Of a DNA stretch of 52,367 nucleotides, positions 1-52,367 are shown piece by piece. Location of the stretch: positions 1 to 52,367 of the IMG/VR virus record IMGVR_UViG_3300022680_000054, one strand, 5' to 3'. The DNA comes from a virus (lineage: Duplodnaviria; Caudoviricetes). The translations under genes and the position numbers were made by a program. The notes beneath the pieces were generated by a model. It ran no database searches, had not been told where the DNA came from, and was given only the letters and a program-made list of their open reading frames with translations. How positions within the stretch are numbered: the stretch's first letter is position 1; the number at the start of each line of letters is the position of its first letter.

Positions 1-103
1 AATCGCCCAGGTAAACCGGGTAGGATACCTTGATGGCGTTGGTCGGTATGCTGAATTCCTTGTGCTTACGGCTCCGGCGCTTGGTCGTGTTTTTATCCCC
101 CAC
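1..103 (-). CDS. hypothetical protein, runs off the left end of the window
   Basis: GTG at 101-103 overlaps the end of the methyltransferase gene; the open frame VGDKNTTKRRSRKHKEFSIPTNAIKVSYPVYLGD continues to position 1. Confidence 0.4.
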   Translation of the reverse strand, partial: MGDKNTTKRRSRKHKEFSIPTNAIKVSYPVYLGD

Positions 104-758
104 GCTGCCACACTCCTACCCCCGTATCGGTCCCATCCAGCAGTAAAAAACGCGCCCCGGTGATGCCGCCAGCCTTGATGCCACTACGCACCTGCTCCCC
201 GATGACCGGGTGCATGGCGTCGTGCCACAGCATGAAACCGCCCGGTTTCAGGTGTTCCCGCGCCAACGCGGCGATGGTGGCGACCTGCTCGGTTTTGTGG
301 CCGCCATCGTCAAAGATAAAATCAGGCCGGGGCAACTTGCGCCGCCTGCCATCGGGCCAGGTAACCATCTGACCGACCTGGGCAAAAATCTCCTGGGCAT
401 CCTGACGGAAGATGACGTGCCGTTCGGCCAATTCCGGTGTGATTTTTGCGCCTGCGTGTTTGTACAGGTCGGCGCTGATCAGCTTGCCTTTACCGTTGGC
501 GTGCAGCGCGTCCAACATGTGGCTGCTGCTGCACCCGTTGGCGCATCCGACCTCAAAGACAACCGCCGGGCGGATGGCCCGCAGCAGACCATAGAGCAAA
601 CGGCCTTCATCGGCAAAAACGCTGCCCATCGCCCAGCCCGTATCCACCCCGCCGATGTGGTCGTTGATAACGCTGTCATACCAGGGCACGTTCTCGCCGG
701 TCTCTGGCAGGTTGTACAATTCATCGATAAGTATCAATGCGTCGCGTAACGTGGTCAT
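93..758 (-). CDS. class I SAM-dependent methyltransferase (Methyltransf_24-like)
   Basis: VFEVGCANGCSS SAM motif, DFIFDDGGH and LKPGGFMLWHD; ATG at 758 is coupled to the upstream stop (ATGA). Confidence 0.85.
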   Translation of the reverse strand: MTTLRDALILIDELYNLPETGENVPWYDSVINDHIGGVDTGWAMGSVFADEGRLLYGLLRAIRPAVVFEVGCANGCSSSHMLDALHANGKGKLISADLYKHAGAKITPELAERHVIFRQDAQEIFAQVGQMVTWPDGRRRKLPRPDFIFDDGGHKTEQVATIAALAREHLKPGGFMLWHDAMHPVIGEQVRSGIKAGGITGARFLLLDGTDTGVGVWQRGG

Positions 759-1009
759 GATTTCCACCTGAATATAAACTGGGTATCCCCCGGCAGGACT
801 TTCGCCTGAACATCCGCCCCCCAGGCCGCAGTCAGTTTTTGCAGTTCGTCTTCCATCTTACCCTGTGACAATTCCTCAAGATATGAACATATCATGCGCC
901 CGCCCTGGTGCGTCAATGAACAGTATTTTTCAACCCTGAGCCGCCCCCCGTAAAAATCAAACTCGGCACCGACTTCCATGGGCACCATGATTTTGTGCGC
1001 CACTTTCAT
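755..1009 (-). CDS. hypothetical protein
   Basis: 84 aa ORF with ATGA overlaps at both ends. Confidence 0.7.
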   Translation of the reverse strand: MKVAHKIMVPMEVGAEFDFYGGRLRVEKYCSLTHQGGRMICSYLEELSQGKMEDELQKLTAAWGADVQAKVLPGDTQFIFRWKS

Positions 1010-1878
1010 GTCTTCACCCGCTCCCCTTCCAGCCAGTTAACGATCTGCATCGCCCTTGCATCCCACGAATGGTCCAGCACCCAGGCCCCGGCCAGCCCTA
1101 TCTTCTCCAGTGCCAACTGTGGCCGCGCCAGATATTGCTTGGCGTAGAACACAGCATCCGCCGGACTCTGCACCGTGACCATGCCCTTCTCACCGCCCAG
1201 GTCTACGATGTCCCGGCAGTAATCGCCAACAATCAGGCATTCCATGGCGGCGCTCTCGAAGTACCGCATCATCGGTGATTTCTGGTCATTCACGCACAGA
1301 CTGATCCGCGCCTCGTGGTACACATCCACATAGTCCTGATAATATACCCCGGTAGCCGCGTAAACACTCAGCCCGGCATCTTTCAGCGCGTCCAGGTATT
1401 CGGATCGCGTAGGATATACCGCCCCCACCAGCACCACGTCCCACAGGCGATCTAACCATGGCACCCGGCTCGGCTTGTGCAGGTCCACATCGTATCCGCA
1501 CGGCATCCAGGTCATATTATCCCCGTTGACCGGCCAAACGGCGCTATCCTTATGCGCCACGAAATAGTGATCGTGATTGAGTTGGCTCATGTTGCAGACG
1601 TTGTTGCAGGTCGTCACGTTGACGTGGGGCACCGCGCCATAAACGCCGTGTCGCCACTGGTTGTATACGGTGTCGGCATAGATCACGATGTCCGGCGTCC
1701 AGTCGTGCCAGTTACAATCCCAGATACCCATGGGCTGCCAGGCGTGGGGGCCTTCGGCGGCCTTGGCGTTGGGGTACGCGCCGATGTGGCGCACATCGTA
1801 GCCCAAGCGTTGATAGGCGCGGGTCAGCCAGCGGCCCGTGCAGGTGACATGATGCAGACACGCGATCAATACCTTCAT
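1006..1878 (-). CDS. glycosyltransferase, GT-B fold, CgeB/DUF3880-like
   Basis: WDVVLVG..YPTR, YHEARISL, MRYFESAAM motifs; start moved to MKVLIAC (ATGA overlap at 1875-1878). Confidence 0.8.
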   Translation of the reverse strand: MKVLIACLHHVTCTGRWLTRAYQRLGYDVRHIGAYPNAKAAEGPHAWQPMGIWDCNWHDWTPDIVIYADTVYNQWRHGVYGAVPHVNVTTCNNVCNMSQLNHDHYFVAHKDSAVWPVNGDNMTWMPCGYDVDLHKPSRVPWLDRLWDVVLVGAVYPTRSEYLDALKDAGLSVYAATGVYYQDYVDVYHEARISLCVNDQKSPMMRYFESAAMECLIVGDYCRDIVDLGGEKGMVTVQSPADAVFYAKQYLARPQLALEKIGLAGAWVLDHSWDARAMQIVNWLEGERVKT

Positions 1879-2486
1879 ACCTTCACCACCCTTGCTAAAA
1901 TGTTTGTGTCGTCGCCTTCGTTCCTTCCAAACGTCATACATTCGGCTACCTCGCCATACGTTTCCAGCAGTTCGCGGAATGTCTCAGGCGTCCAGTGGTT
2001 GTAGTGGCCGCCCCAGCCATCGTTGTTGGGCACGGTAAGGATAAGTTGCCCTCCAAAGCAAACTGTCTGCATTATTCGCTTGAGCGCATTTGTATAATCA
2101 TATACATGTTCCAATGTCTGTAGGCATACAGCCGCATCAAAAACATTTGGGGGGAATCCGGGTAATTCTGAAATGCTGGACTTTAGAAAATTGATTGCGT
2201 TCCCGTTAAGTTGATAGGCTTTTTGCGTTGCAATCTCAGAAAAATCAACTCCAATAAACCGAGACCTAGGAAAGATTTCTTTAAGGATGGCGATAAAATG
2301 GCCGCACCCGCAGCCATAATCACAGAAATATAATTTAGATGATTCTGGATTGAAGTAGGTACCAGCCAGAAATTGGGCCACGCGCCTATACATCCATTCC
2401 CGGTCCTCAAAATACCCATCGTCAACCGATGCCCAGAAGGCGTCCATCGCTTCGGGGGTGTTGTGCGTGTCAGGGGTTAGGGTCAT
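1875..2486 (-). CDS. class I SAM-dependent methyltransferase
   Basis: DYGCGCG, GVDFS, FDAAVCLQTLEHV, GGQLILTVPN. Confidence 0.9.
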   Translation of the reverse strand: MTLTPDTHNTPEAMDAFWASVDDGYFEDREWMYRRVAQFLAGTYFNPESSKLYFCDYGCGCGHFIAILKEIFPRSRFIGVDFSEIATQKAYQLNGNAINFLKSSISELPGFPPNVFDAAVCLQTLEHVYDYTNALKRIMQTVCFGGQLILTVPNNDGWGGHYNHWTPETFRELLETYGEVAECMTFGRNEGDDTNILARVVKV

Positions 2487-2746
2487 TGCTGATCCTCAAT
2501 CCATTTTATAAGGGATCGTAATTCAGTATTGAAGTTAACAAGCATGTTCTGTGGGCCTCTGACTGTAAATATATACATGCTTTCAAGTAACCCTTTGTCC
2601 TCAACGACTTCGTAACTTAATCCATGTTCTAGGCACATCTCGATAACCCTGCGCTTGATCTGCCCGCGAATAACCAACCCGGCGACAAACCAAAATTTTA
2701 TATATGGCTTTACAGACTCATTAGTTACCAATTCCATTTGGGTCAC
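2483..2746 (-). CDS. hypothetical protein
   Basis: 87 aa AT-rich ORF translationally coupled on both sides. Confidence 0.7.
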   Translation of the reverse strand: MTQMELVTNESVKPYIKFWFVAGLVIRGQIKRRVIEMCLEHGLSYEVVEDKGLLESMYIFTVRGPQNMLVNFNTELRSLIKWIEDQQ

Positions 2747-3486
2747 CGTATCACCTCCAGCCCAAAGTAAGGGTGCTCTTTCAACAGCGGCGGCAGCTGC
2801 TCTTGTGCAAACGGCTTAGCCGTCCAGAAGTCATAACAGGTCGGGTGCAAGTCGGTCATCGGTCCATGCTGCGGCGTCCAGGCTTTGAACAGGCGCAGCC
2901 AATCTTCGCGCCATTCGGCCCGGTGCCCGTGAATCATGATTTTGTACTGGATAATATCTAACCGTTGGGCATAGCCCATATGGTACACCGGGGGCACGTC
3001 CAGATAGGCGTGGCCGTCTGCATGGTGCGGATTGATGACCCGGATCGGCTGCGCCTCGTCCTCGCAGTACCAACCAAACGACCGCCAGAAGTGCCGGAAA
3101 CGCAGGTGCCCGTTTCGCACGCCCATCGCCAGGCCCTGCTCAATAGCCGCTTCCACCGCGCCCGGCGCGTAAATCTCATCTGAATCAACCACAATAATCA
3201 GGTCAGCGTCCGGTTCCAGTTCATACACATAATCGCGCTGCGCGCCTTCGTGCGGCCAGCGGCCCCGATACCATTTGAATGGAATAGTCAGCACTTCACT
3301 GACGGCTTTTTGCAGCTGCTGTTCGCTCTCCGGGCAGACCACATCGGCCACGTGCCCGTGCGATCCTACGTTGGAATAACAGAACACAAAACAGTCAACA
3401 GCGTGCTGGACCGATTGGATGGCCTGCCGGATGTATTCCAGGCCATAGTGCAGTGCCATGAAGGCGACCACGCGCGGATTAGTCAT
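2743..3486 (-). CDS. glycosyltransferase, GT-A (GT2-like)
   Basis: N-terminal YIRQAIQSV, EGAQRD, DxD motif VVDSDE, VYHMGYA. Confidence 0.75.
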   Translation of the reverse strand: MTNPRVVAFMALHYGLEYIRQAIQSVQHAVDCFVFCYSNVGSHGHVADVVCPESEQQLQKAVSEVLTIPFKWYRGRWPHEGAQRDYVYELEPDADLIIVVDSDEIYAPGAVEAAIEQGLAMGVRNGHLRFRHFWRSFGWYCEDEAQPIRVINPHHADGHAYLDVPPVYHMGYAQRLDIIQYKIMIHGHRAEWREDWLRLFKAWTPQHGPMTDLHPTCYDFWTAKPFAQEQLPPLLKEHPYFGLEVIR

Positions 3487-3889
3487 CTGTCGTCGCCTCT
3501 TTGGTCAATCCCTCATTCATGTCTTGAAGGCTTTGCAATAAGCGATTAAAAGAGTCTTTCATGTCAATCCATGAAATTATTGCATTCAGGACATCGACAG
3601 GTTCAAATTCAGCTTCTTGCTGCCCAAAATGACCATATACCATAGGCGACAACACCATACCATCAGCAACATCATTTAACGATATAAGCGCTTGCCATTC
3701 TTGGCGTGTCATTTCAACCAACACACCCCCCTCGTTGGTGTCACCAATTTTTTTCACCTTGTCCCCCTTATACCTTCTCCGGTATATCGTCCAATAACCC
3801 GGCCCCCACCACATCCCGCATGAATTCCTTATACTACGGTAGTAGGTCGATGTCGGGTGTACTTCGATTGATATTTTGTTTGCAGCCAT
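3479..3889 (-). CDS. hypothetical protein
   Basis: 136 aa AT-richer ORF between two GT genes; start uncertain. Confidence 0.55.
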   Translation of the reverse strand: MAANKISIEVHPTSTYYRSIRNSCGMWWGPGYWTIYRRRYKGDKVKKIGDTNEGGVLVEMTRQEWQALISLNDVADGMVLSPMVYGHFGQQEAEFEPVDVLNAIISWIDMKDSFNRLLQSLQDMNEGLTKEATTDD

Positions 3890-3932
3890 ATCAATTCAGG
3901 ACTTCCAAACATGTCAAACCAAACGAATTCAA

Positions 3933-4736
3933 TCACCCCAACGCCTCCCATACATTCTTATCAAACCGGTATTCACCGCACGCCTTACGCATGAAATTGG
4001 CCGCCAGCCTGCGCCCCGCGTCGGCATCGTAGGCCAGGATTTTTGCCGCCGTCGCCAGTTCGCCCCGGTCAGCGCCCCAGTAGTCCTCGCCGTCAATGAA
4101 AGGGCTGCTATCCGCGCAGTGCTCGGTCAGCAGTGGCAGCCCTGCCGATGCCGCAATTGCCCACCGCTGCGCTGCTGTGCAGGGATAGGCGTCGTGCTGG
4201 TGGATGTTAACCATCACCTTGGACTGCTGGAGATTGCGCGTCCGCTGTTCGCCCCAGGCGTTGGGGGCAATCATCAGCCCAGCGTCCCTCATGGCGTTCT
4301 CGACATCCTGCCGCCGGGGTGGCCCCATGTAGGCCATCAGGGCTACGTCGTACAGCGCCGCGCCGTTCCAGCGAGCCGTCAGGCTGCACTGAATAAGGTC
4401 TTGATGGCTGCCTAACGGCACGAACTTGTAACCCCGCGCCTGGGCATAAAAGCGATCCGCTGACCAGAACTCGTTGAGACCGGGCACCACGTGGTGATAG
4501 TCGGTGTCGTGCCATTCCAAGTCCCAGTAAATGATGCGGGCCTTCGCACCGGGCCAGCCCAGTCCGGCGTCCTGCCATGCCCCCAAGTTGAGCATGGTCA
4601 GGATGTAGGTTTGGTCGCTGTGCGGTTGGATGTCGGCCAGAGTGCCGGTGGGGAAGCCGCAGAGATCGACCAGACGCCAGTAGTCGGTGTAGGAGTCGTA
4701 GTCGTGATCGGGGCGGATGAAGATGGGATCAGGCAT
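3933..4736 (-). CDS. glycosyltransferase, GT-B fold, CgeB-like
   Basis: YDVALMAY..PRR, LQQSKVMVNIH, RWAIAASAGLPLLTE; start set at MPDPIF. Confidence 0.75.
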   Translation of the reverse strand: MPDPIFIRPDHDYDSYTDYWRLVDLCGFPTGTLADIQPHSDQTYILTMLNLGAWQDAGLGWPGAKARIIYWDLEWHDTDYHHVVPGLNEFWSADRFYAQARGYKFVPLGSHQDLIQCSLTARWNGAALYDVALMAYMGPPRRQDVENAMRDAGLMIAPNAWGEQRTRNLQQSKVMVNIHQHDAYPCTAAQRWAIAASAGLPLLTEHCADSSPFIDGEDYWGADRGELATAAKILAYDADAGRRLAANFMRKACGEYRFDKNVWEALG

Positions 4737-5025
4737 CGTCGTTCCCATAGACCGCTCTGGCATCCATTATCCCAGCGATTACAGCTTGTTCCGCGCTATA
4801 GTTACTCCCAATTGCCGTCTGATTGTGTACAGTGTCACCCCCATCAATCTTGATATACAATAGATCATCATGGAGGAAGTGAACGGTTTGGTCATCCACC
4901 TTTACAGTCCACATAGCTTTAGTATATTCGTTTGCACTGTTTTCGGTTTTAATCTCTTTACCCTCAAGCTCGAATACTGTTCCAATGTGACCTTGCTTGT
5001 TTAATGCGATCTTGACCTTCATCAC
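4729..5025 (-). CDS. hypothetical protein
   Basis: 98 aa coupled ORF. Confidence 0.65.
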   Translation of the reverse strand: MMKVKIALNKQGHIGTVFELEGKEIKTENSANEYTKAMWTVKVDDQTVHFLHDDLLYIKIDGGDTVHNQTAIGSNYSAEQAVIAGIMDARAVYGNDDA

Positions 5026-5312
5026 TCGTCCTCATTCTTTCGTTTGTCATCCATCGGTGCGAACCAATCGAACAGCCACAGCAGCACATCACGCAAACGG
5101 TCCAGCCATGTGATCTGGCGCTTGGGTTTTTCGGTAACGGTATCATCCTGCGTATGAGAGGCGGCCCATTCTCGTGCAAACCGTCGTTGTTTTTCAGACT
5201 TCCATAAAAGGGGCCGATCTAAACTCTTAAGTAGATCGTCCATTTCGCGCTGCCATTCTTCGCTGGGCATTGGTACCTTCTCTGGCTTTTCTAGCGGCCC
5301 GGTACGCATCAC
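5022..5312 (-). CDS. hypothetical protein
   Basis: 96 aa coupled ORF with GAGGGGG RBS. Confidence 0.65.
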   Translation of the reverse strand: MMRTGPLEKPEKVPMPSEEWQREMDDLLKSLDRPLLWKSEKQRRFAREWAASHTQDDTVTEKPKRQITWLDRLRDVLLWLFDWFAPMDDKRKNEDE

Positions 5313-5488
5313 TTGTCCCCCTCGTGATTGGCTAAATGCTGCTGTAGTAATGCCTCGTATTCCTCACGGGTAAGCTGTTTCCCTTGCTTAGTCGCGCATT
5401 TTAACTCACCACCCACGTACCAGGTCGAATACCCAAAGCCGTCATCGTGATTAAGATTTATAATCACCACCGGTTTATTCTTTTTCAT
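5309..5488 (-). CDS. hypothetical protein
   Basis: 59 aa from MKKNKP; fills the gap between coupled genes. Confidence 0.55.
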   Translation of the reverse strand: MKKNKPVVIINLNHDDGFGYSTWYVGGELKCATKQGKQLTREEYEALLQQHLANHEGDK

Positions 5489-6518
5489 CGTCATCATCCA
5501 TCGCCAGGTCGATAATGTCCTCAATCAGGCGCGGTTGCTCTTTAATCGCATTGTCCGGCGTGTATCGTGCCCCGGCTCCGGCCTGCACCTGCCCGAAGAT
5601 GGCCGCCCCGGTTTCGTGTACCCCGTGTGGAATCGGCTGCGTGACCGTCTGCTGGCCTCCCTGCTGGGTGGGCTGGGTCACCGTGCGGCGCAGTTGGCCT
5701 TCCTGGGGTTGTAGCGGTCGCACCAGTTTAGGACGGCGACACGCATCCACATCACGCGGGTCACACCAGAACGGGTTACCGTTGCCCTGCCGGCCATAAT
5801 TGCGCCTCGTGGCCCGGCCATGAAAAGGACTGTTGCCCCCCCACTCCGGCACTACCAGAATATCATTGGCCTGTTTTTCGTTGCTGGTCATTTGATTCAC
5901 CTTTCGGTCGTCACAGCAGCCCATGTTTCCGCTGTACCTTTCCCTCAATAGCTCATGTACCCGGTGATACTCGTCACTATTCCGATATTCTACCGACCGC
6001 CGCCCCTCCGGCGTGTAATGCACCAGCGGCAGGTCCACGTGCACCCCGCAGCATCCTTGCGAGATAAGTTTTAGGAAGAAGTCGGTATCTTCCCCGCCCC
6101 CTAACGATTGGTCAAATCCGCCAACCTTGAAGGCCCACTCGGTCGGCACCAGGCTGGTCAGGTTGTTGAGCGTGCCCCCACGCCAGGCGCGGCAGGGATC
6201 GGGGGCCTGCATGAACCGATCTTCCCCCACCCACCAGTTGCTGTATATGTAATGGTCCTTTGGGTACAGCTTGGCGTTGAACATGAATATCTGCGCCGCT
6301 TCCGGCTCCAGCCAGTCGTCGGCATCCAGAAACAGCAGCCACGGCGTTTGGGCGCGGTCGATGCCGGTGTTGCGTGCCCACCCTGGCCCGTAGCCGTTGG
6401 GGTCGTGAATGGCGTCCACCACGCAGGGCAGCGTTTGCTGCTGGGCCGACAGGATGGCGCGTTCTGCCTGTTCGGCGTGGTAGGGGCCTATGGGGATGAT
6501 GATGGTGATGTCAGGCAT
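5475..6518 (-). CDS. glycosyltransferase family 2 with C-terminal extension
   Basis: ITIIIP, ARNTG, LLFLDADD, VGGFD, GGEDTDF motifs, followed by an ~150 aa extension starting MGCC. Confidence 0.9.
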   Translation of the reverse strand: MPDITIIIPIGPYHAEQAERAILSAQQQTLPCVVDAIHDPNGYGPGWARNTGIDRAQTPWLLFLDADDWLEPEAAQIFMFNAKLYPKDHYIYSNWWVGEDRFMQAPDPCRAWRGGTLNNLTSLVPTEWAFKVGGFDQSLGGGEDTDFFLKLISQGCCGVHVDLPLVHYTPEGRRSVEYRNSDEYHRVHELLRERYSGNMGCCDDRKVNQMTSNEKQANDILVVPEWGGNSPFHGRATRRNYGRQGNGNPFWCDPRDVDACRRPKLVRPLQPQEGQLRRTVTQPTQQGGQQTVTQPIPHGVHETGAAIFGQVQAGAGARYTPDNAIKEQPRLIEDIIDLAMDDDDEKE

Positions 6519-6862
6519 TAGTCACTTTTCATGTAAAATTCAGCAACCCTATCATAAAAGGCGGCTTTGTAGAAAATGGTTGCACGGACAACCTGAGTGT
6601 CATCTACCAACTCGGACCACATATGATGATCTGTTGGCCTTATCTGCCATCCATCGGGCATTTCAACCGAAACAAACAAATCATCAATTTCAGGACCAAA
6701 GACAAAACCCAGTAATTCTAGCTTTTCACGTGGGCACCCCTTTGGCAACTTTGCGCTGTTACTTAGATCGGCTTGCCCCCGCTTTTCTTGATTAATGATG
6801 GCCTGCGATGTATCACCCGTGATCATTGCCTCAAACAGAACTTCTAAAGCATCGTCCTTCAT
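6518..6862 (-). CDS. hypothetical protein
   Basis: 114 aa ORF with AGGGGGAC RBS. Confidence 0.75.
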   Translation of the reverse strand: MKDDALEVLFEAMITGDTSQAIINQEKRGQADLSNSAKLPKGCPREKLELLGFVFGPEIDDLFVSVEMPDGWQIRPTDHHMWSELVDDTQVVRATIFYKAAFYDRVAEFYMKSD

Positions 6863-6874
6863 GATGTCCCCCTA

Positions 6875-7102
6875 TCAGGCATCCAATGTTCGCTTTAATT
6901 GATTAATGGCTTCAATAACGTTCTGGTGTTTGAAATGTAAATTGATAGCCTGTTGTAGTTCTTCGGCAGATGGTAATAGTTTGATTGCCTGCATATATTC
7001 AATCGACTCTTTCAATTCATCATGTCCTTCGCTGTCGATTAAAAGAGCTATCTTATGCAATACAGTACGAACCTCATCATCTTTACCATATAGAACTATC
7101 AC
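6875..7102 (-). CDS. hypothetical protein
   Basis: 75 aa, GTG start after AGGGGGAC RBS. Confidence 0.65.
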   Translation of the reverse strand: MIVLYGKDDEVRTVLHKIALLIDSEGHDELKESIEYMQAIKLLPSAEELQQAINLHFKHQNVIEAINQLKRTLDA

Positions 7103-7124
7103 ATCGTCCCCCTATCAGGTATTC

Positions 7125-7379
7125 TTACCTCAAACAGATAACATCATATTCCTGCTCGGTCATTTTTACGGGGGCAACATCACCAATAAACCCTGGATGA
7201 TCAGGAAACCACCAGCCTATATCATAAGTGAGATCGCAAACATATGCGGTTTCGTCATCTTCCACTCTTAAACTAGGTGAACCTTGGATAATCAGAAGAA
7301 TAACCAAACATATAACCAGCCCAACTATAACGATAATCGGTCCCCACCATTCAATACAAAACTCGGAAATCCTTTTCAC
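7125..7379 (-). CDS. small membrane protein
   Basis: GTG start after GGGGGAC RBS; one hydrophobic helix (IIVIVGLVICLVILLII). Confidence 0.65.
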   Translation of the reverse strand: MKRISEFCIEWWGPIIVIVGLVICLVILLIIQGSPSLRVEDDETAYVCDLTYDIGWWFPDHPGFIGDVAPVKMTEQEYDVICLR

Positions 7380-7534
7380 ATCGTCCCCCATCATATACGC
7401 ATAAGCGCCACGACTGAACCATCCAGCCAAGGCGCGGTAGCGGACTTGTGTTATACTACGATTGCCAAGCCGCTTACCCGGTTTGGTCGCTCCCCCGACC
7501 CAGGCGTTGGGGGGGCGTTATGTATGACACCCTC

Positions 7535-7563
7535 ATTCTAGTATAAATTGGACTCCTACGCAA
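7535..7563 (-). promoter_or_regulatory. sigma70-type promoter downstream of the capsid gene
   Basis: TTGCGT-17 nt-TAGAAT on the minus strand, just after the capsid terminator. Confidence 0.6.
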
Positions 7564-7586
7564 TAAGCAATTTGTGAAGGATTCAT

Positions 7587-7618
7587 AAACAAAAACGGGG
7601 CCGGTGTTCTGGCCCCGT
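7587..7618 (-). terminator. intrinsic terminator of the capsid gene
   Basis: ACGGGGCC-loop-GGCCCCGT followed by TTTTGTTT. Confidence 0.8.
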
Positions 7619-7642
7619 GCTGTTGTCTGCCGGATTGCAGTA

Positions 7643-9097
7643 TTAGCTGGTGAGGAACTGCGGCTGGATGTAGCTGTCGCCGCCGTCGAAGTAGCTGCTG
7701 TCGCCCGGAACGGCATTGTGCAGGTCTTCGCGGAAGTAGTACCAAACGTCATCAACGCGGGCACTCAGGAACGGCGCTTCCAGAATGAGCCGCAGCAGCA
7801 TCTGGTAATGATGCTCGAAGCACATCCCGGTATCACGCTCCCCGACCAACCACAGGCCGCCGTTCATGCGTTCCAGCTGCTTACCCAGTTTGCCAGAGTA
7901 TTCCATGCTGTACTGGTTTTCCTGGTTGAAGTACTGGAAGTAGGTCAGCGGCATCCCCTGCCAGGAGACCGGTATCACGTACATATCGGACTTGTAATAC
8001 TGGTTGCCCAGCGTGTCTTGTGGCACGCACTCGTCGGTGATGACCGGATACTGCCGGCCATCCAGCCAGATGTAGCCGCCGGTCAGCATGTCCAGGCGCA
8101 GCCGCTCGATGGTCTCGGCGCTGGTTGACAGCGACGTTTCCAGGGTGGCGGTGCAGAAGGTGGTGAACATCTTGCAGGCCAGGTGCTGGACGAGGTTATA
8201 AAACAATTCCTCGCGCATCACAAAGGCCCACTGCACACCCATCATCCCGGCGCGGCGCGCGCGCTGGTTGAGACTGTACATCACGCCCGTCATCACGTCG
8301 CGCAGGATGCGGCTGTTGGCATCGGTGCCGGTCACCAGCGCATTAAACGATTTGACGATGGGGTCAACCACCGGGCAGGTCGTGCTGCTCAGGCGGTCGG
8401 CGTAACCGGTAGCGATCAGCGTGTCCAGGCCGGACGGCTCGGCAATCCAGCCATGATGTGCGTTGGCGCTGGTCAGGGTGGTATCGCCCTGGATGGTGAC
8501 GTGGCACACATCGCGCTCTGCGCTGACGCCAACCAGGTAAGCCTGGTAACGCAGCGCGGACATGGTATCACTCAGCGTGAATACCATATCGGGGATGAAG
8601 CGGTTGCCGGCATTGACCGGGCTGGCCGCGTTCATGATGGCGCGGGGCACGTCTGCATGGTCGAGGCGCATCCCCACTTCGGCGACGGCCACAAGATCGT
8701 CCTTGATGTAGTATTTGCCCCACTCGAAGTCGATCCCGCACTTCTTGAACGCCCCGACGGGCGGCGGGTCGCCGCACCAGCCGGTGGCGTTGGTGCCGGT
8801 TTCAGTGGTGACACCCGTGTGGATGTCCAGCTTTTCGGTGTTCACCTCCGACGGCACGATGTCCAGCACCTGGGCCAGCGAATAGGGTCGGGTCATGGCC
8901 GACAGCATCTGCGGGCGGACGCCCGGCGCGGCCAGTGGTCCGTAACCGGTGCCCGACTGCGATGGGCCATGCAGCAGGTTGGTGCTCAGCGTGGTACTGG
9001 CCGGCGTGTTCTTCTGACCGAAGGCCAGGCCAGCGTCGATCAGCGCCTGCACCTGTTCGGTAGAGAACTTCTTCTCAGCAATACGTAGATCGGTCAT
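7643..9097 (-). CDS. major capsid protein
   Basis: 484 aa gene directly after protease/scaffold, strong RBS (AAGGAAG), biased codons, followed by a terminator; call by synteny. Confidence 0.8.
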   Translation of the reverse strand: MTDLRIAEKKFSTEQVQALIDAGLAFGQKNTPASTTLSTNLLHGPSQSGTGYGPLAAPGVRPQMLSAMTRPYSLAQVLDIVPSEVNTEKLDIHTGVTTETGTNATGWCGDPPPVGAFKKCGIDFEWGKYYIKDDLVAVAEVGMRLDHADVPRAIMNAASPVNAGNRFIPDMVFTLSDTMSALRYQAYLVGVSAERDVCHVTIQGDTTLTSANAHHGWIAEPSGLDTLIATGYADRLSSTTCPVVDPIVKSFNALVTGTDANSRILRDVMTGVMYSLNQRARRAGMMGVQWAFVMREELFYNLVQHLACKMFTTFCTATLETSLSTSAETIERLRLDMLTGGYIWLDGRQYPVITDECVPQDTLGNQYYKSDMYVIPVSWQGMPLTYFQYFNQENQYSMEYSGKLGKQLERMNGGLWLVGERDTGMCFEHHYQMLLRLILEAPFLSARVDDVWYYFREDLHNAVPGDSSYFDGGDSYIQPQFLTS

Positions 9098-9100
9098 TGA

Positions 9101-10459
9101 TTAGCTTCCTTTACCTGGGAGGCCAAAATACGTGGCATGGTCCCCGTTGGCCTTTTCGGCGGCGTCTACAGCCGCGAGCAGGTCAGGAGCCACGTTCTCG
9201 GCATCGGTCTCGGCGGCACGGCTGGCCCGCTTGGACCGGCCCGCCAGTTGTTTTTCCAGCTTTTCGATACGCTGGGCCATCGTGGTGACGGCTTCCGGCA
9301 TCCCGGCCAGCGCCTTCAACGCTTCCACCAGCGCCGTCTGCTGTTCAAGCAGCGCGGCATTGTCTGCGGTCACGTCCTCGTAGGCTTTCATGGCCGTCGT
9401 CGCCAGGGCCTTCAATTCGTCAACCGCTTCGGTGTTGGGTGCAGGCTCGGTCTCGTCTGCCGCGTCATCGCCGGTGTCAGCATCGGCGTCGATGTCCAGC
9501 ACGTCCTGGTAGTCCTCGACGGTTGTCGTGGGGACTTCCATCATAGCGGCCAATACATCTTCAACGATGCCACGCACGTCCACATCAACGTCCTGAGCAT
9601 CCTCTTCTTTAGTGGCAGCTTCCAGCACCTGCCGGGTTGTTTCCTTCGTGCCAATAGTGAGCGCGTCGATCAGGTCTTCTTTCGTGACCGATGGCCCGAT
9701 GGCCTTAAACTGGACACCGCTCTGACCCAGTTCCTGCTGCGCACCGGATAGCGAAGCCCGCAACTTCTTGAAGGCGTCACTTATCCCAGGCAGCGCCTGG
9801 TCTAAAACGTTGTCCCGTTTGTCCTTCTGTTCGTTCGTCATAGTGATGACTCCTGAAAAAGTAAACGGATTCGCTGCAAACTCCAGCGGCAGCGTGGTTG
9901 ATCGTCTTTTGTCTATGGCGTGATAGACACGCCCGTCTTCGGTGTCTTCCACCCGGTCGGGGTCGTAAATGAACAGGTGGGACGCCCCATAGTCGTTTTG
10001 CTTGGCGACGAAATCCCAGATCGCAGTTGTGAAGGCTTGCACCAATGGCAGGCCGCTGGCGCGTTCCTTGTAGACTTCCACCAGGAAGGTGCCCTGCATG
10101 TCAGCCCAGACCAGATCGCCAATGGTCGGCGCTTGCATGTGCCAGAAGTCGAGCTTGTTATCACTCTTGAACGCTTCGCCGTCCCACTGTTTTTCTACCC
10201 AGTCGGTGAGCGCATCCGTGGTGATATACTCATCTTCCCGGTCCTTATAGCCGTTGGTGGTGACCAGCGTCATGTACCGCGCGCCGTCGGCCCCCTGCTT
10301 GACCGTGACGGCTTGGGACGGTTCCTTTTCCAGCGTGATCTGGCGCTTTTTGCGATCTTCAGCATCAGCAACGATCCGGTACTTTATATCGCCCGTATCA
10401 TTCATTATTCCTAATGCCGCCAGCGCAGGATCGCCCCGGTGTATTTTCTTTTCAGCCAT
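9101..10459 (-). CDS. prohead protease / scaffolding protein
   Basis: Between portal and capsid; KDREDE, FWH, GASH and AANPFT resemble HK97-type protease motifs; acidic coiled-coil C-terminus. Confidence 0.7.
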   Translation of the reverse strand: MAEKKIHRGDPALAALGIMNDTGDIKYRIVADAEDRKKRQITLEKEPSQAVTVKQGADGARYMTLVTTNGYKDREDEYITTDALTDWVEKQWDGEAFKSDNKLDFWHMQAPTIGDLVWADMQGTFLVEVYKERASGLPLVQAFTTAIWDFVAKQNDYGASHLFIYDPDRVEDTEDGRVYHAIDKRRSTTLPLEFAANPFTFSGVITMTNEQKDKRDNVLDQALPGISDAFKKLRASLSGAQQELGQSGVQFKAIGPSVTKEDLIDALTIGTKETTRQVLEAATKEEDAQDVDVDVRGIVEDVLAAMMEVPTTTVEDYQDVLDIDADADTGDDAADETEPAPNTEAVDELKALATTAMKAYEDVTADNAALLEQQTALVEALKALAGMPEAVTTMAQRIEKLEKQLAGRSKRASRAAETDAENVAPDLLAAVDAAEKANGDHATYFGLPGKGS

Positions 10460-12438
10460 TAGTACCTTCCCCTGGCCCGTTCGCCAGGCACAGGGTCTAA
10501 CTTACAATCGCAGTTAAACCCGTTACAATCCAACTTGCCGCTGCCCGGATACCAGCCCCGCTTGCGCCAGTCGCGCATCCGGTGAATTTGTCCCGCTAAG
10601 CGCTTACAATCAGGGCAGTGAGTTTCCGTCTGTCCCAGTATCCAAATGTGCGGCACGTTCCATGCCGCCGATGCTTTTCCCAGGAGAAAAGCCCCCCTCA
10701 GCGACTTGTTGGCCCACATTTCCGCGTGTACTCTGACCGCCCGCTCTGACATTTCTCCAGAGTACACGCGGGCCGCGAACTTGCTGATAAAGCCGCTTTG
10801 TTCCACCAGGAACTGGCGCAGGGCCTGCTCGTCCCGGTCATCCATGTCGGCGCGATTGACACCGCCTTCTTCCAGGCCGTCCCCGTAGGCGTCCCGCCCG
10901 TAGGTGCGCAGCATTTCGCGCAGCTGCACTCGGAAAGCGGACGGGTTACCGACGCCATCCTGGGCCACCTGGATCGCGTTCTCCAGCATGATGACAAACT
11001 GCGTGCGGGTGGTTGAGAAATCCTTTTCCACCCGTCCCTTGCTCTGCGTGTCGTCAATGCCCGCGCTGTCCGGGGAAGCCGCTTCCCCACTGGCCTCCGG
11101 TGACGGCTGCGGTGTAAAGGGGGGCAGCAGGTTGTCGGTCGGGTCTTCCTTCGGGTCAACGTCATCGAGCCGCACCACCTGGCCATTGTCGTCGGTGATC
11201 ACGTCCTTGATCGGCTCGATCATGTTTGCCAGCAGCTGCCGCTTTTCGTCGTCACTCATCACGGTTGACGGCAGGGTCTGCGTCATGCCGACCCACACCT
11301 GGGCATTGTCGGCCCGCTCCCGGTCCTGCTGTTCATCCCGGTATTTGAACTGGAATTCATAGGCGTCGGGCAGCGTGTCGTTGATCTCCCGCTCCAGCTG
11401 CTGCAAAACGTACCCGAACGCCTTGCCCTGCCCCTTGGCGTGCAGGATTTCCGACTGCGTGTTGGTGCCCATCTTCTGCCCACTCAGCGGCCAGATGTCC
11501 TGCGGATCGATGCCCAGTGCCAGCGCCATCATGGGCACGTCAATCTCAACTGTGTATACCTTAAAATCGAACTTTTCCGGGGCCTGGGTAAAGGCGATGG
11601 GTTGCAGGTCGATGGGCTGATCGACGGCCAGCCCGGATATAAAGACCGTCTTGCCCCACTCCCCCATGTCGTCCCGGTTGATGGTTTCCCGGTAGCGCAG
11701 TAGGGCCGCGTTCCAGGCCCCCTCCGATATGTTGCGCCCCAGCAGGATGCCGGGCTTGGGCTTGTCATCCAGGAAAGCCTCAACGTACCGGCCCATGAGC
11801 ACTTCGCGCTGGATAAGCGCCGCCAGGCGAGACACCGCGCACAGGCCAATCGGGCCGGGCCGCGTTTCGTCGCTGTCCGGCATGTCCAGAAGGCGGAAAA
11901 CGCGCGTGCGGTGCATGACGTGTTTTTTGCCGTCCTGGGACAGATAAATCACCGGGAAATCCGGGTCACCGGTCGGCGTGCAGCGCATGGCGTCCAGGTA
12001 GGCCATGCCCACCGGAGGCCCCGTCATCGCGTTGGCCGGGTTGCCGGGGCCGATAACTTCCATAAACGCGCCGATGTCCTGCCGGAAAAAATCGCGGATA
12101 AATGGCCCCATGCCCATCGCCCAGCCCATGCCGAACTGCATATCCCGCAGGAATTCCTGCCAGCGCTCCACCCCGCCTGTCGCATCGTTGGGCGGCCCCT
12201 GGATTTCCCAGGGTGTCGCCAGTACCCGCTTGATAAAACCGCCGACGGCCCCCTGAAGCATGGTATTGTAGGGGTGCCGCTCCCAACCGCGCAGCGTCTG
12301 TTCCCGCCGGCGACTGCCCCAGCGTGGCAGCAGTTCGTTGCGGTGCGTGGCGAAATATTGAAGCGATGATTGTTTCTCGGCTTCCGGCAGTTTTTGGACG
12401 GTCTGCTTTTGCGCCTGGTCAATTAAGGCGACCATCAT
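10459..12438 (-). CDS. portal protein with C-terminal MuF-like head morphogenesis domain
   Basis: Follows TerL; portal-like FLDDKPKPGILL and LEREIN..LP...FQF; C-terminal HCPDC..CNGFNCDC. Confidence 0.8.
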   Translation of the reverse strand: MMVALIDQAQKQTVQKLPEAEKQSSLQYFATHRNELLPRWGSRRREQTLRGWERHPYNTMLQGAVGGFIKRVLATPWEIQGPPNDATGGVERWQEFLRDMQFGMGWAMGMGPFIRDFFRQDIGAFMEVIGPGNPANAMTGPPVGMAYLDAMRCTPTGDPDFPVIYLSQDGKKHVMHRTRVFRLLDMPDSDETRPGPIGLCAVSRLAALIQREVLMGRYVEAFLDDKPKPGILLGRNISEGAWNAALLRYRETINRDDMGEWGKTVFISGLAVDQPIDLQPIAFTQAPEKFDFKVYTVEIDVPMMALALGIDPQDIWPLSGQKMGTNTQSEILHAKGQGKAFGYVLQQLEREINDTLPDAYEFQFKYRDEQQDRERADNAQVWVGMTQTLPSTVMSDDEKRQLLANMIEPIKDVITDDNGQVVRLDDVDPKEDPTDNLLPPFTPQPSPEASGEAASPDSAGIDDTQSKGRVEKDFSTTRTQFVIMLENAIQVAQDGVGNPSAFRVQLREMLRTYGRDAYGDGLEEGGVNRADMDDRDEQALRQFLVEQSGFISKFAARVYSGEMSERAVRVHAEMWANKSLRGAFLLGKASAAWNVPHIWILGQTETHCPDCKRLAGQIHRMRDWRKRGWYPGSGKLDCNGFNCDCKLDPVPGERARGRY

Positions 12439-12446
12439 CTAGGCTC

Positions 12447-12779
12447 CTAGTGGACCGTGATTGGCTGAATGATCAGGTGGGCGGCGGCATCGGCTCCAAC
12501 GAAGGAGTAATAACTGGTGCCATGCACCCACGGGAAAATGACCGGCGGGTCTTCCGATTTCAGCAGGAAGGAATTTACGTCTGCCACCGCGCCGTCCATG
12601 CGCCAGTAAATATTGCCGCCCGTGGCCTGCACCAACAGGCCGTTGGGGATGGCCGTAAAGTCCGCAGTATCTACCACATGCTCAGCCGTTCCGATGGTGC
12701 TCTGCACGGCTGTCTCGCCTTTGACCGGGGCAAATTCCGCCACCCAGACGGGCGATGCTTCGCAGGTTTCCAGTCCCAT
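12447..12779 (-). CDS. hypothetical protein
   Basis: 110 aa ORF between TerL and portal, AAGGA RBS. Confidence 0.7.
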   Translation of the reverse strand: MGLETCEASPVWVAEFAPVKGETAVQSTIGTAEHVVDTADFTAIPNGLLVQATGGNIYWRMDGAVADVNSFLLKSEDPPVIFPWVHGTSYYSFVGADAAAHLIIQPITVH

Positions 12780-12780
12780 A

Positions 12781-14067
12781 TCAATTCGTCCTTAGTCGCT
12801 GAGCCAGGTAGCGCAGGCTATCCGGCCCATGATCGTCTATTTTTAAGGGTGCCGGTTCGCCTCCAGTGGCGACCGTTGATCGTTGGTTGTAGCGATAGCT
12901 CTGCAATTCCCGCACCAGGTTCCGGCAGTCCGGGTGTATCCTCAGTAACCGTACCCCTTGCCCGTCACAGACCAACCGCCGCAGGTTCTTGATGCCCTCG
13001 GCCACCTTGTGCGTGGCCCCCATGTTGTGCAGCCCTTTGCTGCCCAGTGCACCACGTAACATGGCCGCGCTGCTGTCCACATACACCAGATCGGGGCGCG
13101 GGTAGCCATACCCCAGCACTTCCTCGATGGTGTCGGCGTAATCGGCCACGCCGGTCTTGTAATACTCGGCAAACACATCCAGCCCACCGACCGGCGTCAT
13201 CTGTGCCAGCAGCACCACGCGCGGGTGGTAACTGGTATGCCCGATGCCCTGCCCTTCCGCGTAACCGTCATCCATGCCCCAAAATACAGGCCCCTTGTCG
13301 GGATGATAGGCGGCATCAGGTGACACGTTATGCTGTAGCGTGAAGTTGTCATAAATGACCCCTTCCGCCATCACCCATAATCCCTTGACCAGCCGGTCAT
13401 ACTGCACGCCTTCCAGCATTTCCAGCCATGCGATGTACTCCGGCGGGTTATGCGGGTTGTCCAACGCCCCGCTGTAATGCACCGATGCCTTGCCACCCAG
13501 GATCATGCGCTGGTTTATCCAGTGCAGCGGCGCGTCGGGGTTGGTGGTCAGCTGGATTTGCGTCCAGGGTGCCGCTTTGCCGCGCAAACGGGTGATGATC
13601 TCCTGGAAGTCCTGGAATAGAAAATGAGTTGCTTCCTCCATCCAGACGTAATCCAGGCCGCCCTGGATGCCAATCGACCGCACGTGTTCCCGCTGCTGTT
13701 CGTCCTTCATACCGCCCCACATCAGCATTGAGCCATTCTCATACTCAAAGCGGAACTTGGACGACAAAAATCGCACTGTTGGGTCGTTGCCCACCACCAC
13801 CCGCTGCATAAAAAGCACTGTAGAATTGGTCATGCTCTCGCGGGTCTTGCGCAGCATCAGGGCCGTGGCCCCTGCGTACTTTTTGCAGAAGCCGTGGATT
13901 TTCTCAGCGGCCAGCCGGGATTTGCCGCCCCCCGCGCTGCCGGATAGCAGCACGATGGGTGATTTGTCTCGCCAGGCGGGTATTTGCCAGGGTAACGGTT
14001 GGTAAGGTGCTAGGTACTGGGACGGGTAATTATGTGGCTCCGGCCTGTGGCCGTTGCTGCCCGTCAT
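12781..14067 (-). CDS. terL: terminase large subunit
   Basis: Walker A GSAGGGKS, Walker B VWMEEA, TTNP coupling motif, nuclease motifs GMDDG and DDHGPDSLRY. Confidence 0.95.
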   Translation of the reverse strand: MTGSNGHRPEPHNYPSQYLAPYQPLPWQIPAWRDKSPIVLLSGSAGGGKSRLAAEKIHGFCKKYAGATALMLRKTRESMTNSTVLFMQRVVVGNDPTVRFLSSKFRFEYENGSMLMWGGMKDEQQREHVRSIGIQGGLDYVWMEEATHFLFQDFQEIITRLRGKAAPWTQIQLTTNPDAPLHWINQRMILGGKASVHYSGALDNPHNPPEYIAWLEMLEGVQYDRLVKGLWVMAEGVIYDNFTLQHNVSPDAAYHPDKGPVFWGMDDGYAEGQGIGHTSYHPRVVLLAQMTPVGGLDVFAEYYKTGVADYADTIEEVLGYGYPRPDLVYVDSSAAMLRGALGSKGLHNMGATHKVAEGIKNLRRLVCDGQGVRLLRIHPDCRNLVRELQSYRYNQRSTVATGGEPAPLKIDDHGPDSLRYLAQRLRTN

Positions 14068-14446
14068 GGTCTATGTCCCCCTGCTCGTTGTCTTCTTCGT
14101 CCCAGTCGTCCGGGCTTACCGCGATATAAGTTTTTATCGGCTGTCCGGCACTGGTCAGATCGATCTCTTTGGGCGGCGGCCCGTCAATATGCTGATAGAT
14201 GAACTTAGCGGCTGCCAACCAATCATCGCTATCCTTGGCAGTTATTACTGTGCCATCGGGAAACTTGGCGCTCCCGTTGATCACAAACTCCCACATCAGC
14301 CGGGCCAGGATGCGCTTGCTATTGCGCCTCTTACCATCCACATCGGCCAGCGTCTTACTGCCAGCCTTCGCCAGTAGATCAGTTAATGCCCGATTTTTCG
14401 GGGGTCTTCCTTTTGGGTTTCCGCTTTGTCCCGGCTTCCAGGGCAT
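14030..14446 (-). CDS. terS: terminase small subunit (DUF5681-like N-terminus)
   Basis: WKPGQSGNPKGRP motif, upstream of and overlapping TerL. Confidence 0.8.
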   Translation of the reverse strand: MPWKPGQSGNPKGRPPKNRALTDLLAKAGSKTLADVDGKRRNSKRILARLMWEFVINGSAKFPDGTVITAKDSDDWLAAAKFIYQHIDGPPPKEIDLTSAGQPIKTYIAVSPDDWDEEDNEQGDIDHDGQQRPQAGAT

Positions 14447-14661
14447 TATTGATCCTGATTGTTTAACAATTATCCATCCCATAGAACGCAAAAAGCGGAC
14501 AGTCCACCGCTTGACCCCCCGCGCGTCAGGGTCTTACGGTATTCCGCCCGCAGAAAAGCACTATAAGCCAGCGCAGACGCCCCTGCACTTGCTTGGATGT
14601 GCCATACTACGTTGGAAGCACTCGCACCGAGTCGCCAGTGTAAGCGCGTTCCTTATAGGTT

Positions 14662-14691
14662 ATAATACATTGATATATAGATATTTGTCAA
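14662..14691 (-). promoter_or_regulatory. promoter of the packaging/head operon
   Basis: TTGACA-18 nt-TATTAT in an AT-rich intergenic stretch. Confidence 0.6.
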
Positions 14692-14754
14692 TAGGCAATT
14701 TGTGATAAGTTGATTATATCCCAAGTTATCGCATAGGGGGGTGGGATATGGGGG

Positions 14755-14785
14755 AAAAGAAAAACCCCCGGTGGTGGCCGGGAGT
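14755..14785 (-). terminator. intrinsic terminator
   Basis: ACTCCCGG-CCACCA-CCGGGGGT then T-rich run, after the stop at 14798. Confidence 0.75.
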
Positions 14786-14797
14786 GTGTGTTGTTGC

Positions 14798-15607
14798 CTA
14801 AAATTCAAACTGATTAACTTCGTCCCAATTCACTAGACGGTAGTTACCAATTTTGTGGCTTGCAATTTTTGCATATCCCCTCTTGATATGGGATGCTCTA
14901 TTACTTATCTTCCGAGCAAAACTGCGAATGACCTCATAATCTCCATCGGCTCCCTGCTCTGTCGCCATTCGCTGCGCTGCCCTGTCTATAGATATCCAAC
15001 GTGAAAACACAGTCGGATCGGCACGATAAAGAGCATTGCCATTGATACGGGTATGTACCTCTTTAACGTTTATGCAGGTTGCTGTTCCGATCTGTTCTGT
15101 TGTGAGATTGTACCGCGAAACCAACGACATTAAATTTTCTCGACTCATCTGCAACTTCTTCTGCGCAACAGTGTATGAGTGCCAATCTTCAATCTCTGTT
15201 ATTGGTACAGCGCGCGAAGGAAAGCTATCACGTCGGTTTTCGGCGGAATTATCTTTAGTGCCTCCGTTCACCCGAACCCTTTTTTTCTCTTTCAGGTATC
15301 TATCCAAATCCGCAGTGCTTACGTGGGGTCTTCCACCTATTGAATATTCTTCCAACTGCCCATCTTTCACCCAATTGTAAATACTTTGACGTGAATATCC
15401 TGAGTATTCCGCCGCCTGTCGGCGCGTAAGAAGATCATCGGGGGGGCGCGTTTTTTGACCTAAAACAATAGGAGGTTTAGCCTTATTGACCTCGCCGTCT
15501 TCGCGTGCTACGCTTGTATTCGATTGAAGTTGTTTCTTGATAAATTGCCTTAGTTGAACTTCAGTCAGTATATCAAGAAGATCGTTCAAGTCTTTGTTGC
15601 TTGACAT
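14798..15607 (-). CDS. DNA-binding protein with excisionase-like HTH (HTH_17/MerR-like)
   Basis: LLTRRQAAEYSGYSRQSIYNWVKDGQL; GGAGG RBS; AT-rich with its own terminator. Confidence 0.75.
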   Translation of the reverse strand: MSSNKDLNDLLDILTEVQLRQFIKKQLQSNTSVAREDGEVNKAKPPIVLGQKTRPPDDLLTRRQAAEYSGYSRQSIYNWVKDGQLEEYSIGGRPHVSTADLDRYLKEKKRVRVNGGTKDNSAENRRDSFPSRAVPITEIEDWHSYTVAQKKLQMSRENLMSLVSRYNLTTEQIGTATCINVKEVHTRINGNALYRADPTVFSRWISIDRAAQRMATEQGADGDYEVIRSFARKISNRASHIKRGYAKIASHKIGNYRLVNWDEVNQFEF

Positions 15608-15745
15608 GATTTAGCCTCCATGTCGCTAGTAGGGGCCTGATCTTAGAGAGAGTAGGCCCCTACGCCATTGAATATATATAGCCTATCATTTTTTACCCTG
15701 CTAATCAACCACTAAAATATGTGCTAGCACATGCTTAAAGCAAAC

Positions 15746-15775
15746 AAGCCCTGTCAGCTAAATGTCAGGGCTTTT
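15746..15775. terminator. intrinsic terminator, possibly bidirectional
   Basis: AAGCCCTG...CAGGGCTT flanked by A and T runs, downstream of the GIY-YIG gene. Confidence 0.55.
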
Positions 15776-15804
15776 GGGGTTACAGTTTGGTTAGAATGTG
15801 GGGG

Positions 15805-16326
15805 TTAGTCTTTACCGTACAACACGTTGTCACCCAACTCTTTAATCTCAAGAATGTCTTTATCAGTCAGTGCAAACCACTCGCCACGCTTGCGCTTTTT
15901 GGCATAGCGTAGATGTAGTTTTTGCTCTAACTTAAAACAGTCATCAGTTTTAATCATCGTTACCAGTTCAATCTCAAAGGGCAGCAATACACCAAAGGAT
16001 TTCATTCTTTGCCGTGGCCGCGTAGTCCTGCCAATCTTGCAATGACCGGAAACATCCAGATCGCGAAGTAGATATACAAACCCATCTTTGTTTGGTAAGT
16101 CTGGCTTAGGTATGACAGGCTTCCCCGCGGTCTTTGCTTGCCTCTCATACCTAGATACCAAGTGCTCAAGAAATATCAAATACTCATCAGACCGATCTAC
16201 TTCACGATTTAGATATTCAATCCTGGCCCGATGAAAGAACACAGTCACCACCAACAACAAACAGGTTGCGGTCATGACGATATATGCACCTGCGAAGAAC
16301 GAAGCAAAAATTGAACTACCATCCAT
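15805..16326 (-). CDS. GIY-YIG family (T5orf172/MUG113-like) protein with N-terminal membrane helix
   Basis: GFVYLL..CKIGRT..LEQKLH..RKRGEWFAL; hydrophobic residues 6-31. Confidence 0.8.
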   Translation of the reverse strand: MDGSSIFASFFAGAYIVMTATCLLLVVTVFFHRARIEYLNREVDRSDEYLIFLEHLVSRYERQAKTAGKPVIPKPDLPNKDGFVYLLRDLDVSGHCKIGRTTRPRQRMKSFGVLLPFEIELVTMIKTDDCFKLEQKLHLRYAKKRKRGEWFALTDKDILEIKELGDNVLYGKD

Positions 16327-16454
16327 GAAAAACCCCCTTTGGGCTGCTGGCTGTTTGTTGTCTAGGCAAACGCCAGCCCATAGGGGGCCGCTTACAATTA
16401 TAATGCCTTTTTACCGTTTGCCTAGACACCTCTATTATACCCAAAAGCCGTGTT

Positions 16455-17357
16455 TTATTCTAATGGTTCATTCCCATTTGGGGACGGGGACGTAACATTT
16501 TTTCGCGCTCTGCCAGCCACCGATTTACTTACACCCACAGCTTCTGCAAGCTCACGAACCGGCATATCCAGGGACGCCGGGTTGTCCTCAATATAGGCAA
16601 TTACCAGCCCCTCACTGGGTGTTGGTCCCTGCTTGGCCCCACGGGACGGCTTAGGGGCCGATGCCTTGTCCCTGGTGTCCCCTGGGGACGGGGACAGGGA
16701 CGGATCGCGCCTTTTGGCCCGGTCCCAGCTGCGCCCGAAGCCTTTATGCCACTTGGCTCTGGCTTCGTTGTATTCCTGCTTGGCTTTCCCGTGTTCCTCG
16801 ATGCTCTGCACCCACAACACAGCGATAATCTCAGCAGCAATAAAAGCCAGGGCCATCGCGCCCAATGCAGCGGAAAAAGCAACGACAATCTCAAGCCCGC
16901 TCCAAGTTTGCATTTCTGAGCTAATGTCTCGCGTCGCGTACAATTGTGCAAAGAACTGAGTCAGGACGGCCACCAAAGCCCCGAAGCCCACCTGCCGGGT
17001 TAGCTTGGCTGATTGTGGGGCCTTGCGGTATTTCTGGTAGACGATGATGAAGCGAAACATCACCACGGCCAGGTCAATCGTCACCATTGCCAGGAAGCCT
17101 TCTATCGTCGCCGGGATTTCGCCAACGGTTAAAGCAGCGATAGACTGAAACACTGGGAATGTGCGGAAGGCAGCCAGCAAGGCACCGGCCAGCATGACGG
17201 CCAGGATAGGCCATCCAAACCAGGGCAACCGGGCGCTTTGGCGTGGTTTGGTCGGCGGTGGATTCTTGGCGGCATATTCCCGACGTGCCCGCCGCATGGC
17301 GCGATCAAATACTATATCATCTTCGTGCTGTTTTTCTCGTCTGAAAAAACGAAACAT
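16455..17357 (-). CDS. multi-pass membrane protein with C-terminal HTH
   Basis: Four hydrophobic segments, then MPVRELAEAVGVSKSVAGRAR; AAGGAG RBS before MFRFF. Confidence 0.75.
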   Translation of the reverse strand: MFRFFRREKQHEDDIVFDRAMRRARREYAAKNPPPTKPRQSARLPWFGWPILAVMLAGALLAAFRTFPVFQSIAALTVGEIPATIEGFLAMVTIDLAVVMFRFIIVYQKYRKAPQSAKLTRQVGFGALVAVLTQFFAQLYATRDISSEMQTWSGLEIVVAFSAALGAMALAFIAAEIIAVLWVQSIEEHGKAKQEYNEARAKWHKGFGRSWDRAKRRDPSLSPSPGDTRDKASAPKPSRGAKQGPTPSEGLVIAYIEDNPASLDMPVRELAEAVGVSKSVAGRARKNVTSPSPNGNEPLE

Positions 17358-17443
17358 GTTCCCAACTCCTTTTTGTGGTATACTCAACTCAGTGCAGCGG
17401 TTTCAACTCCCCGCTGCCAACCCGGCGGCCTCGCCGGGTTTTT

Positions 17444-17737
17444 CTATTCTATCCCCACCTTCGGATAGATAATGATTCTGTCTCGATAGTGGGTAACAGG
17501 GATACTCAAGCAACCCCGCTTTTCATCATAACGGCATTCCCGGTATTCATCGGTTTTTTCCCTGACCTTTTCCCAGGCAAAGGCCAGTGCTTTGCCAAAA
17601 TCATCTGAAACGCCCACAGTATACCGATCATATCTGCCTTTTAATTCATCGACTACAACACGCGCCACAATATGAAATACCTGCTGCCCGTTTATGGACG
17701 CATGATACTTGTTGAGGTCATCTATAACGTTTACCAT
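17444..17737 (-). CDS. hypothetical protein
   Basis: 97 aa, GGGGGA RBS. Confidence 0.65.
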   Translation of the reverse strand: MVNVIDDLNKYHASINGQQVFHIVARVVVDELKGRYDRYTVGVSDDFGKALAFAWEKVREKTDEYRECRYDEKRGCLSIPVTHYRDRIIIYPKVGIE

Positions 17738-17738
17738 C

Positions 17739-17891
17739 TTATCCCCCTAATCCCATCATCACACTTACCACCAACAGCCACGCCACCACAAACGCCAGCA
17801 GCGTGCCCCCAACGAACAGATCGGTCCGCCTGTATACCGGGTCGCGCTCGGCCCAGAGCCGGCGGGGAATTGGGCATCGGCTATCGTTCAT
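17739..17891 (-). CDS. small membrane protein (50 aa, absent from the ORF track)
   Basis: MNDSRCPIPRRLWAERDPVYRRTDLFVGGTLLAFVVAWLLVVSVMMGLGG; ATGA overlap with the upstream gene. Confidence 0.6.
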   Translation of the reverse strand: MNDSRCPIPRRLWAERDPVYRRTDLFVGGTLLAFVVAWLLVVSVMMGLGG

Positions 17892-18085
17892 GTAGAATAC
17901 TTCCGCATCAGCATGTCATAATATGCCAGTGGGACCAAAATACGATAGTGTTTCCCGCGCATTTTCCCCCGGACGTATTTACATGGAAAGCCCGAATATA
18001 GCCCCAGGTGGTATACATAGATCGCTGTGGGTGAATAAACCCACTGGCGGTACTTAGCGACAATCAACCTGATCTTAGCCATCAC
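17888..18085 (-). CDS. hypothetical protein
   Basis: 65 aa coupled ORF. Confidence 0.55.
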   Translation of the reverse strand: MMAKIRLIVAKYRQWVYSPTAIYVYHLGLYSGFPCKYVRGKMRGKHYRILVPLAYYDMLMRKYST

Positions 18086-18323
18086 GCATCACCCCCACAA
18101 TATCCTCAACAGTAGCCCAGCGTGCTTTACCCCGCATCCGCATCCGCTTGTGCCGCCCCTTCGCATACTCTGCCAGCCGCACAAACGTATCCCGCCAGCT
18201 GCCCGCGCTGCGCTCAGCGTAATACCGATATTCATCTTCCACCCCGGCCAGCGTGTCCAGGTCGGTGATACGGTCGATCCGGGCCTGGGCGCGGGTGGTG
18301 AGGGTGTGTTGTAGGTGTTTCAT
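18075..18323 (-). CDS. hypothetical protein
   Basis: Start at MKHLQ by ATGA overlap. Confidence 0.6.
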   Translation of the reverse strand: MKHLQHTLTTRAQARIDRITDLDTLAGVEDEYRYYAERSAGSWRDTFVRLAEYAKGRHKRMRMRGKARWATVEDIVGVMRDG

Positions 18324-18610
18324 GCGCTTGGTCCTGGGTCTAGCCAGTAATACCATGGTAAATCGTTTTTGGCGCACAGATTACAATAACAATTGAAACA
18401 TAGGACACCAGGTGTGCCCTCGCGTCCAGAACCTACCGCCTCGGAGTTACCCGGTATCATGCTGGCTACCTGATTCCATATCGCTGTAGGCGCATGAAAA
18501 TCATAATAACGACTGGTGCCGCAAAGCTGGCACGGCGCAACCCACGGCCACCGTGTTTTGAAGGGATACAGATTCCAAGCAATGGTTTTAAGTCGGTAGC
18601 GTAGCCTCAC
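18320..18610 (-). CDS. Cys-rich hypothetical protein
   Basis: CQLC and CFNCYCNLC; coupled at both ends. Confidence 0.6.
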   Translation of the reverse strand: MRLRYRLKTIAWNLYPFKTRWPWVAPCQLCGTSRYYDFHAPTAIWNQVASMIPGNSEAVGSGREGTPGVLCFNCYCNLCAKNDLPWYYWLDPGPSA

Positions 18611-18849
18611 CGCGCCATCCCTTCCACCGCCGGATCACGCTCCCGCTCACCAGCCGGGCATCCGCCAGCCGCCAGCCATTCGCGGGCCAGCAGGCGGGCC
18701 GCGTCGGGCACCGGGAACTGACCCACCGTGGTCACCGCCACCACGTCGCCATCGCTGGTATCCAGCAGGCGCTGCACCAGGTGATCGGACACGTACAGAC
18801 GGCGGTAGACTTCGGTCGGAACCATCATCCATTTAGAGTTCGTCTGCAT
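18607..18849 (-). CDS. hypothetical protein
   Basis: 80 aa, GAGGT RBS inside the dnaB 3' end. Confidence 0.6.
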   Translation of the reverse strand: MQTNSKWMMVPTEVYRRLYVSDHLVQRLLDTSDGDVVAVTTVGQFPVPDAARLLAREWLAAGGCPAGERERDPAVEGMAR

Positions 18850-20413
18850 AGTGTCTTACCTCACTCGCTTTACTTTCCTGGTCTTTGCGGGCCGGGCTGT
18901 CCATCCGGGTAATGTCTGGTCGCCAGATCATGGGGAAATCCCCGGTTGGCCCGTTTCGCTGCTTGGCAATAATGCCGTCCATCAAATAATCGGCGGGCTT
19001 GCGGTCCTGCGGCTGCAAACCTTCCTCCTTTTCCCGCCAGTAGCCGTCACGGTGCAGGAATACAACCGTTTCAGCCGTCTGGCCCACGCCAGAGCTACCG
19101 TACAGGTCACCCAGGCGCGGGCGCTTCACTTTGTATTTGTCCGCCCCGCGTGCCGTGCGTTCAAACAATTTCCCGCTCAGCTGCGAAGCCAGGACCACCG
19201 GGATATTGAGCGCCCCGGCCAACTGGTGATAGGTCAGCGCGCAGTTCTTGAGATACAGATCGTGGCGCTGGCTGGTACCGGGGTCGGGGTGATTTTGCAG
19301 GTAGTCCACAAAAGCGATGTCAACCCCTTCCTGCTGGTACTGCTCGCGTACCCGGTCCCGCACCTGAACAGCCGTACAGCCGCGTATATCCTCGAAGTGA
19401 ATCGGTAACTGGCTGATGTCGGCCACGGCGGCGACAACCTTGGCGTAATCCTCCGGGGCTGCCTGCCGGATGTTGTTGTAGTGCGTGCTGACCCCGCTCT
19501 TGATGGCCGCCATACGGGCAAACATCTGCTGGCGGCTCATTTCGTTAGAACCAAACCACACCTTGTAGCCGTTCACAGCGGCGTGCAGCGCCGCCTGGAT
19601 CATCCAGGACGATTTACCCATCGAGGTCGGCCCGGCCACGATGATCAGGTCACCGCGCAAAAAGCCGCCGGTCATCTGGTTAAAATCGGGCCACGGCGTG
19701 CCGATCCCGATCTCCTTTTTGCCCTCACGCCAGTCGGCCAGCGTGTCCAGGAATTCACTCGCCAGGTCGTACGCGCTGATCCCGTTGGACTGGCGGGCCG
19801 CGCTCTCCTGGCTGATGACCGTCACTTTGTCCTGCGCTTCGGCCAGCACCTGGAAGATGTCCAGGCTTTCGTTGTGGGCCAGCTGCGCGATTTCTCCGGC
19901 TGCCCCCAACAAGCGGCGGCGGGTGGCGGCCCGCTTGACGATCTCGGCATAGGCCACCACGTTCTTTTTGAGCGTTGATATGGTGACCGAAGGCAAGTAA
20001 CGCAGGTAAGGTTCCCCGCCGATATAATCCAGGCGGTCCCGCGCTCGCAAGGCTTCGGCCAGGGTGCGGGTGTCCAGCGGTGTCTTGCTCTCGTGCAGTC
20101 GGGCGATTTCTTCCCAGATAAATCCATGCCGTAAAATAAAGAAGTCCTCGGCATCCAGAATCCGGCATACGTCGAACAGGCAGGTCGGATTCATGAGCAC
20201 CGCACCGATCACGCCTTCTTCGGCCTCAACGCTGTGTGGGGTCAAGTTGAAGGGGTCGGACTTGTCATAGAGTTTTTCGCCGCTGCCTTTGTCTCCCCAA
20301 CCAGGGTTGGGGGCAACGCGACCGTTGTTATCTGCTTTTGCGCCGTTGCCGTTATTTCGTGTAGCCGTGACGGCTGGTAACAACTTTACCGGGGCGTCGG
20401 TTGTTAAGGTCAT
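18833..20413 (-). CDS. dnaB: replicative DNA helicase, DnaB family
   Basis: PHSVEAEEGVIGAVL N-domain, Walker A GPTSMGKS, FVDYLQ, LASQLS, IIAKQRNGPTG. Confidence 0.95.
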   Translation of the reverse strand: MTLTTDAPVKLLPAVTATRNNGNGAKADNNGRVAPNPGWGDKGSGEKLYDKSDPFNLTPHSVEAEEGVIGAVLMNPTCLFDVCRILDAEDFFILRHGFIWEEIARLHESKTPLDTRTLAEALRARDRLDYIGGEPYLRYLPSVTISTLKKNVVAYAEIVKRAATRRRLLGAAGEIAQLAHNESLDIFQVLAEAQDKVTVISQESAARQSNGISAYDLASEFLDTLADWREGKKEIGIGTPWPDFNQMTGGFLRGDLIIVAGPTSMGKSSWMIQAALHAAVNGYKVWFGSNEMSRQQMFARMAAIKSGVSTHYNNIRQAAPEDYAKVVAAVADISQLPIHFEDIRGCTAVQVRDRVREQYQQEGVDIAFVDYLQNHPDPGTSQRHDLYLKNCALTYHQLAGALNIPVVLASQLSGKLFERTARGADKYKVKRPRLGDLYGSSGVGQTAETVVFLHRDGYWREKEEGLQPQDRKPADYLMDGIIAKQRNGPTGDFPMIWRPDITRMDSPARKDQESKASEVRHYADEL

Positions 20414-21342
20414 CCAGTGGCCTCCATTTGGGCGATAAGCTCGGCGCGACTCTGGCCGGAATAGTAGGTTTGATTGGGCGCGGGTGATGCTTCACTATGC
20501 GAAGCACGATAGTCTCTAATCAGCTGTCCGGTGTTTAGATCGCGCGGTGGGTTAAGGTTCTGAGCTTCGTACCAGTCACAGGCAGCCATAAATTCAAACA
20601 GTGTAGCACCCACATTACGCAGGGACTTCAACGAATTGCCTACACGACCGGATACGTCATCCTCATCGACGCTGCCTGGCTCAATGTAGTAAACCCGTTT
20701 ACAAACAACATCAAAAAGTGGATTGCGCTCCCGCTCTACCGGGTTCAGTAGTCTATCCAAGTATTTAGTAATGCCCTTACGTGGCTTGGGCTTGGCACGT
20801 TCCCGATCCAGTAGGGTCTGCCAATCGCCCTGAACGATCTTCCCTGCCTTAACGGCTTTTTTGAACTTAGGTATTGACAGGGTTAACCAGTCTTCTGGGT
20901 CATCCTCCGGCGCGTTAGCGCCAGAGTCTTTTTCTTTGACTTTATTTACTTTCTTTTGTGTGTCTACTGAGTTGACTAGTGCTGGTCTACTGAGTTGACT
21001 AGTGCTAGTCAATTGAGTTGACATGTCGTCAGGAGACTGGTCTACTGAGTTGACTAGTAAGGCATAGGTAAAACCCTGGCCGCAAGGCTCCCGGTCGATG
21101 GCTCCGCGCTTCAAGGCCGCCTTTATTCCATCGCTCACACCCTGACGACTAAGACCGGTTATCTTCTCCAGTTGGGACAGGCTGATCCGGTCCCGATCTT
21201 TGTGCCAACCGAAAGTAAAGCGGACAATTGCCATGACCACCTTAAATTCGGTGCATTCCATATCGGCCATCCATTCATCGAAGATGATGTTCGGGGCCTG
21301 TGTATAGTTGGGGGCATCTACCCCCACCGATACTTGAACCAT
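20410..21342 (-). CDS. replication initiator, lambda O-like
   Basis: YTQAPN..KVVMAIVRFTFGWHK..DRISLSQLEKITGLSR; internal iterons; directly upstream of DnaB. Confidence 0.9.
   Translation of the reverse strand: MVQVSVGVDAPNYTQAPNIIFDEWMADMECTEFKVVMAIVRFTFGWHKDRDRISLSQLEKITGLSRQGVSDGIKAALKRGAIDREPCGQGFTYALLVNSVDQSPDDMSTQLTSTSQLSRPALVNSVDTQKKVNKVKEKDSGANAPEDDPEDWLTLSIPKFKKAVKAGKIVQGDWQTLLDRERAKPKPRKGITKYLDRLLNPVERERNPLFDVVCKRVYYIEPGSVDEDDVSGRVGNSLKSLRNVGATLFEFMAACDWYEAQNLNPPRDLNTGQLIRDYRASHSEASPAPNQTYYSGQSRAELIAQMEATG
20962..21058. repeat. replication origin iterons
   Basis: GTCTACTGAGTTGACTAGT at 20962, 20985 and 21040, variant GTCAATTGAGTTGAC at 21008; adjacent T-rich tract at about 20928-20960. 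Confidence 0.85.
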
Positions 21343-21447
21343 GGTGATCTCCAAGAATCAAACTAACCCGTCGATAATTTCTCGACAGGCCAGAAGTTGG
21401 GGGCATGAATTGCTTGTGAAAGCGGGGGAACCTGCTATACTAAGCAA

Positions 21448-21520
21448 AACGCCCTTCCAGTCTTGTGGCCTGGTTTGGCGTAGCGGCCCCGACGTGCTAC
21501 CGTCGCGGTCGCTTTTTTTT
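21448..21520 (+). ncRNA. candidate antisense RNA upstream of the initiator gene
   Basis: TTGTGA-16 nt-TATACT with extended TG (21414-21441), two hairpins, the last followed by a T8 run; antisense to the replication operon. Confidence 0.55.
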
Positions 21521-21554
21521 GTATGTGATTGGCTTGATAATACACCAGAAGCCG

Positions 21555-23105
21555 TCATCGTGCAACCTCAAGATCAAATAGCGGCAACTGCCCGGCTGCC
21601 TCACGTTCATGACGCGCCTTTTCGTTATCCTCCCATATTTCTGCAAGTTCGCGCGCGGTGTGCCAATCTTCAGGTGCAAACTGCTGCCAGAATTCCAACC
21701 GTTGCCAGGCGATGGCCGCGTAGGGCGTTTCCAGTTCGACGCCCTGCACGTGCTCCCACCCGGCCAACCGCGCGCCTATCATCTCTGATCCGCTGCCCGA
21801 AAAGGGCACGAGTAAGCGGCGGGGCGCGTAGGCGTCGGGGGGTAGTAGTAGGGTGGCGAGCCAGTGGAGAAGTGCGAGCGGTTTCACGGTTGGATGCCCG
21901 TTGCGGCGTGGTGCAGTTTTCTGCCCCAGACTACCATTTGCACGCCCGGCGTAGACGCCGGGCGTTTCGTTTTCGGGTAGGGCTAACCCTGCCTCACGCT
22001 GCCATCGGTCCGCCTTGCCGCAGTAGAAGAACGGCGGCGCGCCTTCCAGGCGTTCTAGCAGGTAGTCGCTGTTGTGAAAAAAGCGGGCGGCGGTGCCTGA
22101 GTCGCCATGATGGAACCAGCCCCGGCTGTCTCCCCCGTTATATGAGCCTCGCCCCCCTATGCTTTGTGTAGTCTCACCAGTGCCGCCAGAGCTAACACTC
22201 TCCCCACTCTGCTCCGCCAACGCCTTAACCGCGCAACCGTCTGCGCAGGCGTCCGGCGTGCAGGTGGGGGTGTGGGAGAGGGCGACGTGAGCGGGCCATC
22301 TTCCGGCGGGGTGTGGCGGCTGTATAATGCCTCCGACAAATGGTACACCCGAAGCTACCCGCTTACTACCTAACCCGGCGCTTTTAGCACTACCATGAGT
22401 GCCACCGCTTTCAATTCTAGAATCGTCAATATTCAAAGCCCCGGCCCCCGTGCCCGTGATGCTGTCAACGGGGCGGGTGTTGTAGGGCACCTGGGCGCAG
22501 ATGATAAACTCGGCGGCGGGTTTGAGCGCTTGCAACCCGTAGCGGTGGCCTGCCCACTGTTGGGCGAGGGGGGTGGCGGGGGCTGTGAGTTGGGGCGATG
22601 GTTGCCAACCATCGCCCATTGCTAGACGTGGGCTGGTACTGCCGGGGTTAGGGTGCAAACCTATGGCTTCCCGCTCCGCCCCGTTATCCCGGTCCACCTG
22701 TGTATCAATGCGGGTCGCTTTCGGAAAGCCCGACCCAAACAGCCACACTAGCGCTGGATGTATCACGAACCCCGCATCCTCGATTGCCACTGCCATCCGG
22801 TGAAACGTGCGGCTACCCCCGAACACGAACATAAACGCGCCGGGGTGTAACACGCGCTTGATGGCCTGCCAGGTATCGACCCGGTAAGCCACGTCACCGC
22901 CGTCCCAGGTTTTACCCATGAAGCCACGACTCGCCCGCTGGAAAGCGCCATCGGTGCCGTGCTGAGCCGGAGCGGAGTCGTCCTTGCCAAAGCGCTCGGT
23001 GATGCTGGTCAGGTGATACGGCGCGTCCATCAGCGCCGCATGGAATAGCGGGCCGGTGTACTGCTGGCAGTATGCGGCGATGTCTCCAACGTGTAAGCAG
23101 TGCAT
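21555..23105 (-). CDS. DNA methyltransferase, N6-adenine/N4-cytosine, beta class
   Basis: Catalytic motif variant DAPY, WLFGSGFPK, HPTVKPLAL, PFSGSGS; start reset to MHCLHVGD. Confidence 0.9.
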   Translation of the reverse strand: MHCLHVGDIAAYCQQYTGPLFHAALMDAPYHLTSITERFGKDDSAPAQHGTDGAFQRASRGFMGKTWDGGDVAYRVDTWQAIKRVLHPGAFMFVFGGSRTFHRMAVAIEDAGFVIHPALVWLFGSGFPKATRIDTQVDRDNGAEREAIGLHPNPGSTSPRLAMGDGWQPSPQLTAPATPLAQQWAGHRYGLQALKPAAEFIICAQVPYNTRPVDSITGTGAGALNIDDSRIESGGTHGSAKSAGLGSKRVASGVPFVGGIIQPPHPAGRWPAHVALSHTPTCTPDACADGCAVKALAEQSGESVSSGGTGETTQSIGGRGSYNGGDSRGWFHHGDSGTAARFFHNSDYLLERLEGAPPFFYCGKADRWQREAGLALPENETPGVYAGRANGSLGQKTAPRRNGHPTVKPLALLHWLATLLLPPDAYAPRRLLVPFSGSGSEMIGARLAGWEHVQGVELETPYAAIAWQRLEFWQQFAPEDWHTARELAEIWEDNEKARHEREAAGQLPLFDLEVAR

Positions 23106-23696
23106 AGGTTTATCCCAAAAAACATAATATCCCACTTGGGTAACCGGGGGGTTAGATTTCGTTGGTCGGGGGGTTCTACCCCCCAACAAACCTTCTGTTA
23201 CAATCCGCCGATTTCGGCTTACAATCGAACACAGCGCGTCAGGTTTTTTAAGTAGGGTAGGGGGGTGCTTTTTGAATATCCCACACAACCCAATTCTAAC
23301 CTTTTGCCCTAGATACCGATGCCCCCAAATCCGGGGGCACTTCGTTTTTAAGGACCGGCCCATGCGCCGCGTTGAGAGGTCGCGGGTCGAGGGGTGTCGC
23401 ACATGGGCCGGGGTCTGGACGGTGGAGCGCAAAGGTCATTACAAGAGACTTGCACGCTCCCCACTTTACGAGCGATAAACTCCACCGCCCAGAGCCATTA
23501 CCGGGCCGGTGTTTGGGGCACACCGGCCAGAAGCCCACTAGAGGAGAAATGCCGCAACCGTCAACCTCGCCGCTGACGGAAGTTGCTAGAGTTGGGGCCG
23601 CTTACGGCGGCCAGTCGCCGGTTTATCGTAACCCTGCTTAAGGTGCGTTGCAGAGCAGCCTATCGGCTTTGCCTACCGGAAACGCAATGGGGCATG

Positions 23697-23773
23697 TGGA
23701 CCTGCCCGGACTCGAACCGGGGTACAGCCTCAGCCCTTGCGGGCTTTAGCGACTGGCGACGCCTGTCAGGCCC
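23697..23773 (-). ncRNA. tmRNA-like tRNA domain without mRNA-like domain (77 nt)
   Basis: Acceptor stem GGGCCTG/CAGGTCC-A with G3:U70, stemless D-loop ACAGGCGTCG, perfect T-arm CCCGG-TTCGAGT-CCGGG, central helix capped AGCCC-GCAA-GGGCT. Confidence 0.7.
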
Positions 23774-24122
23774 AAGTGGGGCAGTCGGTCTACAGTGGCC
23801 TGACGATTAACTACCCCGTGGTGATACACAGCACTGCGCGCCCTCCTTGCGCCTGATCTTGTGGACCAGGTGCCCTACCTGTGCTGTCTGCTGCTGACCT
23901 TCCCCGCTGCGATCTAACCCATACGATAGGGTTGTCCTCGACGGCCTCACCGTTGAGGATGCAGCCGCGCTCCCCCGCTAAGCCTTACGGCATCACGGGG
24001 CAACACAGCGGTAGAAGGTTGGGGGCAGGGCGGCTGCGCTCGGTACTCGCGACCCTTCCGCACACCGGCCTTACGCGCCAGTGCCTTAGACCCCGCGAAC
24101 ATCGTCCGCCCTGCTGACCCAG

Positions 24123-24192
24123 TGCCCTGCGCCGGGAACGATCCGGTCCTTCCTCGCCGTGGCAAGGACGTGCAACCTTACACCACCAGGGC
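24123..24192 (-). tRNA. tRNA-like cloverleaf without a canonical anticodon loop
   Basis: GCCCTG/CAGGGC-A acceptor, D-arm GTGT-AAGGTT-GCAC, T-arm CCGG-ATCGTTC-CCGG, anticodon arm TCCTTGC-CACG-GCGAGGA. Confidence 0.65.
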
Positions 24193-24217
24193 ATGTAAAA
24201 ATAAGTATGCAAAGGTC

Positions 24218-24496
24218 CTAACTAGGAGCCGCCATCATTTTTGGGGCTTCACTTACCTTGTCATCATCGTCGGTGATGATTACGAAATCGTCCAGGCTCT
24301 TACCGTAGTACCGAGCCAGTTTATCTACAATGGCCGGATCGGGGTCACCCTGATCTTCTGTCTCGTAACGCTGGATGGTGCGCCAGTTGATGCCGGTAGC
24401 ATCCGACACTTCGCGCATGGATATATTACGCCGTTCAACGATGGATTTTAACTGTCGTATCTTGCGGAATTTGGTCGTAAGCCAGCGGATGGTCAT
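24218..24496 (-). CDS. XRE/Cro-like HTH transcriptional regulator
   Basis: ISMREVSDATGINWRTIQRYE..IVDKLARYYG; AAGGAG RBS before MTIRW. Confidence 0.85.
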   Translation of the reverse strand: MTIRWLTTKFRKIRQLKSIVERRNISMREVSDATGINWRTIQRYETEDQGDPDPAIVDKLARYYGKSLDDFVIITDDDDKVSEAPKMMAAPS

Positions 24497-24523
24497 TTGA
24501 TCTTGCTCCTTGCGTATAGCATA

Positions 24524-24552
24524 ACAATATACTATGTAAGTCATATTGTCAA
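24524..24552 (-). promoter_or_regulatory. leftward early promoter
   Basis: TTGACA-17 nt-TATTGT. Confidence 0.75.
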
Positions 24553-24594
24553 GCAAGACAAAAGTTAGTATTTTGAAACGATTGCCCCCAACGC

Positions 24595-24623
24595 TTGACA
24601 AATGTGCAGTTTAATAGGATAAT
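24595..24623 (+). promoter_or_regulatory. rightward early promoter
   Basis: TTGACA-17 nt-GATAAT; TAGCATA repeats at 24517, 24637 and 24645 may be operators. Confidence 0.8.
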
Positions 24624-24670
24624 GGTGTCATAACGATAGCATAGTAGCATAGTGAAGGGACGCCCCCCAC

Positions 24671-25048
24671 ATGACCACCAGCCAGGTAGCCCCAACCGAA
24701 ATCGAGCAGACCAACCTCTTGTTGGTCGCCCGCGCCGTCGCCATCCAGGCGAAGGACAGCGACCAGATCGCCGAGATTGACCGTCAATTGGAAGCGCTAC
24801 AGAACGCCCACATTCAGCGGGTGCTGGACGGCCTCGCCATGTCTCAGTGCCTGGTCAGCCTGAAAGATGAAGAATTCCTGCGCCAGCGGGCGCTGGAGCA
24901 GGCACGGGAGCAGTGGCACTTTACCTACAACGTGCGGCTGCCGGTTGTCGGCATGACCCAGGCCGCGCGTGAAGCCGAAGCCGAGTTTGACCTGGTACTG
25001 CTGGATCACGGGTTTGACCCGGCGGAATTTGAAGGGGATGACGTATGA
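24671..25048 (+). CDS. hypothetical protein
   Basis: First gene after the rightward promoter, 125 aa, GC3-biased. Confidence 0.75.
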   Translation: MTTSQVAPTEIEQTNLLLVARAVAIQAKDSDQIAEIDRQLEALQNAHIQRVLDGLAMSQCLVSLKDEEFLRQRALEQAREQWHFTYNVRLPVVGMTQAAREAEAEFDLVLLDHGFDPAEFEGDDV

Positions 25049-25281
25049 TACGCACCAATGAAAAAGTCGTCAGCGCGGACACGCTGACGACTGCCAAACC
25101 ACAGAAAACCGGACAGGTCTTCACGACCATAATATCACAGGTGGAGCAGGGTGGTCAATGTGATTGTGATGCCGGGATCGTCTGGATGTACGGCAACGCC
25201 CAACCCTGCCACAAGTGCCGGGACGGCCAGCGCATGGCGGAATGCCAGGAAGCCAGTTACATGATGGAGTGGGGGCGATGA
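25045..25281 (+). CDS. small Cys-rich protein
   Basis: CDCDAG..PCHKC; ATGA overlaps. Confidence 0.65.
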   Translation: MIRTNEKVVSADTLTTAKPQKTGQVFTTIISQVEQGGQCDCDAGIVWMYGNAQPCHKCRDGQRMAECQEASYMMEWGR

Positions 25282-25874
25282 CACAGTTATTATTGATGGC
25301 CCCCAAACCTGTGCTGCTGTTGCCAGCCCTGACGGCCACCGTTCCCGCCGGGCATCGCATCAGCACCGAAGCCAAGAGGCTGTTAAAAGGCGCGTACGTT
25401 TTCGCCAATGGCAAAGCGGAAGGGGATCGCTATTTCCCGATTCACAGCGCCTATCTGGCCTGGACAACCGAACTCATCCGGGCCGGACTGCTGGAGCCGC
25501 AGGGCGGACGCCGCACCACCTGGCATCGGATCACTGAGCGGGGCCGCACCTACATTGAAACACGCTGGAAAGACCCCCGGACGCCTGGTCAGATACGTCT
25601 GGAGAAGGCCCGTTTTGAGCGCTTCACCACCGTATGCCGGGAACTGGCCGTCGAAGGCTACGCGCCGCTGCCCGAACCAACGCGCGGCTGGCAGATCGGG
25701 CAGGTCGCCTTCTTCCGCGAGGAAGACGGGCGCAAACTGCTGATGACCTGCCGACTGGGGACTGTAGACTGGCGGCATCATATGCGCGGGTACTACTGCC
25801 CGTCGCTGGTATATGAGAAGACCGTGCAAGAACGCGAGTGGTCAGCCTTTGACCAGAAGGCGCTGGCATTTTAA
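25278..25874 (+). CDS. hypothetical protein, possible winged-helix segment
   Basis: Start at MTQLLL (ATGA); ELIRAGLLE..WHRITERGR resembles the wing of a winged HTH. Confidence 0.65.
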   Translation: MTQLLLMAPKPVLLLPALTATVPAGHRISTEAKRLLKGAYVFANGKAEGDRYFPIHSAYLAWTTELIRAGLLEPQGGRRTTWHRITERGRTYIETRWKDPRTPGQIRLEKARFERFTTVCRELAVEGYAPLPEPTRGWQIGQVAFFREEDGRKLLMTCRLGTVDWRHHMRGYYCPSLVYEKTVQEREWSAFDQKALAF

Positions 25875-26791
25875 TGGACATCAATATCATGGCACTACCA
25901 TTAATCGGCACGCTGCGCAAAGGCGCGGCCAAACAGGCCAACCGGCCCGGCAAAGACCTGGATCATTTCCGCTTCGACCCGTCGCCGGGCTACGGTGGAC
26001 TGATGCCCGACTGGGTGGCCCTGTACGGCGATCAGCCGCAGTCCATCCCCGGCGTGCGCTTCCTGGATGACAAGCCGTTCATGTTTGCCTTCGAGAAGTG
26101 GGGCGGTAACAATACGCTGCAAGTCCGGCACGATGGACACGTGTACCTCAAGCGCTGGACCAACAACGGCTATAACTATAATAATGATCCGGTTGAAGAC
26201 CATCACCACGAGGACTGCCAGCCGGTCGGGCGGCTGGCCTTCATGCTGCCTGAGTTTTTTGTCAGGACCGGGGTGGTGGGCACCTTCCGCCTGATCACAA
26301 CCTCCATTGTGGACCGTGACACCATCCAGGCATATCTGCAATTCATGCGCCTGATGGGTGCCCCGCTTCCCAGCCTTGATTTTACACTGTCCCGCGTCCC
26401 GCGAGACTTCACCATAGAGATCAACGGCAAACCATCCAAGACCACAAAATACATGGTGCAGCTGGATGCCGATGCCGCCCAGGTACGGGGCACGCTGCAA
26501 GCGGGGGCCAATGCGCCGCAGCTGGGGGCAGGCCAGGAGCGGTGGGTGCTCAAAGGCGAATGGATCGCAAAGTTCTACGCCCGTGCCCTGGAAATGGGCT
26601 TTGACGAAAGCGAAGCCTTGATTGCTCTGTCGGTGGAAGAAGCCGAGCGCACCGGTCGGGCCATGCTGGAATTGGCCGATTACACCGGAACAGCAGAAGA
26701 TGCCATCCGGGCGCTGGATATGTACCACGCCTCGACAGTAGAGGAAATGGCCGCGCTGCCAGCGGCCACAGCCAGGAACGGGAACCGCTAA
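25874..26791 (+). CDS. phage recombination protein, Gp3/recombination-directionality-factor-like family
   Basis: LPLIGTLRKG..PGKDLDHFRF and C.PVGRL.FML..G.FRLITTS pattern; recognised by eye. Confidence 0.65.
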   Translation: MDINIMALPLIGTLRKGAAKQANRPGKDLDHFRFDPSPGYGGLMPDWVALYGDQPQSIPGVRFLDDKPFMFAFEKWGGNNTLQVRHDGHVYLKRWTNNGYNYNNDPVEDHHHEDCQPVGRLAFMLPEFFVRTGVVGTFRLITTSIVDRDTIQAYLQFMRLMGAPLPSLDFTLSRVPRDFTIEINGKPSKTTKYMVQLDADAAQVRGTLQAGANAPQLGAGQERWVLKGEWIAKFYARALEMGFDESEALIALSVEEAERTGRAMLELADYTGTAEDAIRALDMYHASTVEEMAALPAATARNGNR

Positions 26792-27034
26792 ATGCCTCAA
26801 ATTGTGCTGGTGAACGGGGTCACCCTGCGGGGTGACCTCCGGCCCCTGGAAGACCTGCTGGCCGGCGGGGTGCGACCTGCACCGTCTGCCATCGGAAGGC
26901 TGCCGGACGCCCCCGGCGCTGCACGATGTGCGGGCGGGTGGTTTGCACCCTGCCGGAGTGCCGCCAGGTACTGGAGGCCAACGGCGGCCTGTGCCCTGAT
27001 TGTTATTATGTGTATGGAGCCTGAACGATGGTAA
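26792..27034 (+). CDS. hypothetical protein
   Basis: Abuts the upstream stop. Confidence 0.5.
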   Translation: MPQIVLVNGVTLRGDLRPLEDLLAGGVRPAPSAIGRLPDAPGAARCAGGWFAPCRSAARYWRPTAACALIVIMCMEPERW

Positions 27035-27384
27035 TCACGCTGCCCCGCCTGGAGACCCATGACGGCCTGATCGTACGCACCGACGCCCCGCCGTTCCGCT
27101 GGGTGGTCGCCGACCCGGAGCCGGCCCACCAGCCGCGCCGCCGCTATCACCCGCTGCCATCGGAGAGCCGCCACACTTTCCCGCCCCGCTTCGACCGGCC
27201 TGGACGCGGCAGGCTGCACGGGCAGGGCGCGGTCACCATTCAGTTGCGCCCGGTCATCCGGCAGGGAACGGTTTGCTGGCCGGATACCATGACACTGCGA
27301 CAAAGCCCCACCCGCTGCGAGGACTGGCACGCGGCGCGGAACGCCTATAAACGTTCCAACGACTGGAAGTTGGGGGCACGATGA
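27028..27384 (+). CDS. hypothetical protein
   Basis: GGAG RBS, coupled to neighbours. Confidence 0.6.
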   Translation: MVITLPRLETHDGLIVRTDAPPFRWVVADPEPAHQPRRRYHPLPSESRHTFPPRFDRPGRGRLHGQGAVTIQLRPVIRQGTVCWPDTMTLRQSPTRCEDWHAARNAYKRSNDWKLGAR

Positions 27385-27848
27385 CACTGACACGCACTGC
27401 ATACGAAGCCGCCCGGCTGGTCGCTCACGTCGCCTGGGGCGATGCCTGGGAAACGTTCGGACACTATGCGCCGGAGACCAAAAAACAGCATGCCAGGGTG
27501 GTCTACTGGCAGAGCCGGATCAACGCGCTGAACGGTCACGGGCCAACCCTGGCCCTGACGGCCACCTGCCAGAACGCGCCCCTGGACGCCATCGCGGCGG
27601 CCCTGGGCCTGTCGTCCAGTTGCCGCCAGAAGCTGCGAACGGCTGGCGCGGGTGGCCTGAATCTGTACACGGTGCGGGACAAGGTGCGCAAACTCAAGCA
27701 GAGCGGGGCGATTAAAGGCGCGGGTGGCGTGTACATCACCCACGAGCGCAACCGTCGAGGGGATAAGGTGTATCATAGGCTCAGGCTCAACATTTGCGCG
27801 GGCGGTCGGCGCGTACGGCGTGACCTGGGCAGTTATCGAGTAAGGTGA
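27381..27848 (+). CDS. hypothetical basic protein
   Basis: ATGA overlap, 155 aa. Confidence 0.65.
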   Translation: MTLTRTAYEAARLVAHVAWGDAWETFGHYAPETKKQHARVVYWQSRINALNGHGPTLALTATCQNAPLDAIAAALGLSSSCRQKLRTAGAGGLNLYTVRDKVRKLKQSGAIKGAGGVYITHERNRRGDKVYHRLRLNICAGGRRVRRDLGSYRVR

Positions 27849-27884
27849 TTATGGCGCGGCTGAGTTGGCCGCGCAGGAGAGTGA

Positions 27885-28340
27885 GTGATGGATAATTATA
27901 AACCGGGTGATGCTGTCATATTGCATGACGGTCGCGAAGATAGCCAATGCGCCACTGTAAGCCGGGTTATTGAGCGCGACGGGGAAAATGTGTATGTTTT
28001 GTCGGTTGAGGTTAAAGCATGGGAGTGGGAAGTGTCCGCAGCACAGGCCACCCCGCCCGCCGACGAGGGGGCGGAAGCATCCACCGAGCAGGAAGAACGC
28101 GACGCGCTCAAGGCCGAGGTCGTGCGGTTGCGGGAAACCATCAGCGACCAAGAGCACAGTCGGTTACAGATGATTGCCGAACGCGACGCCCTGGCCGCGC
28201 AGGTGGCGACGGCGCGGGAAACCATGACGCTGCTTAGGCGGGTAGCCGCAGAGAAGGCCGATACCTGCTTTAACTGTGATAGCATATGGACCGCGCTAAG
28301 AGACGCCCTCGCAACTCTGGGCGGGGAGCCGGGCGAATGA
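27885..28340 (+). CDS. hypothetical protein (SH3-like N-terminus plus coiled coil)
   Basis: YKPGDAVIL start, heptad ERDAL repeats, AGGAG RBS. Confidence 0.65.
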   Translation: MMDNYKPGDAVILHDGREDSQCATVSRVIERDGENVYVLSVEVKAWEWEVSAAQATPPADEGAEASTEQEERDALKAEVVRLRETISDQEHSRLQMIAERDALAAQVATARETMTLLRRVAAEKADTCFNCDSIWTALRDALATLGGEPGE

Positions 28341-28564
28341 CTACCTTCTCAGTAGGCGATAGCGTGCGCATCACGCGCGATATTTACCGACGCCACAACG
28401 TCAGGCGCGGCGAGGTCTGTGTCGCACAGGCTGGCGATGTGGGCGAGGTCGTCGAGACTATCTGCGTCGGGGGCATCGTTGAGGAATATGCCATAATGAT
28501 GACCGGGCGCGTATCCGAGTGGATTGTGTATGCGTGGGCGGATTGGGTTGAAGCGGCAGAATAG
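28337..28564 (+). CDS. small SH3-like hypothetical protein
   Basis: FSVGDSVRI..GDVGEVVE; ATGA overlap. Confidence 0.65.
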   Translation: MTTFSVGDSVRITRDIYRRHNVRRGEVCVAQAGDVGEVVETICVGGIVEEYAIMMTGRVSEWIVYAWADWVEAAE

Positions 28565-28575
28565 CAAGTAAAACG

Positions 28576-28603
28576 ATTTCACGTAAGCGCTGATTTACGT
28601 GCC
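28576..28603. repeat. dif/lox-like quasi-palindrome A
   Basis: ATTTCACGTAA-GCGCTG-ATTTACGTGCC, between a stop and the next RBS. Confidence 0.4.
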
Positions 28604-28617
28604 CCGGAGGGCAACCG

Positions 28618-28869
28618 ATGACCGACCCGCGACGTGCTTTCTTCGACGAACACGACCACGCGCTAGACTATGGTGAGGCGCTCACTGTCTGGCCGGAGCC
28701 AGGACGCACCTGTGCCGACTGTAACACGCTGCTAGTCTGCCCTGAGTGCGGGAGTGAGCCGGACATTGTGTGCGGGCTGGATAACCAGGGCGCGTGGTGG
28801 CGGTTGGTTTGCGCGTGTGGGTGTGACCTGGGCGGGGTTGGGTATCGATGGCGAGAGAATGGAGAATGA
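28618..28869 (+). CDS. small zinc-finger-like protein
   Basis: CADC, CPECG, CACGC; GGAGG RBS. Confidence 0.65.
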   Translation: MTDPRRAFFDEHDHALDYGEALTVWPEPGRTCADCNTLLVCPECGSEPDIVCGLDNQGAWWRLVCACGCDLGGVGYRWRENGE

Positions 28870-28902
28870 TGGGGCGCGAAAAGGGTGAATAGACCACCCC
28901 AC

Positions 28903-28930
28903 ATTTCGTAGAATGAATTGAATACGAAGT
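28903..28930. repeat. dif/lox-like quasi-palindrome B
   Basis: ATTTCGTAGAA-TGAATT-GAATACGAAGT; the 34-mer 28900-28933 matches loxP at 24 of 34 positions. Confidence 0.6.
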
Positions 28931-28948
28931 TAAAAACAGGAGAGGGAT

Positions 28949-29245
28949 ATGGCAAGAAAACGCCGGTTGTGGAAAACATTTTACCTGGACGATACAGAGC
29001 ACTATCATCGCCTGAAGGCGGCAATGATTGACACTGGAAAATATACGGCGACGTTCGCACATGGTCAATTAGAAACCAACCTGCCTGTATCTGAGTTGCG
29101 AGCTTATTTTAGGCTCGTAGAGATTCCGTGGCAGGATTACGTAAGCGACACTGAGCCGCGCATTATTCCACTCGTCGATGACAACGCGCTAGACGATGAC
29201 GCATTTTTGTGGTGGTACCGAAAATCAGAGGAGCTTACCGACTAG
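28949..29245 (+). CDS. hypothetical protein
   Basis: AGGAGAGG RBS, 98 aa. Confidence 0.7.
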   Translation: MARKRRLWKTFYLDDTEHYHRLKAAMIDTGKYTATFAHGQLETNLPVSELRAYFRLVEIPWQDYVSDTEPRIIPLVDDNALDDDAFLWWYRKSEELTD

Positions 29246-29329
29246 CCGCCCTGCGGCGGACAGGAGTAAGGCTCTGTTTTCAATCAGGGTGTGGGTTGAA
29301 CCCACGCTCTACAAAAGGAGAGTGACAAG

Positions 29330-29530
29330 GTGACAGATAATTTGTATGAGTATTGTCCGCAGTGTTCCGACATCATGGAATACGATTATGACCTTGAAAG
29401 GTGGTATTGCCGACACTGCCCGATCACGGTCTGCGATTGCGGCATGGGCGACGCATCACTGCCTGAGATACACGCGAAAGATTGCGTGGTACAGACCACA
29501 GCCGACCCGCCAGCCAGCGGCGGGAGGTGA
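29330..29530 (+). CDS. small zinc-ribbon protein
   Basis: YCPQC..YCRHC; AAGGAG RBS; paralogue at 32452. Confidence 0.65.
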   Translation: MTDNLYEYCPQCSDIMEYDYDLERWYCRHCPITVCDCGMGDASLPEIHAKDCVVQTTADPPASGGR

Positions 29531-29534
29531 GCGC

Positions 29535-29777
29535 GTGAAATACCAGATCATTCAACATGAACCAAGTAGACACCGAGCCAAGGGTCATTTGTACATTGAC
29601 GATGATAGATATTCGTGTTTATGTGGTCGTCCGATGCAGGATGATGATTGGCCTATCGGGGAGTGTGATAGCGAAACGGTGAAATTAGGTTACTTCCTGC
29701 ACAGCACGGCAGGCCATAACATGCACAGAGTTTCATTGTGCCTAAAATGTATTCGAGTCGCACAGAAGCGCGAATAA
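29535..29777 (+). CDS. small Cys/His-rich protein
   Basis: GGAGGT RBS then GTG; H..CLCG..CLKC. Confidence 0.65.
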   Translation: MKYQIIQHEPSRHRAKGHLYIDDDRYSCLCGRPMQDDDWPIGECDSETVKLGYFLHSTAGHNMHRVSLCLKCIRVAQKRE

Positions 29778-29805
29778 CTGCGTATATCCGTTGTTTCTAC
29801 GCAGT
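29777..29805. repeat. dif/lox-like quasi-palindrome C
   Basis: ACTGCGTATAT-CCGTTGT-TTCTACGCAGT starting at a stop codon; ATAACTGCGTATA matches a loxP arm at 12 of 13 positions. Confidence 0.6.
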
Positions 29806-29835
29806 AAAGAGAGGAATAAGAGCGTGGGCATAAAT

Positions 29836-29866
29836 GAAACCGCCGCCTCTCGGCGGCGACGGTTTC
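29836..29866. terminator. hairpin terminator for the inverted gene
   Basis: GAAACCG-CCGCC-TCTC-GGCGG..CGGTTTC just after the minus-strand stop at 29881. Confidence 0.5.
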
Positions 29867-29880
29867 TAATGGGCGGTGTT

Positions 29881-30129
29881 TTACATGTCCATAAATGGGT
29901 ACAGCTTGCGGGCGCTTTTTGGATAAACGCGGTATCCATAGCTGGGGCATCCGTTCATGTTGGCGTGTTCGTCATTGGGGTCTGTCCACCACACCGTACC
30001 ATCATAGGCACCTGCAATTTGCAGGGCTGCGCGTGCGGCGCGGGGGGTCAGTTTATCAAAACCCCAAATCTGAACTTGGCCGCCCAACTTGTTTCCGCGT
30101 GGCCCGTATTCAACCGTAACCTGTAGCAT
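29881..30129 (-). CDS. hypothetical protein, inverted moron-like gene
   Basis: GGAGGT RBS, own consensus promoter and terminator. Confidence 0.75.
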   Translation of the reverse strand: MLQVTVEYGPRGNKLGGQVQIWGFDKLTPRAARAALQIAGAYDGTVWWTDPNDEHANMNGCPSYGYRVYPKSARKLYPFMDM

Positions 30130-30162
30130 GTCAACCTCCATAGTGTTTACTTATCTGAACAT

Positions 30163-30191
30163 AGTATATCAAAAGTGTTCAAAAATGTCAA
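30163..30191 (-). promoter_or_regulatory. promoter of the inverted gene
   Basis: TTGACA-17 nt-TATACT, overlapped by the inverted repeat TGAACA..TGTTCA. Confidence 0.8.
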
Positions 30192-30221
30192 CACTTAGGG
30201 GGTTACAAATAGGTTAGAATA

Positions 30222-30260
30222 ATTGCGTAGAATCGTCGGATAACCGCTTTTCTGCGCAGT
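30222..30260. repeat. dif/lox-like quasi-palindrome D
   Basis: ATTGCGTAGAA-17 nt-TTCTGCGCAGT; right arm is a near-direct repeat of site C. Confidence 0.6.
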
Positions 30261-30273
30261 GAAACGAGGAACC

Positions 30274-31332
30274 ATGTATTTTATCCGTCACGCAACGCTA
30301 GACGATATACCAGCCATCAAGCAGATCGCCAATCGCTATAAAAATGAATTGGGGTTTGTTAACCGTGCCGCGCTGTCGGAATCAGTAAACAGGCATGAGC
30401 TATTTGTAGCTGCGTTGCAAGATGGGCAAGTGGTCGGCTTTGTGAATTGGCACCTGCGGCGCGATGAATGGACAACCATTTATGAAATTGCGGTGCGACC
30501 CGATCTAACCGGGCACGGCATTGGACGGGCGCTATTGTATGCTGTACCAACCCCGCACCGCCTGAAATGCACAGTGGATAATCCGGCCAATAGATTCTAT
30601 CAAGGGTCCGGTATGCAATGCGTAGGCGTAGAGGAAGGCCGCAAACGTCCGTTAAACGTGTGGGAGCGGCGTAATTTGTATATCTGGGTGCAAGGCAACA
30701 ACCGCAAGGTGCCCGCCATTGCCCGTTATGCTGGTATGGCCTACGGTACGCGCCACGATGATACCCCGCGGGCGTGGCCGTTCATGGTAGATATAAATTG
30801 GAAGCGATACGACTGGGATGATTACCTACACAAAATACGGCGGTGGCGCCCAGTGATGGCAATGGTGCCCGATTATGAACACGAAGGGCAGCGAATGCAA
30901 CTATACCGCCAGATTGACGACCTACAAGCAGCGGGTGTATTGCGCGTGTTGGTCTGCCCTAAATTTAACGGGGCAGTTAAACATATCCCCTGGCGCTGTG
31001 TGGTGGCGGTGAGCGTGCCCAGTTCTTACGCGGGTTTTGTGCCCGATTATCGTGAATTGGCCGGGCGTCGTGTCCACCTTCTAGGCGGTAGCCCTAACAA
31101 ACAAAAGGAGATGATAACTCAAATGCTGGGTTCGGGTGTCCGGGTATGGTCACTTGATGGAAATTCACACAACGCCGCCAGCGCTAAGGGTACAGTGTGG
31201 GCCGATGACAAATGGCGACGGGCAAAACCACATGAAGCGGTGGAAAAGTATCATACAATGCAAATATCGGCCTATAACATTACCCGAACAATGCAACGGG
31301 CCGGAGCAGTCACACAATTGCCGCTGTTGTAG
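30274..31332 (+). CDS. GNAT acetyltransferase fused to a DUF6610-like (TGT-barrel-like) domain
   Basis: IRHATLDD..IYEIAV..GHGIGRALL..ANRFY (GNAT); FMVDINWK, AMVPDY, VPSSYAG, RVHLLGGSP, SLDGNS in the C-terminal part. Confidence 0.75.
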   Translation: MYFIRHATLDDIPAIKQIANRYKNELGFVNRAALSESVNRHELFVAALQDGQVVGFVNWHLRRDEWTTIYEIAVRPDLTGHGIGRALLYAVPTPHRLKCTVDNPANRFYQGSGMQCVGVEEGRKRPLNVWERRNLYIWVQGNNRKVPAIARYAGMAYGTRHDDTPRAWPFMVDINWKRYDWDDYLHKIRRWRPVMAMVPDYEHEGQRMQLYRQIDDLQAAGVLRVLVCPKFNGAVKHIPWRCVVAVSVPSSYAGFVPDYRELAGRRVHLLGGSPNKQKEMITQMLGSGVRVWSLDGNSHNAASAKGTVWADDKWRRAKPHEAVEKYHTMQISAYNITRTMQRAGAVTQLPLL

Positions 31333-31343
31333 ACCCCTTCCGC

Positions 31344-31371
31344 ATTACGTATAAGGGTCGATAGTCGAAAC
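31344..31371. repeat. dif/lox-like site E
   Basis: ATTACGTATAA-GGGTCG-ATAGTCGAAAC, nearly identical to site H. Confidence 0.6.
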
Positions 31372-31385
31372 TAAGGAGAGAACGC

Positions 31386-31760
31386 ATGGGAAAGACACGA
31401 GAATACTTTGATGCAGTTGAGGAAATCCAGCGCGAGCTTGAACGTCACGAAAAAGAAGCAAAATCGCACGAGCATAATGGCAGATCGGGATACCGCAACT
31501 ATTGCGAAATGATGGCCTTCCGAGATGGTATGTTGTACGCGCTGGAACTCATGGGCATCGACGTTCTGGACTTGGGCCTGGAATACTGTTTTACGGAGCC
31601 GCTACAGCCAGCCGCGCCCGCGTGCCCTGAGTGCGGTACTGAACAGATTCAAGGGGATGATGAGATAGACGGTCTACCGTATTGGTATTGTGGTGCCTGC
31701 CAAGTTACCGCTGAGGATGCACAGGCCGACAACTGGCGCAAGCAACAAACCACCGACTGA
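31386..31760 (+). CDS. hypothetical protein with C-terminal zinc ribbon
   Basis: AAGGAG RBS; CPECG..YCGAC. Confidence 0.7.
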   Translation: MGKTREYFDAVEEIQRELERHEKEAKSHEHNGRSGYRNYCEMMAFRDGMLYALELMGIDVLDLGLEYCFTEPLQPAAPACPECGTEQIQGDDEIDGLPYWYCGACQVTAEDAQADNWRKQQTTD

Positions 31761-31809
31761 CCGCCCGCCGCACTCGAACAACACGAATACGAAGTTAAGG
31801 AGATTGAAT

Positions 31810-32139
31810 ATGCAATTTTATCGAGCAGATTACCCAACAATCATGAGCGGGCTTGTCGTACGCTACAAAGGCATTGTGAACTATGCCAACCACCCAGAGG
31901 TCAATGTATCACGAGATGGTGTTTCGTTTGATGGTTGTTGGCCGACAATGAAACCGGGGTCGCTTGCTGTATTGCGCGATTTGTTGTTACACGCTGAACG
32001 TCAGCATATAGAGATCATGCGACATGATCGAGCGTTGCCATTCGATAGCGATCCCGTGTGTGTCGTACGCCATATCAAGCCCCACTTCGGCAGTAAGGCA
32101 AAGGGGGAAGTGTTAGCTGAGCGAAAGCTCACCGACTGA
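31810..32139 (+). CDS. hypothetical protein
   Basis: AAGGAG RBS before MQFYRA; preceded by GAATACGAAGTTAA, identical to the right arm of site B. Confidence 0.7.
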   Translation: MQFYRADYPTIMSGLVVRYKGIVNYANHPEVNVSRDGVSFDGCWPTMKPGSLAVLRDLLLHAERQHIEIMRHDRALPFDSDPVCVVRHIKPHFGSKAKGEVLAERKLTD

Positions 32140-32193
32140 CCGCCAGCATCGCACGTGGCATAGCCGAAAAAAGCCCATAAGGAGGGCGAAGCA

Positions 32194-32403
32194 ATGAAAT
32201 TGTGGAAAGCTCGTTACTGGCTACGCGAGATGCGCAGGCGAACTCGCGTGTTTTTCGCGTGGTTCGATCTATGGGTGGGACTGTACTGGGACACAAAAAA
32301 GTACATTCTATATCTATGCCCACTGCCGATGCTGGTTATCAGTATAGACTTTGGGCCTCCGCGTCTGCCATTGTGGAGTAAGCACCGGCTGCGGATTAAT
32401 TAA
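32194..32403 (+). CDS. small Trp-rich hypothetical protein
   Basis: AAGGAGG RBS; FAWFDLWVGLYWD..LYLCPLP. Confidence 0.7.
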   Translation: MKLWKARYWLREMRRRTRVFFAWFDLWVGLYWDTKKYILYLCPLPMLVISIDFGPPRLPLWSKHRLRIN

Positions 32404-32412
32404 CCGACCCGC

Positions 32413-32439
32413 AATTCGTATAAGGTCGATAGCCGAAAC
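32413..32439. repeat. dif/lox-like site H
   Basis: AATTCGTATAA-GGTCG-ATAGCCGAAAC. Confidence 0.6.
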
Positions 32440-32451
32440 GGAGATTAAACG

Positions 32452-32604
32452 ATGTTGATGGAAACGCTTTACGATTATTGTCCTGTCTGTCAGGATATTA
32501 TGGAATACGATTATGAGCTTGAGTGCTCGGTCTGCACTCACTGCAATGTCACGGTGCCAGAAGCCCAAGCCACCCCCGCGCCAAGCGCGGAAGGGGGCGA
32601 GTGA
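32452..32604 (+). CDS. small zinc-ribbon protein (50 aa, absent from the ORF track)
   Basis: MLMETLYDYCPVCQDIMEYDYELECSVCTHCNVTVPEAQATPAPSAEGGE; GGAG RBS. Confidence 0.65.
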   Translation: MLMETLYDYCPVCQDIMEYDYELECSVCTHCNVTVPEAQATPAPSAEGGE

Positions 32605-32804
32605 TGGAATACAACGACCAGACAAAAACGCTCCATATTCGACTGATGGACGCTGAGCACGCCGGGCTAGACTGGTCGGCGCTACAATTCGAGATGAGTG
32701 TGTATGGTCTGGACGAGTCAATCTGGCCGGACACTATCGTGATTGATGTAAAGACCGGAGCCGTGCAGTTAATCCGACCCGCCGACGCGGAAGGGGGAGA
32801 GTGA
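32604..32804 (+). CDS. hypothetical protein
   Basis: TGATG coupling, MEYNDQ start. Confidence 0.6.
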   Translation: MEYNDQTKTLHIRLMDAEHAGLDWSALQFEMSVYGLDESIWPDTIVIDVKTGAVQLIRPADAEGGE

Positions 32805-33031
32805 TGGGAACTAAGATCACCGAAAAGACACTAACCACCGGCCAGCGTAGCGCACTTGTCAACTCATGGTGGGAACCGCAATGGCGGCGCGACTTCACCG
32901 AGGGCCAGGTCATAGACATATTCGAGCCGCTTTGCCAGTTAGGGCTGATGGATTACGACTATGAGCTAGACGCCTATGTGCGGTCAAAGGACGGGCACGA
33001 GCTGCTCAAATCGTGGGGCTTCACCCGGTAA
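32804..33031 (+). CDS. hypothetical protein
   Basis: TGATG coupling; last plus-strand gene. Confidence 0.65.
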   Translation: MGTKITEKTLTTGQRSALVNSWWEPQWRRDFTEGQVIDIFEPLCQLGLMDYDYELDAYVRSKDGHELLKSWGFTR

Positions 33032-33033
33032 TG

Positions 33034-33061
33034 AGATCGTAGAATCGCACTTACACGATCA
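33034..33061. repeat. dif/lox-like quasi-palindrome I
   Basis: AGATCGTAGAA-TCGCAC-TTACACGATCA at the junction of the converging early and late units. Confidence 0.55.
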
Positions 33062-34237
33062 AATAATCTTCTCGGTCGTCAGTGCCCCACCATTGTCCAC
33101 CTTCACGCGCCAGTAGCCGCCATCGGGCGCTTGCAGCACCGGATCGCCGCCCACAAAGGCCAGTCCGCCCCGGCGCTGGCCGCCCCACTCCAGGCAGTCG
33201 GTGACCGCAGTTTGCAGGCTGCCCAAGTCGCGGGACACGTTGACCCGGTTCCACCAGCTGGTCGGGTCGATGACCACCCCGGAGCCGTGCAGGGCATCAT
33301 GTACCACGTTGCCGTTGCCGAGTAGCTCAATCGGCGCGGTCCAATTGGCCCCGACCGTGATCTGATTGCCCGGCCCGTTGATGCGCATCCGGCAGCCAGC
33401 AGTGGCCCCCCTACAATCACTGATGACGTTGCGGTTGCCGCCGGAAATGTCTATGCTGTAGGTAGCGTCCTCAGACTCGAACCAGTAGCCGCTGATGAAG
33501 TTTTCCGTAGCGTCTTGCAGGTAGAAGCCGGTGCCCATTGTGCCCTGCATCGCGCCTCCATAAAACTCGTTCATGATGGCGGTATGCAGGTGAACATCGG
33601 TATGGTTCCCCCTAAAGGCGAGGGAATACCAGCGTAACGCGCTGGCGTTGCTGCCCAGGTATAGGCCGGTCTGGCAACCGTAAACCTCCACACCGATGAA
33701 TGTACTTTCGTAGGTTTCCACCGCCGAGAGTCCGGTGGCAAAGTTAGCAATGATGACGTTCTGCCATTGCAGCGTAGCGACCCGCGTTTTAGTTGCCCCG
33801 GTAGCGATGCCGGTGGTTGTGCGCTGGTCGTCGCCCTCACCGACCACCATTACATTTTCGAGGTTCAGCGGCGCGGCGCGGGCATCGATGCCGATCCCGT
33901 CGGTGGCCGTACATTCCAGCACCGATCCGCTTGTTCGATAGTCGTAGGCGTCCCCCCAGCCAGCGGAGCCGAATAGGCTACGGTTGGCTGTCCTGGCGAC
34001 CATTCCCCGAATGGTCAATGGCTGAGATATGGTTATGCGCTCGAAGCTGTGCCGCCCCGCTGGTACCATCAGTACGCCGCCATCGGGCACGGCATTCACC
34101 GCTGCCTGTAGTGTAGTATAATCATCCGCCCACACCTTACCGTGATACCGCGCGTGCAGGTCCTTGTGGTCCTGCAGGTGTTGTTCCCGCGTCCGGCTGA
34201 AGGTGAATATTTCGGGCAGTTTAGTAACCATCGTCAT
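33059..34237 (-). CDS. parallel beta-helix (pectin-lyase-like) tailspike / depolymerase
   Basis: DDYTTLQAAVNA..GGVLMVPAG start motif and repeated beta-helix rungs; start at MTMVTK. Confidence 0.75.
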   Translation of the reverse strand: MTMVTKLPEIFTFSRTREQHLQDHKDLHARYHGKVWADDYTTLQAAVNAVPDGGVLMVPAGRHSFERITISQPLTIRGMVARTANRSLFGSAGWGDAYDYRTSGSVLECTATDGIGIDARAAPLNLENVMVVGEGDDQRTTTGIATGATKTRVATLQWQNVIIANFATGLSAVETYESTFIGVEVYGCQTGLYLGSNASALRWYSLAFRGNHTDVHLHTAIMNEFYGGAMQGTMGTGFYLQDATENFISGYWFESEDATYSIDISGGNRNVISDCRGATAGCRMRINGPGNQITVGANWTAPIELLGNGNVVHDALHGSGVVIDPTSWWNRVNVSRDLGSLQTAVTDCLEWGGQRRGGLAFVGGDPVLQAPDGGYWRVKVDNGGALTTEKII

Positions 34238-34253
34238 ACCCCGGCCAACTATC

Positions 34254-35054
34254 TCACACACTAATCCCGTACAAACTGGACAGATACGCCAGATTCTGCG
34301 CCTTCTGGGCGGCATCGTGGGCGACGTTGTAACAAATAACGCGGGCCAGTTTTCCGGTCAGGTACCCGGCACCGGACAGGAAGCCGATCTTGGCGACGCC
34401 CCCCATGTTGGTTGTGTTGCCACTGGCGGTATTCGATTCTGCGCCACCGTCTACGCTTATCGTGATATTGATGCCGTCATGCCTGCCATAAACAATCTGC
34501 CAGCCCGTGCTGGTGGACGTAGTTACCACGTCGGTATTGCCATCCCAGTTGTAATGACCCACCACCGGCCCGGTGCTGCGAAAATGACAGAAATCGAAGA
34601 AGGCCCCACCCCCACCTAGGACAAGTTCGTTCTGGTAGGGCGTGGCGTTGTCGGTGTTAAAACTGGTCGGATTGACAACCGCGTAGAAGGTCTTGGCTCC
34701 GGCGGTAAATATAACATTGTTGTTGGGGCCATCAGAAAAATAATCATCGACGCCGTCGAACGTCAGGGACGGCAGACCGTTGATCTGGTTGGTCTCATAC
34801 AGGGGACGCTCACCACCTGCTACCTGGGCCACGTCGTGACTGTTGCCGCTCTGGTCCAACCACGACCCTACCGGGTCACCATTGCCGGAGACTACACCCC
34901 CCGCAGTCTGGTAGACGTCGGTGCGGCTGTCCAGGTCCAGCGTCAGGCTGGTGCGTACAATATCCAGCGCCGCCCCGGCCTGCTGCAGCGTACCCAGCGG
35001 GTGACCCATCCAACGGCTTACCAGCGGCTCGCCTAAAAATCGAAATCCACTCAT
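34254..35054 (-). CDS. LamG/concanavalin-like virion or carbohydrate-binding protein
   Basis: WLDQSGNSHD..INGLPSLTFDGVDDY..LTGKLARVICYN pattern. Confidence 0.7.
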   Translation of the reverse strand: MSGFRFLGEPLVSRWMGHPLGTLQQAGAALDIVRTSLTLDLDSRTDVYQTAGGVVSGNGDPVGSWLDQSGNSHDVAQVAGGERPLYETNQINGLPSLTFDGVDDYFSDGPNNNVIFTAGAKTFYAVVNPTSFNTDNATPYQNELVLGGGGAFFDFCHFRSTGPVVGHYNWDGNTDVVTTSTSTGWQIVYGRHDGINITISVDGGAESNTASGNTTNMGGVAKIGFLSGAGYLTGKLARVICYNVAHDAAQKAQNLAYLSSLYGISV

Positions 35055-35956
35055 GTCTTTATCCTTAACAAACTAAACCCTGGCGGACGACAGCCCGAAG
35101 GCTCCGGTGTTGGGGGCACGCTGATAGTTAAGTTGCCCCAGGCATCCAGCAGTACGGCCTGCCCCCACAGCGAAAAGTCCCACCAACTGTTTCCGGTTTC
35201 CTTTTGTAAGCCAAACCAGGCCACCGGCCAGCCATCGCTGGCGTGCTGGGCAAACCACTGCATTTGTTCAACGACGTCCTGGTCTTCCCAGCGTAGATGA
35301 TGGGCCGCGTTACGGTGACCCTTCGCCCAGGAAGCCGTACTGCTGTCCGAGACATTCCATTCATTGATCGCCTTGCGGTGGTGCGGGATGCCCAAGCGGT
35401 CACAGGCTAATTCTGCAAACCGATGCCGCGCGGCCAGCGCTTCGGCATAGTCGGCCATCGTGCCCCAGTCGGCGGCATGGTAACAGTGCCAGCCCTCGAT
35501 ATGCCAGCCATCGGCCAGCGCCCGGTACACATCTCCGAACTGCTGGAACAGTTGCAGGATGACCCGTTCCTGCCAGGTGGTGTTGGGGGTATCAAACTCG
35601 GAAAGCCCTACCGGGTGCCCCTGCCCCCAATTGCCCACACACAACCGCAGACCCTTTTCGCGCGCCGTTTGCATGGCTTCCAGCGTCTTGGTGGCGGTGA
35701 CCTTGTAATGCAGCGGGTGCGGCTCGTTAATGTACTGGGTATAGATGTCGTTGCGCACCTGGCCGATCTGCTGGTGCATTTCCCAGGCCGCACGGTACAC
35801 GAAGTCACGCCCGCTCTCAGCGGTGGCGGCGTGGTTGTCGTCCGGCCACAGGCGCACGATGACCGTAGCCGTGGGGTCTGCCTCGATGATGTCACGCGCC
35901 GGGCCGTAACTGAAGGTGACGTAACAGCCGCCGGGATAGGTGGCCGCCCAGGCCAA
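35051..35956 (-). CDS. clan GH-A-like glycoside hydrolase, candidate lysin
   Basis: YINEP acid/base motif, WHCY and AINEWN nucleophile motif; follows the holin-like gene; start uncertain. Confidence 0.6.
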   Translation of the reverse strand: MAWAATYPGGCYVTFSYGPARDIIEADPTATVIVRLWPDDNHAATAESGRDFVYRAAWEMHQQIGQVRNDIYTQYINEPHPLHYKVTATKTLEAMQTAREKGLRLCVGNWGQGHPVGLSEFDTPNTTWQERVILQLFQQFGDVYRALADGWHIEGWHCYHAADWGTMADYAEALAARHRFAELACDRLGIPHHRKAINEWNVSDSSTASWAKGHRNAAHHLRWEDQDVVEQMQWFAQHASDGWPVAWFGLQKETGNSWWDFSLWGQAVLLDAWGNLTISVPPTPEPSGCRPPGFSLLRIKT

Positions 35957-35997
35957 TACCCATTCCAGCGGCCAGTTGGTATCATTAAACCCGGTGC

Positions 35998-36438
35998 CTA
36001 ACCGACGGCTTCCTGTTTTGGGCCGGTGAAGCGGCGCACATTTTTCAGCCAGGGCGGCAGGCTGCCGTCTGTGCGCTGGTAACCAAAGCCGCTGATCCCA
36101 CGGTTGCGGGCGGCTGTGTAGGCGGCATGACCGCCAAACAACGAGATCAGGAACGGCAGCAGCAAGGGCACGGCCACTTCCAGCAGTTTAGTGATGTTAA
36201 CCGTCCATTCCTCAAAAGCAGGCAGGTCGCCGCCCAGCTTGCCAAACACGGCAAAACCCAGCCAGAACAGGCCCTGGATGATGAAGTGCAGCGTATTGCT
36301 GCTGGCGTATTTGGCGGGCACAAGCCGCTTGAACACGCTCACCAGCAGGACGATTAACGGTACCGCAAACGGCACCACCGTCAGATCGTTGATCATCGCC
36401 AGTAGTCGTTCCACAAAAATCACAGCGGTGTCTTCCAT
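35998..36438 (-). CDS. holin-like membrane protein
   Basis: Three hydrophobic helices, basic C-terminal tail, AGGAG RBS, upstream of the hydrolase. Confidence 0.65.
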   Translation of the reverse strand: MEDTAVIFVERLLAMINDLTVVPFAVPLIVLLVSVFKRLVPAKYASSNTLHFIIQGLFWLGFAVFGKLGGDLPAFEEWTVNITKLLEVAVPLLLPFLISLFGGHAAYTAARNRGISGFGYQRTDGSLPPWLKNVRRFTGPKQEAVG

Positions 36439-36665
36439 TGGTTATTCTCCTGTCAATTTATTGGTGTAAAATATGCATCAAAATATGCAAAGTATAATAC
36501 ACCGTTATTAGTGGAGGACCGCCGCGCGGGCGGCAACGGCAGTCCTCTATTCAGTTGTTTGATGCACGTTTCCGGGCGCAGAGCGGCGCACCGGGGATCG
36601 GCTCACCTGCCAGGCCAGGGGGACTTTCGGCCCGTGCAAGTGGGCCGCTCCCCGGTAGGCCGATC

Positions 36666-37316
36666 CTATGCAGCCATTTGATTAGCCATCCATAACCGCA
36701 TCGGCTCCACCAGACCGCGCAGCACGTCCAGCTGCTGCTCCATGTTGGTAATGATGCGATCCGATGCTGCCTTGTCATAGACAAATTCGCTAATGCGCTC
36801 TTTAGCCTGTGACAATTCGGCTTGTGTTTCCTCAAGCCTTTCCTGCGTCTTCTCCAGTCTTTTCTGCATGGCGTTCGCTTCTTCCTCACTGCGTTCATAC
36901 GCCAGCGTTAACGATTCGATTTTAACCTCCTGCTGTTCGATGTGCGCTTCCAGCGCCAGTTTGTCGGACTGGGCCGACTGCACCAGGCGCTGGTATGTTT
37001 CGTCAAGCACATCGATGGCCTTTTTCTGCATCGCGATCTCGCGCTCGTAGTGATCCCGGTCGGTAAGACGCTGGTCTTCCAGGCGCTTGATCTGTTTTTC
37101 CATGTATTCGCGCTCGGATTTGCGCACGCCTTCATGCGCCTCGGCCAATTCCCGACGTAAATCATTTTCTCGCTTGATACGCGAAGCGGTTTCTTCCGCC
37201 TCGCGTCTGTCTTTGGTGTACAGTTTATACATTTGCCGCACACCCCCGTACAACGCCGCGCCGATCACACTGCTGAGCGCGACCACGGCGGGTACAAGTT
37301 CCGCCAGGTTTTCCAT
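36666..37316 (-). CDS. membrane-anchored coiled-coil protein (lysis module)
   Basis: N-terminal hydrophobic helix followed by about 170 aa of heptad repeats. Confidence 0.65.
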   Translation of the reverse strand: MENLAELVPAVVALSSVIGAALYGGVRQMYKLYTKDRREAEETASRIKRENDLRRELAEAHEGVRKSEREYMEKQIKRLEDQRLTDRDHYEREIAMQKKAIDVLDETYQRLVQSAQSDKLALEAHIEQQEVKIESLTLAYERSEEEANAMQKRLEKTQERLEETQAELSQAKERISEFVYDKAASDRIITNMEQQLDVLRGLVEPMRLWMANQMAA

Positions 37317-37338
37317 TTGAGTAGTCCCCCTGCCTTAT

Positions 37339-37755
37339 CTATGTGGTGATATAAAATCCAAATACGTAAATGTCCCAGTCTTCGGTCGTTGCATCCGACC
37401 CTGTCTCTATTGACACCCTGAAGCTGGTGCCCGCCGCATATACCGGATACTCACTATCCCGCACACTGTCGATAATGGCGTAATCCTCGGTGGTGAAGGT
37501 ATAGGTCACCGTGTTCAGGTAATCGTCATAGGTGGCCGCGTTGCCGCCAAAGCTGGCAATGGCCTGCTGCGCCTTGCCGCCGTCGGTGAACGACTCCAGG
37601 TGTATCACTACCTTGGTCACGATCAGCTGCTTGCCCGGTTCCACCACCAGAATATCACTGATGGCGACCGCCGTCGCGTCCACCCCGGTCAGGTGCCCCA
37701 CGATGCTGTCGGCCACTTCATACAGGTGACCGCTGTCTATAAACCCGGTTGTCAT
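37339..37755 (-). CDS. putative virion/tail protein
   Basis: 138 aa beta-rich ORF coupled to tail genes. Confidence 0.6.
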   Translation of the reverse strand: MTTGFIDSGHLYEVADSIVGHLTGVDATAVAISDILVVEPGKQLIVTKVVIHLESFTDGGKAQQAIASFGGNAATYDDYLNTVTYTFTTEDYAIIDSVRDSEYPVYAAGTSFRVSIETGSDATTEDWDIYVFGFYITT

Positions 37756-38642
37756 GTGTACACCACTTTCCCATCGTAAACGGTCACGTTTGCGTTATAA
37801 GTTGGCACCTGTCCCAGCACCTGGGCCACGGTCGGGGCATGGGCGCGCAAGCCTGACCAGATGTGGCCCCACGTGATGCGCGTCATGCCGTAACGCAGGC
37901 AAATCACGCCGGCCTGGTAATTGGCTTTGTTCCCGGCGGGCACGTAATCCCACAGCACCTTTTCCGGCAGGTCGGCCACAAACTCCGGCCCGTAGATATA
38001 AGAGACCGCCAGGCTGTTGTCAATTTCCACCAGGCAGAACTTGGCATACCCTACCCCGCTCGGTATCTCACTGGTCAGGTCGGCCAGTTCGCCGCCGTTC
38101 CAGTATTGGCGTCCGCTGGTTGTCGGTATCCAGCCCGGTGCCAGGTAGGCGATCATGCCCGACCACATAAAAATCTGCGCCAGCCACAACTGGCGGATGT
38201 CTACCCGGTTCGGGTCTTCGCCTACCTTGCCACTGTACGCGCCCCCGGTAAACCCGGCATTGATGATCTCATGCTGGCCGGCGTGGGGAATTACCCCAAA
38301 ATCCGGGGCGCTCGGTTCAAGCTCATTTGCCACTTCATAGCGGTAAACGTGCAGGCGGGCCTTGTCGTTGGGCGGATAGCCAATCACCACGCGCCGCCCG
38401 TAACGGAAATCAGCCACGGTGTTAATGACCTTGCCAACCTCGCCGCCGTCCAGCGACGTGTAATAACACTGGTTTTGATACTGCCGGTCATCGTCGGGCA
38501 CCCGAACCCGCTGTTCGGTGCCAATCTGCGCCCCCAACGTCACCGTGACCAGCCCCGTCCACTGCTGGCTGCCGATCAGCCGCGCCAGTTGGTGGGTCTC
38601 GCGAACTATCAGGTCGGGGTCAATACGGAAGTTGTCGGTCAT
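37752..38642 (-). CDS. minor tail protein
   Basis: Coupled downstream of the large tail protein; call by synteny. Confidence 0.6.
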   Translation of the reverse strand: MTDNFRIDPDLIVRETHQLARLIGSQQWTGLVTVTLGAQIGTEQRVRVPDDDRQYQNQCYYTSLDGGEVGKVINTVADFRYGRRVVIGYPPNDKARLHVYRYEVANELEPSAPDFGVIPHAGQHEIINAGFTGGAYSGKVGEDPNRVDIRQLWLAQIFMWSGMIAYLAPGWIPTTSGRQYWNGGELADLTSEIPSGVGYAKFCLVEIDNSLAVSYIYGPEFVADLPEKVLWDYVPAGNKANYQAGVICLRYGMTRITWGHIWSGLRAHAPTVAQVLGQVPTYNANVTVYDGKVVYT

Positions 38643-41600
38643 TGGATAGCCCCCAGGACGGCTTCGGCGTAAGCAATACGCATGTCGCCAAAGATGCCGC
38701 CGCTCACCAGGTTACCGGTCAGGCTCTGCCAGGCCGTATCGCCCTTGTCCTCAGTGGCCGCCAAGCCGCCGGTAATACCGCCGTTGGTACGTTCCCACCA
38801 ACACAGGCAAAAGTCTTTATTGTACGGCCAACCGTTGATGTTGACCGTGTGCATGTTGGTACCGATAGTCCCCCCGCCGCCCGGCTGGTTGGTGCAGACG
38901 GTGAAATTGTCGCCCTGGTCGTCGCTGTAATCCACGCGCGCGTTACGGTTGACCTGGCCGACCGTCTGCTTAGCGATAAACAGTCGATTGCTGTCCAGCG
39001 TGTAATCCACCAGCGACCGCATGGACGGCGACGCCCAGGAGGCGTCCCAACTGCCCGCCCCCACCCCGGCCAGGATTTGCGTCCAGGCCGTGCCGAAGTT
39101 GCGCGTGCGGTAGACGTGCCAGGCGCGATCCGGGTTAGGGCTGAGCACCCACCCGTTGGTCTCGAATAACTGCTGGCTGGCGTCGGGAATATTGGCCGTA
39201 AAATCATCCCGCATAAACGGCACCGTGCATATATCTCCCGAATTAGCGCCATGCCCGGCATTATTAACCACCGTCCAGCTGCCCGTCGCGCCCCACTCGG
39301 TATTGTAATAAATGCTGCCCGCGCAGGCGCAAAACACGCGGCTGTCGCCGTCAACGACGTTATGCACGCCGGGGTGCAATTGCCCCAGATATTTTTCGTC
39401 CGACGTATCAGCCGTGGTGAAGACAGGATTGATGATCCAGTTCAGCCCGTAATCAAACGAGACATGCACCTGATAAAACGACGCCAGGAGCATAATCCAG
39501 CCCTGCCGGTGGCCGCTCATGACAATATGGTGATAGTTGTTCCAGTTGCCAGGCGTGATCAGGCTGTTGTCCAGCACTTGCGTCCAGATCGGCGTGGCGG
39601 CAAACACGTTATCGCAGCGGTACAGGCCGCTGGTCGTGACGGCAAAATACCGCTGGTAATTAAACGGATCGGCAGTCATCCAGCGCACGTTACCGGCCAG
39701 CCCGGTGCTGATGTTGGTGTACACCGGGGCACCGCTGCCCAGGCCCGCCGCCTGCACGCCCAGCGCGATCTTGGCCTCGTGCCGGTGCCCGACGATGACA
39801 TAGATTGGCGTGGTTCGTTCTTCCTCGTTGGGCACTTCCAGCGTCTGGAAATCACCAAAGGCGGGCCAGTCCAGACCCGGATACCACGAGCCATCCACCC
39901 CGGCGGGTATCGGTTTGGTGATGCCCTCAACTCCGGTCGTTTCGGCCTCCATCGTGATGTTGACCGTTTTTAACCAGTCCTTGTCATTGACCTGCTGCCA
40001 GCGCCGCGAGACCGAGACCGGTAAAAAGCGCCGGTCGGTATAACCGGAGCCGCGCGGGTCGAGGGCGTCGGCGATGGTCAGCTTGTGCCAGATCATCAGG
40101 GCCGGGTCTGCCGTGTCAAAGTTGCGCTTGGCCGGGATTTGCAGGGCCGGGGTCGGGTTGTTGGCTTTAGCGAACAGGTGCCCGGCGATCTCGTTAACCC
40201 GCGTCTGCCCCCCGGTCAGCGGAACGATCATCCCGTTGGTGACGTTTTTACTACGGCCCGGAGCCTGCATGTCACCGGGCGCGCGGGACCAGTAGGGGAT
40301 GGTGCTGGTGCCATTGTAGGAAAAGGCATAGCCGTCTTCCTGTCCCACGTCCAGGCGATACCCTGCCGGGTAGGATAAACCTTCATCACCCCGAATATCC
40401 TGTGCCGTCCAGGTCATCTGCACGTCAAGTGCGTTGCGGTCGGCGGCATCCATCAACAGCGGGTCATGGCGCAGGTACATCGCCCCTTCACTGATGCAGC
40501 CGATATTGATCTGCCGGGGTGCGATTTCCTTCAACTGTCCCCATACGCTCTTTTTGTTGAACACCCAGTTGTGATCGCGCAGTTCGGTATCGCCCAGTGG
40601 GATAAAGTCGAACTTCTTGGTAAAGTTGGGGGCATGGTGGGCCAGCACGTACCAGGCCACGCCGTTTGGGTTGGACAGGCTGCTGTCTACTTCCGTCCAG
40701 TTGGCCGGGCTGCTGACCTCCTGGATGTACTGCGGGGCCATGGCGATCTGGTCCAGCACGTGGGCCGGGCTGAGCAGGTCAAATTCCACCTGCCCATTGC
40801 CCACGTTGCGGATGCCAGCTTCTTCGTCAATGTACCCGACAAAGGTGTCTAACACCGCTCCATCGGTCAGACTGGAACCGCCGTAAGTGCTGGTCTCGGT
40901 ATAGAGGAAAGCCGCGCCGGGAAACACAACCGACTCGGCCACGTCGCCATACATGCGGATCGTCATCTTGCGGCCTTGCCGGTTCTGGCTATCCCCCTCA
41001 ACGCGCCAGCCGGTCAGGTCAACCGCGTTAGTGCCGTCCTCTACCCAGACGTTAGTCTCGGCGATGTGGGTCTCTCCGGCGCTGTCGGTGATCAGGCAGC
41101 GCACGATGTAAAACCCGGTAGACGTAAAGCGCACCGTGGGATTAACGATATTCTGCGCCGTCTGCCAGGCCCCCCCCGCCCCGTCCAGCGCATAACTGGA
41201 ATTACGGAACGTCCAGGCCCAGGTGGACGCCGCCTTGTCCCAGTAGTGGCTGTTGGACGCCGTCAGGTCCAGGTCCACCTGCCCGCCGGACAGCACCAGC
41301 CGCCGCCACTTGCCCACGTTACAGACCGGATTGGGGTCGCTGCCCTCGTCCCCGTAGGCCACGTTGTATTTTTTGTAGAAGGTGCCCCCGCTGATGCGGC
41401 TTAGCTGCGCCCACAGCGGGGAATTGGCAAAAATGGTGAAATAATGGTTGTTGGCGACGGCTACGTGCTCCAGCATTTTGACGCCGGGATCGCCTTCACT
41501 GTGGCCGTGAACGTAGATTTGATTATTGACGCCGTTCAGGCGGATGGTGGAGACCATCACGTCGCGGCCCCCGGCAGCGGTGCCGATCCAGACCATCAGC

Positions 41601-41797
41601 CCCAGGTCCAGGTTGGTCAGGTCCACCCCGCCGTTAAAGGCGAGGTTATCCACCAGATAGGTACCGCGTGGGAAAAAGTTGGGATCGGCTGAAATCTGAC
41701 CCGTGCCCACGGTCACCTTTGGAATCACATTCAGGTGCGGCGTGACGATGATGTCCTGGCCGCGTAGCAGGGTCAGGTCGCCAGCGCTGATCGCCAT
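38639..41797 (-). CDS. large tail / baseplate hub protein with C-terminal Asp-box beta-propeller
   Basis: 1052 aa; Asp-box-like VSFDYGLNW, RTRNFGTAW, YSDDQGDNF, ATEDKGDTAW. Confidence 0.75.
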   Translation of the reverse strand: MAISAGDLTLLRGQDIIVTPHLNVIPKVTVGTGQISADPNFFPRGTYLVDNLAFNGGVDLTNLDLGLMVWIGTAAGGRDVMVSTIRLNGVNNQIYVHGHSEGDPGVKMLEHVAVANNHYFTIFANSPLWAQLSRISGGTFYKKYNVAYGDEGSDPNPVCNVGKWRRLVLSGGQVDLDLTASNSHYWDKAASTWAWTFRNSSYALDGAGGAWQTAQNIVNPTVRFTSTGFYIVRCLITDSAGETHIAETNVWVEDGTNAVDLTGWRVEGDSQNRQGRKMTIRMYGDVAESVVFPGAAFLYTETSTYGGSSLTDGAVLDTFVGYIDEEAGIRNVGNGQVEFDLLSPAHVLDQIAMAPQYIQEVSSPANWTEVDSSLSNPNGVAWYVLAHHAPNFTKKFDFIPLGDTELRDHNWVFNKKSVWGQLKEIAPRQINIGCISEGAMYLRHDPLLMDAADRNALDVQMTWTAQDIRGDEGLSYPAGYRLDVGQEDGYAFSYNGTSTIPYWSRAPGDMQAPGRSKNVTNGMIVPLTGGQTRVNEIAGHLFAKANNPTPALQIPAKRNFDTADPALMIWHKLTIADALDPRGSGYTDRRFLPVSVSRRWQQVNDKDWLKTVNITMEAETTGVEGITKPIPAGVDGSWYPGLDWPAFGDFQTLEVPNEEERTTPIYVIVGHRHEAKIALGVQAAGLGSGAPVYTNISTGLAGNVRWMTADPFNYQRYFAVTTSGLYRCDNVFAATPIWTQVLDNSLITPGNWNNYHHIVMSGHRQGWIMLLASFYQVHVSFDYGLNWIINPVFTTADTSDEKYLGQLHPGVHNVVDGDSRVFCACAGSIYYNTEWGATGSWTVVNNAGHGANSGDICTVPFMRDDFTANIPDASQQLFETNGWVLSPNPDRAWHVYRTRNFGTAWTQILAGVGAGSWDASWASPSMRSLVDYTLDSNRLFIAKQTVGQVNRNARVDYSDDQGDNFTVCTNQPGGGGTIGTNMHTVNINGWPYNKDFCLCWWERTNGGITGGLAATEDKGDTAWQSLTGNLVSGGIFGDMRIAYAEAVLGAIQ

Positions 41798-42690
41798 GAT
41801 GGCCCCCCTTTATATTGCAGGTTCGCTTCCCGCCATATCCACCACCACAGCGCACCGAACGGTATCCACCAGAGCCACTCTACACTGCCCGTCGTGATGC
41901 GCAGGAACACCGCCCCCCACGTCGCCAGCGCCAGCCCCGGCGAAGCCATCACCACTACCAGTACGGCAAAATCATAGTGCTGCACGTAGGGAGAGAGCAG
42001 GGGATTGAGGATCAGCAGCAGGGCCATGCGCCGTGTTGGGGGCATTTGGACAATAAGTATCGTCAGTAGTGGAGCCGCCAACAGCCCGATCCCTAAATTC
42101 TCTATCGTCGGCTCACCGGCCCGCGCCAGTATCCAGTCCAGCCACGGCCCCAGCCACGGGCCAAATACCACCGCCGACAGCAGCAGCACCGCCGCGACGG
42201 CATACAGGGACCAGTAGAAGTCCAGCCGATCCCGCTGTAACAGGGTGAATAACACATAGAGGGAGAGCAGCCCGCCCACCTGGGGTTTGACCAGTAGCAA
42301 AAGGACGGCGATACCGCCCCACCCCGGTGGCACCTTGTCGGCCACTACCAGATAGGCCAGCGCCGCGCCAAAAGCCACGATCCCGCCCAGTTGGCCCAAC
42401 CACAGCGTATACACTACAGGCGCACCCAGCACAGCGCACCATGGCGACACACCGGCAGATTCTGACAGGATCAGGAAGCCAATCATGGACAGCGCCGACA
42501 GGGCCGCCAGCGCTAAAGTTGGGGGCAGCGTGCCCAGCGGTGAGGTCAGCAGGTGCAGGTAGGCCGGGGCTACCGCGTCCGGCGTCCAGGGCAGCAACCA
42601 CTGGGGGGCATCAATGCCAAAAGGCAGCAGCAGGGCGGCAACAAAGACGCCGACCACCAACCCCGCTTGTATGGCGGTGGTACGTGTCAC
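41773..42690 (-). CDS. polytopic membrane glycosyltransferase, GT-C (GT87/DUF2029-like)
   Basis: About 10 TM helices; LWLGQ, LLLVKPQ, LSPYVQHYD motifs. Confidence 0.7.
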   Translation of the reverse strand: MTRTTAIQAGLVVGVFVAALLLPFGIDAPQWLLPWTPDAVAPAYLHLLTSPLGTLPPTLALAALSALSMIGFLILSESAGVSPWCAVLGAPVVYTLWLGQLGGIVAFGAALAYLVVADKVPPGWGGIAVLLLLVKPQVGGLLSLYVLFTLLQRDRLDFYWSLYAVAAVLLLSAVVFGPWLGPWLDWILARAGEPTIENLGIGLLAAPLLTILIVQMPPTRRMALLLILNPLLSPYVQHYDFAVLVVVMASPGLALATWGAVFLRITTGSVEWLWWIPFGALWWWIWREANLQYKGGPSWRSALAT

Positions 42691-43088
42691 ATCGGCACCC
42701 CTTTACGAAACAACAGATACCATTCTTCAACGTGCTCAACGTTGAATCCTAACCGCGCTGCTGTCGCTGAGAAATCTCGAATAAACTCATCTAATTGATA
42801 GCGCTCAAATTCCAGGAAATCGAATTTTGAAGGTCTTACGTTATCAAAGGTATTTAATACCGCGGAGTCTTCATCAATGAATAGACGTATACCTTCCTGT
42901 CCTTCGATGCGATAAAAACGCAATTGGACTTGGTAATTTAACTTGCACCATTTCACCTTGAGTTCAATACTGTCATAACAAGCAAAAACAGACTGCAACA
43001 ACCACCGCTCTTTGGCTGGGTTGACAGTAGGTAGCGCTTCTACTTCTTCTTTCAAAGCCGTTTCAAGATTGGAAATATCAATCTTCAT
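42687..43088 (-). CDS. hypothetical protein (AT-rich insert)
   Basis: Start at MKIDIS by ATGA overlap with the upstream tail gene. Confidence 0.65.
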   Translation of the reverse strand: MKIDISNLETALKEEVEALPTVNPAKERWLLQSVFACYDSIELKVKWCKLNYQVQLRFYRIEGQEGIRLFIDEDSAVLNTFDNVRPSKFDFLEFERYQLDEFIRDFSATAARLGFNVEHVEEWYLLFRKGVPM

Positions 43089-43549
43089 GCGATCTTGGTC
43101 CCCTTGATAAACCGGATCGGGAAATCTCTCAATCCACCCCCCCGGCGCTCCAGGCCCCCGGTGATCTCGAATTTCGGCCACAGCGCGGTCGCTGTGTATT
43201 CCTCCCACAGCCCGCTCTGGCGGTTCCAGGTGCGGATGGTATTGGCGCGGCTGTAATCCGTGCTGTTAAAAAAGGTATCGCGCAGGTACCGCACCATGTC
43301 CGGGGACAGGTAGGCAAAAGCCCAATCGATGACCGCGCCGCCGTAGCCGTCCCGTGTGCCGTCCAGGCTGTCGAGCAGTTGCACGGCAGGCGTCACCACC
43401 ACGATGGACGGCTGCAACCAGGCCACGCCGCCGCGTCCGATATTCATGTCGGTTTGTCCCGGGAAGTTCTCTATTGCGTAGGTCGTGCTGAGCACCACCC
43501 CCGCCGCCTGTGTGCCGTCGGCCCACCGGTATCCACTGATCGCCGCCAT
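43085..43549 (-). CDS. distal tail-like protein
   Basis: Immediately after the tape measure gene (TAATG overlap). Confidence 0.6.
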   Translation of the reverse strand: MAAISGYRWADGTQAAGVVLSTTYAIENFPGQTDMNIGRGGVAWLQPSIVVVTPAVQLLDSLDGTRDGYGGAVIDWAFAYLSPDMVRYLRDTFFNSTDYSRANTIRTWNRQSGLWEEYTATALWPKFEITGGLERRGGGLRDFPIRFIKGTKIA

Positions 43550-45729
43550 TATAGTTGTCCTGACAGGGTGTAACCACCCTTGATCGCATTTATGGCAGCC
43601 ATGGTTCCGCCCTGGACAGACTGCTGGATTTGCTGCGCCGACATGCCGCTGCCAATGTTGCCGTTAAAATTAAAAATGGTTGACGTGCTGTTTGCGATGT
43701 TGCCCAGGAAGCCCTTTCCGCCCGAACTCAAGCCCGCCGCCAGCCCGGCCAAAGCCCCGACCCCGGTGAAGCCCGTGCTGCCGCCGGTATATCCACTGGT
43801 GACCGGTGACGACGCGCCGCCCCCGCTGGTGGCTTTTTTACCGGCAAATATGCGGCTGATCTGGTCGGCAATCGCGCCGTACCCCCGGCTGCTGATGCGC
43901 AATAACGCCGCCTGCCGCTGTTCTTCCAGCGCGGCTACCTGGGCATTAAAGGCGGCCTGGTCGATCAACGCCTGCTCAAAGGCTTTACGCCGCGTCTGGA
44001 TTTCGATGTCCAGGCCCCGGTTCAAGTCCTCGATGCGCTGCTGCAAGGCGTCCCGCTCGGCGGCGATCTGTTCTTGCAGCAGGTCACGCTGTTTGGTTAT
44101 CCCGGCGCGAATGGTGGCGATGCGCTGCGCGGTTGACTTGCGCAGGTCGGCCAGGCGCTGGGCCGCTTCCGCCTTGCGTTCCTTCTGTTCGGACTGGAAA
44201 TCCTCAGAGCGGCGGCGTTCCTCCACACTGGCATCCTCGTCCATGCGCCGCAGGTCTTGCTGGCCCTGGCGCTGGGTGCGGATGAAGGCCACCACATCAT
44301 TAGCTTCTTCGGCGGCCAACAGGTCGTTGTTTAAGTCCTCAATGCGCCGAATGCGCTCCCGGTTGAAGTCCTGCAAGCTGCGCAGTTCTTCCCGCCGGAA
44401 ATTATCGACCGCCTTGATTTCCTTCTGCATGTAGTCGCGCTCGATCTTGCTGCGCTGTTCGGCGGCCTTGCTGTTGGCCTGGGCGATCTGCCCTTCCGCG
44501 TTTTCCAGGAACTTGGCAAAGCCCGCTTCCAGGTTGTCAATGGCGGCGGCGCTGGCCTGACGAGCGGCGGCCTTGGCTTCGTTGTTGCGGATTTCCAGGT
44601 CGATCAGGTCTTCTTCCAGTTTGGCGCGGTCCCGCTCGATATTGAGCAGTTCCAGCTGCCGGTCGATCTTGGCGTTTACTTCGGCCTCGTCGGCGGCGCG
44701 GGCGGCGGCAATGGCCGCTTCGGTGGCTTCGTCACGGGCATCGGCCAGGCGCTGCTCGGCTTCGGCGGCGTCGTTGGCCGCTATCGCGTTCTCGGCTACC
44801 GTGCCGCGCAATTCACCCAGTAATAAGTTGGCTTCTCGTGATTCGGCTTCTAATCTTACTATCTCATCCCGCATGGTGCCCACGCCGCGCGCGTTAAATC
44901 CATCGGCGACTTCTGTGAGAACGCCCCATCCACCCACAAGCTGGTCCAGTGAACGGTTAAGAAAATCAATGCGCTCCTGGTTTTCTCTTATGGTTTCATT
45001 TAATTCTTCTACGGTCTCGGCGCGTCCCTCGCCCGTTAAGTCATCAACCATATCACTGAATTGTTCTTGAGCTGCGATATAGGCTTCTATACCTTTAACC
45101 GCTTCTTCATTGGCCTGTTTCCACAACTCTAGCGCTACCGAAATGGCGGCTCCCAACCCGGCAACCGCCACAACCGCACCGCCTGCTAATTTGGCAAATT
45201 GACCAGTCGATAAATTCAGACCCGACATACTGTTAAAGGCATCGGTAGCCTTCCGGCCCATTTCGCCCAAGGCTGGCCCTAAACGCCCGATACCCTCAAA
45301 GGCATCGGCCACGTCTGCCCCCAACATACCCACGTCAGCTAAACCGCCTAATCCTACCCCGCGCGCCAACCCAGACACCGCGCTGATATTGGTGCCCACA
45401 TCGCCAAAAGCTTCGGTTTCGTCACGGGCACGCCGGGCGGCATCCCCGTAGTCCTCGACAGCGGCGGCGGCTTGCCGGGCTTCGTCGGCAGTACCCCGTA
45501 GGCGGCGTTCGGTGTCGTCCAGCGCCGAGTCAAGCTGGCGTTCGGCCTGGGTTGTTTGCGCAACCGAACGCGCCCAACGCTCGGCAGATTTGGCTGCCAT
45601 TTCCGCCGCGCTGGCCTGGTCCTCTATCATTTGTAGGAGTTGCTTGGCGCGCTTGTCGGCGTCGTTATCCTCTATGCGATAATTCAGGACAACTTCGCTG
45701 ACCTTGCGGCTGCGTTTACGTCCCATCAA
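43549..45729 (-). CDS. tail tape measure protein
   Basis: 726 aa Ala/Glu/Gln-rich helical protein with a central hydrophobic segment, after the tail chaperones. Confidence 0.85.
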   Translation of the reverse strand: MMGRKRSRKVSEVVLNYRIEDNDADKRAKQLLQMIEDQASAAEMAAKSAERWARSVAQTTQAERQLDSALDDTERRLRGTADEARQAAAAVEDYGDAARRARDETEAFGDVGTNISAVSGLARGVGLGGLADVGMLGADVADAFEGIGRLGPALGEMGRKATDAFNSMSGLNLSTGQFAKLAGGAVVAVAGLGAAISVALELWKQANEEAVKGIEAYIAAQEQFSDMVDDLTGEGRAETVEELNETIRENQERIDFLNRSLDQLVGGWGVLTEVADGFNARGVGTMRDEIVRLEAESREANLLLGELRGTVAENAIAANDAAEAEQRLADARDEATEAAIAAARAADEAEVNAKIDRQLELLNIERDRAKLEEDLIDLEIRNNEAKAAARQASAAAIDNLEAGFAKFLENAEGQIAQANSKAAEQRSKIERDYMQKEIKAVDNFRREELRSLQDFNRERIRRIEDLNNDLLAAEEANDVVAFIRTQRQGQQDLRRMDEDASVEERRRSEDFQSEQKERKAEAAQRLADLRKSTAQRIATIRAGITKQRDLLQEQIAAERDALQQRIEDLNRGLDIEIQTRRKAFEQALIDQAAFNAQVAALEEQRQAALLRISSRGYGAIADQISRIFAGKKATSGGGASSPVTSGYTGGSTGFTGVGALAGLAAGLSSGGKGFLGNIANSTSTIFNFNGNIGSGMSAQQIQQSVQGGTMAAINAIKGGYTLSGQL

Positions 45730-46081
45730 ACATATTCCCCACGTTTATCGTGTTCGGATCGTCCCACGGATCGGGTGCGGTCGTTTTGTTTTCGGCCTGT
45801 AAGATATGCCGTACAATGGTCATGATATAGTTTAACTTCTGCACATCGGCGATCAGCTTGGCCGGTTGGTCCAGCATACCGCCCGGCTTCGGCAGATGCT
45901 GGTCTTTCATTCCGTAATACACGGTCAGCACAGTATCGAACGGATGGTGAAAGCCAAAATCAGGCAGGTCGGCTTGTGTCAATTCATCCAGGCTCAATTC
46001 GGCATGAACAATTTCCTCTATCCGTTCAATAATGCCCTGCTGCCATACTTGCCGCCGGGCTAATCGCTCTCCGCTTTTTTT
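45716..46081 (-). CDS. tail assembly chaperone, -1 frameshift extension (gpGT-like)
   Basis: The -1 frame from the A AAA AAA slippery site (46075-46081) reads KSGERLARRQ..LSLDELTQ..LPKPGGMLDQP. Confidence 0.75.
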   Translation of the reverse strand, partial: KKSGERLARRQVWQQGIIERIEEIVHAELSLDELTQADLPDFGFHHPFDTVLTVYYGMKDQHLPKPGGMLDQPAKLIADVQKLNYIMTIVRHILQAENKTTAPDPWDDPNTINVGNMFDGT

Positions 46082-46443
46082 ATGTCCTCGGTAACCTCCG
46101 GGCGTAATTCCGGCGCTACCGGGTCGGCATTTACAGCATTAACAGAATCCCGCCAAGTGCGATACAGTCCACCGGGCAACTTAAAAAAAGCCTCGTAAGA
46201 TGCCCGTAGATCGTCCGGGGAATCGGTTGCGGCGGGCGGCTCGTAACCGATGTCCCCGTCGATCTCGGTCTGTGTAACACAGTACAGAAACTGCATGAAC
46301 TTTACCGGGTCATCAGTGGCGTTGATGCCCGATTCCGACAGTTTCCAGGCAATTTGATCTTTGTCGATCTCATCGCCAATAGTGGACGGTCTCACCGTGA
46401 AGGTGGCCCCGCGCCATTCAAAAACTTGATTGCTATTCATCAC
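46060..46443 (-). CDS. tail assembly chaperone (gpG-like)
   Basis: Between tail tube and tape measure; ends just after the slippery site. Confidence 0.75.
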   Translation of the reverse strand: MMNSNQVFEWRGATFTVRPSTIGDEIDKDQIAWKLSESGINATDDPVKFMQFLYCVTQTEIDGDIGYEPPAATDSPDDLRASYEAFFKLPGGLYRTWRDSVNAVNADPVAPELRPEVTEDIKKAESD

Positions 46444-46461
46444 TATGTCCCCCCGGATAGA

Positions 46462-47313
46462 TTAGACATCCATCTCGTAAAACACATGAATCAACTGGTT
46501 GTTTGCCGGAGCGGTCACAAAGTCAATCGTGCCTAGGCTGCCAGCGTTGGGATCGATGGTATAGTGCGTGGTGATGGTTTGCTTGATACCCTCAACGTAA
46601 ACCGCACAGGCATTGGCAGCTTTGGGGCGGTGCGCAAAGTTGAACACATCCTGCGCGCCATCCCCGCGCCATGCTTGCAGCGTTACCGGATTGTTGCTGG
46701 TGAACTGGTAGAAGGCGGCCTGCTCAGTACCAAACACGCTTTCGCCAAATGTTTCCCCGAAGGGCCGCATGTCTGACTGTGACATGGTGATACTGTAGCG
46801 GTAAGGCGGCGCGGCGCGTTCGTTGAAGTCGTTATAGAGCACTTCGCCGTTGGCCTTGGTGATCACGACGCCTTCCCAGCGGCCTGAACCACGTTGGCCC
46901 GCAGTCCAGCTTTTAGCCTGACGCTGAAAGATAAACGCCACATCGGCATAGGTTGGGTCTTTGGGCATCCCCACCGCCAATTCGGCGAAGGTTTCATGCT
47001 CATAGATCGTCAGACCCTTTAGTGCGGCCTCGAAGTTCATATCCTTGACGGCCATTTCCAAAACCCCCGATGGCCCCGATGCCGAGCCAAATAGGAAGGA
47101 AGTCAGCCACTGATCATCTCCGGTTACATCCAGTTGATCAGCTTCTGGAATACCGGTCGGCATCGTTTTGACGCCGTACAAACGGCCCATATTCGAGCCG
47201 TCCTGATCCCCGGCGGTCAGGGATGCAGATTGGCCCAGGACGCGCCCCGTTGTATCCAGGATGCCCCACCAGCCATATTGAAACCCTGCGCCGATAACAA
47301 GTTTGTCACCCAT
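46462..47313 (-). CDS. major tail (tube) protein
   Basis: 283 aa; position; C-terminal Ig-like segment (VYVEG..HYTI..GTIDFVTAPA). Confidence 0.75.
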   Translation of the reverse strand: MGDKLVIGAGFQYGWWGILDTTGRVLGQSASLTAGDQDGSNMGRLYGVKTMPTGIPEADQLDVTGDDQWLTSFLFGSASGPSGVLEMAVKDMNFEAALKGLTIYEHETFAELAVGMPKDPTYADVAFIFQRQAKSWTAGQRGSGRWEGVVITKANGEVLYNDFNERAAPPYRYSITMSQSDMRPFGETFGESVFGTEQAAFYQFTSNNPVTLQAWRGDGAQDVFNFAHRPKAANACAVYVEGIKQTITTHYTIDPNAGSLGTIDFVTAPANNQLIHVFYEMDV

Positions 47314-47327
47314 CGTAATTGTCTCCG

Positions 47328-47789
47328 TTAGGTATTGATAGCTTCAAACAAATGACAGATGTGCACGAACTCGACCCCGATCTGCACGTGCGGCACACCG
47401 GGCGTGATAAAATACTCAAGCCCCGAATCGCTCTCCACCCAAACGCCCAGCGCGTGCAGGTAGGCAGGGGCGGTGGTATTGGTGGTCCCGATCAGCTGGT
47501 CGGCGTCGGCAATTGCCTGATGCCACAGGCTGATCTGCTCATACAGGTCATCTTCCACTTCGCCGTTATAGTTCTCGGTGAAGTGCCCGATGATTAAACG
47601 ACTGATGACGCGCCGGATTTCTATCGACTGCTCATCCCCGTCAATGTCATATTCCCCCGGCCCCAGCGCATTGGTCCAGTAGGGGAAACCGGCGGCGGAC
47701 GCGGCCTGCCGCCGGAAGGCTTCGCTGCCGCTGATCGTTTCTTTTTGCAGGTCGGCAAACCGCTTTAACAGGTCGCTATGGTCCGACAT
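47328..47789 (-). CDS. tail terminator-like protein
   Basis: Acidic 153 aa ORF upstream of the tail tube gene; call by synteny. Confidence 0.55.
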   Translation of the reverse strand: MSDHSDLLKRFADLQKETISGSEAFRRQAASAAGFPYWTNALGPGEYDIDGDEQSIEIRRVISRLIIGHFTENYNGEVEDDLYEQISLWHQAIADADQLIGTTNTTAPAYLHALGVWVESDSGLEYFITPGVPHVQIGVEFVHICHLFEAINT

Positions 47790-48642
47790 AGGTCATATAC
47801 CCCTGTAAGGTGTCCAGCAGTTCCACTTCCAGATCGCGCGGGTAGGCGGCTCCCCCGGAGTCAGCGGCGGGAATATCGTAAGCGCCGCGCCGCTTGTAGA
47901 GCAGCGCCGCGTGACGGGCCACCGTGTGCCGGATCATGTCTTCCGGGTAAAACACATCCAGCTGCACGTCCTTGGCGTGGGCGGCGGCTGTGCTGCCGTT
48001 TTCACCGCGTCGCACGGTCAGCGTGTTCAGAGTGGTATCGGTTTCTAGCACGCGCATCCACTCAGACCCGGCCCGGATCAGGTGTCCCGCCGAAAAGCGC
48101 GGCGTGCGGTTTTCCCAGTCGGCCCCGTCGGCATCGGTCACCGTGACAGTGGTCACCGTGGCATTGATGCCCCCGGCGTCCTGGATGCTGTCGCCGCTGT
48201 CCCGCCAGCCTTCGGTCAGATAGTACGGGCGGAAGCCCCAATCGGCCCCCACGTACACCGTCGCCGTGTAGTCGCTGTTGGCCCAGGTGCTATACCAGTC
48301 GTCCCCGGTGTTGATCAGGCGCAGCTTGTTGTAGGGGCTGTAGCCGTTGACGTATGCCTCGACGTTGGTCCCCACCGTCAGGGCGGTGTTGTAGACGGTC
48401 ACGCTGTTCAGGGCCAGGAACCACTTATCGAGGAAAAACAACCGCTCCAGGCTGTTCACCCGGTCGGCGCGGATGTAAAAGGTGCGGGTCTGCTTGAACG
48501 GCTCCAGGCGATGCCCGAACACCCGCAGGATGCGGTTACTCGCCACGTCCAGCATCCGCAAGAGTTTAATGTCTTCGTCGGCGTCGGTGGTCGTGTCGGC
48601 CTTTAATTCGGCCCGTGCTTCTGCCAGTGTTGCGTAGGCCAT
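47776..48642 (-). CDS. head-tail adaptor protein
   Basis: MAYATLAEARAEL start and PEDMIRHTVARHAALLYKRR end, typical of gp15-like connectors, with an inserted domain. Confidence 0.75.
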   Translation of the reverse strand: MAYATLAEARAELKADTTTDADEDIKLLRMLDVASNRILRVFGHRLEPFKQTRTFYIRADRVNSLERLFFLDKWFLALNSVTVYNTALTVGTNVEAYVNGYSPYNKLRLINTGDDWYSTWANSDYTATVYVGADWGFRPYYLTEGWRDSGDSIQDAGGINATVTTVTVTDADGADWENRTPRFSAGHLIRAGSEWMRVLETDTTLNTLTVRRGENGSTAAAHAKDVQLDVFYPEDMIRHTVARHAALLYKRRGAYDIPAADSGGAAYPRDLEVELLDTLQGYMTYVGP

Positions 48643-48646
48643 CCCC

Positions 48647-49156
48647 CTACCTCCGGTATATCTCGTCTATAATGTCCGGCCACGCCGCCGCCAGTTGGTC
48701 CTGGCTGGCCCGGAAAATCTTATCGAAGAACAGCACCGCCATGGCCCACCCGGTGTCTTTGTGGAACGGTTGCTGGTGACGGCCTACCCGGTCCCCGTAA
48801 ATGTACTGGGCGATCTTCGATGGGTTTTCCATGGTCACCGTGCCTTCGGTCAGTCGCAGCGCGGCCAGGATGCGCCACTTCTTCGCCAGCTTACCGGTTC
48901 GCCGATAGGGCAGGTTGTTCTGTGCCCGCAGCATCGCCATGACGAAACGGCGTTGCTTCTCAGACGCCCAACGGATCGGGTACTTTGGCCTGCCGGGCAA
49001 AGCCATCAACTCGCGGTTCATGCGCCGCTCCATGATGGGTATCATGTGGCGCTCGACGTATTTAGCCACGCCCCGACCTACTGCCTTTTTATCGGCATCG
49101 GTCCAGACCGGGACAATCGTGGCGTTGACCTTGATGTCAAAAGCGAACAATGGCAA
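48647..49156 (-). CDS. neck / tail completion protein (HK97 gp10-like)
   Basis: Basic protein, YRRTGKLAKKW..AQYIYG..QQPFH..GW. Confidence 0.65.
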   Translation of the reverse strand: MPLFAFDIKVNATIVPVWTDADKKAVGRGVAKYVERHMIPIMERRMNRELMALPGRPKYPIRWASEKQRRFVMAMLRAQNNLPYRRTGKLAKKWRILAALRLTEGTVTMENPSKIAQYIYGDRVGRHQQPFHKDTGWAMAVLFFDKIFRASQDQLAAAWPDIIDEIYRR

Positions 49157-49170
49157 ACTCCATACAACAC

Positions 49171-49213
49171 AAAAACGCCCCGGAGACAGCGACTCGCGCT
49201 GCCCTGGGGCGTC
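49171..49213 (-). terminator. terminator-like hairpin in the leader of the neck/tail genes
   Basis: ACGCCCC..CAGCG-CGAGT-CGCTG..GGGGCGT then TTTT. Confidence 0.55.
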
Positions 49214-49263
49214 AGGGTTCAGTTGTGAAAGCGTAAATTACTAGCTTAAGTATATATTAGATT

Positions 49264-49458
49264 TTATTTGTTGTCACTAAGCAAATTCGCGTAGTTAATG
49301 CGATCCCACACTTCCTGCCAACTTTCGTCATTGTTCTTGTCTTTCCTCTGGCGATTTCCGCATCTGCAACGCCACTCATTAAGTCGGGCAACCATGAACA
49401 TGCCGCACCTTTGACACACTTTATAATTGCGGTTGCTCTTATTCGGCTCATAAGCCAT
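49264..49458 (-). CDS. small zinc-ribbon protein
   Basis: VCQRCG..WRCRCG. Confidence 0.6.
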   Translation of the reverse strand: MAYEPNKSNRNYKVCQRCGMFMVARLNEWRCRCGNRQRKDKNNDESWQEVWDRINYANLLSDNK

Positions 49459-49461
49459 CAG

Positions 49462-49764
49462 TTATCCCCCCACTTCTATCGGACCAACCGTAAAGTTGCC
49501 CCGCATCACCGCCGCGCCACTGACCCCAAACACCAGCACCACCCACTGCCCCCAACCGGAGGCCCACAGCAGCACGAACAGCAGCGCCGTCCACAGCGAC
49601 GTGCAGGCGTGGCATTTGAGCACACCGCCGAACGTCCACCGGGCACGTACCCGGCGGAAGATTTCAAACGGCCCGATCTCGGCGGTCAGCATGTAGGCCA
49701 GCCGCCAGCAGGCGGGATATAGGGCGATAGCCGACAGGATGGTTAGCAGGTCATGGTCGTTCAA
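49462..49764 (-). CDS. membrane protein, DUF1360-like
   Basis: WRLAYML..GPFEIF..LKCHACTSLW. Confidence 0.7.
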   Translation of the reverse strand: MNDHDLLTILSAIALYPACWRLAYMLTAEIGPFEIFRRVRARWTFGGVLKCHACTSLWTALLFVLLWASGWGQWVVLVFGVSGAAVMRGNFTVGPIEVGG

Positions 49765-49999
49765 GATGTGCCCCCGTTCCTACTTTGACCTGCCGGGACA
49801 GGCCCAATTCTGGATGATGTTCCAACCGCCGCCCGAACTCGTTGAACGCCGTTTCAACTTCTGGCCGGGTCACCAGGTCGGCGTTGATGATCTCCTGCAT
49901 CAGTTGTTCCAGTTGGTACACGCGCATTTTAAGCAGCACGTTATCCTTTTCGAGTGCGACCAGCCGCTGCTTGATGGTGGGCTTTTTAGGCTGGGTCAT
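49751..49999 (-). CDS. hypothetical coiled-coil protein
   Basis: Starts MTQPKK at a boundary repeat. Confidence 0.65.
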   Translation of the reverse strand: MTQPKKPTIKQRLVALEKDNVLLKMRVYQLEQLMQEIINADLVTRPEVETAFNEFGRRLEHHPELGLSRQVKVGTGAHLERP

Positions 50000-50223
50000 T
50001 TTTGGATACCTGTCACTTTTTGCCATGATTCGGGAATTGGTAAACAGTCCAAGCAAAAGCGGGCTAATTTCTCGTGCGGCACGCCCACCTGTTGCTTTGG
50101 CTCATACCAATAATGCTTATTGTATGCAATCCGCTTTTTACAGCACGTACATTTGCGTCCCCATACACTTTTCATCACACCCAAATATACAAAGGCTTCC
50201 TTAGTTTGTTTAGGCTGGCTCAT
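49996..50223 (-). CDS. small Cys-rich protein
   Basis: Starts MSQPKQ; CTCC..FCLDC. Confidence 0.65.
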   Translation of the reverse strand: MSQPKQTKEAFVYLGVMKSVWGRKCTCCKKRIAYNKHYWYEPKQQVGVPHEKLARFCLDCLPIPESWQKVTGIQK

Positions 50224-50450
50224 TATCCGCCACCCCAGACGGCCTTTGCGGTCGGCTCGGTTATTTCTACGGCATCTTGAAACCGCAACTCGTGACACGT
50301 GTGTGATTCAAGTTGCTCTTTCATAACCTGCATTGCCTCAGCTTCATCATGAGCCACCACAACCGCCAAACCATGGGAATAGTTGAGCAGGGTAGATTCA
50401 TCACACCATATCCAAACGCGCAGTGGTTTATTGTTTTCAGGCTGGGTCAT
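50223..50450 (-). CDS. hypothetical protein
   Basis: Starts MTQPEN at a boundary repeat. Confidence 0.65.
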   Translation of the reverse strand: MTQPENNKPLRVWIWCDESTLLNYSHGLAVVVAHDEAEAMQVMKEQLESHTCHELRFQDAVEITEPTAKAVWGGG

Positions 50451-50652
50451 TGGGAAAAAACCTTATACTAGGCATCATGCGATTCTTTGGCTTAACTGGT
50501 GGACCACAATCCGGCCTCAAAGCATCGGGGTTGTCTTTGATATATTCCGCCACCCTTTTTATAAAGTCCCTTTTGAACTGACTCATACAGGATGGGCACT
50601 CACCAGGACGACTTAAAACCCATTTATGTTTTTTAGATTTAGGCTGGCTCAC
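50437..50652 (-). CDS. hypothetical protein
   Basis: GTG start MSQPKS at a boundary repeat; CPSC. Confidence 0.6.
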   Translation of the reverse strand: MSQPKSKKHKWVLSRPGECPSCMSQFKRDFIKRVAEYIKDNPDALRPDCGPPVKPKNRMMPSIRFFPNDPA

Positions 50653-52367
50653 GTTCCCGCTCCTTATCAATCAACGGTAGCAACTCCACAAACAACCGCC
50701 GCACCAGCGCGTCAAATGTATATTCCTGCTCCACCAACACCCGCCCCGCCTTGCGAATGCGGCCCCGGTGCGCTGCCCTACCCTTCACCCGTTCCAACCA
50801 ATAGGCGATCTTGTCCCCCAGGTCGTCCAGGTCTTCCCATGCGATATAGTGCTTGCCGTCCTCAAAACCGGTGTATTGTTTCAGGTTGGGCACGCTTTCA
50901 TGCAGCAGCATCCCGCCCCGGTCCCCCAACGTCTGGATGAAGCGATTACTGACAAAGGCGGTGGTGCCCGGAAAGGCATCCCCGATCACGATCTTACTGT
51001 TCAGGTGCAGCGCTTTCGCGGTGGCGAAGTCATACAAGCACTCCCCGTCCCCCTCCGGCCATCCCGCCCCGTACAATCCCACCTTATACGGCAGGCTGCG
51101 CAGGAATGCCCCCAACTGGTGACGGCTTTCCATGTAGGCGTTCGCCAGATACACGATGTCATACGTCGGCACGTCGGGCAGATCACCTCGCGGCGTTTCA
51201 TAGCCGATCTGCCAGTAGGCTGCCGTGATGCCCAGGCTTTTATACAATTCGAGCGGTGCGGCATTAACCACCAATTGCAGGTCTACATGGCGCAGCAGTT
51301 CCAGGTAGCCCGGTTCGTCCAGCCCGCGCGCGTCCCCGTGCCAGTTAATCACCCGCATATTGGGGCATAATGACCGCATATATGCCAACCGGTCCGGCGT
51401 GACGATTGTGGCGTCCTGGAACTGTGAGACCAGCAGGTCCGGCTGCCATGCCTTGACGGCATTGTCCAGGTCTACCCCGCTGTTGAGGTAATCGATCTGG
51501 TACACGTACCCCCGACGGGCGAGTGCCCGCCGCAGACCCCGCTTGGTGCGGCGCTGCAAAGGGTGCCCGGCTTCGTAAATGGGCAGGTACATGATGCGCA
51601 GCCTCCGCCTGTAGTCCTCTGGCGGTTCGACCTGCGGCCCGTGTTGTATCTGCGGTCCATGCGGAAATCGCCGGTAATACGGCGGGCGCTCAGCGCTGTG
51701 GTCTACCTGTAACTGCTTGCTGACGTTAATCTCACGCAGATTGTCACTGGGGATGTGATCGGTCACCTGCACGCCGGGCACGTCGTCAATGCTATAGCCC
51801 TGCTCGATGATACAGGCCGACAGGAAATTATCGCCGCCATAGGTTGGACTCTGGCTCATGATCGGATCACGGTCTCCCCACCAGCCTACCAGATCGCCCA
51901 GCCACCGCCGGAACATGCCGACCTGGGCATAGGTGACCACCGTCTGGCCGCCGCCGTCCGGCAGTTGGGCCGGCATGATCTCGGTGCCGTACATCTGGTT
52001 AGACTTGAAGCGGTTGGGGCGGTTGTCGGCGAAGGCCACGCCGCCGCAGCGGGGATAATCCTCCAGGTGAGCCATGGCCGCCGAAATGCTGAATTGCCCG
52101 AACGTCACATCGTCATTAGCCAGCACCACGTAAACGCCCCGCGCCGCCCTGGCCCCATCACAGAAGGCCGGGATCGCGCCGCGCAGTTCGCCGTGTTCGA
52201 TCAGCTGCACGTCCGGTTGTCCGCGCAGGTAGTCCAGCGTGCCGTCATCTGAGCCGCCGTCTACAATCACGAACTCATACGGCACCCCGGCAGGCAGCGC
52301 CATACGGGCGCTGTCGATCATGTTGCGCAGGTAGGGCAGCCGGTTATAGGTGCCGCTAACGATTGAC
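50639..52367 (-). CDS. two-domain glycosyltransferase (GT2 plus CgeB-like GT-B), 5' end outside the window
   Basis: SIVSGTYNR, IVDGGSDDGT, LANDD, GGDN; C-terminal YDIVYLAN, VSNRFIQ, GFEDGKHY..LGDKIAYWL. Confidence 0.9.
   Translation of the reverse strand, partial: SIVSGTYNRLPYLRNMIDSARMALPAGVPYEFVIVDGGSDDGTLDYLRGQPDVQLIEHGELRGAIPAFCDGARAARGVYVVLANDDVTFGQFSISAAMAHLEDYPRCGGVAFADNRPNRFKSNQMYGTEIMPAQLPDGGGQTVVTYAQVGMFRRWLGDLVGWWGDRDPIMSQSPTYGGDNFLSACIIEQGYSIDDVPGVQVTDHIPSDNLREINVSKQLQVDHSAERPPYYRRFPHGPQIQHGPQVEPPEDYRRRLRIMYLPIYEAGHPLQRRTKRGLRRALARRGYVYQIDYLNSGVDLDNAVKAWQPDLLVSQFQDATIVTPDRLAYMRSLCPNMRVINWHGDARGLDEPGYLELLRHVDLQLVVNAAPLELYKSLGITAAYWQIGYETPRGDLPDVPTYDIVYLANAYMESRHQLGAFLRSLPYKVGLYGAGWPEGDGECLYDFATAKALHLNSKIVIGDAFPGTTAFVSNRFIQTLGDRGGMLLHESVPNLKQYTGFEDGKHYIAWEDLDDLGDKIAYWLERVKGRAAHRGRIRKAGRVLVEQEYTFDALVRRLFVELLPLIDKEREREPA

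Follow-up and report, generated by a model that had tools for sequence, protein, structure and literature searches.

Bacteria rescue ribosomes mainly by trans-translation, a path on which some phages depend. The tRNA-like domain (TLD) of tmRNA carries a G3:U70 wobble that, together with A73, makes the RNA a substrate of alanyl-tRNA synthetase (AlaRS), as set out in PMC3968760. The same source describes a reduced, stemless D-loop with GG and UCGAC-type motifs, an SmpB site at the elbow of the D-loop and T-loop, SmpB itself replacing the anticodon arm, and a helix 2 that points away like a long variable arm. The TLD also crystallises with SmpB when it is reduced to its two ends: the construct described in PMC3985003 consists of 25 residues of the 5' end and 34 of the 3' end, linked through a UUCG loop.

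A TLD without the rest of tmRNA has been described in a phage before. Hudson, Lau and Williams (2014; PMC4131195) list 'Mycobacterium phage DS6A (TLD only)', which is also an entry of the tmRNA Website, and state, citing Mao et al. 2009, that a molecule similar to that of DS6A is a strong inhibitor of tmRNA whether or not it can be charged, perhaps through titration of SmpB. A 2025 paper (PMC11915505) likewise has the endogenous tmRNA in E. coli inhibited by the DS6A form. It also describes tmRNAs that lack the tag coding sequence in some protist mitochondria and in the plastids of Mallomonadaceae.

Here we analyse an element of the same kind in a virus record from IMG/VR (52,367 bp, with an estimated completeness of 53%), which we call the window. 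The window is a phage contig, with genes for a terminase large subunit, a portal protein, tail-like proteins, a RepO-like protein, DnaB and a Cro/cI-type helix-turn-helix (HTH) regulator (Pfam and PHROG matches). The novelty implied by a first-pass annotation of this DNA was overrated: the TLD-only kind of tmRNA is already known in phage DS6A, and the window element is a divergent member of it from an unrelated phage. Our literature search for a broad phage TLD-only family returned mentions of DS6A only. Further phage forms may be listed in the supplement of PMC11915505, and the breadth of the family described below may already have been published; we cannot call it unpublished.

Anatomy of the element

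The element is an RNA gene of 77 nt on the minus strand, read directly from the sequence from 23773 to 23697. These are exactly the limits that the first-pass annotation had given, and its parse was right base for base. The parts are as follows, with p for positions within the RNA.

23767..23773, minus strand: acceptor stem, 5' strand (p1-7); starts GGG, with G3 in a G:U wobble
23756..23766, minus strand: D-loop analogue (p8-18), 11 nt, with GG and UCG motifs; aligns to the tmRNA consensus and the family consensus
23751..23755, minus strand: helix P2a, 5' strand (p19-23); pairs with p45-49 and covaries in the family
23746..23750, minus strand: internal loop, 5' side (p24-28); ends in an A-rich stretch, where the consensus of model R3 has a conserved AA
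23732..23745, minus strand: capping hairpin (p29-42), a 5-bp stem with GCAA as its tetraloop; from sequence, fold and R3
23730..23731, minus strand: internal loop, 3' side (p43-44); from the R3 alignment
23725..23729, minus strand: helix P2a, 3' strand (p45-49); from family covariation and R3
23722..23724, minus strand: linker UAC (p50-52); GUAC together with the G before it, against GGAC in most members
23705..23721, minus strand: T arm (p53-69), a 5-bp stem with the 7-nt loop UUCGAGU; from sequence, Rfam alignment and R3
23698..23704, minus strand: acceptor stem, 3' strand (p70-76), including U70; from sequence and R3
23697, minus strand: discriminator A (p77); from sequence
23696, minus strand: single encoded C after the discriminator; the next bases are A and U, and CCA is otherwise not encoded

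The acceptor stem has 7 bp, and its G3:U70 wobble and discriminator A, which are read directly and align to the tmRNA consensus as had been claimed, make up the AlaRS identity set. The T arm directly abuts the 3' strand of the acceptor stem. In the place of the anticodon arm stands helix P2a (5 bp), which encloses an internal loop and the GCAA-capped hairpin. This hairpin occupies the site that helix 2, the pseudoknots and the tag frame have in a full tmRNA, so the proposal that a GCAA tetraloop replaces the pseudoknot and mRNA part is borne out: 21 nt take the place of 314 positions of the tmRNA model, and the resume codon, tag frame, stop codon and pseudoknots of the mRNA-like domain are all absent. 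CCA had been said not to be encoded, and C-A-U indeed follows the discriminator. The features of a tRNA cloverleaf are missing as well. There is no conserved D stem, a tetraloop takes the place of the 7-nt anticodon loop, and there is no anticodon.

The single-sequence minimum free energy (MFE) fold of the element has -38.4 kcal/mol (z -2.39). The fold places a 3-bp mini-hairpin in the D region and shifts the inner helix relative to the earlier parse; this mini-hairpin is not conserved across the D-loops of the family. Our parse, a stemless D-loop followed by a helix, is therefore based on family covariation and not on the thermodynamics of a single sequence. The same parse in the first-pass annotation holds for the helix, which covaries, and for the GG and UCG motifs of the D-loop, and is qualified by the mini-hairpin of the MFE fold and by a C where the UCGAC of most members has A.

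Annotation by standard tools

The element is invisible to default annotation. ARAGORN at default settings calls no gene in the window, neither tRNA nor tmRNA, and Rfam at its gathering threshold has no match at the element. An Rfam search of 901 nt at E<=10 gives no tRNA or tmRNA match that covers it; the sole row from the tmRNA clan is beta_tmRNA (7.3 bits, E 9), which overlaps only the 3' end. The element was also not found by a genome search with the tmRNA model RF00023, and because that search returns sub-threshold matches even in archaeal controls, such matches mean little when taken alone.

On a stretch of 101 nt, a query length for which the Rfam filters are laxer than for longer queries, RF00023 is the best of 4227 Rfam families (25.0 bits, E 5.4e-9). 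The alignment runs end to end (model positions 1-374) with one internal gap, and tmRNA outscores the tRNA model RF00005 within clan CL00001. The score is below the RF00023 gathering cut-off of 47 bits and, taken alone, this match is only a lead. The check proposed at first pass, with ARAGORN and the Rfam tmRNA models, thus has a divided outcome: ARAGORN and thresholded Rfam are negative, whereas the short Rfam query ranks tmRNA first at a score below the cut-off.

When the ARAGORN threshold is lowered to 80%, a poor tRNA-Phe(aaa) call appears on the element. Low thresholds also give a permuted tmRNA whose tag would read VRPL* and, at 24122-24192, a weak call of a tRNA-like gene. We judged none of the three to be credible.

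Comparison with DS6A and other tmRNA forms

We located the TLD-only element of DS6A at 28478-28557 of its genome (L023), where it is unannotated, between gp33 and the gene for DNA polymerase III. RF00023 gives it 43.2 bits. A covariance model built from the window element alone finds this element as its best site in the DS6A genome (28.5 bits).

The two RNAs are alike in most respects. Both are phage-borne and about 80 nt long, with G3:U70 and A73 in the acceptor stem, a D-loop that carries GG and UCG and that we parse as stemless, a helix 2a of 5 bp, a T arm and a short hairpin with a capping loop. In both only a C is encoded after the discriminator, and both lie on the same strand as the neighbouring replication genes. 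The architecture is equal, with compensating changes in every helix, whereas the phages themselves are unrelated: we saw no shared proteins. The window element is the more divergent from tmRNA (25.0 bits in Rfam against 43.2) and differs from DS6A in a C4:G69 pair, a shorter D-loop, a GCAA loop in place of CACG, and a C and a U at two conserved non-Watson-Crick positions.

Other known forms share less. The engineered TLD of T. thermophilus (PDB 2CZJ, cited in PMC3985003) likewise has the tmRNA ends joined by a tetraloop in helix 2 and binds SmpB, whereas the window element is natural, carries an internal loop and a hairpin in addition, and is only predicted to bind SmpB. The organellar forms of PMC11915505 also have a tRNA-like domain without a tag frame. 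However, according to that paper they are of vertical bacterial descent, work with an imported SmpB and are the only tmRNA present, while the window element would meet a complete tmRNA in its host. Full-length phage tmRNAs, e.g. those of cluster C mycobacteriophages and of Streptomyces phages with annotated tag peptides, share the TLD motifs, as does the phage-encoded two-piece ssrA of phage Melnitz described in PMC9004378. The full-length forms keep the pseudoknots and tag frame and are found by ARAGORN, whereas the window element lacks both and is missed. Finally, tRNA-Ala has the same G3:U70, A73 and T arm, and differs in its D stem, 7-nt anticodon loop and anticodon; Rfam prefers tmRNA for the element.

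A family of phage mini-tmRNAs

A degenerate pattern of the positions common to the window element and DS6A matched at least 119 stretches in a scan of IMG/VR, of which 80 loci were listed. A covariance model of the same two elements with helix 2a included (R2), at a cut-off of E<=1e-6, matches 57 elements, 47 of them distinct, in 56 of these 80 listed loci. Members are 76-95 nt long. They were selected by likeness to two seeds, and the UCGnC, AC, T-loop and CnGnUCCA positions, being fixed in the search pattern, are conserved by construction.

All four helices covary. In the family alignment, which was fitted to the model, 92.4% of the cells are paired, compared with 67.8% when shuffled (none of 500 shuffles reaches the observed value) and at most 55.5% when slid, and double changes occur in 15 of the 22 pairs, across the acceptor stem, helix 2a, hairpin and T stem. 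For helix 2a there are double changes in four of five pairs, with 98.3% of cells paired; for the T stem, four of five pairs covary and every cell (100%) is paired. The top three pairs of the capping hairpin covary, and its loops vary (CACG, GCAA, GUAA and GAAA types).

Rfam at its own cut-off calls tmRNA for 13 of the 17 family elements submitted (47.1-67.1 bits). ARAGORN calls none of the 57 a tRNA or tmRNA, barring a doubtful 644-nt 'tmRNA*' that starts at the element of L083.

The family extends to cultured phages. With one member as the query, blastn matches nearly its full length in seven records, which belong to six Streptomyces phages. We examined three of these phages, LuckySocke, Shaeky and BRock, each of which has the element inside a tRNA array, in a gap that bears no annotation. 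Their scores with R3, a model built from the 57 elements only, are 83.3, 76.7 and 73.2 bits, respectively. Two of the three do not match the search pattern, which implies that the family is wider than the pattern. Altogether there are at least 51 distinct, covarying phage mini-tmRNA sequences, from uncultured and cultured phages, that standard tools leave without annotation.

The window element and DS6A were both left out of R3, which nevertheless gives the window element 72.6 bits (E 6.9e-16 over 52,367 bp), with 15.3 bits for the next-best place in the window, and gives the DS6A element 76.7 bits. As a control, none of the annotated tRNAs in three phage arrays scores above 22.1 bits. The best matches in four bacterial genomes are two tRNA-Ala genes at 38.5 and 36.7 bits, the former setting the noise ceiling, followed by a site (L149) at 33.2 bits where ARAGORN has no gene and by the 3' end of a genuine tmRNA at 31.5 bits. 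A scan with R3 of 151 genomes sampled from the phylum of genome G002 had no match at E<=1e-7; with 31 candidates scored per genome, this empty result is uninformative.

The claim of a tmRNA tRNA-like domain without a tag frame has thus stood up well. RF00023 as the top family on 101 nt, the R3 score, the place of DS6A in the family and the Rfam calls for 13 of 17 members together identify a TLD without the mRNA part, and we are highly confident, as judged from sequence and predicted structure, that the window element belongs to the TLD-only family.

These scores also bear on a simpler idea, that the element is a decayed tRNA-Ala gene or a chance tRNA-like fold without function. The silence of default ARAGORN, the poor tRNA-Phe(aaa) and permuted-tmRNA calls at the 80% threshold, and the fact that the nearest matches to R3 outside the family are tRNA-Ala genes would all be expected of such a relic. 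However, R3 gives the element 72.6 bits against at most 38.5 for the tRNA-Ala genes, its helices are all intact, it has a rare combination of bases in common with two other members (see below), and its architecture recurs in at least 51 distinct sequences. We consider this origin highly improbable.

A related reading, that the element is a tRNA with a mini D-arm, was dropped. An early gapped pattern of the D region and T-loop had matched no viral, 16 metagenome and four genome loci, mostly ordinary array tRNAs or chance matches, none of which shares proteins with the window. In one case (L015/L022), a 71-nt tRNA-Met(CAU) in an array of 17 tRNAs, the D region matches the element over 15 nt. This tRNA-Met scores as tRNA (30.8 bits), which indicates that the D region alone does not produce a tmRNA call, and the D-loops of the family have no mini-hairpin.

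Conserved positions

The 5' GGG, which the pattern did not force, is kept in all 51 distinct sequences, and it is therefore the G:U wobble rather than an A:U pair that is conserved. The whole set, GGG...UCCA, is present in 51 of 51, with U70 and A73 fixed by the search pattern in 47 of these. Homologues lacking G3:U70 had been named at first pass as the finding that would tell against its reading; there are none among the 51, which is informative for the unforced G3 and less so for U70, fixed by the pattern in 47. A C follows the discriminator in 46 of 49 distinct elements and CCA is encoded in only two, which makes the missing CCA a trait of the family.

One position of the D-loop and one of the linker vary together. 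Over the 51 distinct sequences the combinations are A:G (42), A:C (4), C:U (3) and U:C (2), which looks like a constrained non-Watson-Crick contact. The rare D-loop C and linker U of the window element recur together in L095 and L059, i.e. in three of 51 distinct sequences. Both positions are highly conserved in tmRNA, and the departures of the window element from UCGAC (A to C) and from GGAC (second G to U) could weaken the binding of SmpB.

The retained alanine identity suggests that charging matters, and this keeps alive a variant in which the RNA acts on the ribosome, or as a helper of rescue without a tag. An alanine-charged, SmpB-bound RNA would enter stalled ribosomes and take over the nascent chain, the products would escape the degradation tag, and release would be left to other factors, as has been proposed for the CDS-less tmRNAs of mitochondria and plastids. 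The AlaRS identity kept in 51 of 51 sequences and the C next to the discriminator in 46 of 49 point to selection for charging, which simple titration of SmpB would not need. The organellar CDS-less forms are argued in PMC11915505 to be still useful to cells that face incomplete mRNAs and, in four loci, the major capsid gene begins about 100-120 nt downstream of the element, which would thus be made with the most heavily translated message. However, with no resume or stop codon the ribosome would keep a peptidyl-RNA beside a vacant A site and would again be stalled, and the U70 and A73 that count towards charging are fixed by the pattern in 47 of 51 sequences. On balance we think it unlikely that the element is such a helper.

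Genomic context

The element lies in a gap of 785 nt that has no recognisable open reading frame (ORF); five small ORFs in or beside it have no PHROG match. The surrounding features are as follows.

24218..24601, minus strand: Cro/cI-type HTH regulator gene, upstream of the element; Pfam HTH_3 (1.1e-09), PHROG transcriptional regulator or repressor
24524..24552, minus strand: sigma-70-like promoter match (10/12), which could drive an early transcript with the element
21555..23432, minus strand: DNA methyltransferase-like gene, 265 nt downstream of the element; PHROG 67 (1.1e-20)
25874-26791: Gp3-like recombination directionality factor gene; Pfam

Downstream of the methyltransferase gene are RepO-like and DnaB genes on the strand of the element (Pfam Phage_rep_O and DnaB_C). 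The promoter match is part of a divergent promoter-like pair at about 24524-24623, and we found no convincing terminator in between. The element would probably be co-transcribed early with the minus-strand operon. No RNA run is listed among the sequencing runs with matches to the window. One DNA run has 6% of the words of the window and its contigs leave 23436-24040 uncovered; it is uninformative on expression. No SmpB gene was found in the window.

Searches for relatives of this phage gave almost nothing. A blastn search of the element region against INPHARED gave no match, and neither did a scan of IMG/VR for exact 26-mers. The methyltransferase protein led to a single locus (L002, 36% identity), which is without the element, the HTH protein and DnaB led to none, and when phages were searched by tblastn with the terminase and DnaB, the matches had at most 32% identity and came from many hosts. 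By DNA and by three proteins, then, we have not found a close relative in IMG/VR and INPHARED.

Elsewhere in the family the context differs. An ARAGORN tRNA lies within about 250 nt in 10 of the 56 IMG/VR loci. Pfam searches of ten neighbouring ORFs from nine loci identified four HK97-type major capsid genes, 99-123 nt downstream of the element and on the same strand (L030, L078, L062 and L084); L084 also has a prohead protease gene upstream. In several family loci the element stands a few bases before a Shine-Dalgarno-like AAGGAG.

Such positions could suggest a punctuation mark for RNA processing, in which the fold is a site for RNase P or RNase Z that separates the message of the regulator from the replication genes, and the excised RNA has no function. 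The window element is co-oriented with its flanking genes, and other members precede AAGGAG or sit between prohead protease and capsid genes, all of which would suit a cleavage site. However, a processing site needs only the geometry of the acceptor stem and T arm. It leaves unexplained the G3:U70 pair, the D-loop with GG and UCG, the covarying non-Watson-Crick positions and the conservation of helix 2a, and does not account for the fit to the tmRNA model of Rfam instead of the tRNA model. Moreover, many members are inside tRNA arrays, where there is no mRNA to cut. The data fit a pure processing signal poorly and we give it little credence.

Genes for tmRNA are common integration sites of phages, and a piece of host ssrA carried as, or left from, an attachment site has to be considered. 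The gene for a Gp3-like recombination directionality factor in the window would agree with this origin, as would the fragments of ssrA that imprecise excision leaves in prophages, described in PMC9004378. Such a fragment would carry only the 3' part of the gene, whereas the element has both acceptor strands and a neat capped hairpin. Moreover, family members are found in tRNA arrays and before capsid genes. No integrase was found among the 20 window ORFs scanned with Pfam, although in a record that is 53% complete one may lie elsewhere. There is very little chance, in our view, that the element arose in this way; like the dead tRNA-Ala gene, it is a poor fit to the data.

Discussion

Our reading of the element as a whole, which we regard as likely, is that of a phage mini-tmRNA consisting of the TLD only that competes with the tmRNA of the host. 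The idea of a decoy, put forward at first pass, agrees with the two papers that report inhibition by a DS6A-like RNA (PMC4131195 and PMC11915505). We put the chance that the window element itself inhibits as a decoy for SmpB and trans-translation at somewhat better than even.

The proposed sequence of events is as follows. The element would be transcribed with the early minus-strand operon, in the order HTH regulator, mini-tmRNA, methyltransferase, RepO and DnaB. RNase P would cut at G1, the 3' end would be trimmed, and the CCA-adding enzyme would supply what the gene lacks of CCA beyond its first C. Once mature, at about 80 nt, the RNA would display G3:U70 and A73, by which AlaRS recognises its substrates, and the elbow to which SmpB binds (D-loop, T-loop and helix 2a), without a resume codon, tag frame or stop codon. 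Most probably it would then compete with the tmRNA of the host for SmpB and also, should it be charged, for EF-Tu and stalled ribosomes. SsrA tagging and trans-translation would be damped during infection, presumably to the benefit of the phage.

By copying only that end of tmRNA to which SmpB and AlaRS bind, a phage RNA would be a natural competitive inhibitor of trans-translation, or a device for rewiring it. The single example of DS6A becomes a family, some members of which can be tested in Streptomyces phages grown in the laboratory. The R3 covariance model can be used to annotate mini-tmRNAs, and the family offers natural variation at positions that contact SmpB. This by-product of our analysis may outweigh the single locus in the window.

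More tentatively, at a little less than even chances, mini-tmRNAs may be in wide use among phages, overlooked by annotation, as a device to manipulate ribosome rescue or as bait for SmpB-like sensors of defence systems such as CoCoNuTs. If they are such a device, it would be deployed early in the window phage, and with the capsid gene or inside tRNA arrays in others, and the kept alanine identity would mean that these RNAs act on the ribosome and are not mere sponges for SmpB.

Distribution and genomic position

Mini-tmRNAs, which carry tmRNA's tRNA-like domain and no tag frame, also occur in cultured phages. Our covariance model R3, built from 57 family elements without that of the window or of phage DS6A, matched the following loci at 73-83 bits, each of them unannotated and lying in a gap of a tRNA array:

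L144 1501-1578, mini-tmRNA of Streptomyces phage LuckySocke (R3)
L145 1491-1569, mini-tmRNA of Streptomyces phage Shaeky (R3)
L146 1491-1568, mini-tmRNA of Streptomyces phage BRock (R3)

Comparable candidate matches in GiJojo, pSt2308 and Alone3 come from blastn. A different setting is seen where an HK97-type major capsid gene lies 99-123 nt downstream of the mini-tmRNA, on the same strand:

L030 7634-7712, mini-tmRNA near capsid gene
L078 2469-2547, the same
L062 547-625, the same
L084 2297-2374, the same, flanked by prohead protease and capsid genes

These sites belong to the late, structural module and are very unlike the early site in the window. A further contig with a mini-tmRNA, L095, also holds a phage diversity-generating retroelement RNA at 1266-1387 (RF03022, 77.1 bits).

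Some members are duplicated or enlarged:

L086 5-81 and 1317-1392, two mini-tmRNA copies on one contig
L083 11235-11329, 95-nt variant
L067 11908-12002, 95-nt variant

The first copy on L086 has a degenerate T-loop. The inner hairpin is long in both 95-nt variants, and ARAGORN draws out the L083 variant to a putative 644-nt 'tmRNA*' with a predicted tag, AKQHGSTPA*.

Other features of the window

24122-24192 (-), weak tRNA-like call of 71 nt (ARAGORN, 80% threshold)
25874-26791 (+), ORF for a Gp3-like recombination directionality factor
30259-31332 (+), ORF for a fusion of GNAT acetyltransferase and DUF6610

The tRNA-like call, immediately downstream of the HTH regulator gene, has no R3 match and is probably due to chance. 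Despite the directionality factor, no integrase was seen among the 20 window ORFs scanned.

Relation to tRNA and tmRNA

The C after the discriminator A is encoded in 46 of 49 distinct mini-tmRNAs, and the full CCA in only two of the 49. In several, an AAGGAG-like ribosome-binding site lies within 5-10 nt of the 3′ end, on its downstream side. Two kinds of tRNA or tRNA-like gene in the compared loci have unusual D regions:

L015 2810-2880 (-) and L022 2764-2834 (+), tRNA-Met(CAU), 71 nt (ARAGORN, Rfam)
L009 25-96 and L014 532-602, tRNA-Ala(UGC)-like genes

The tRNA-Met(CAU), a member of a 17-tRNA array, is a tRNA by both ARAGORN and Rfam (30.8 bits), yet it lacks a D stem and shares 15 identical nucleotides of the D region with the window element; it is a decoding tRNA carrying a tmRNA-style D-loop. 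The tRNA-Ala(UGC)-like genes, for neither of which ARAGORN made a call, combine G3:U70 with an odd D arm and head arrays of 22-26 tRNAs.

Within the family alignment (A5, 51 distinct sequences), the D-loop UCGXC and linker GYAC positions read A:G (42), A:C (4), C:U (3) and U:C (2). Because they co-vary, but without Watson-Crick logic, a conserved tertiary or SmpB-contact pair is suggested. In the internal loop, a conserved (U/G)AAA(G/A)CC run precedes the capping hairpin. A similar stretch, UUAAAGAGCCGG, stands immediately 5′ of the tag frame in the single bacterial tmRNA of full length that was compared:

L150 1498-1853 (-), full-length bacterial tmRNA with UUAAAGAGCCGG

On this single comparison, the run may be left over from the sequence that precedes the resume codon.
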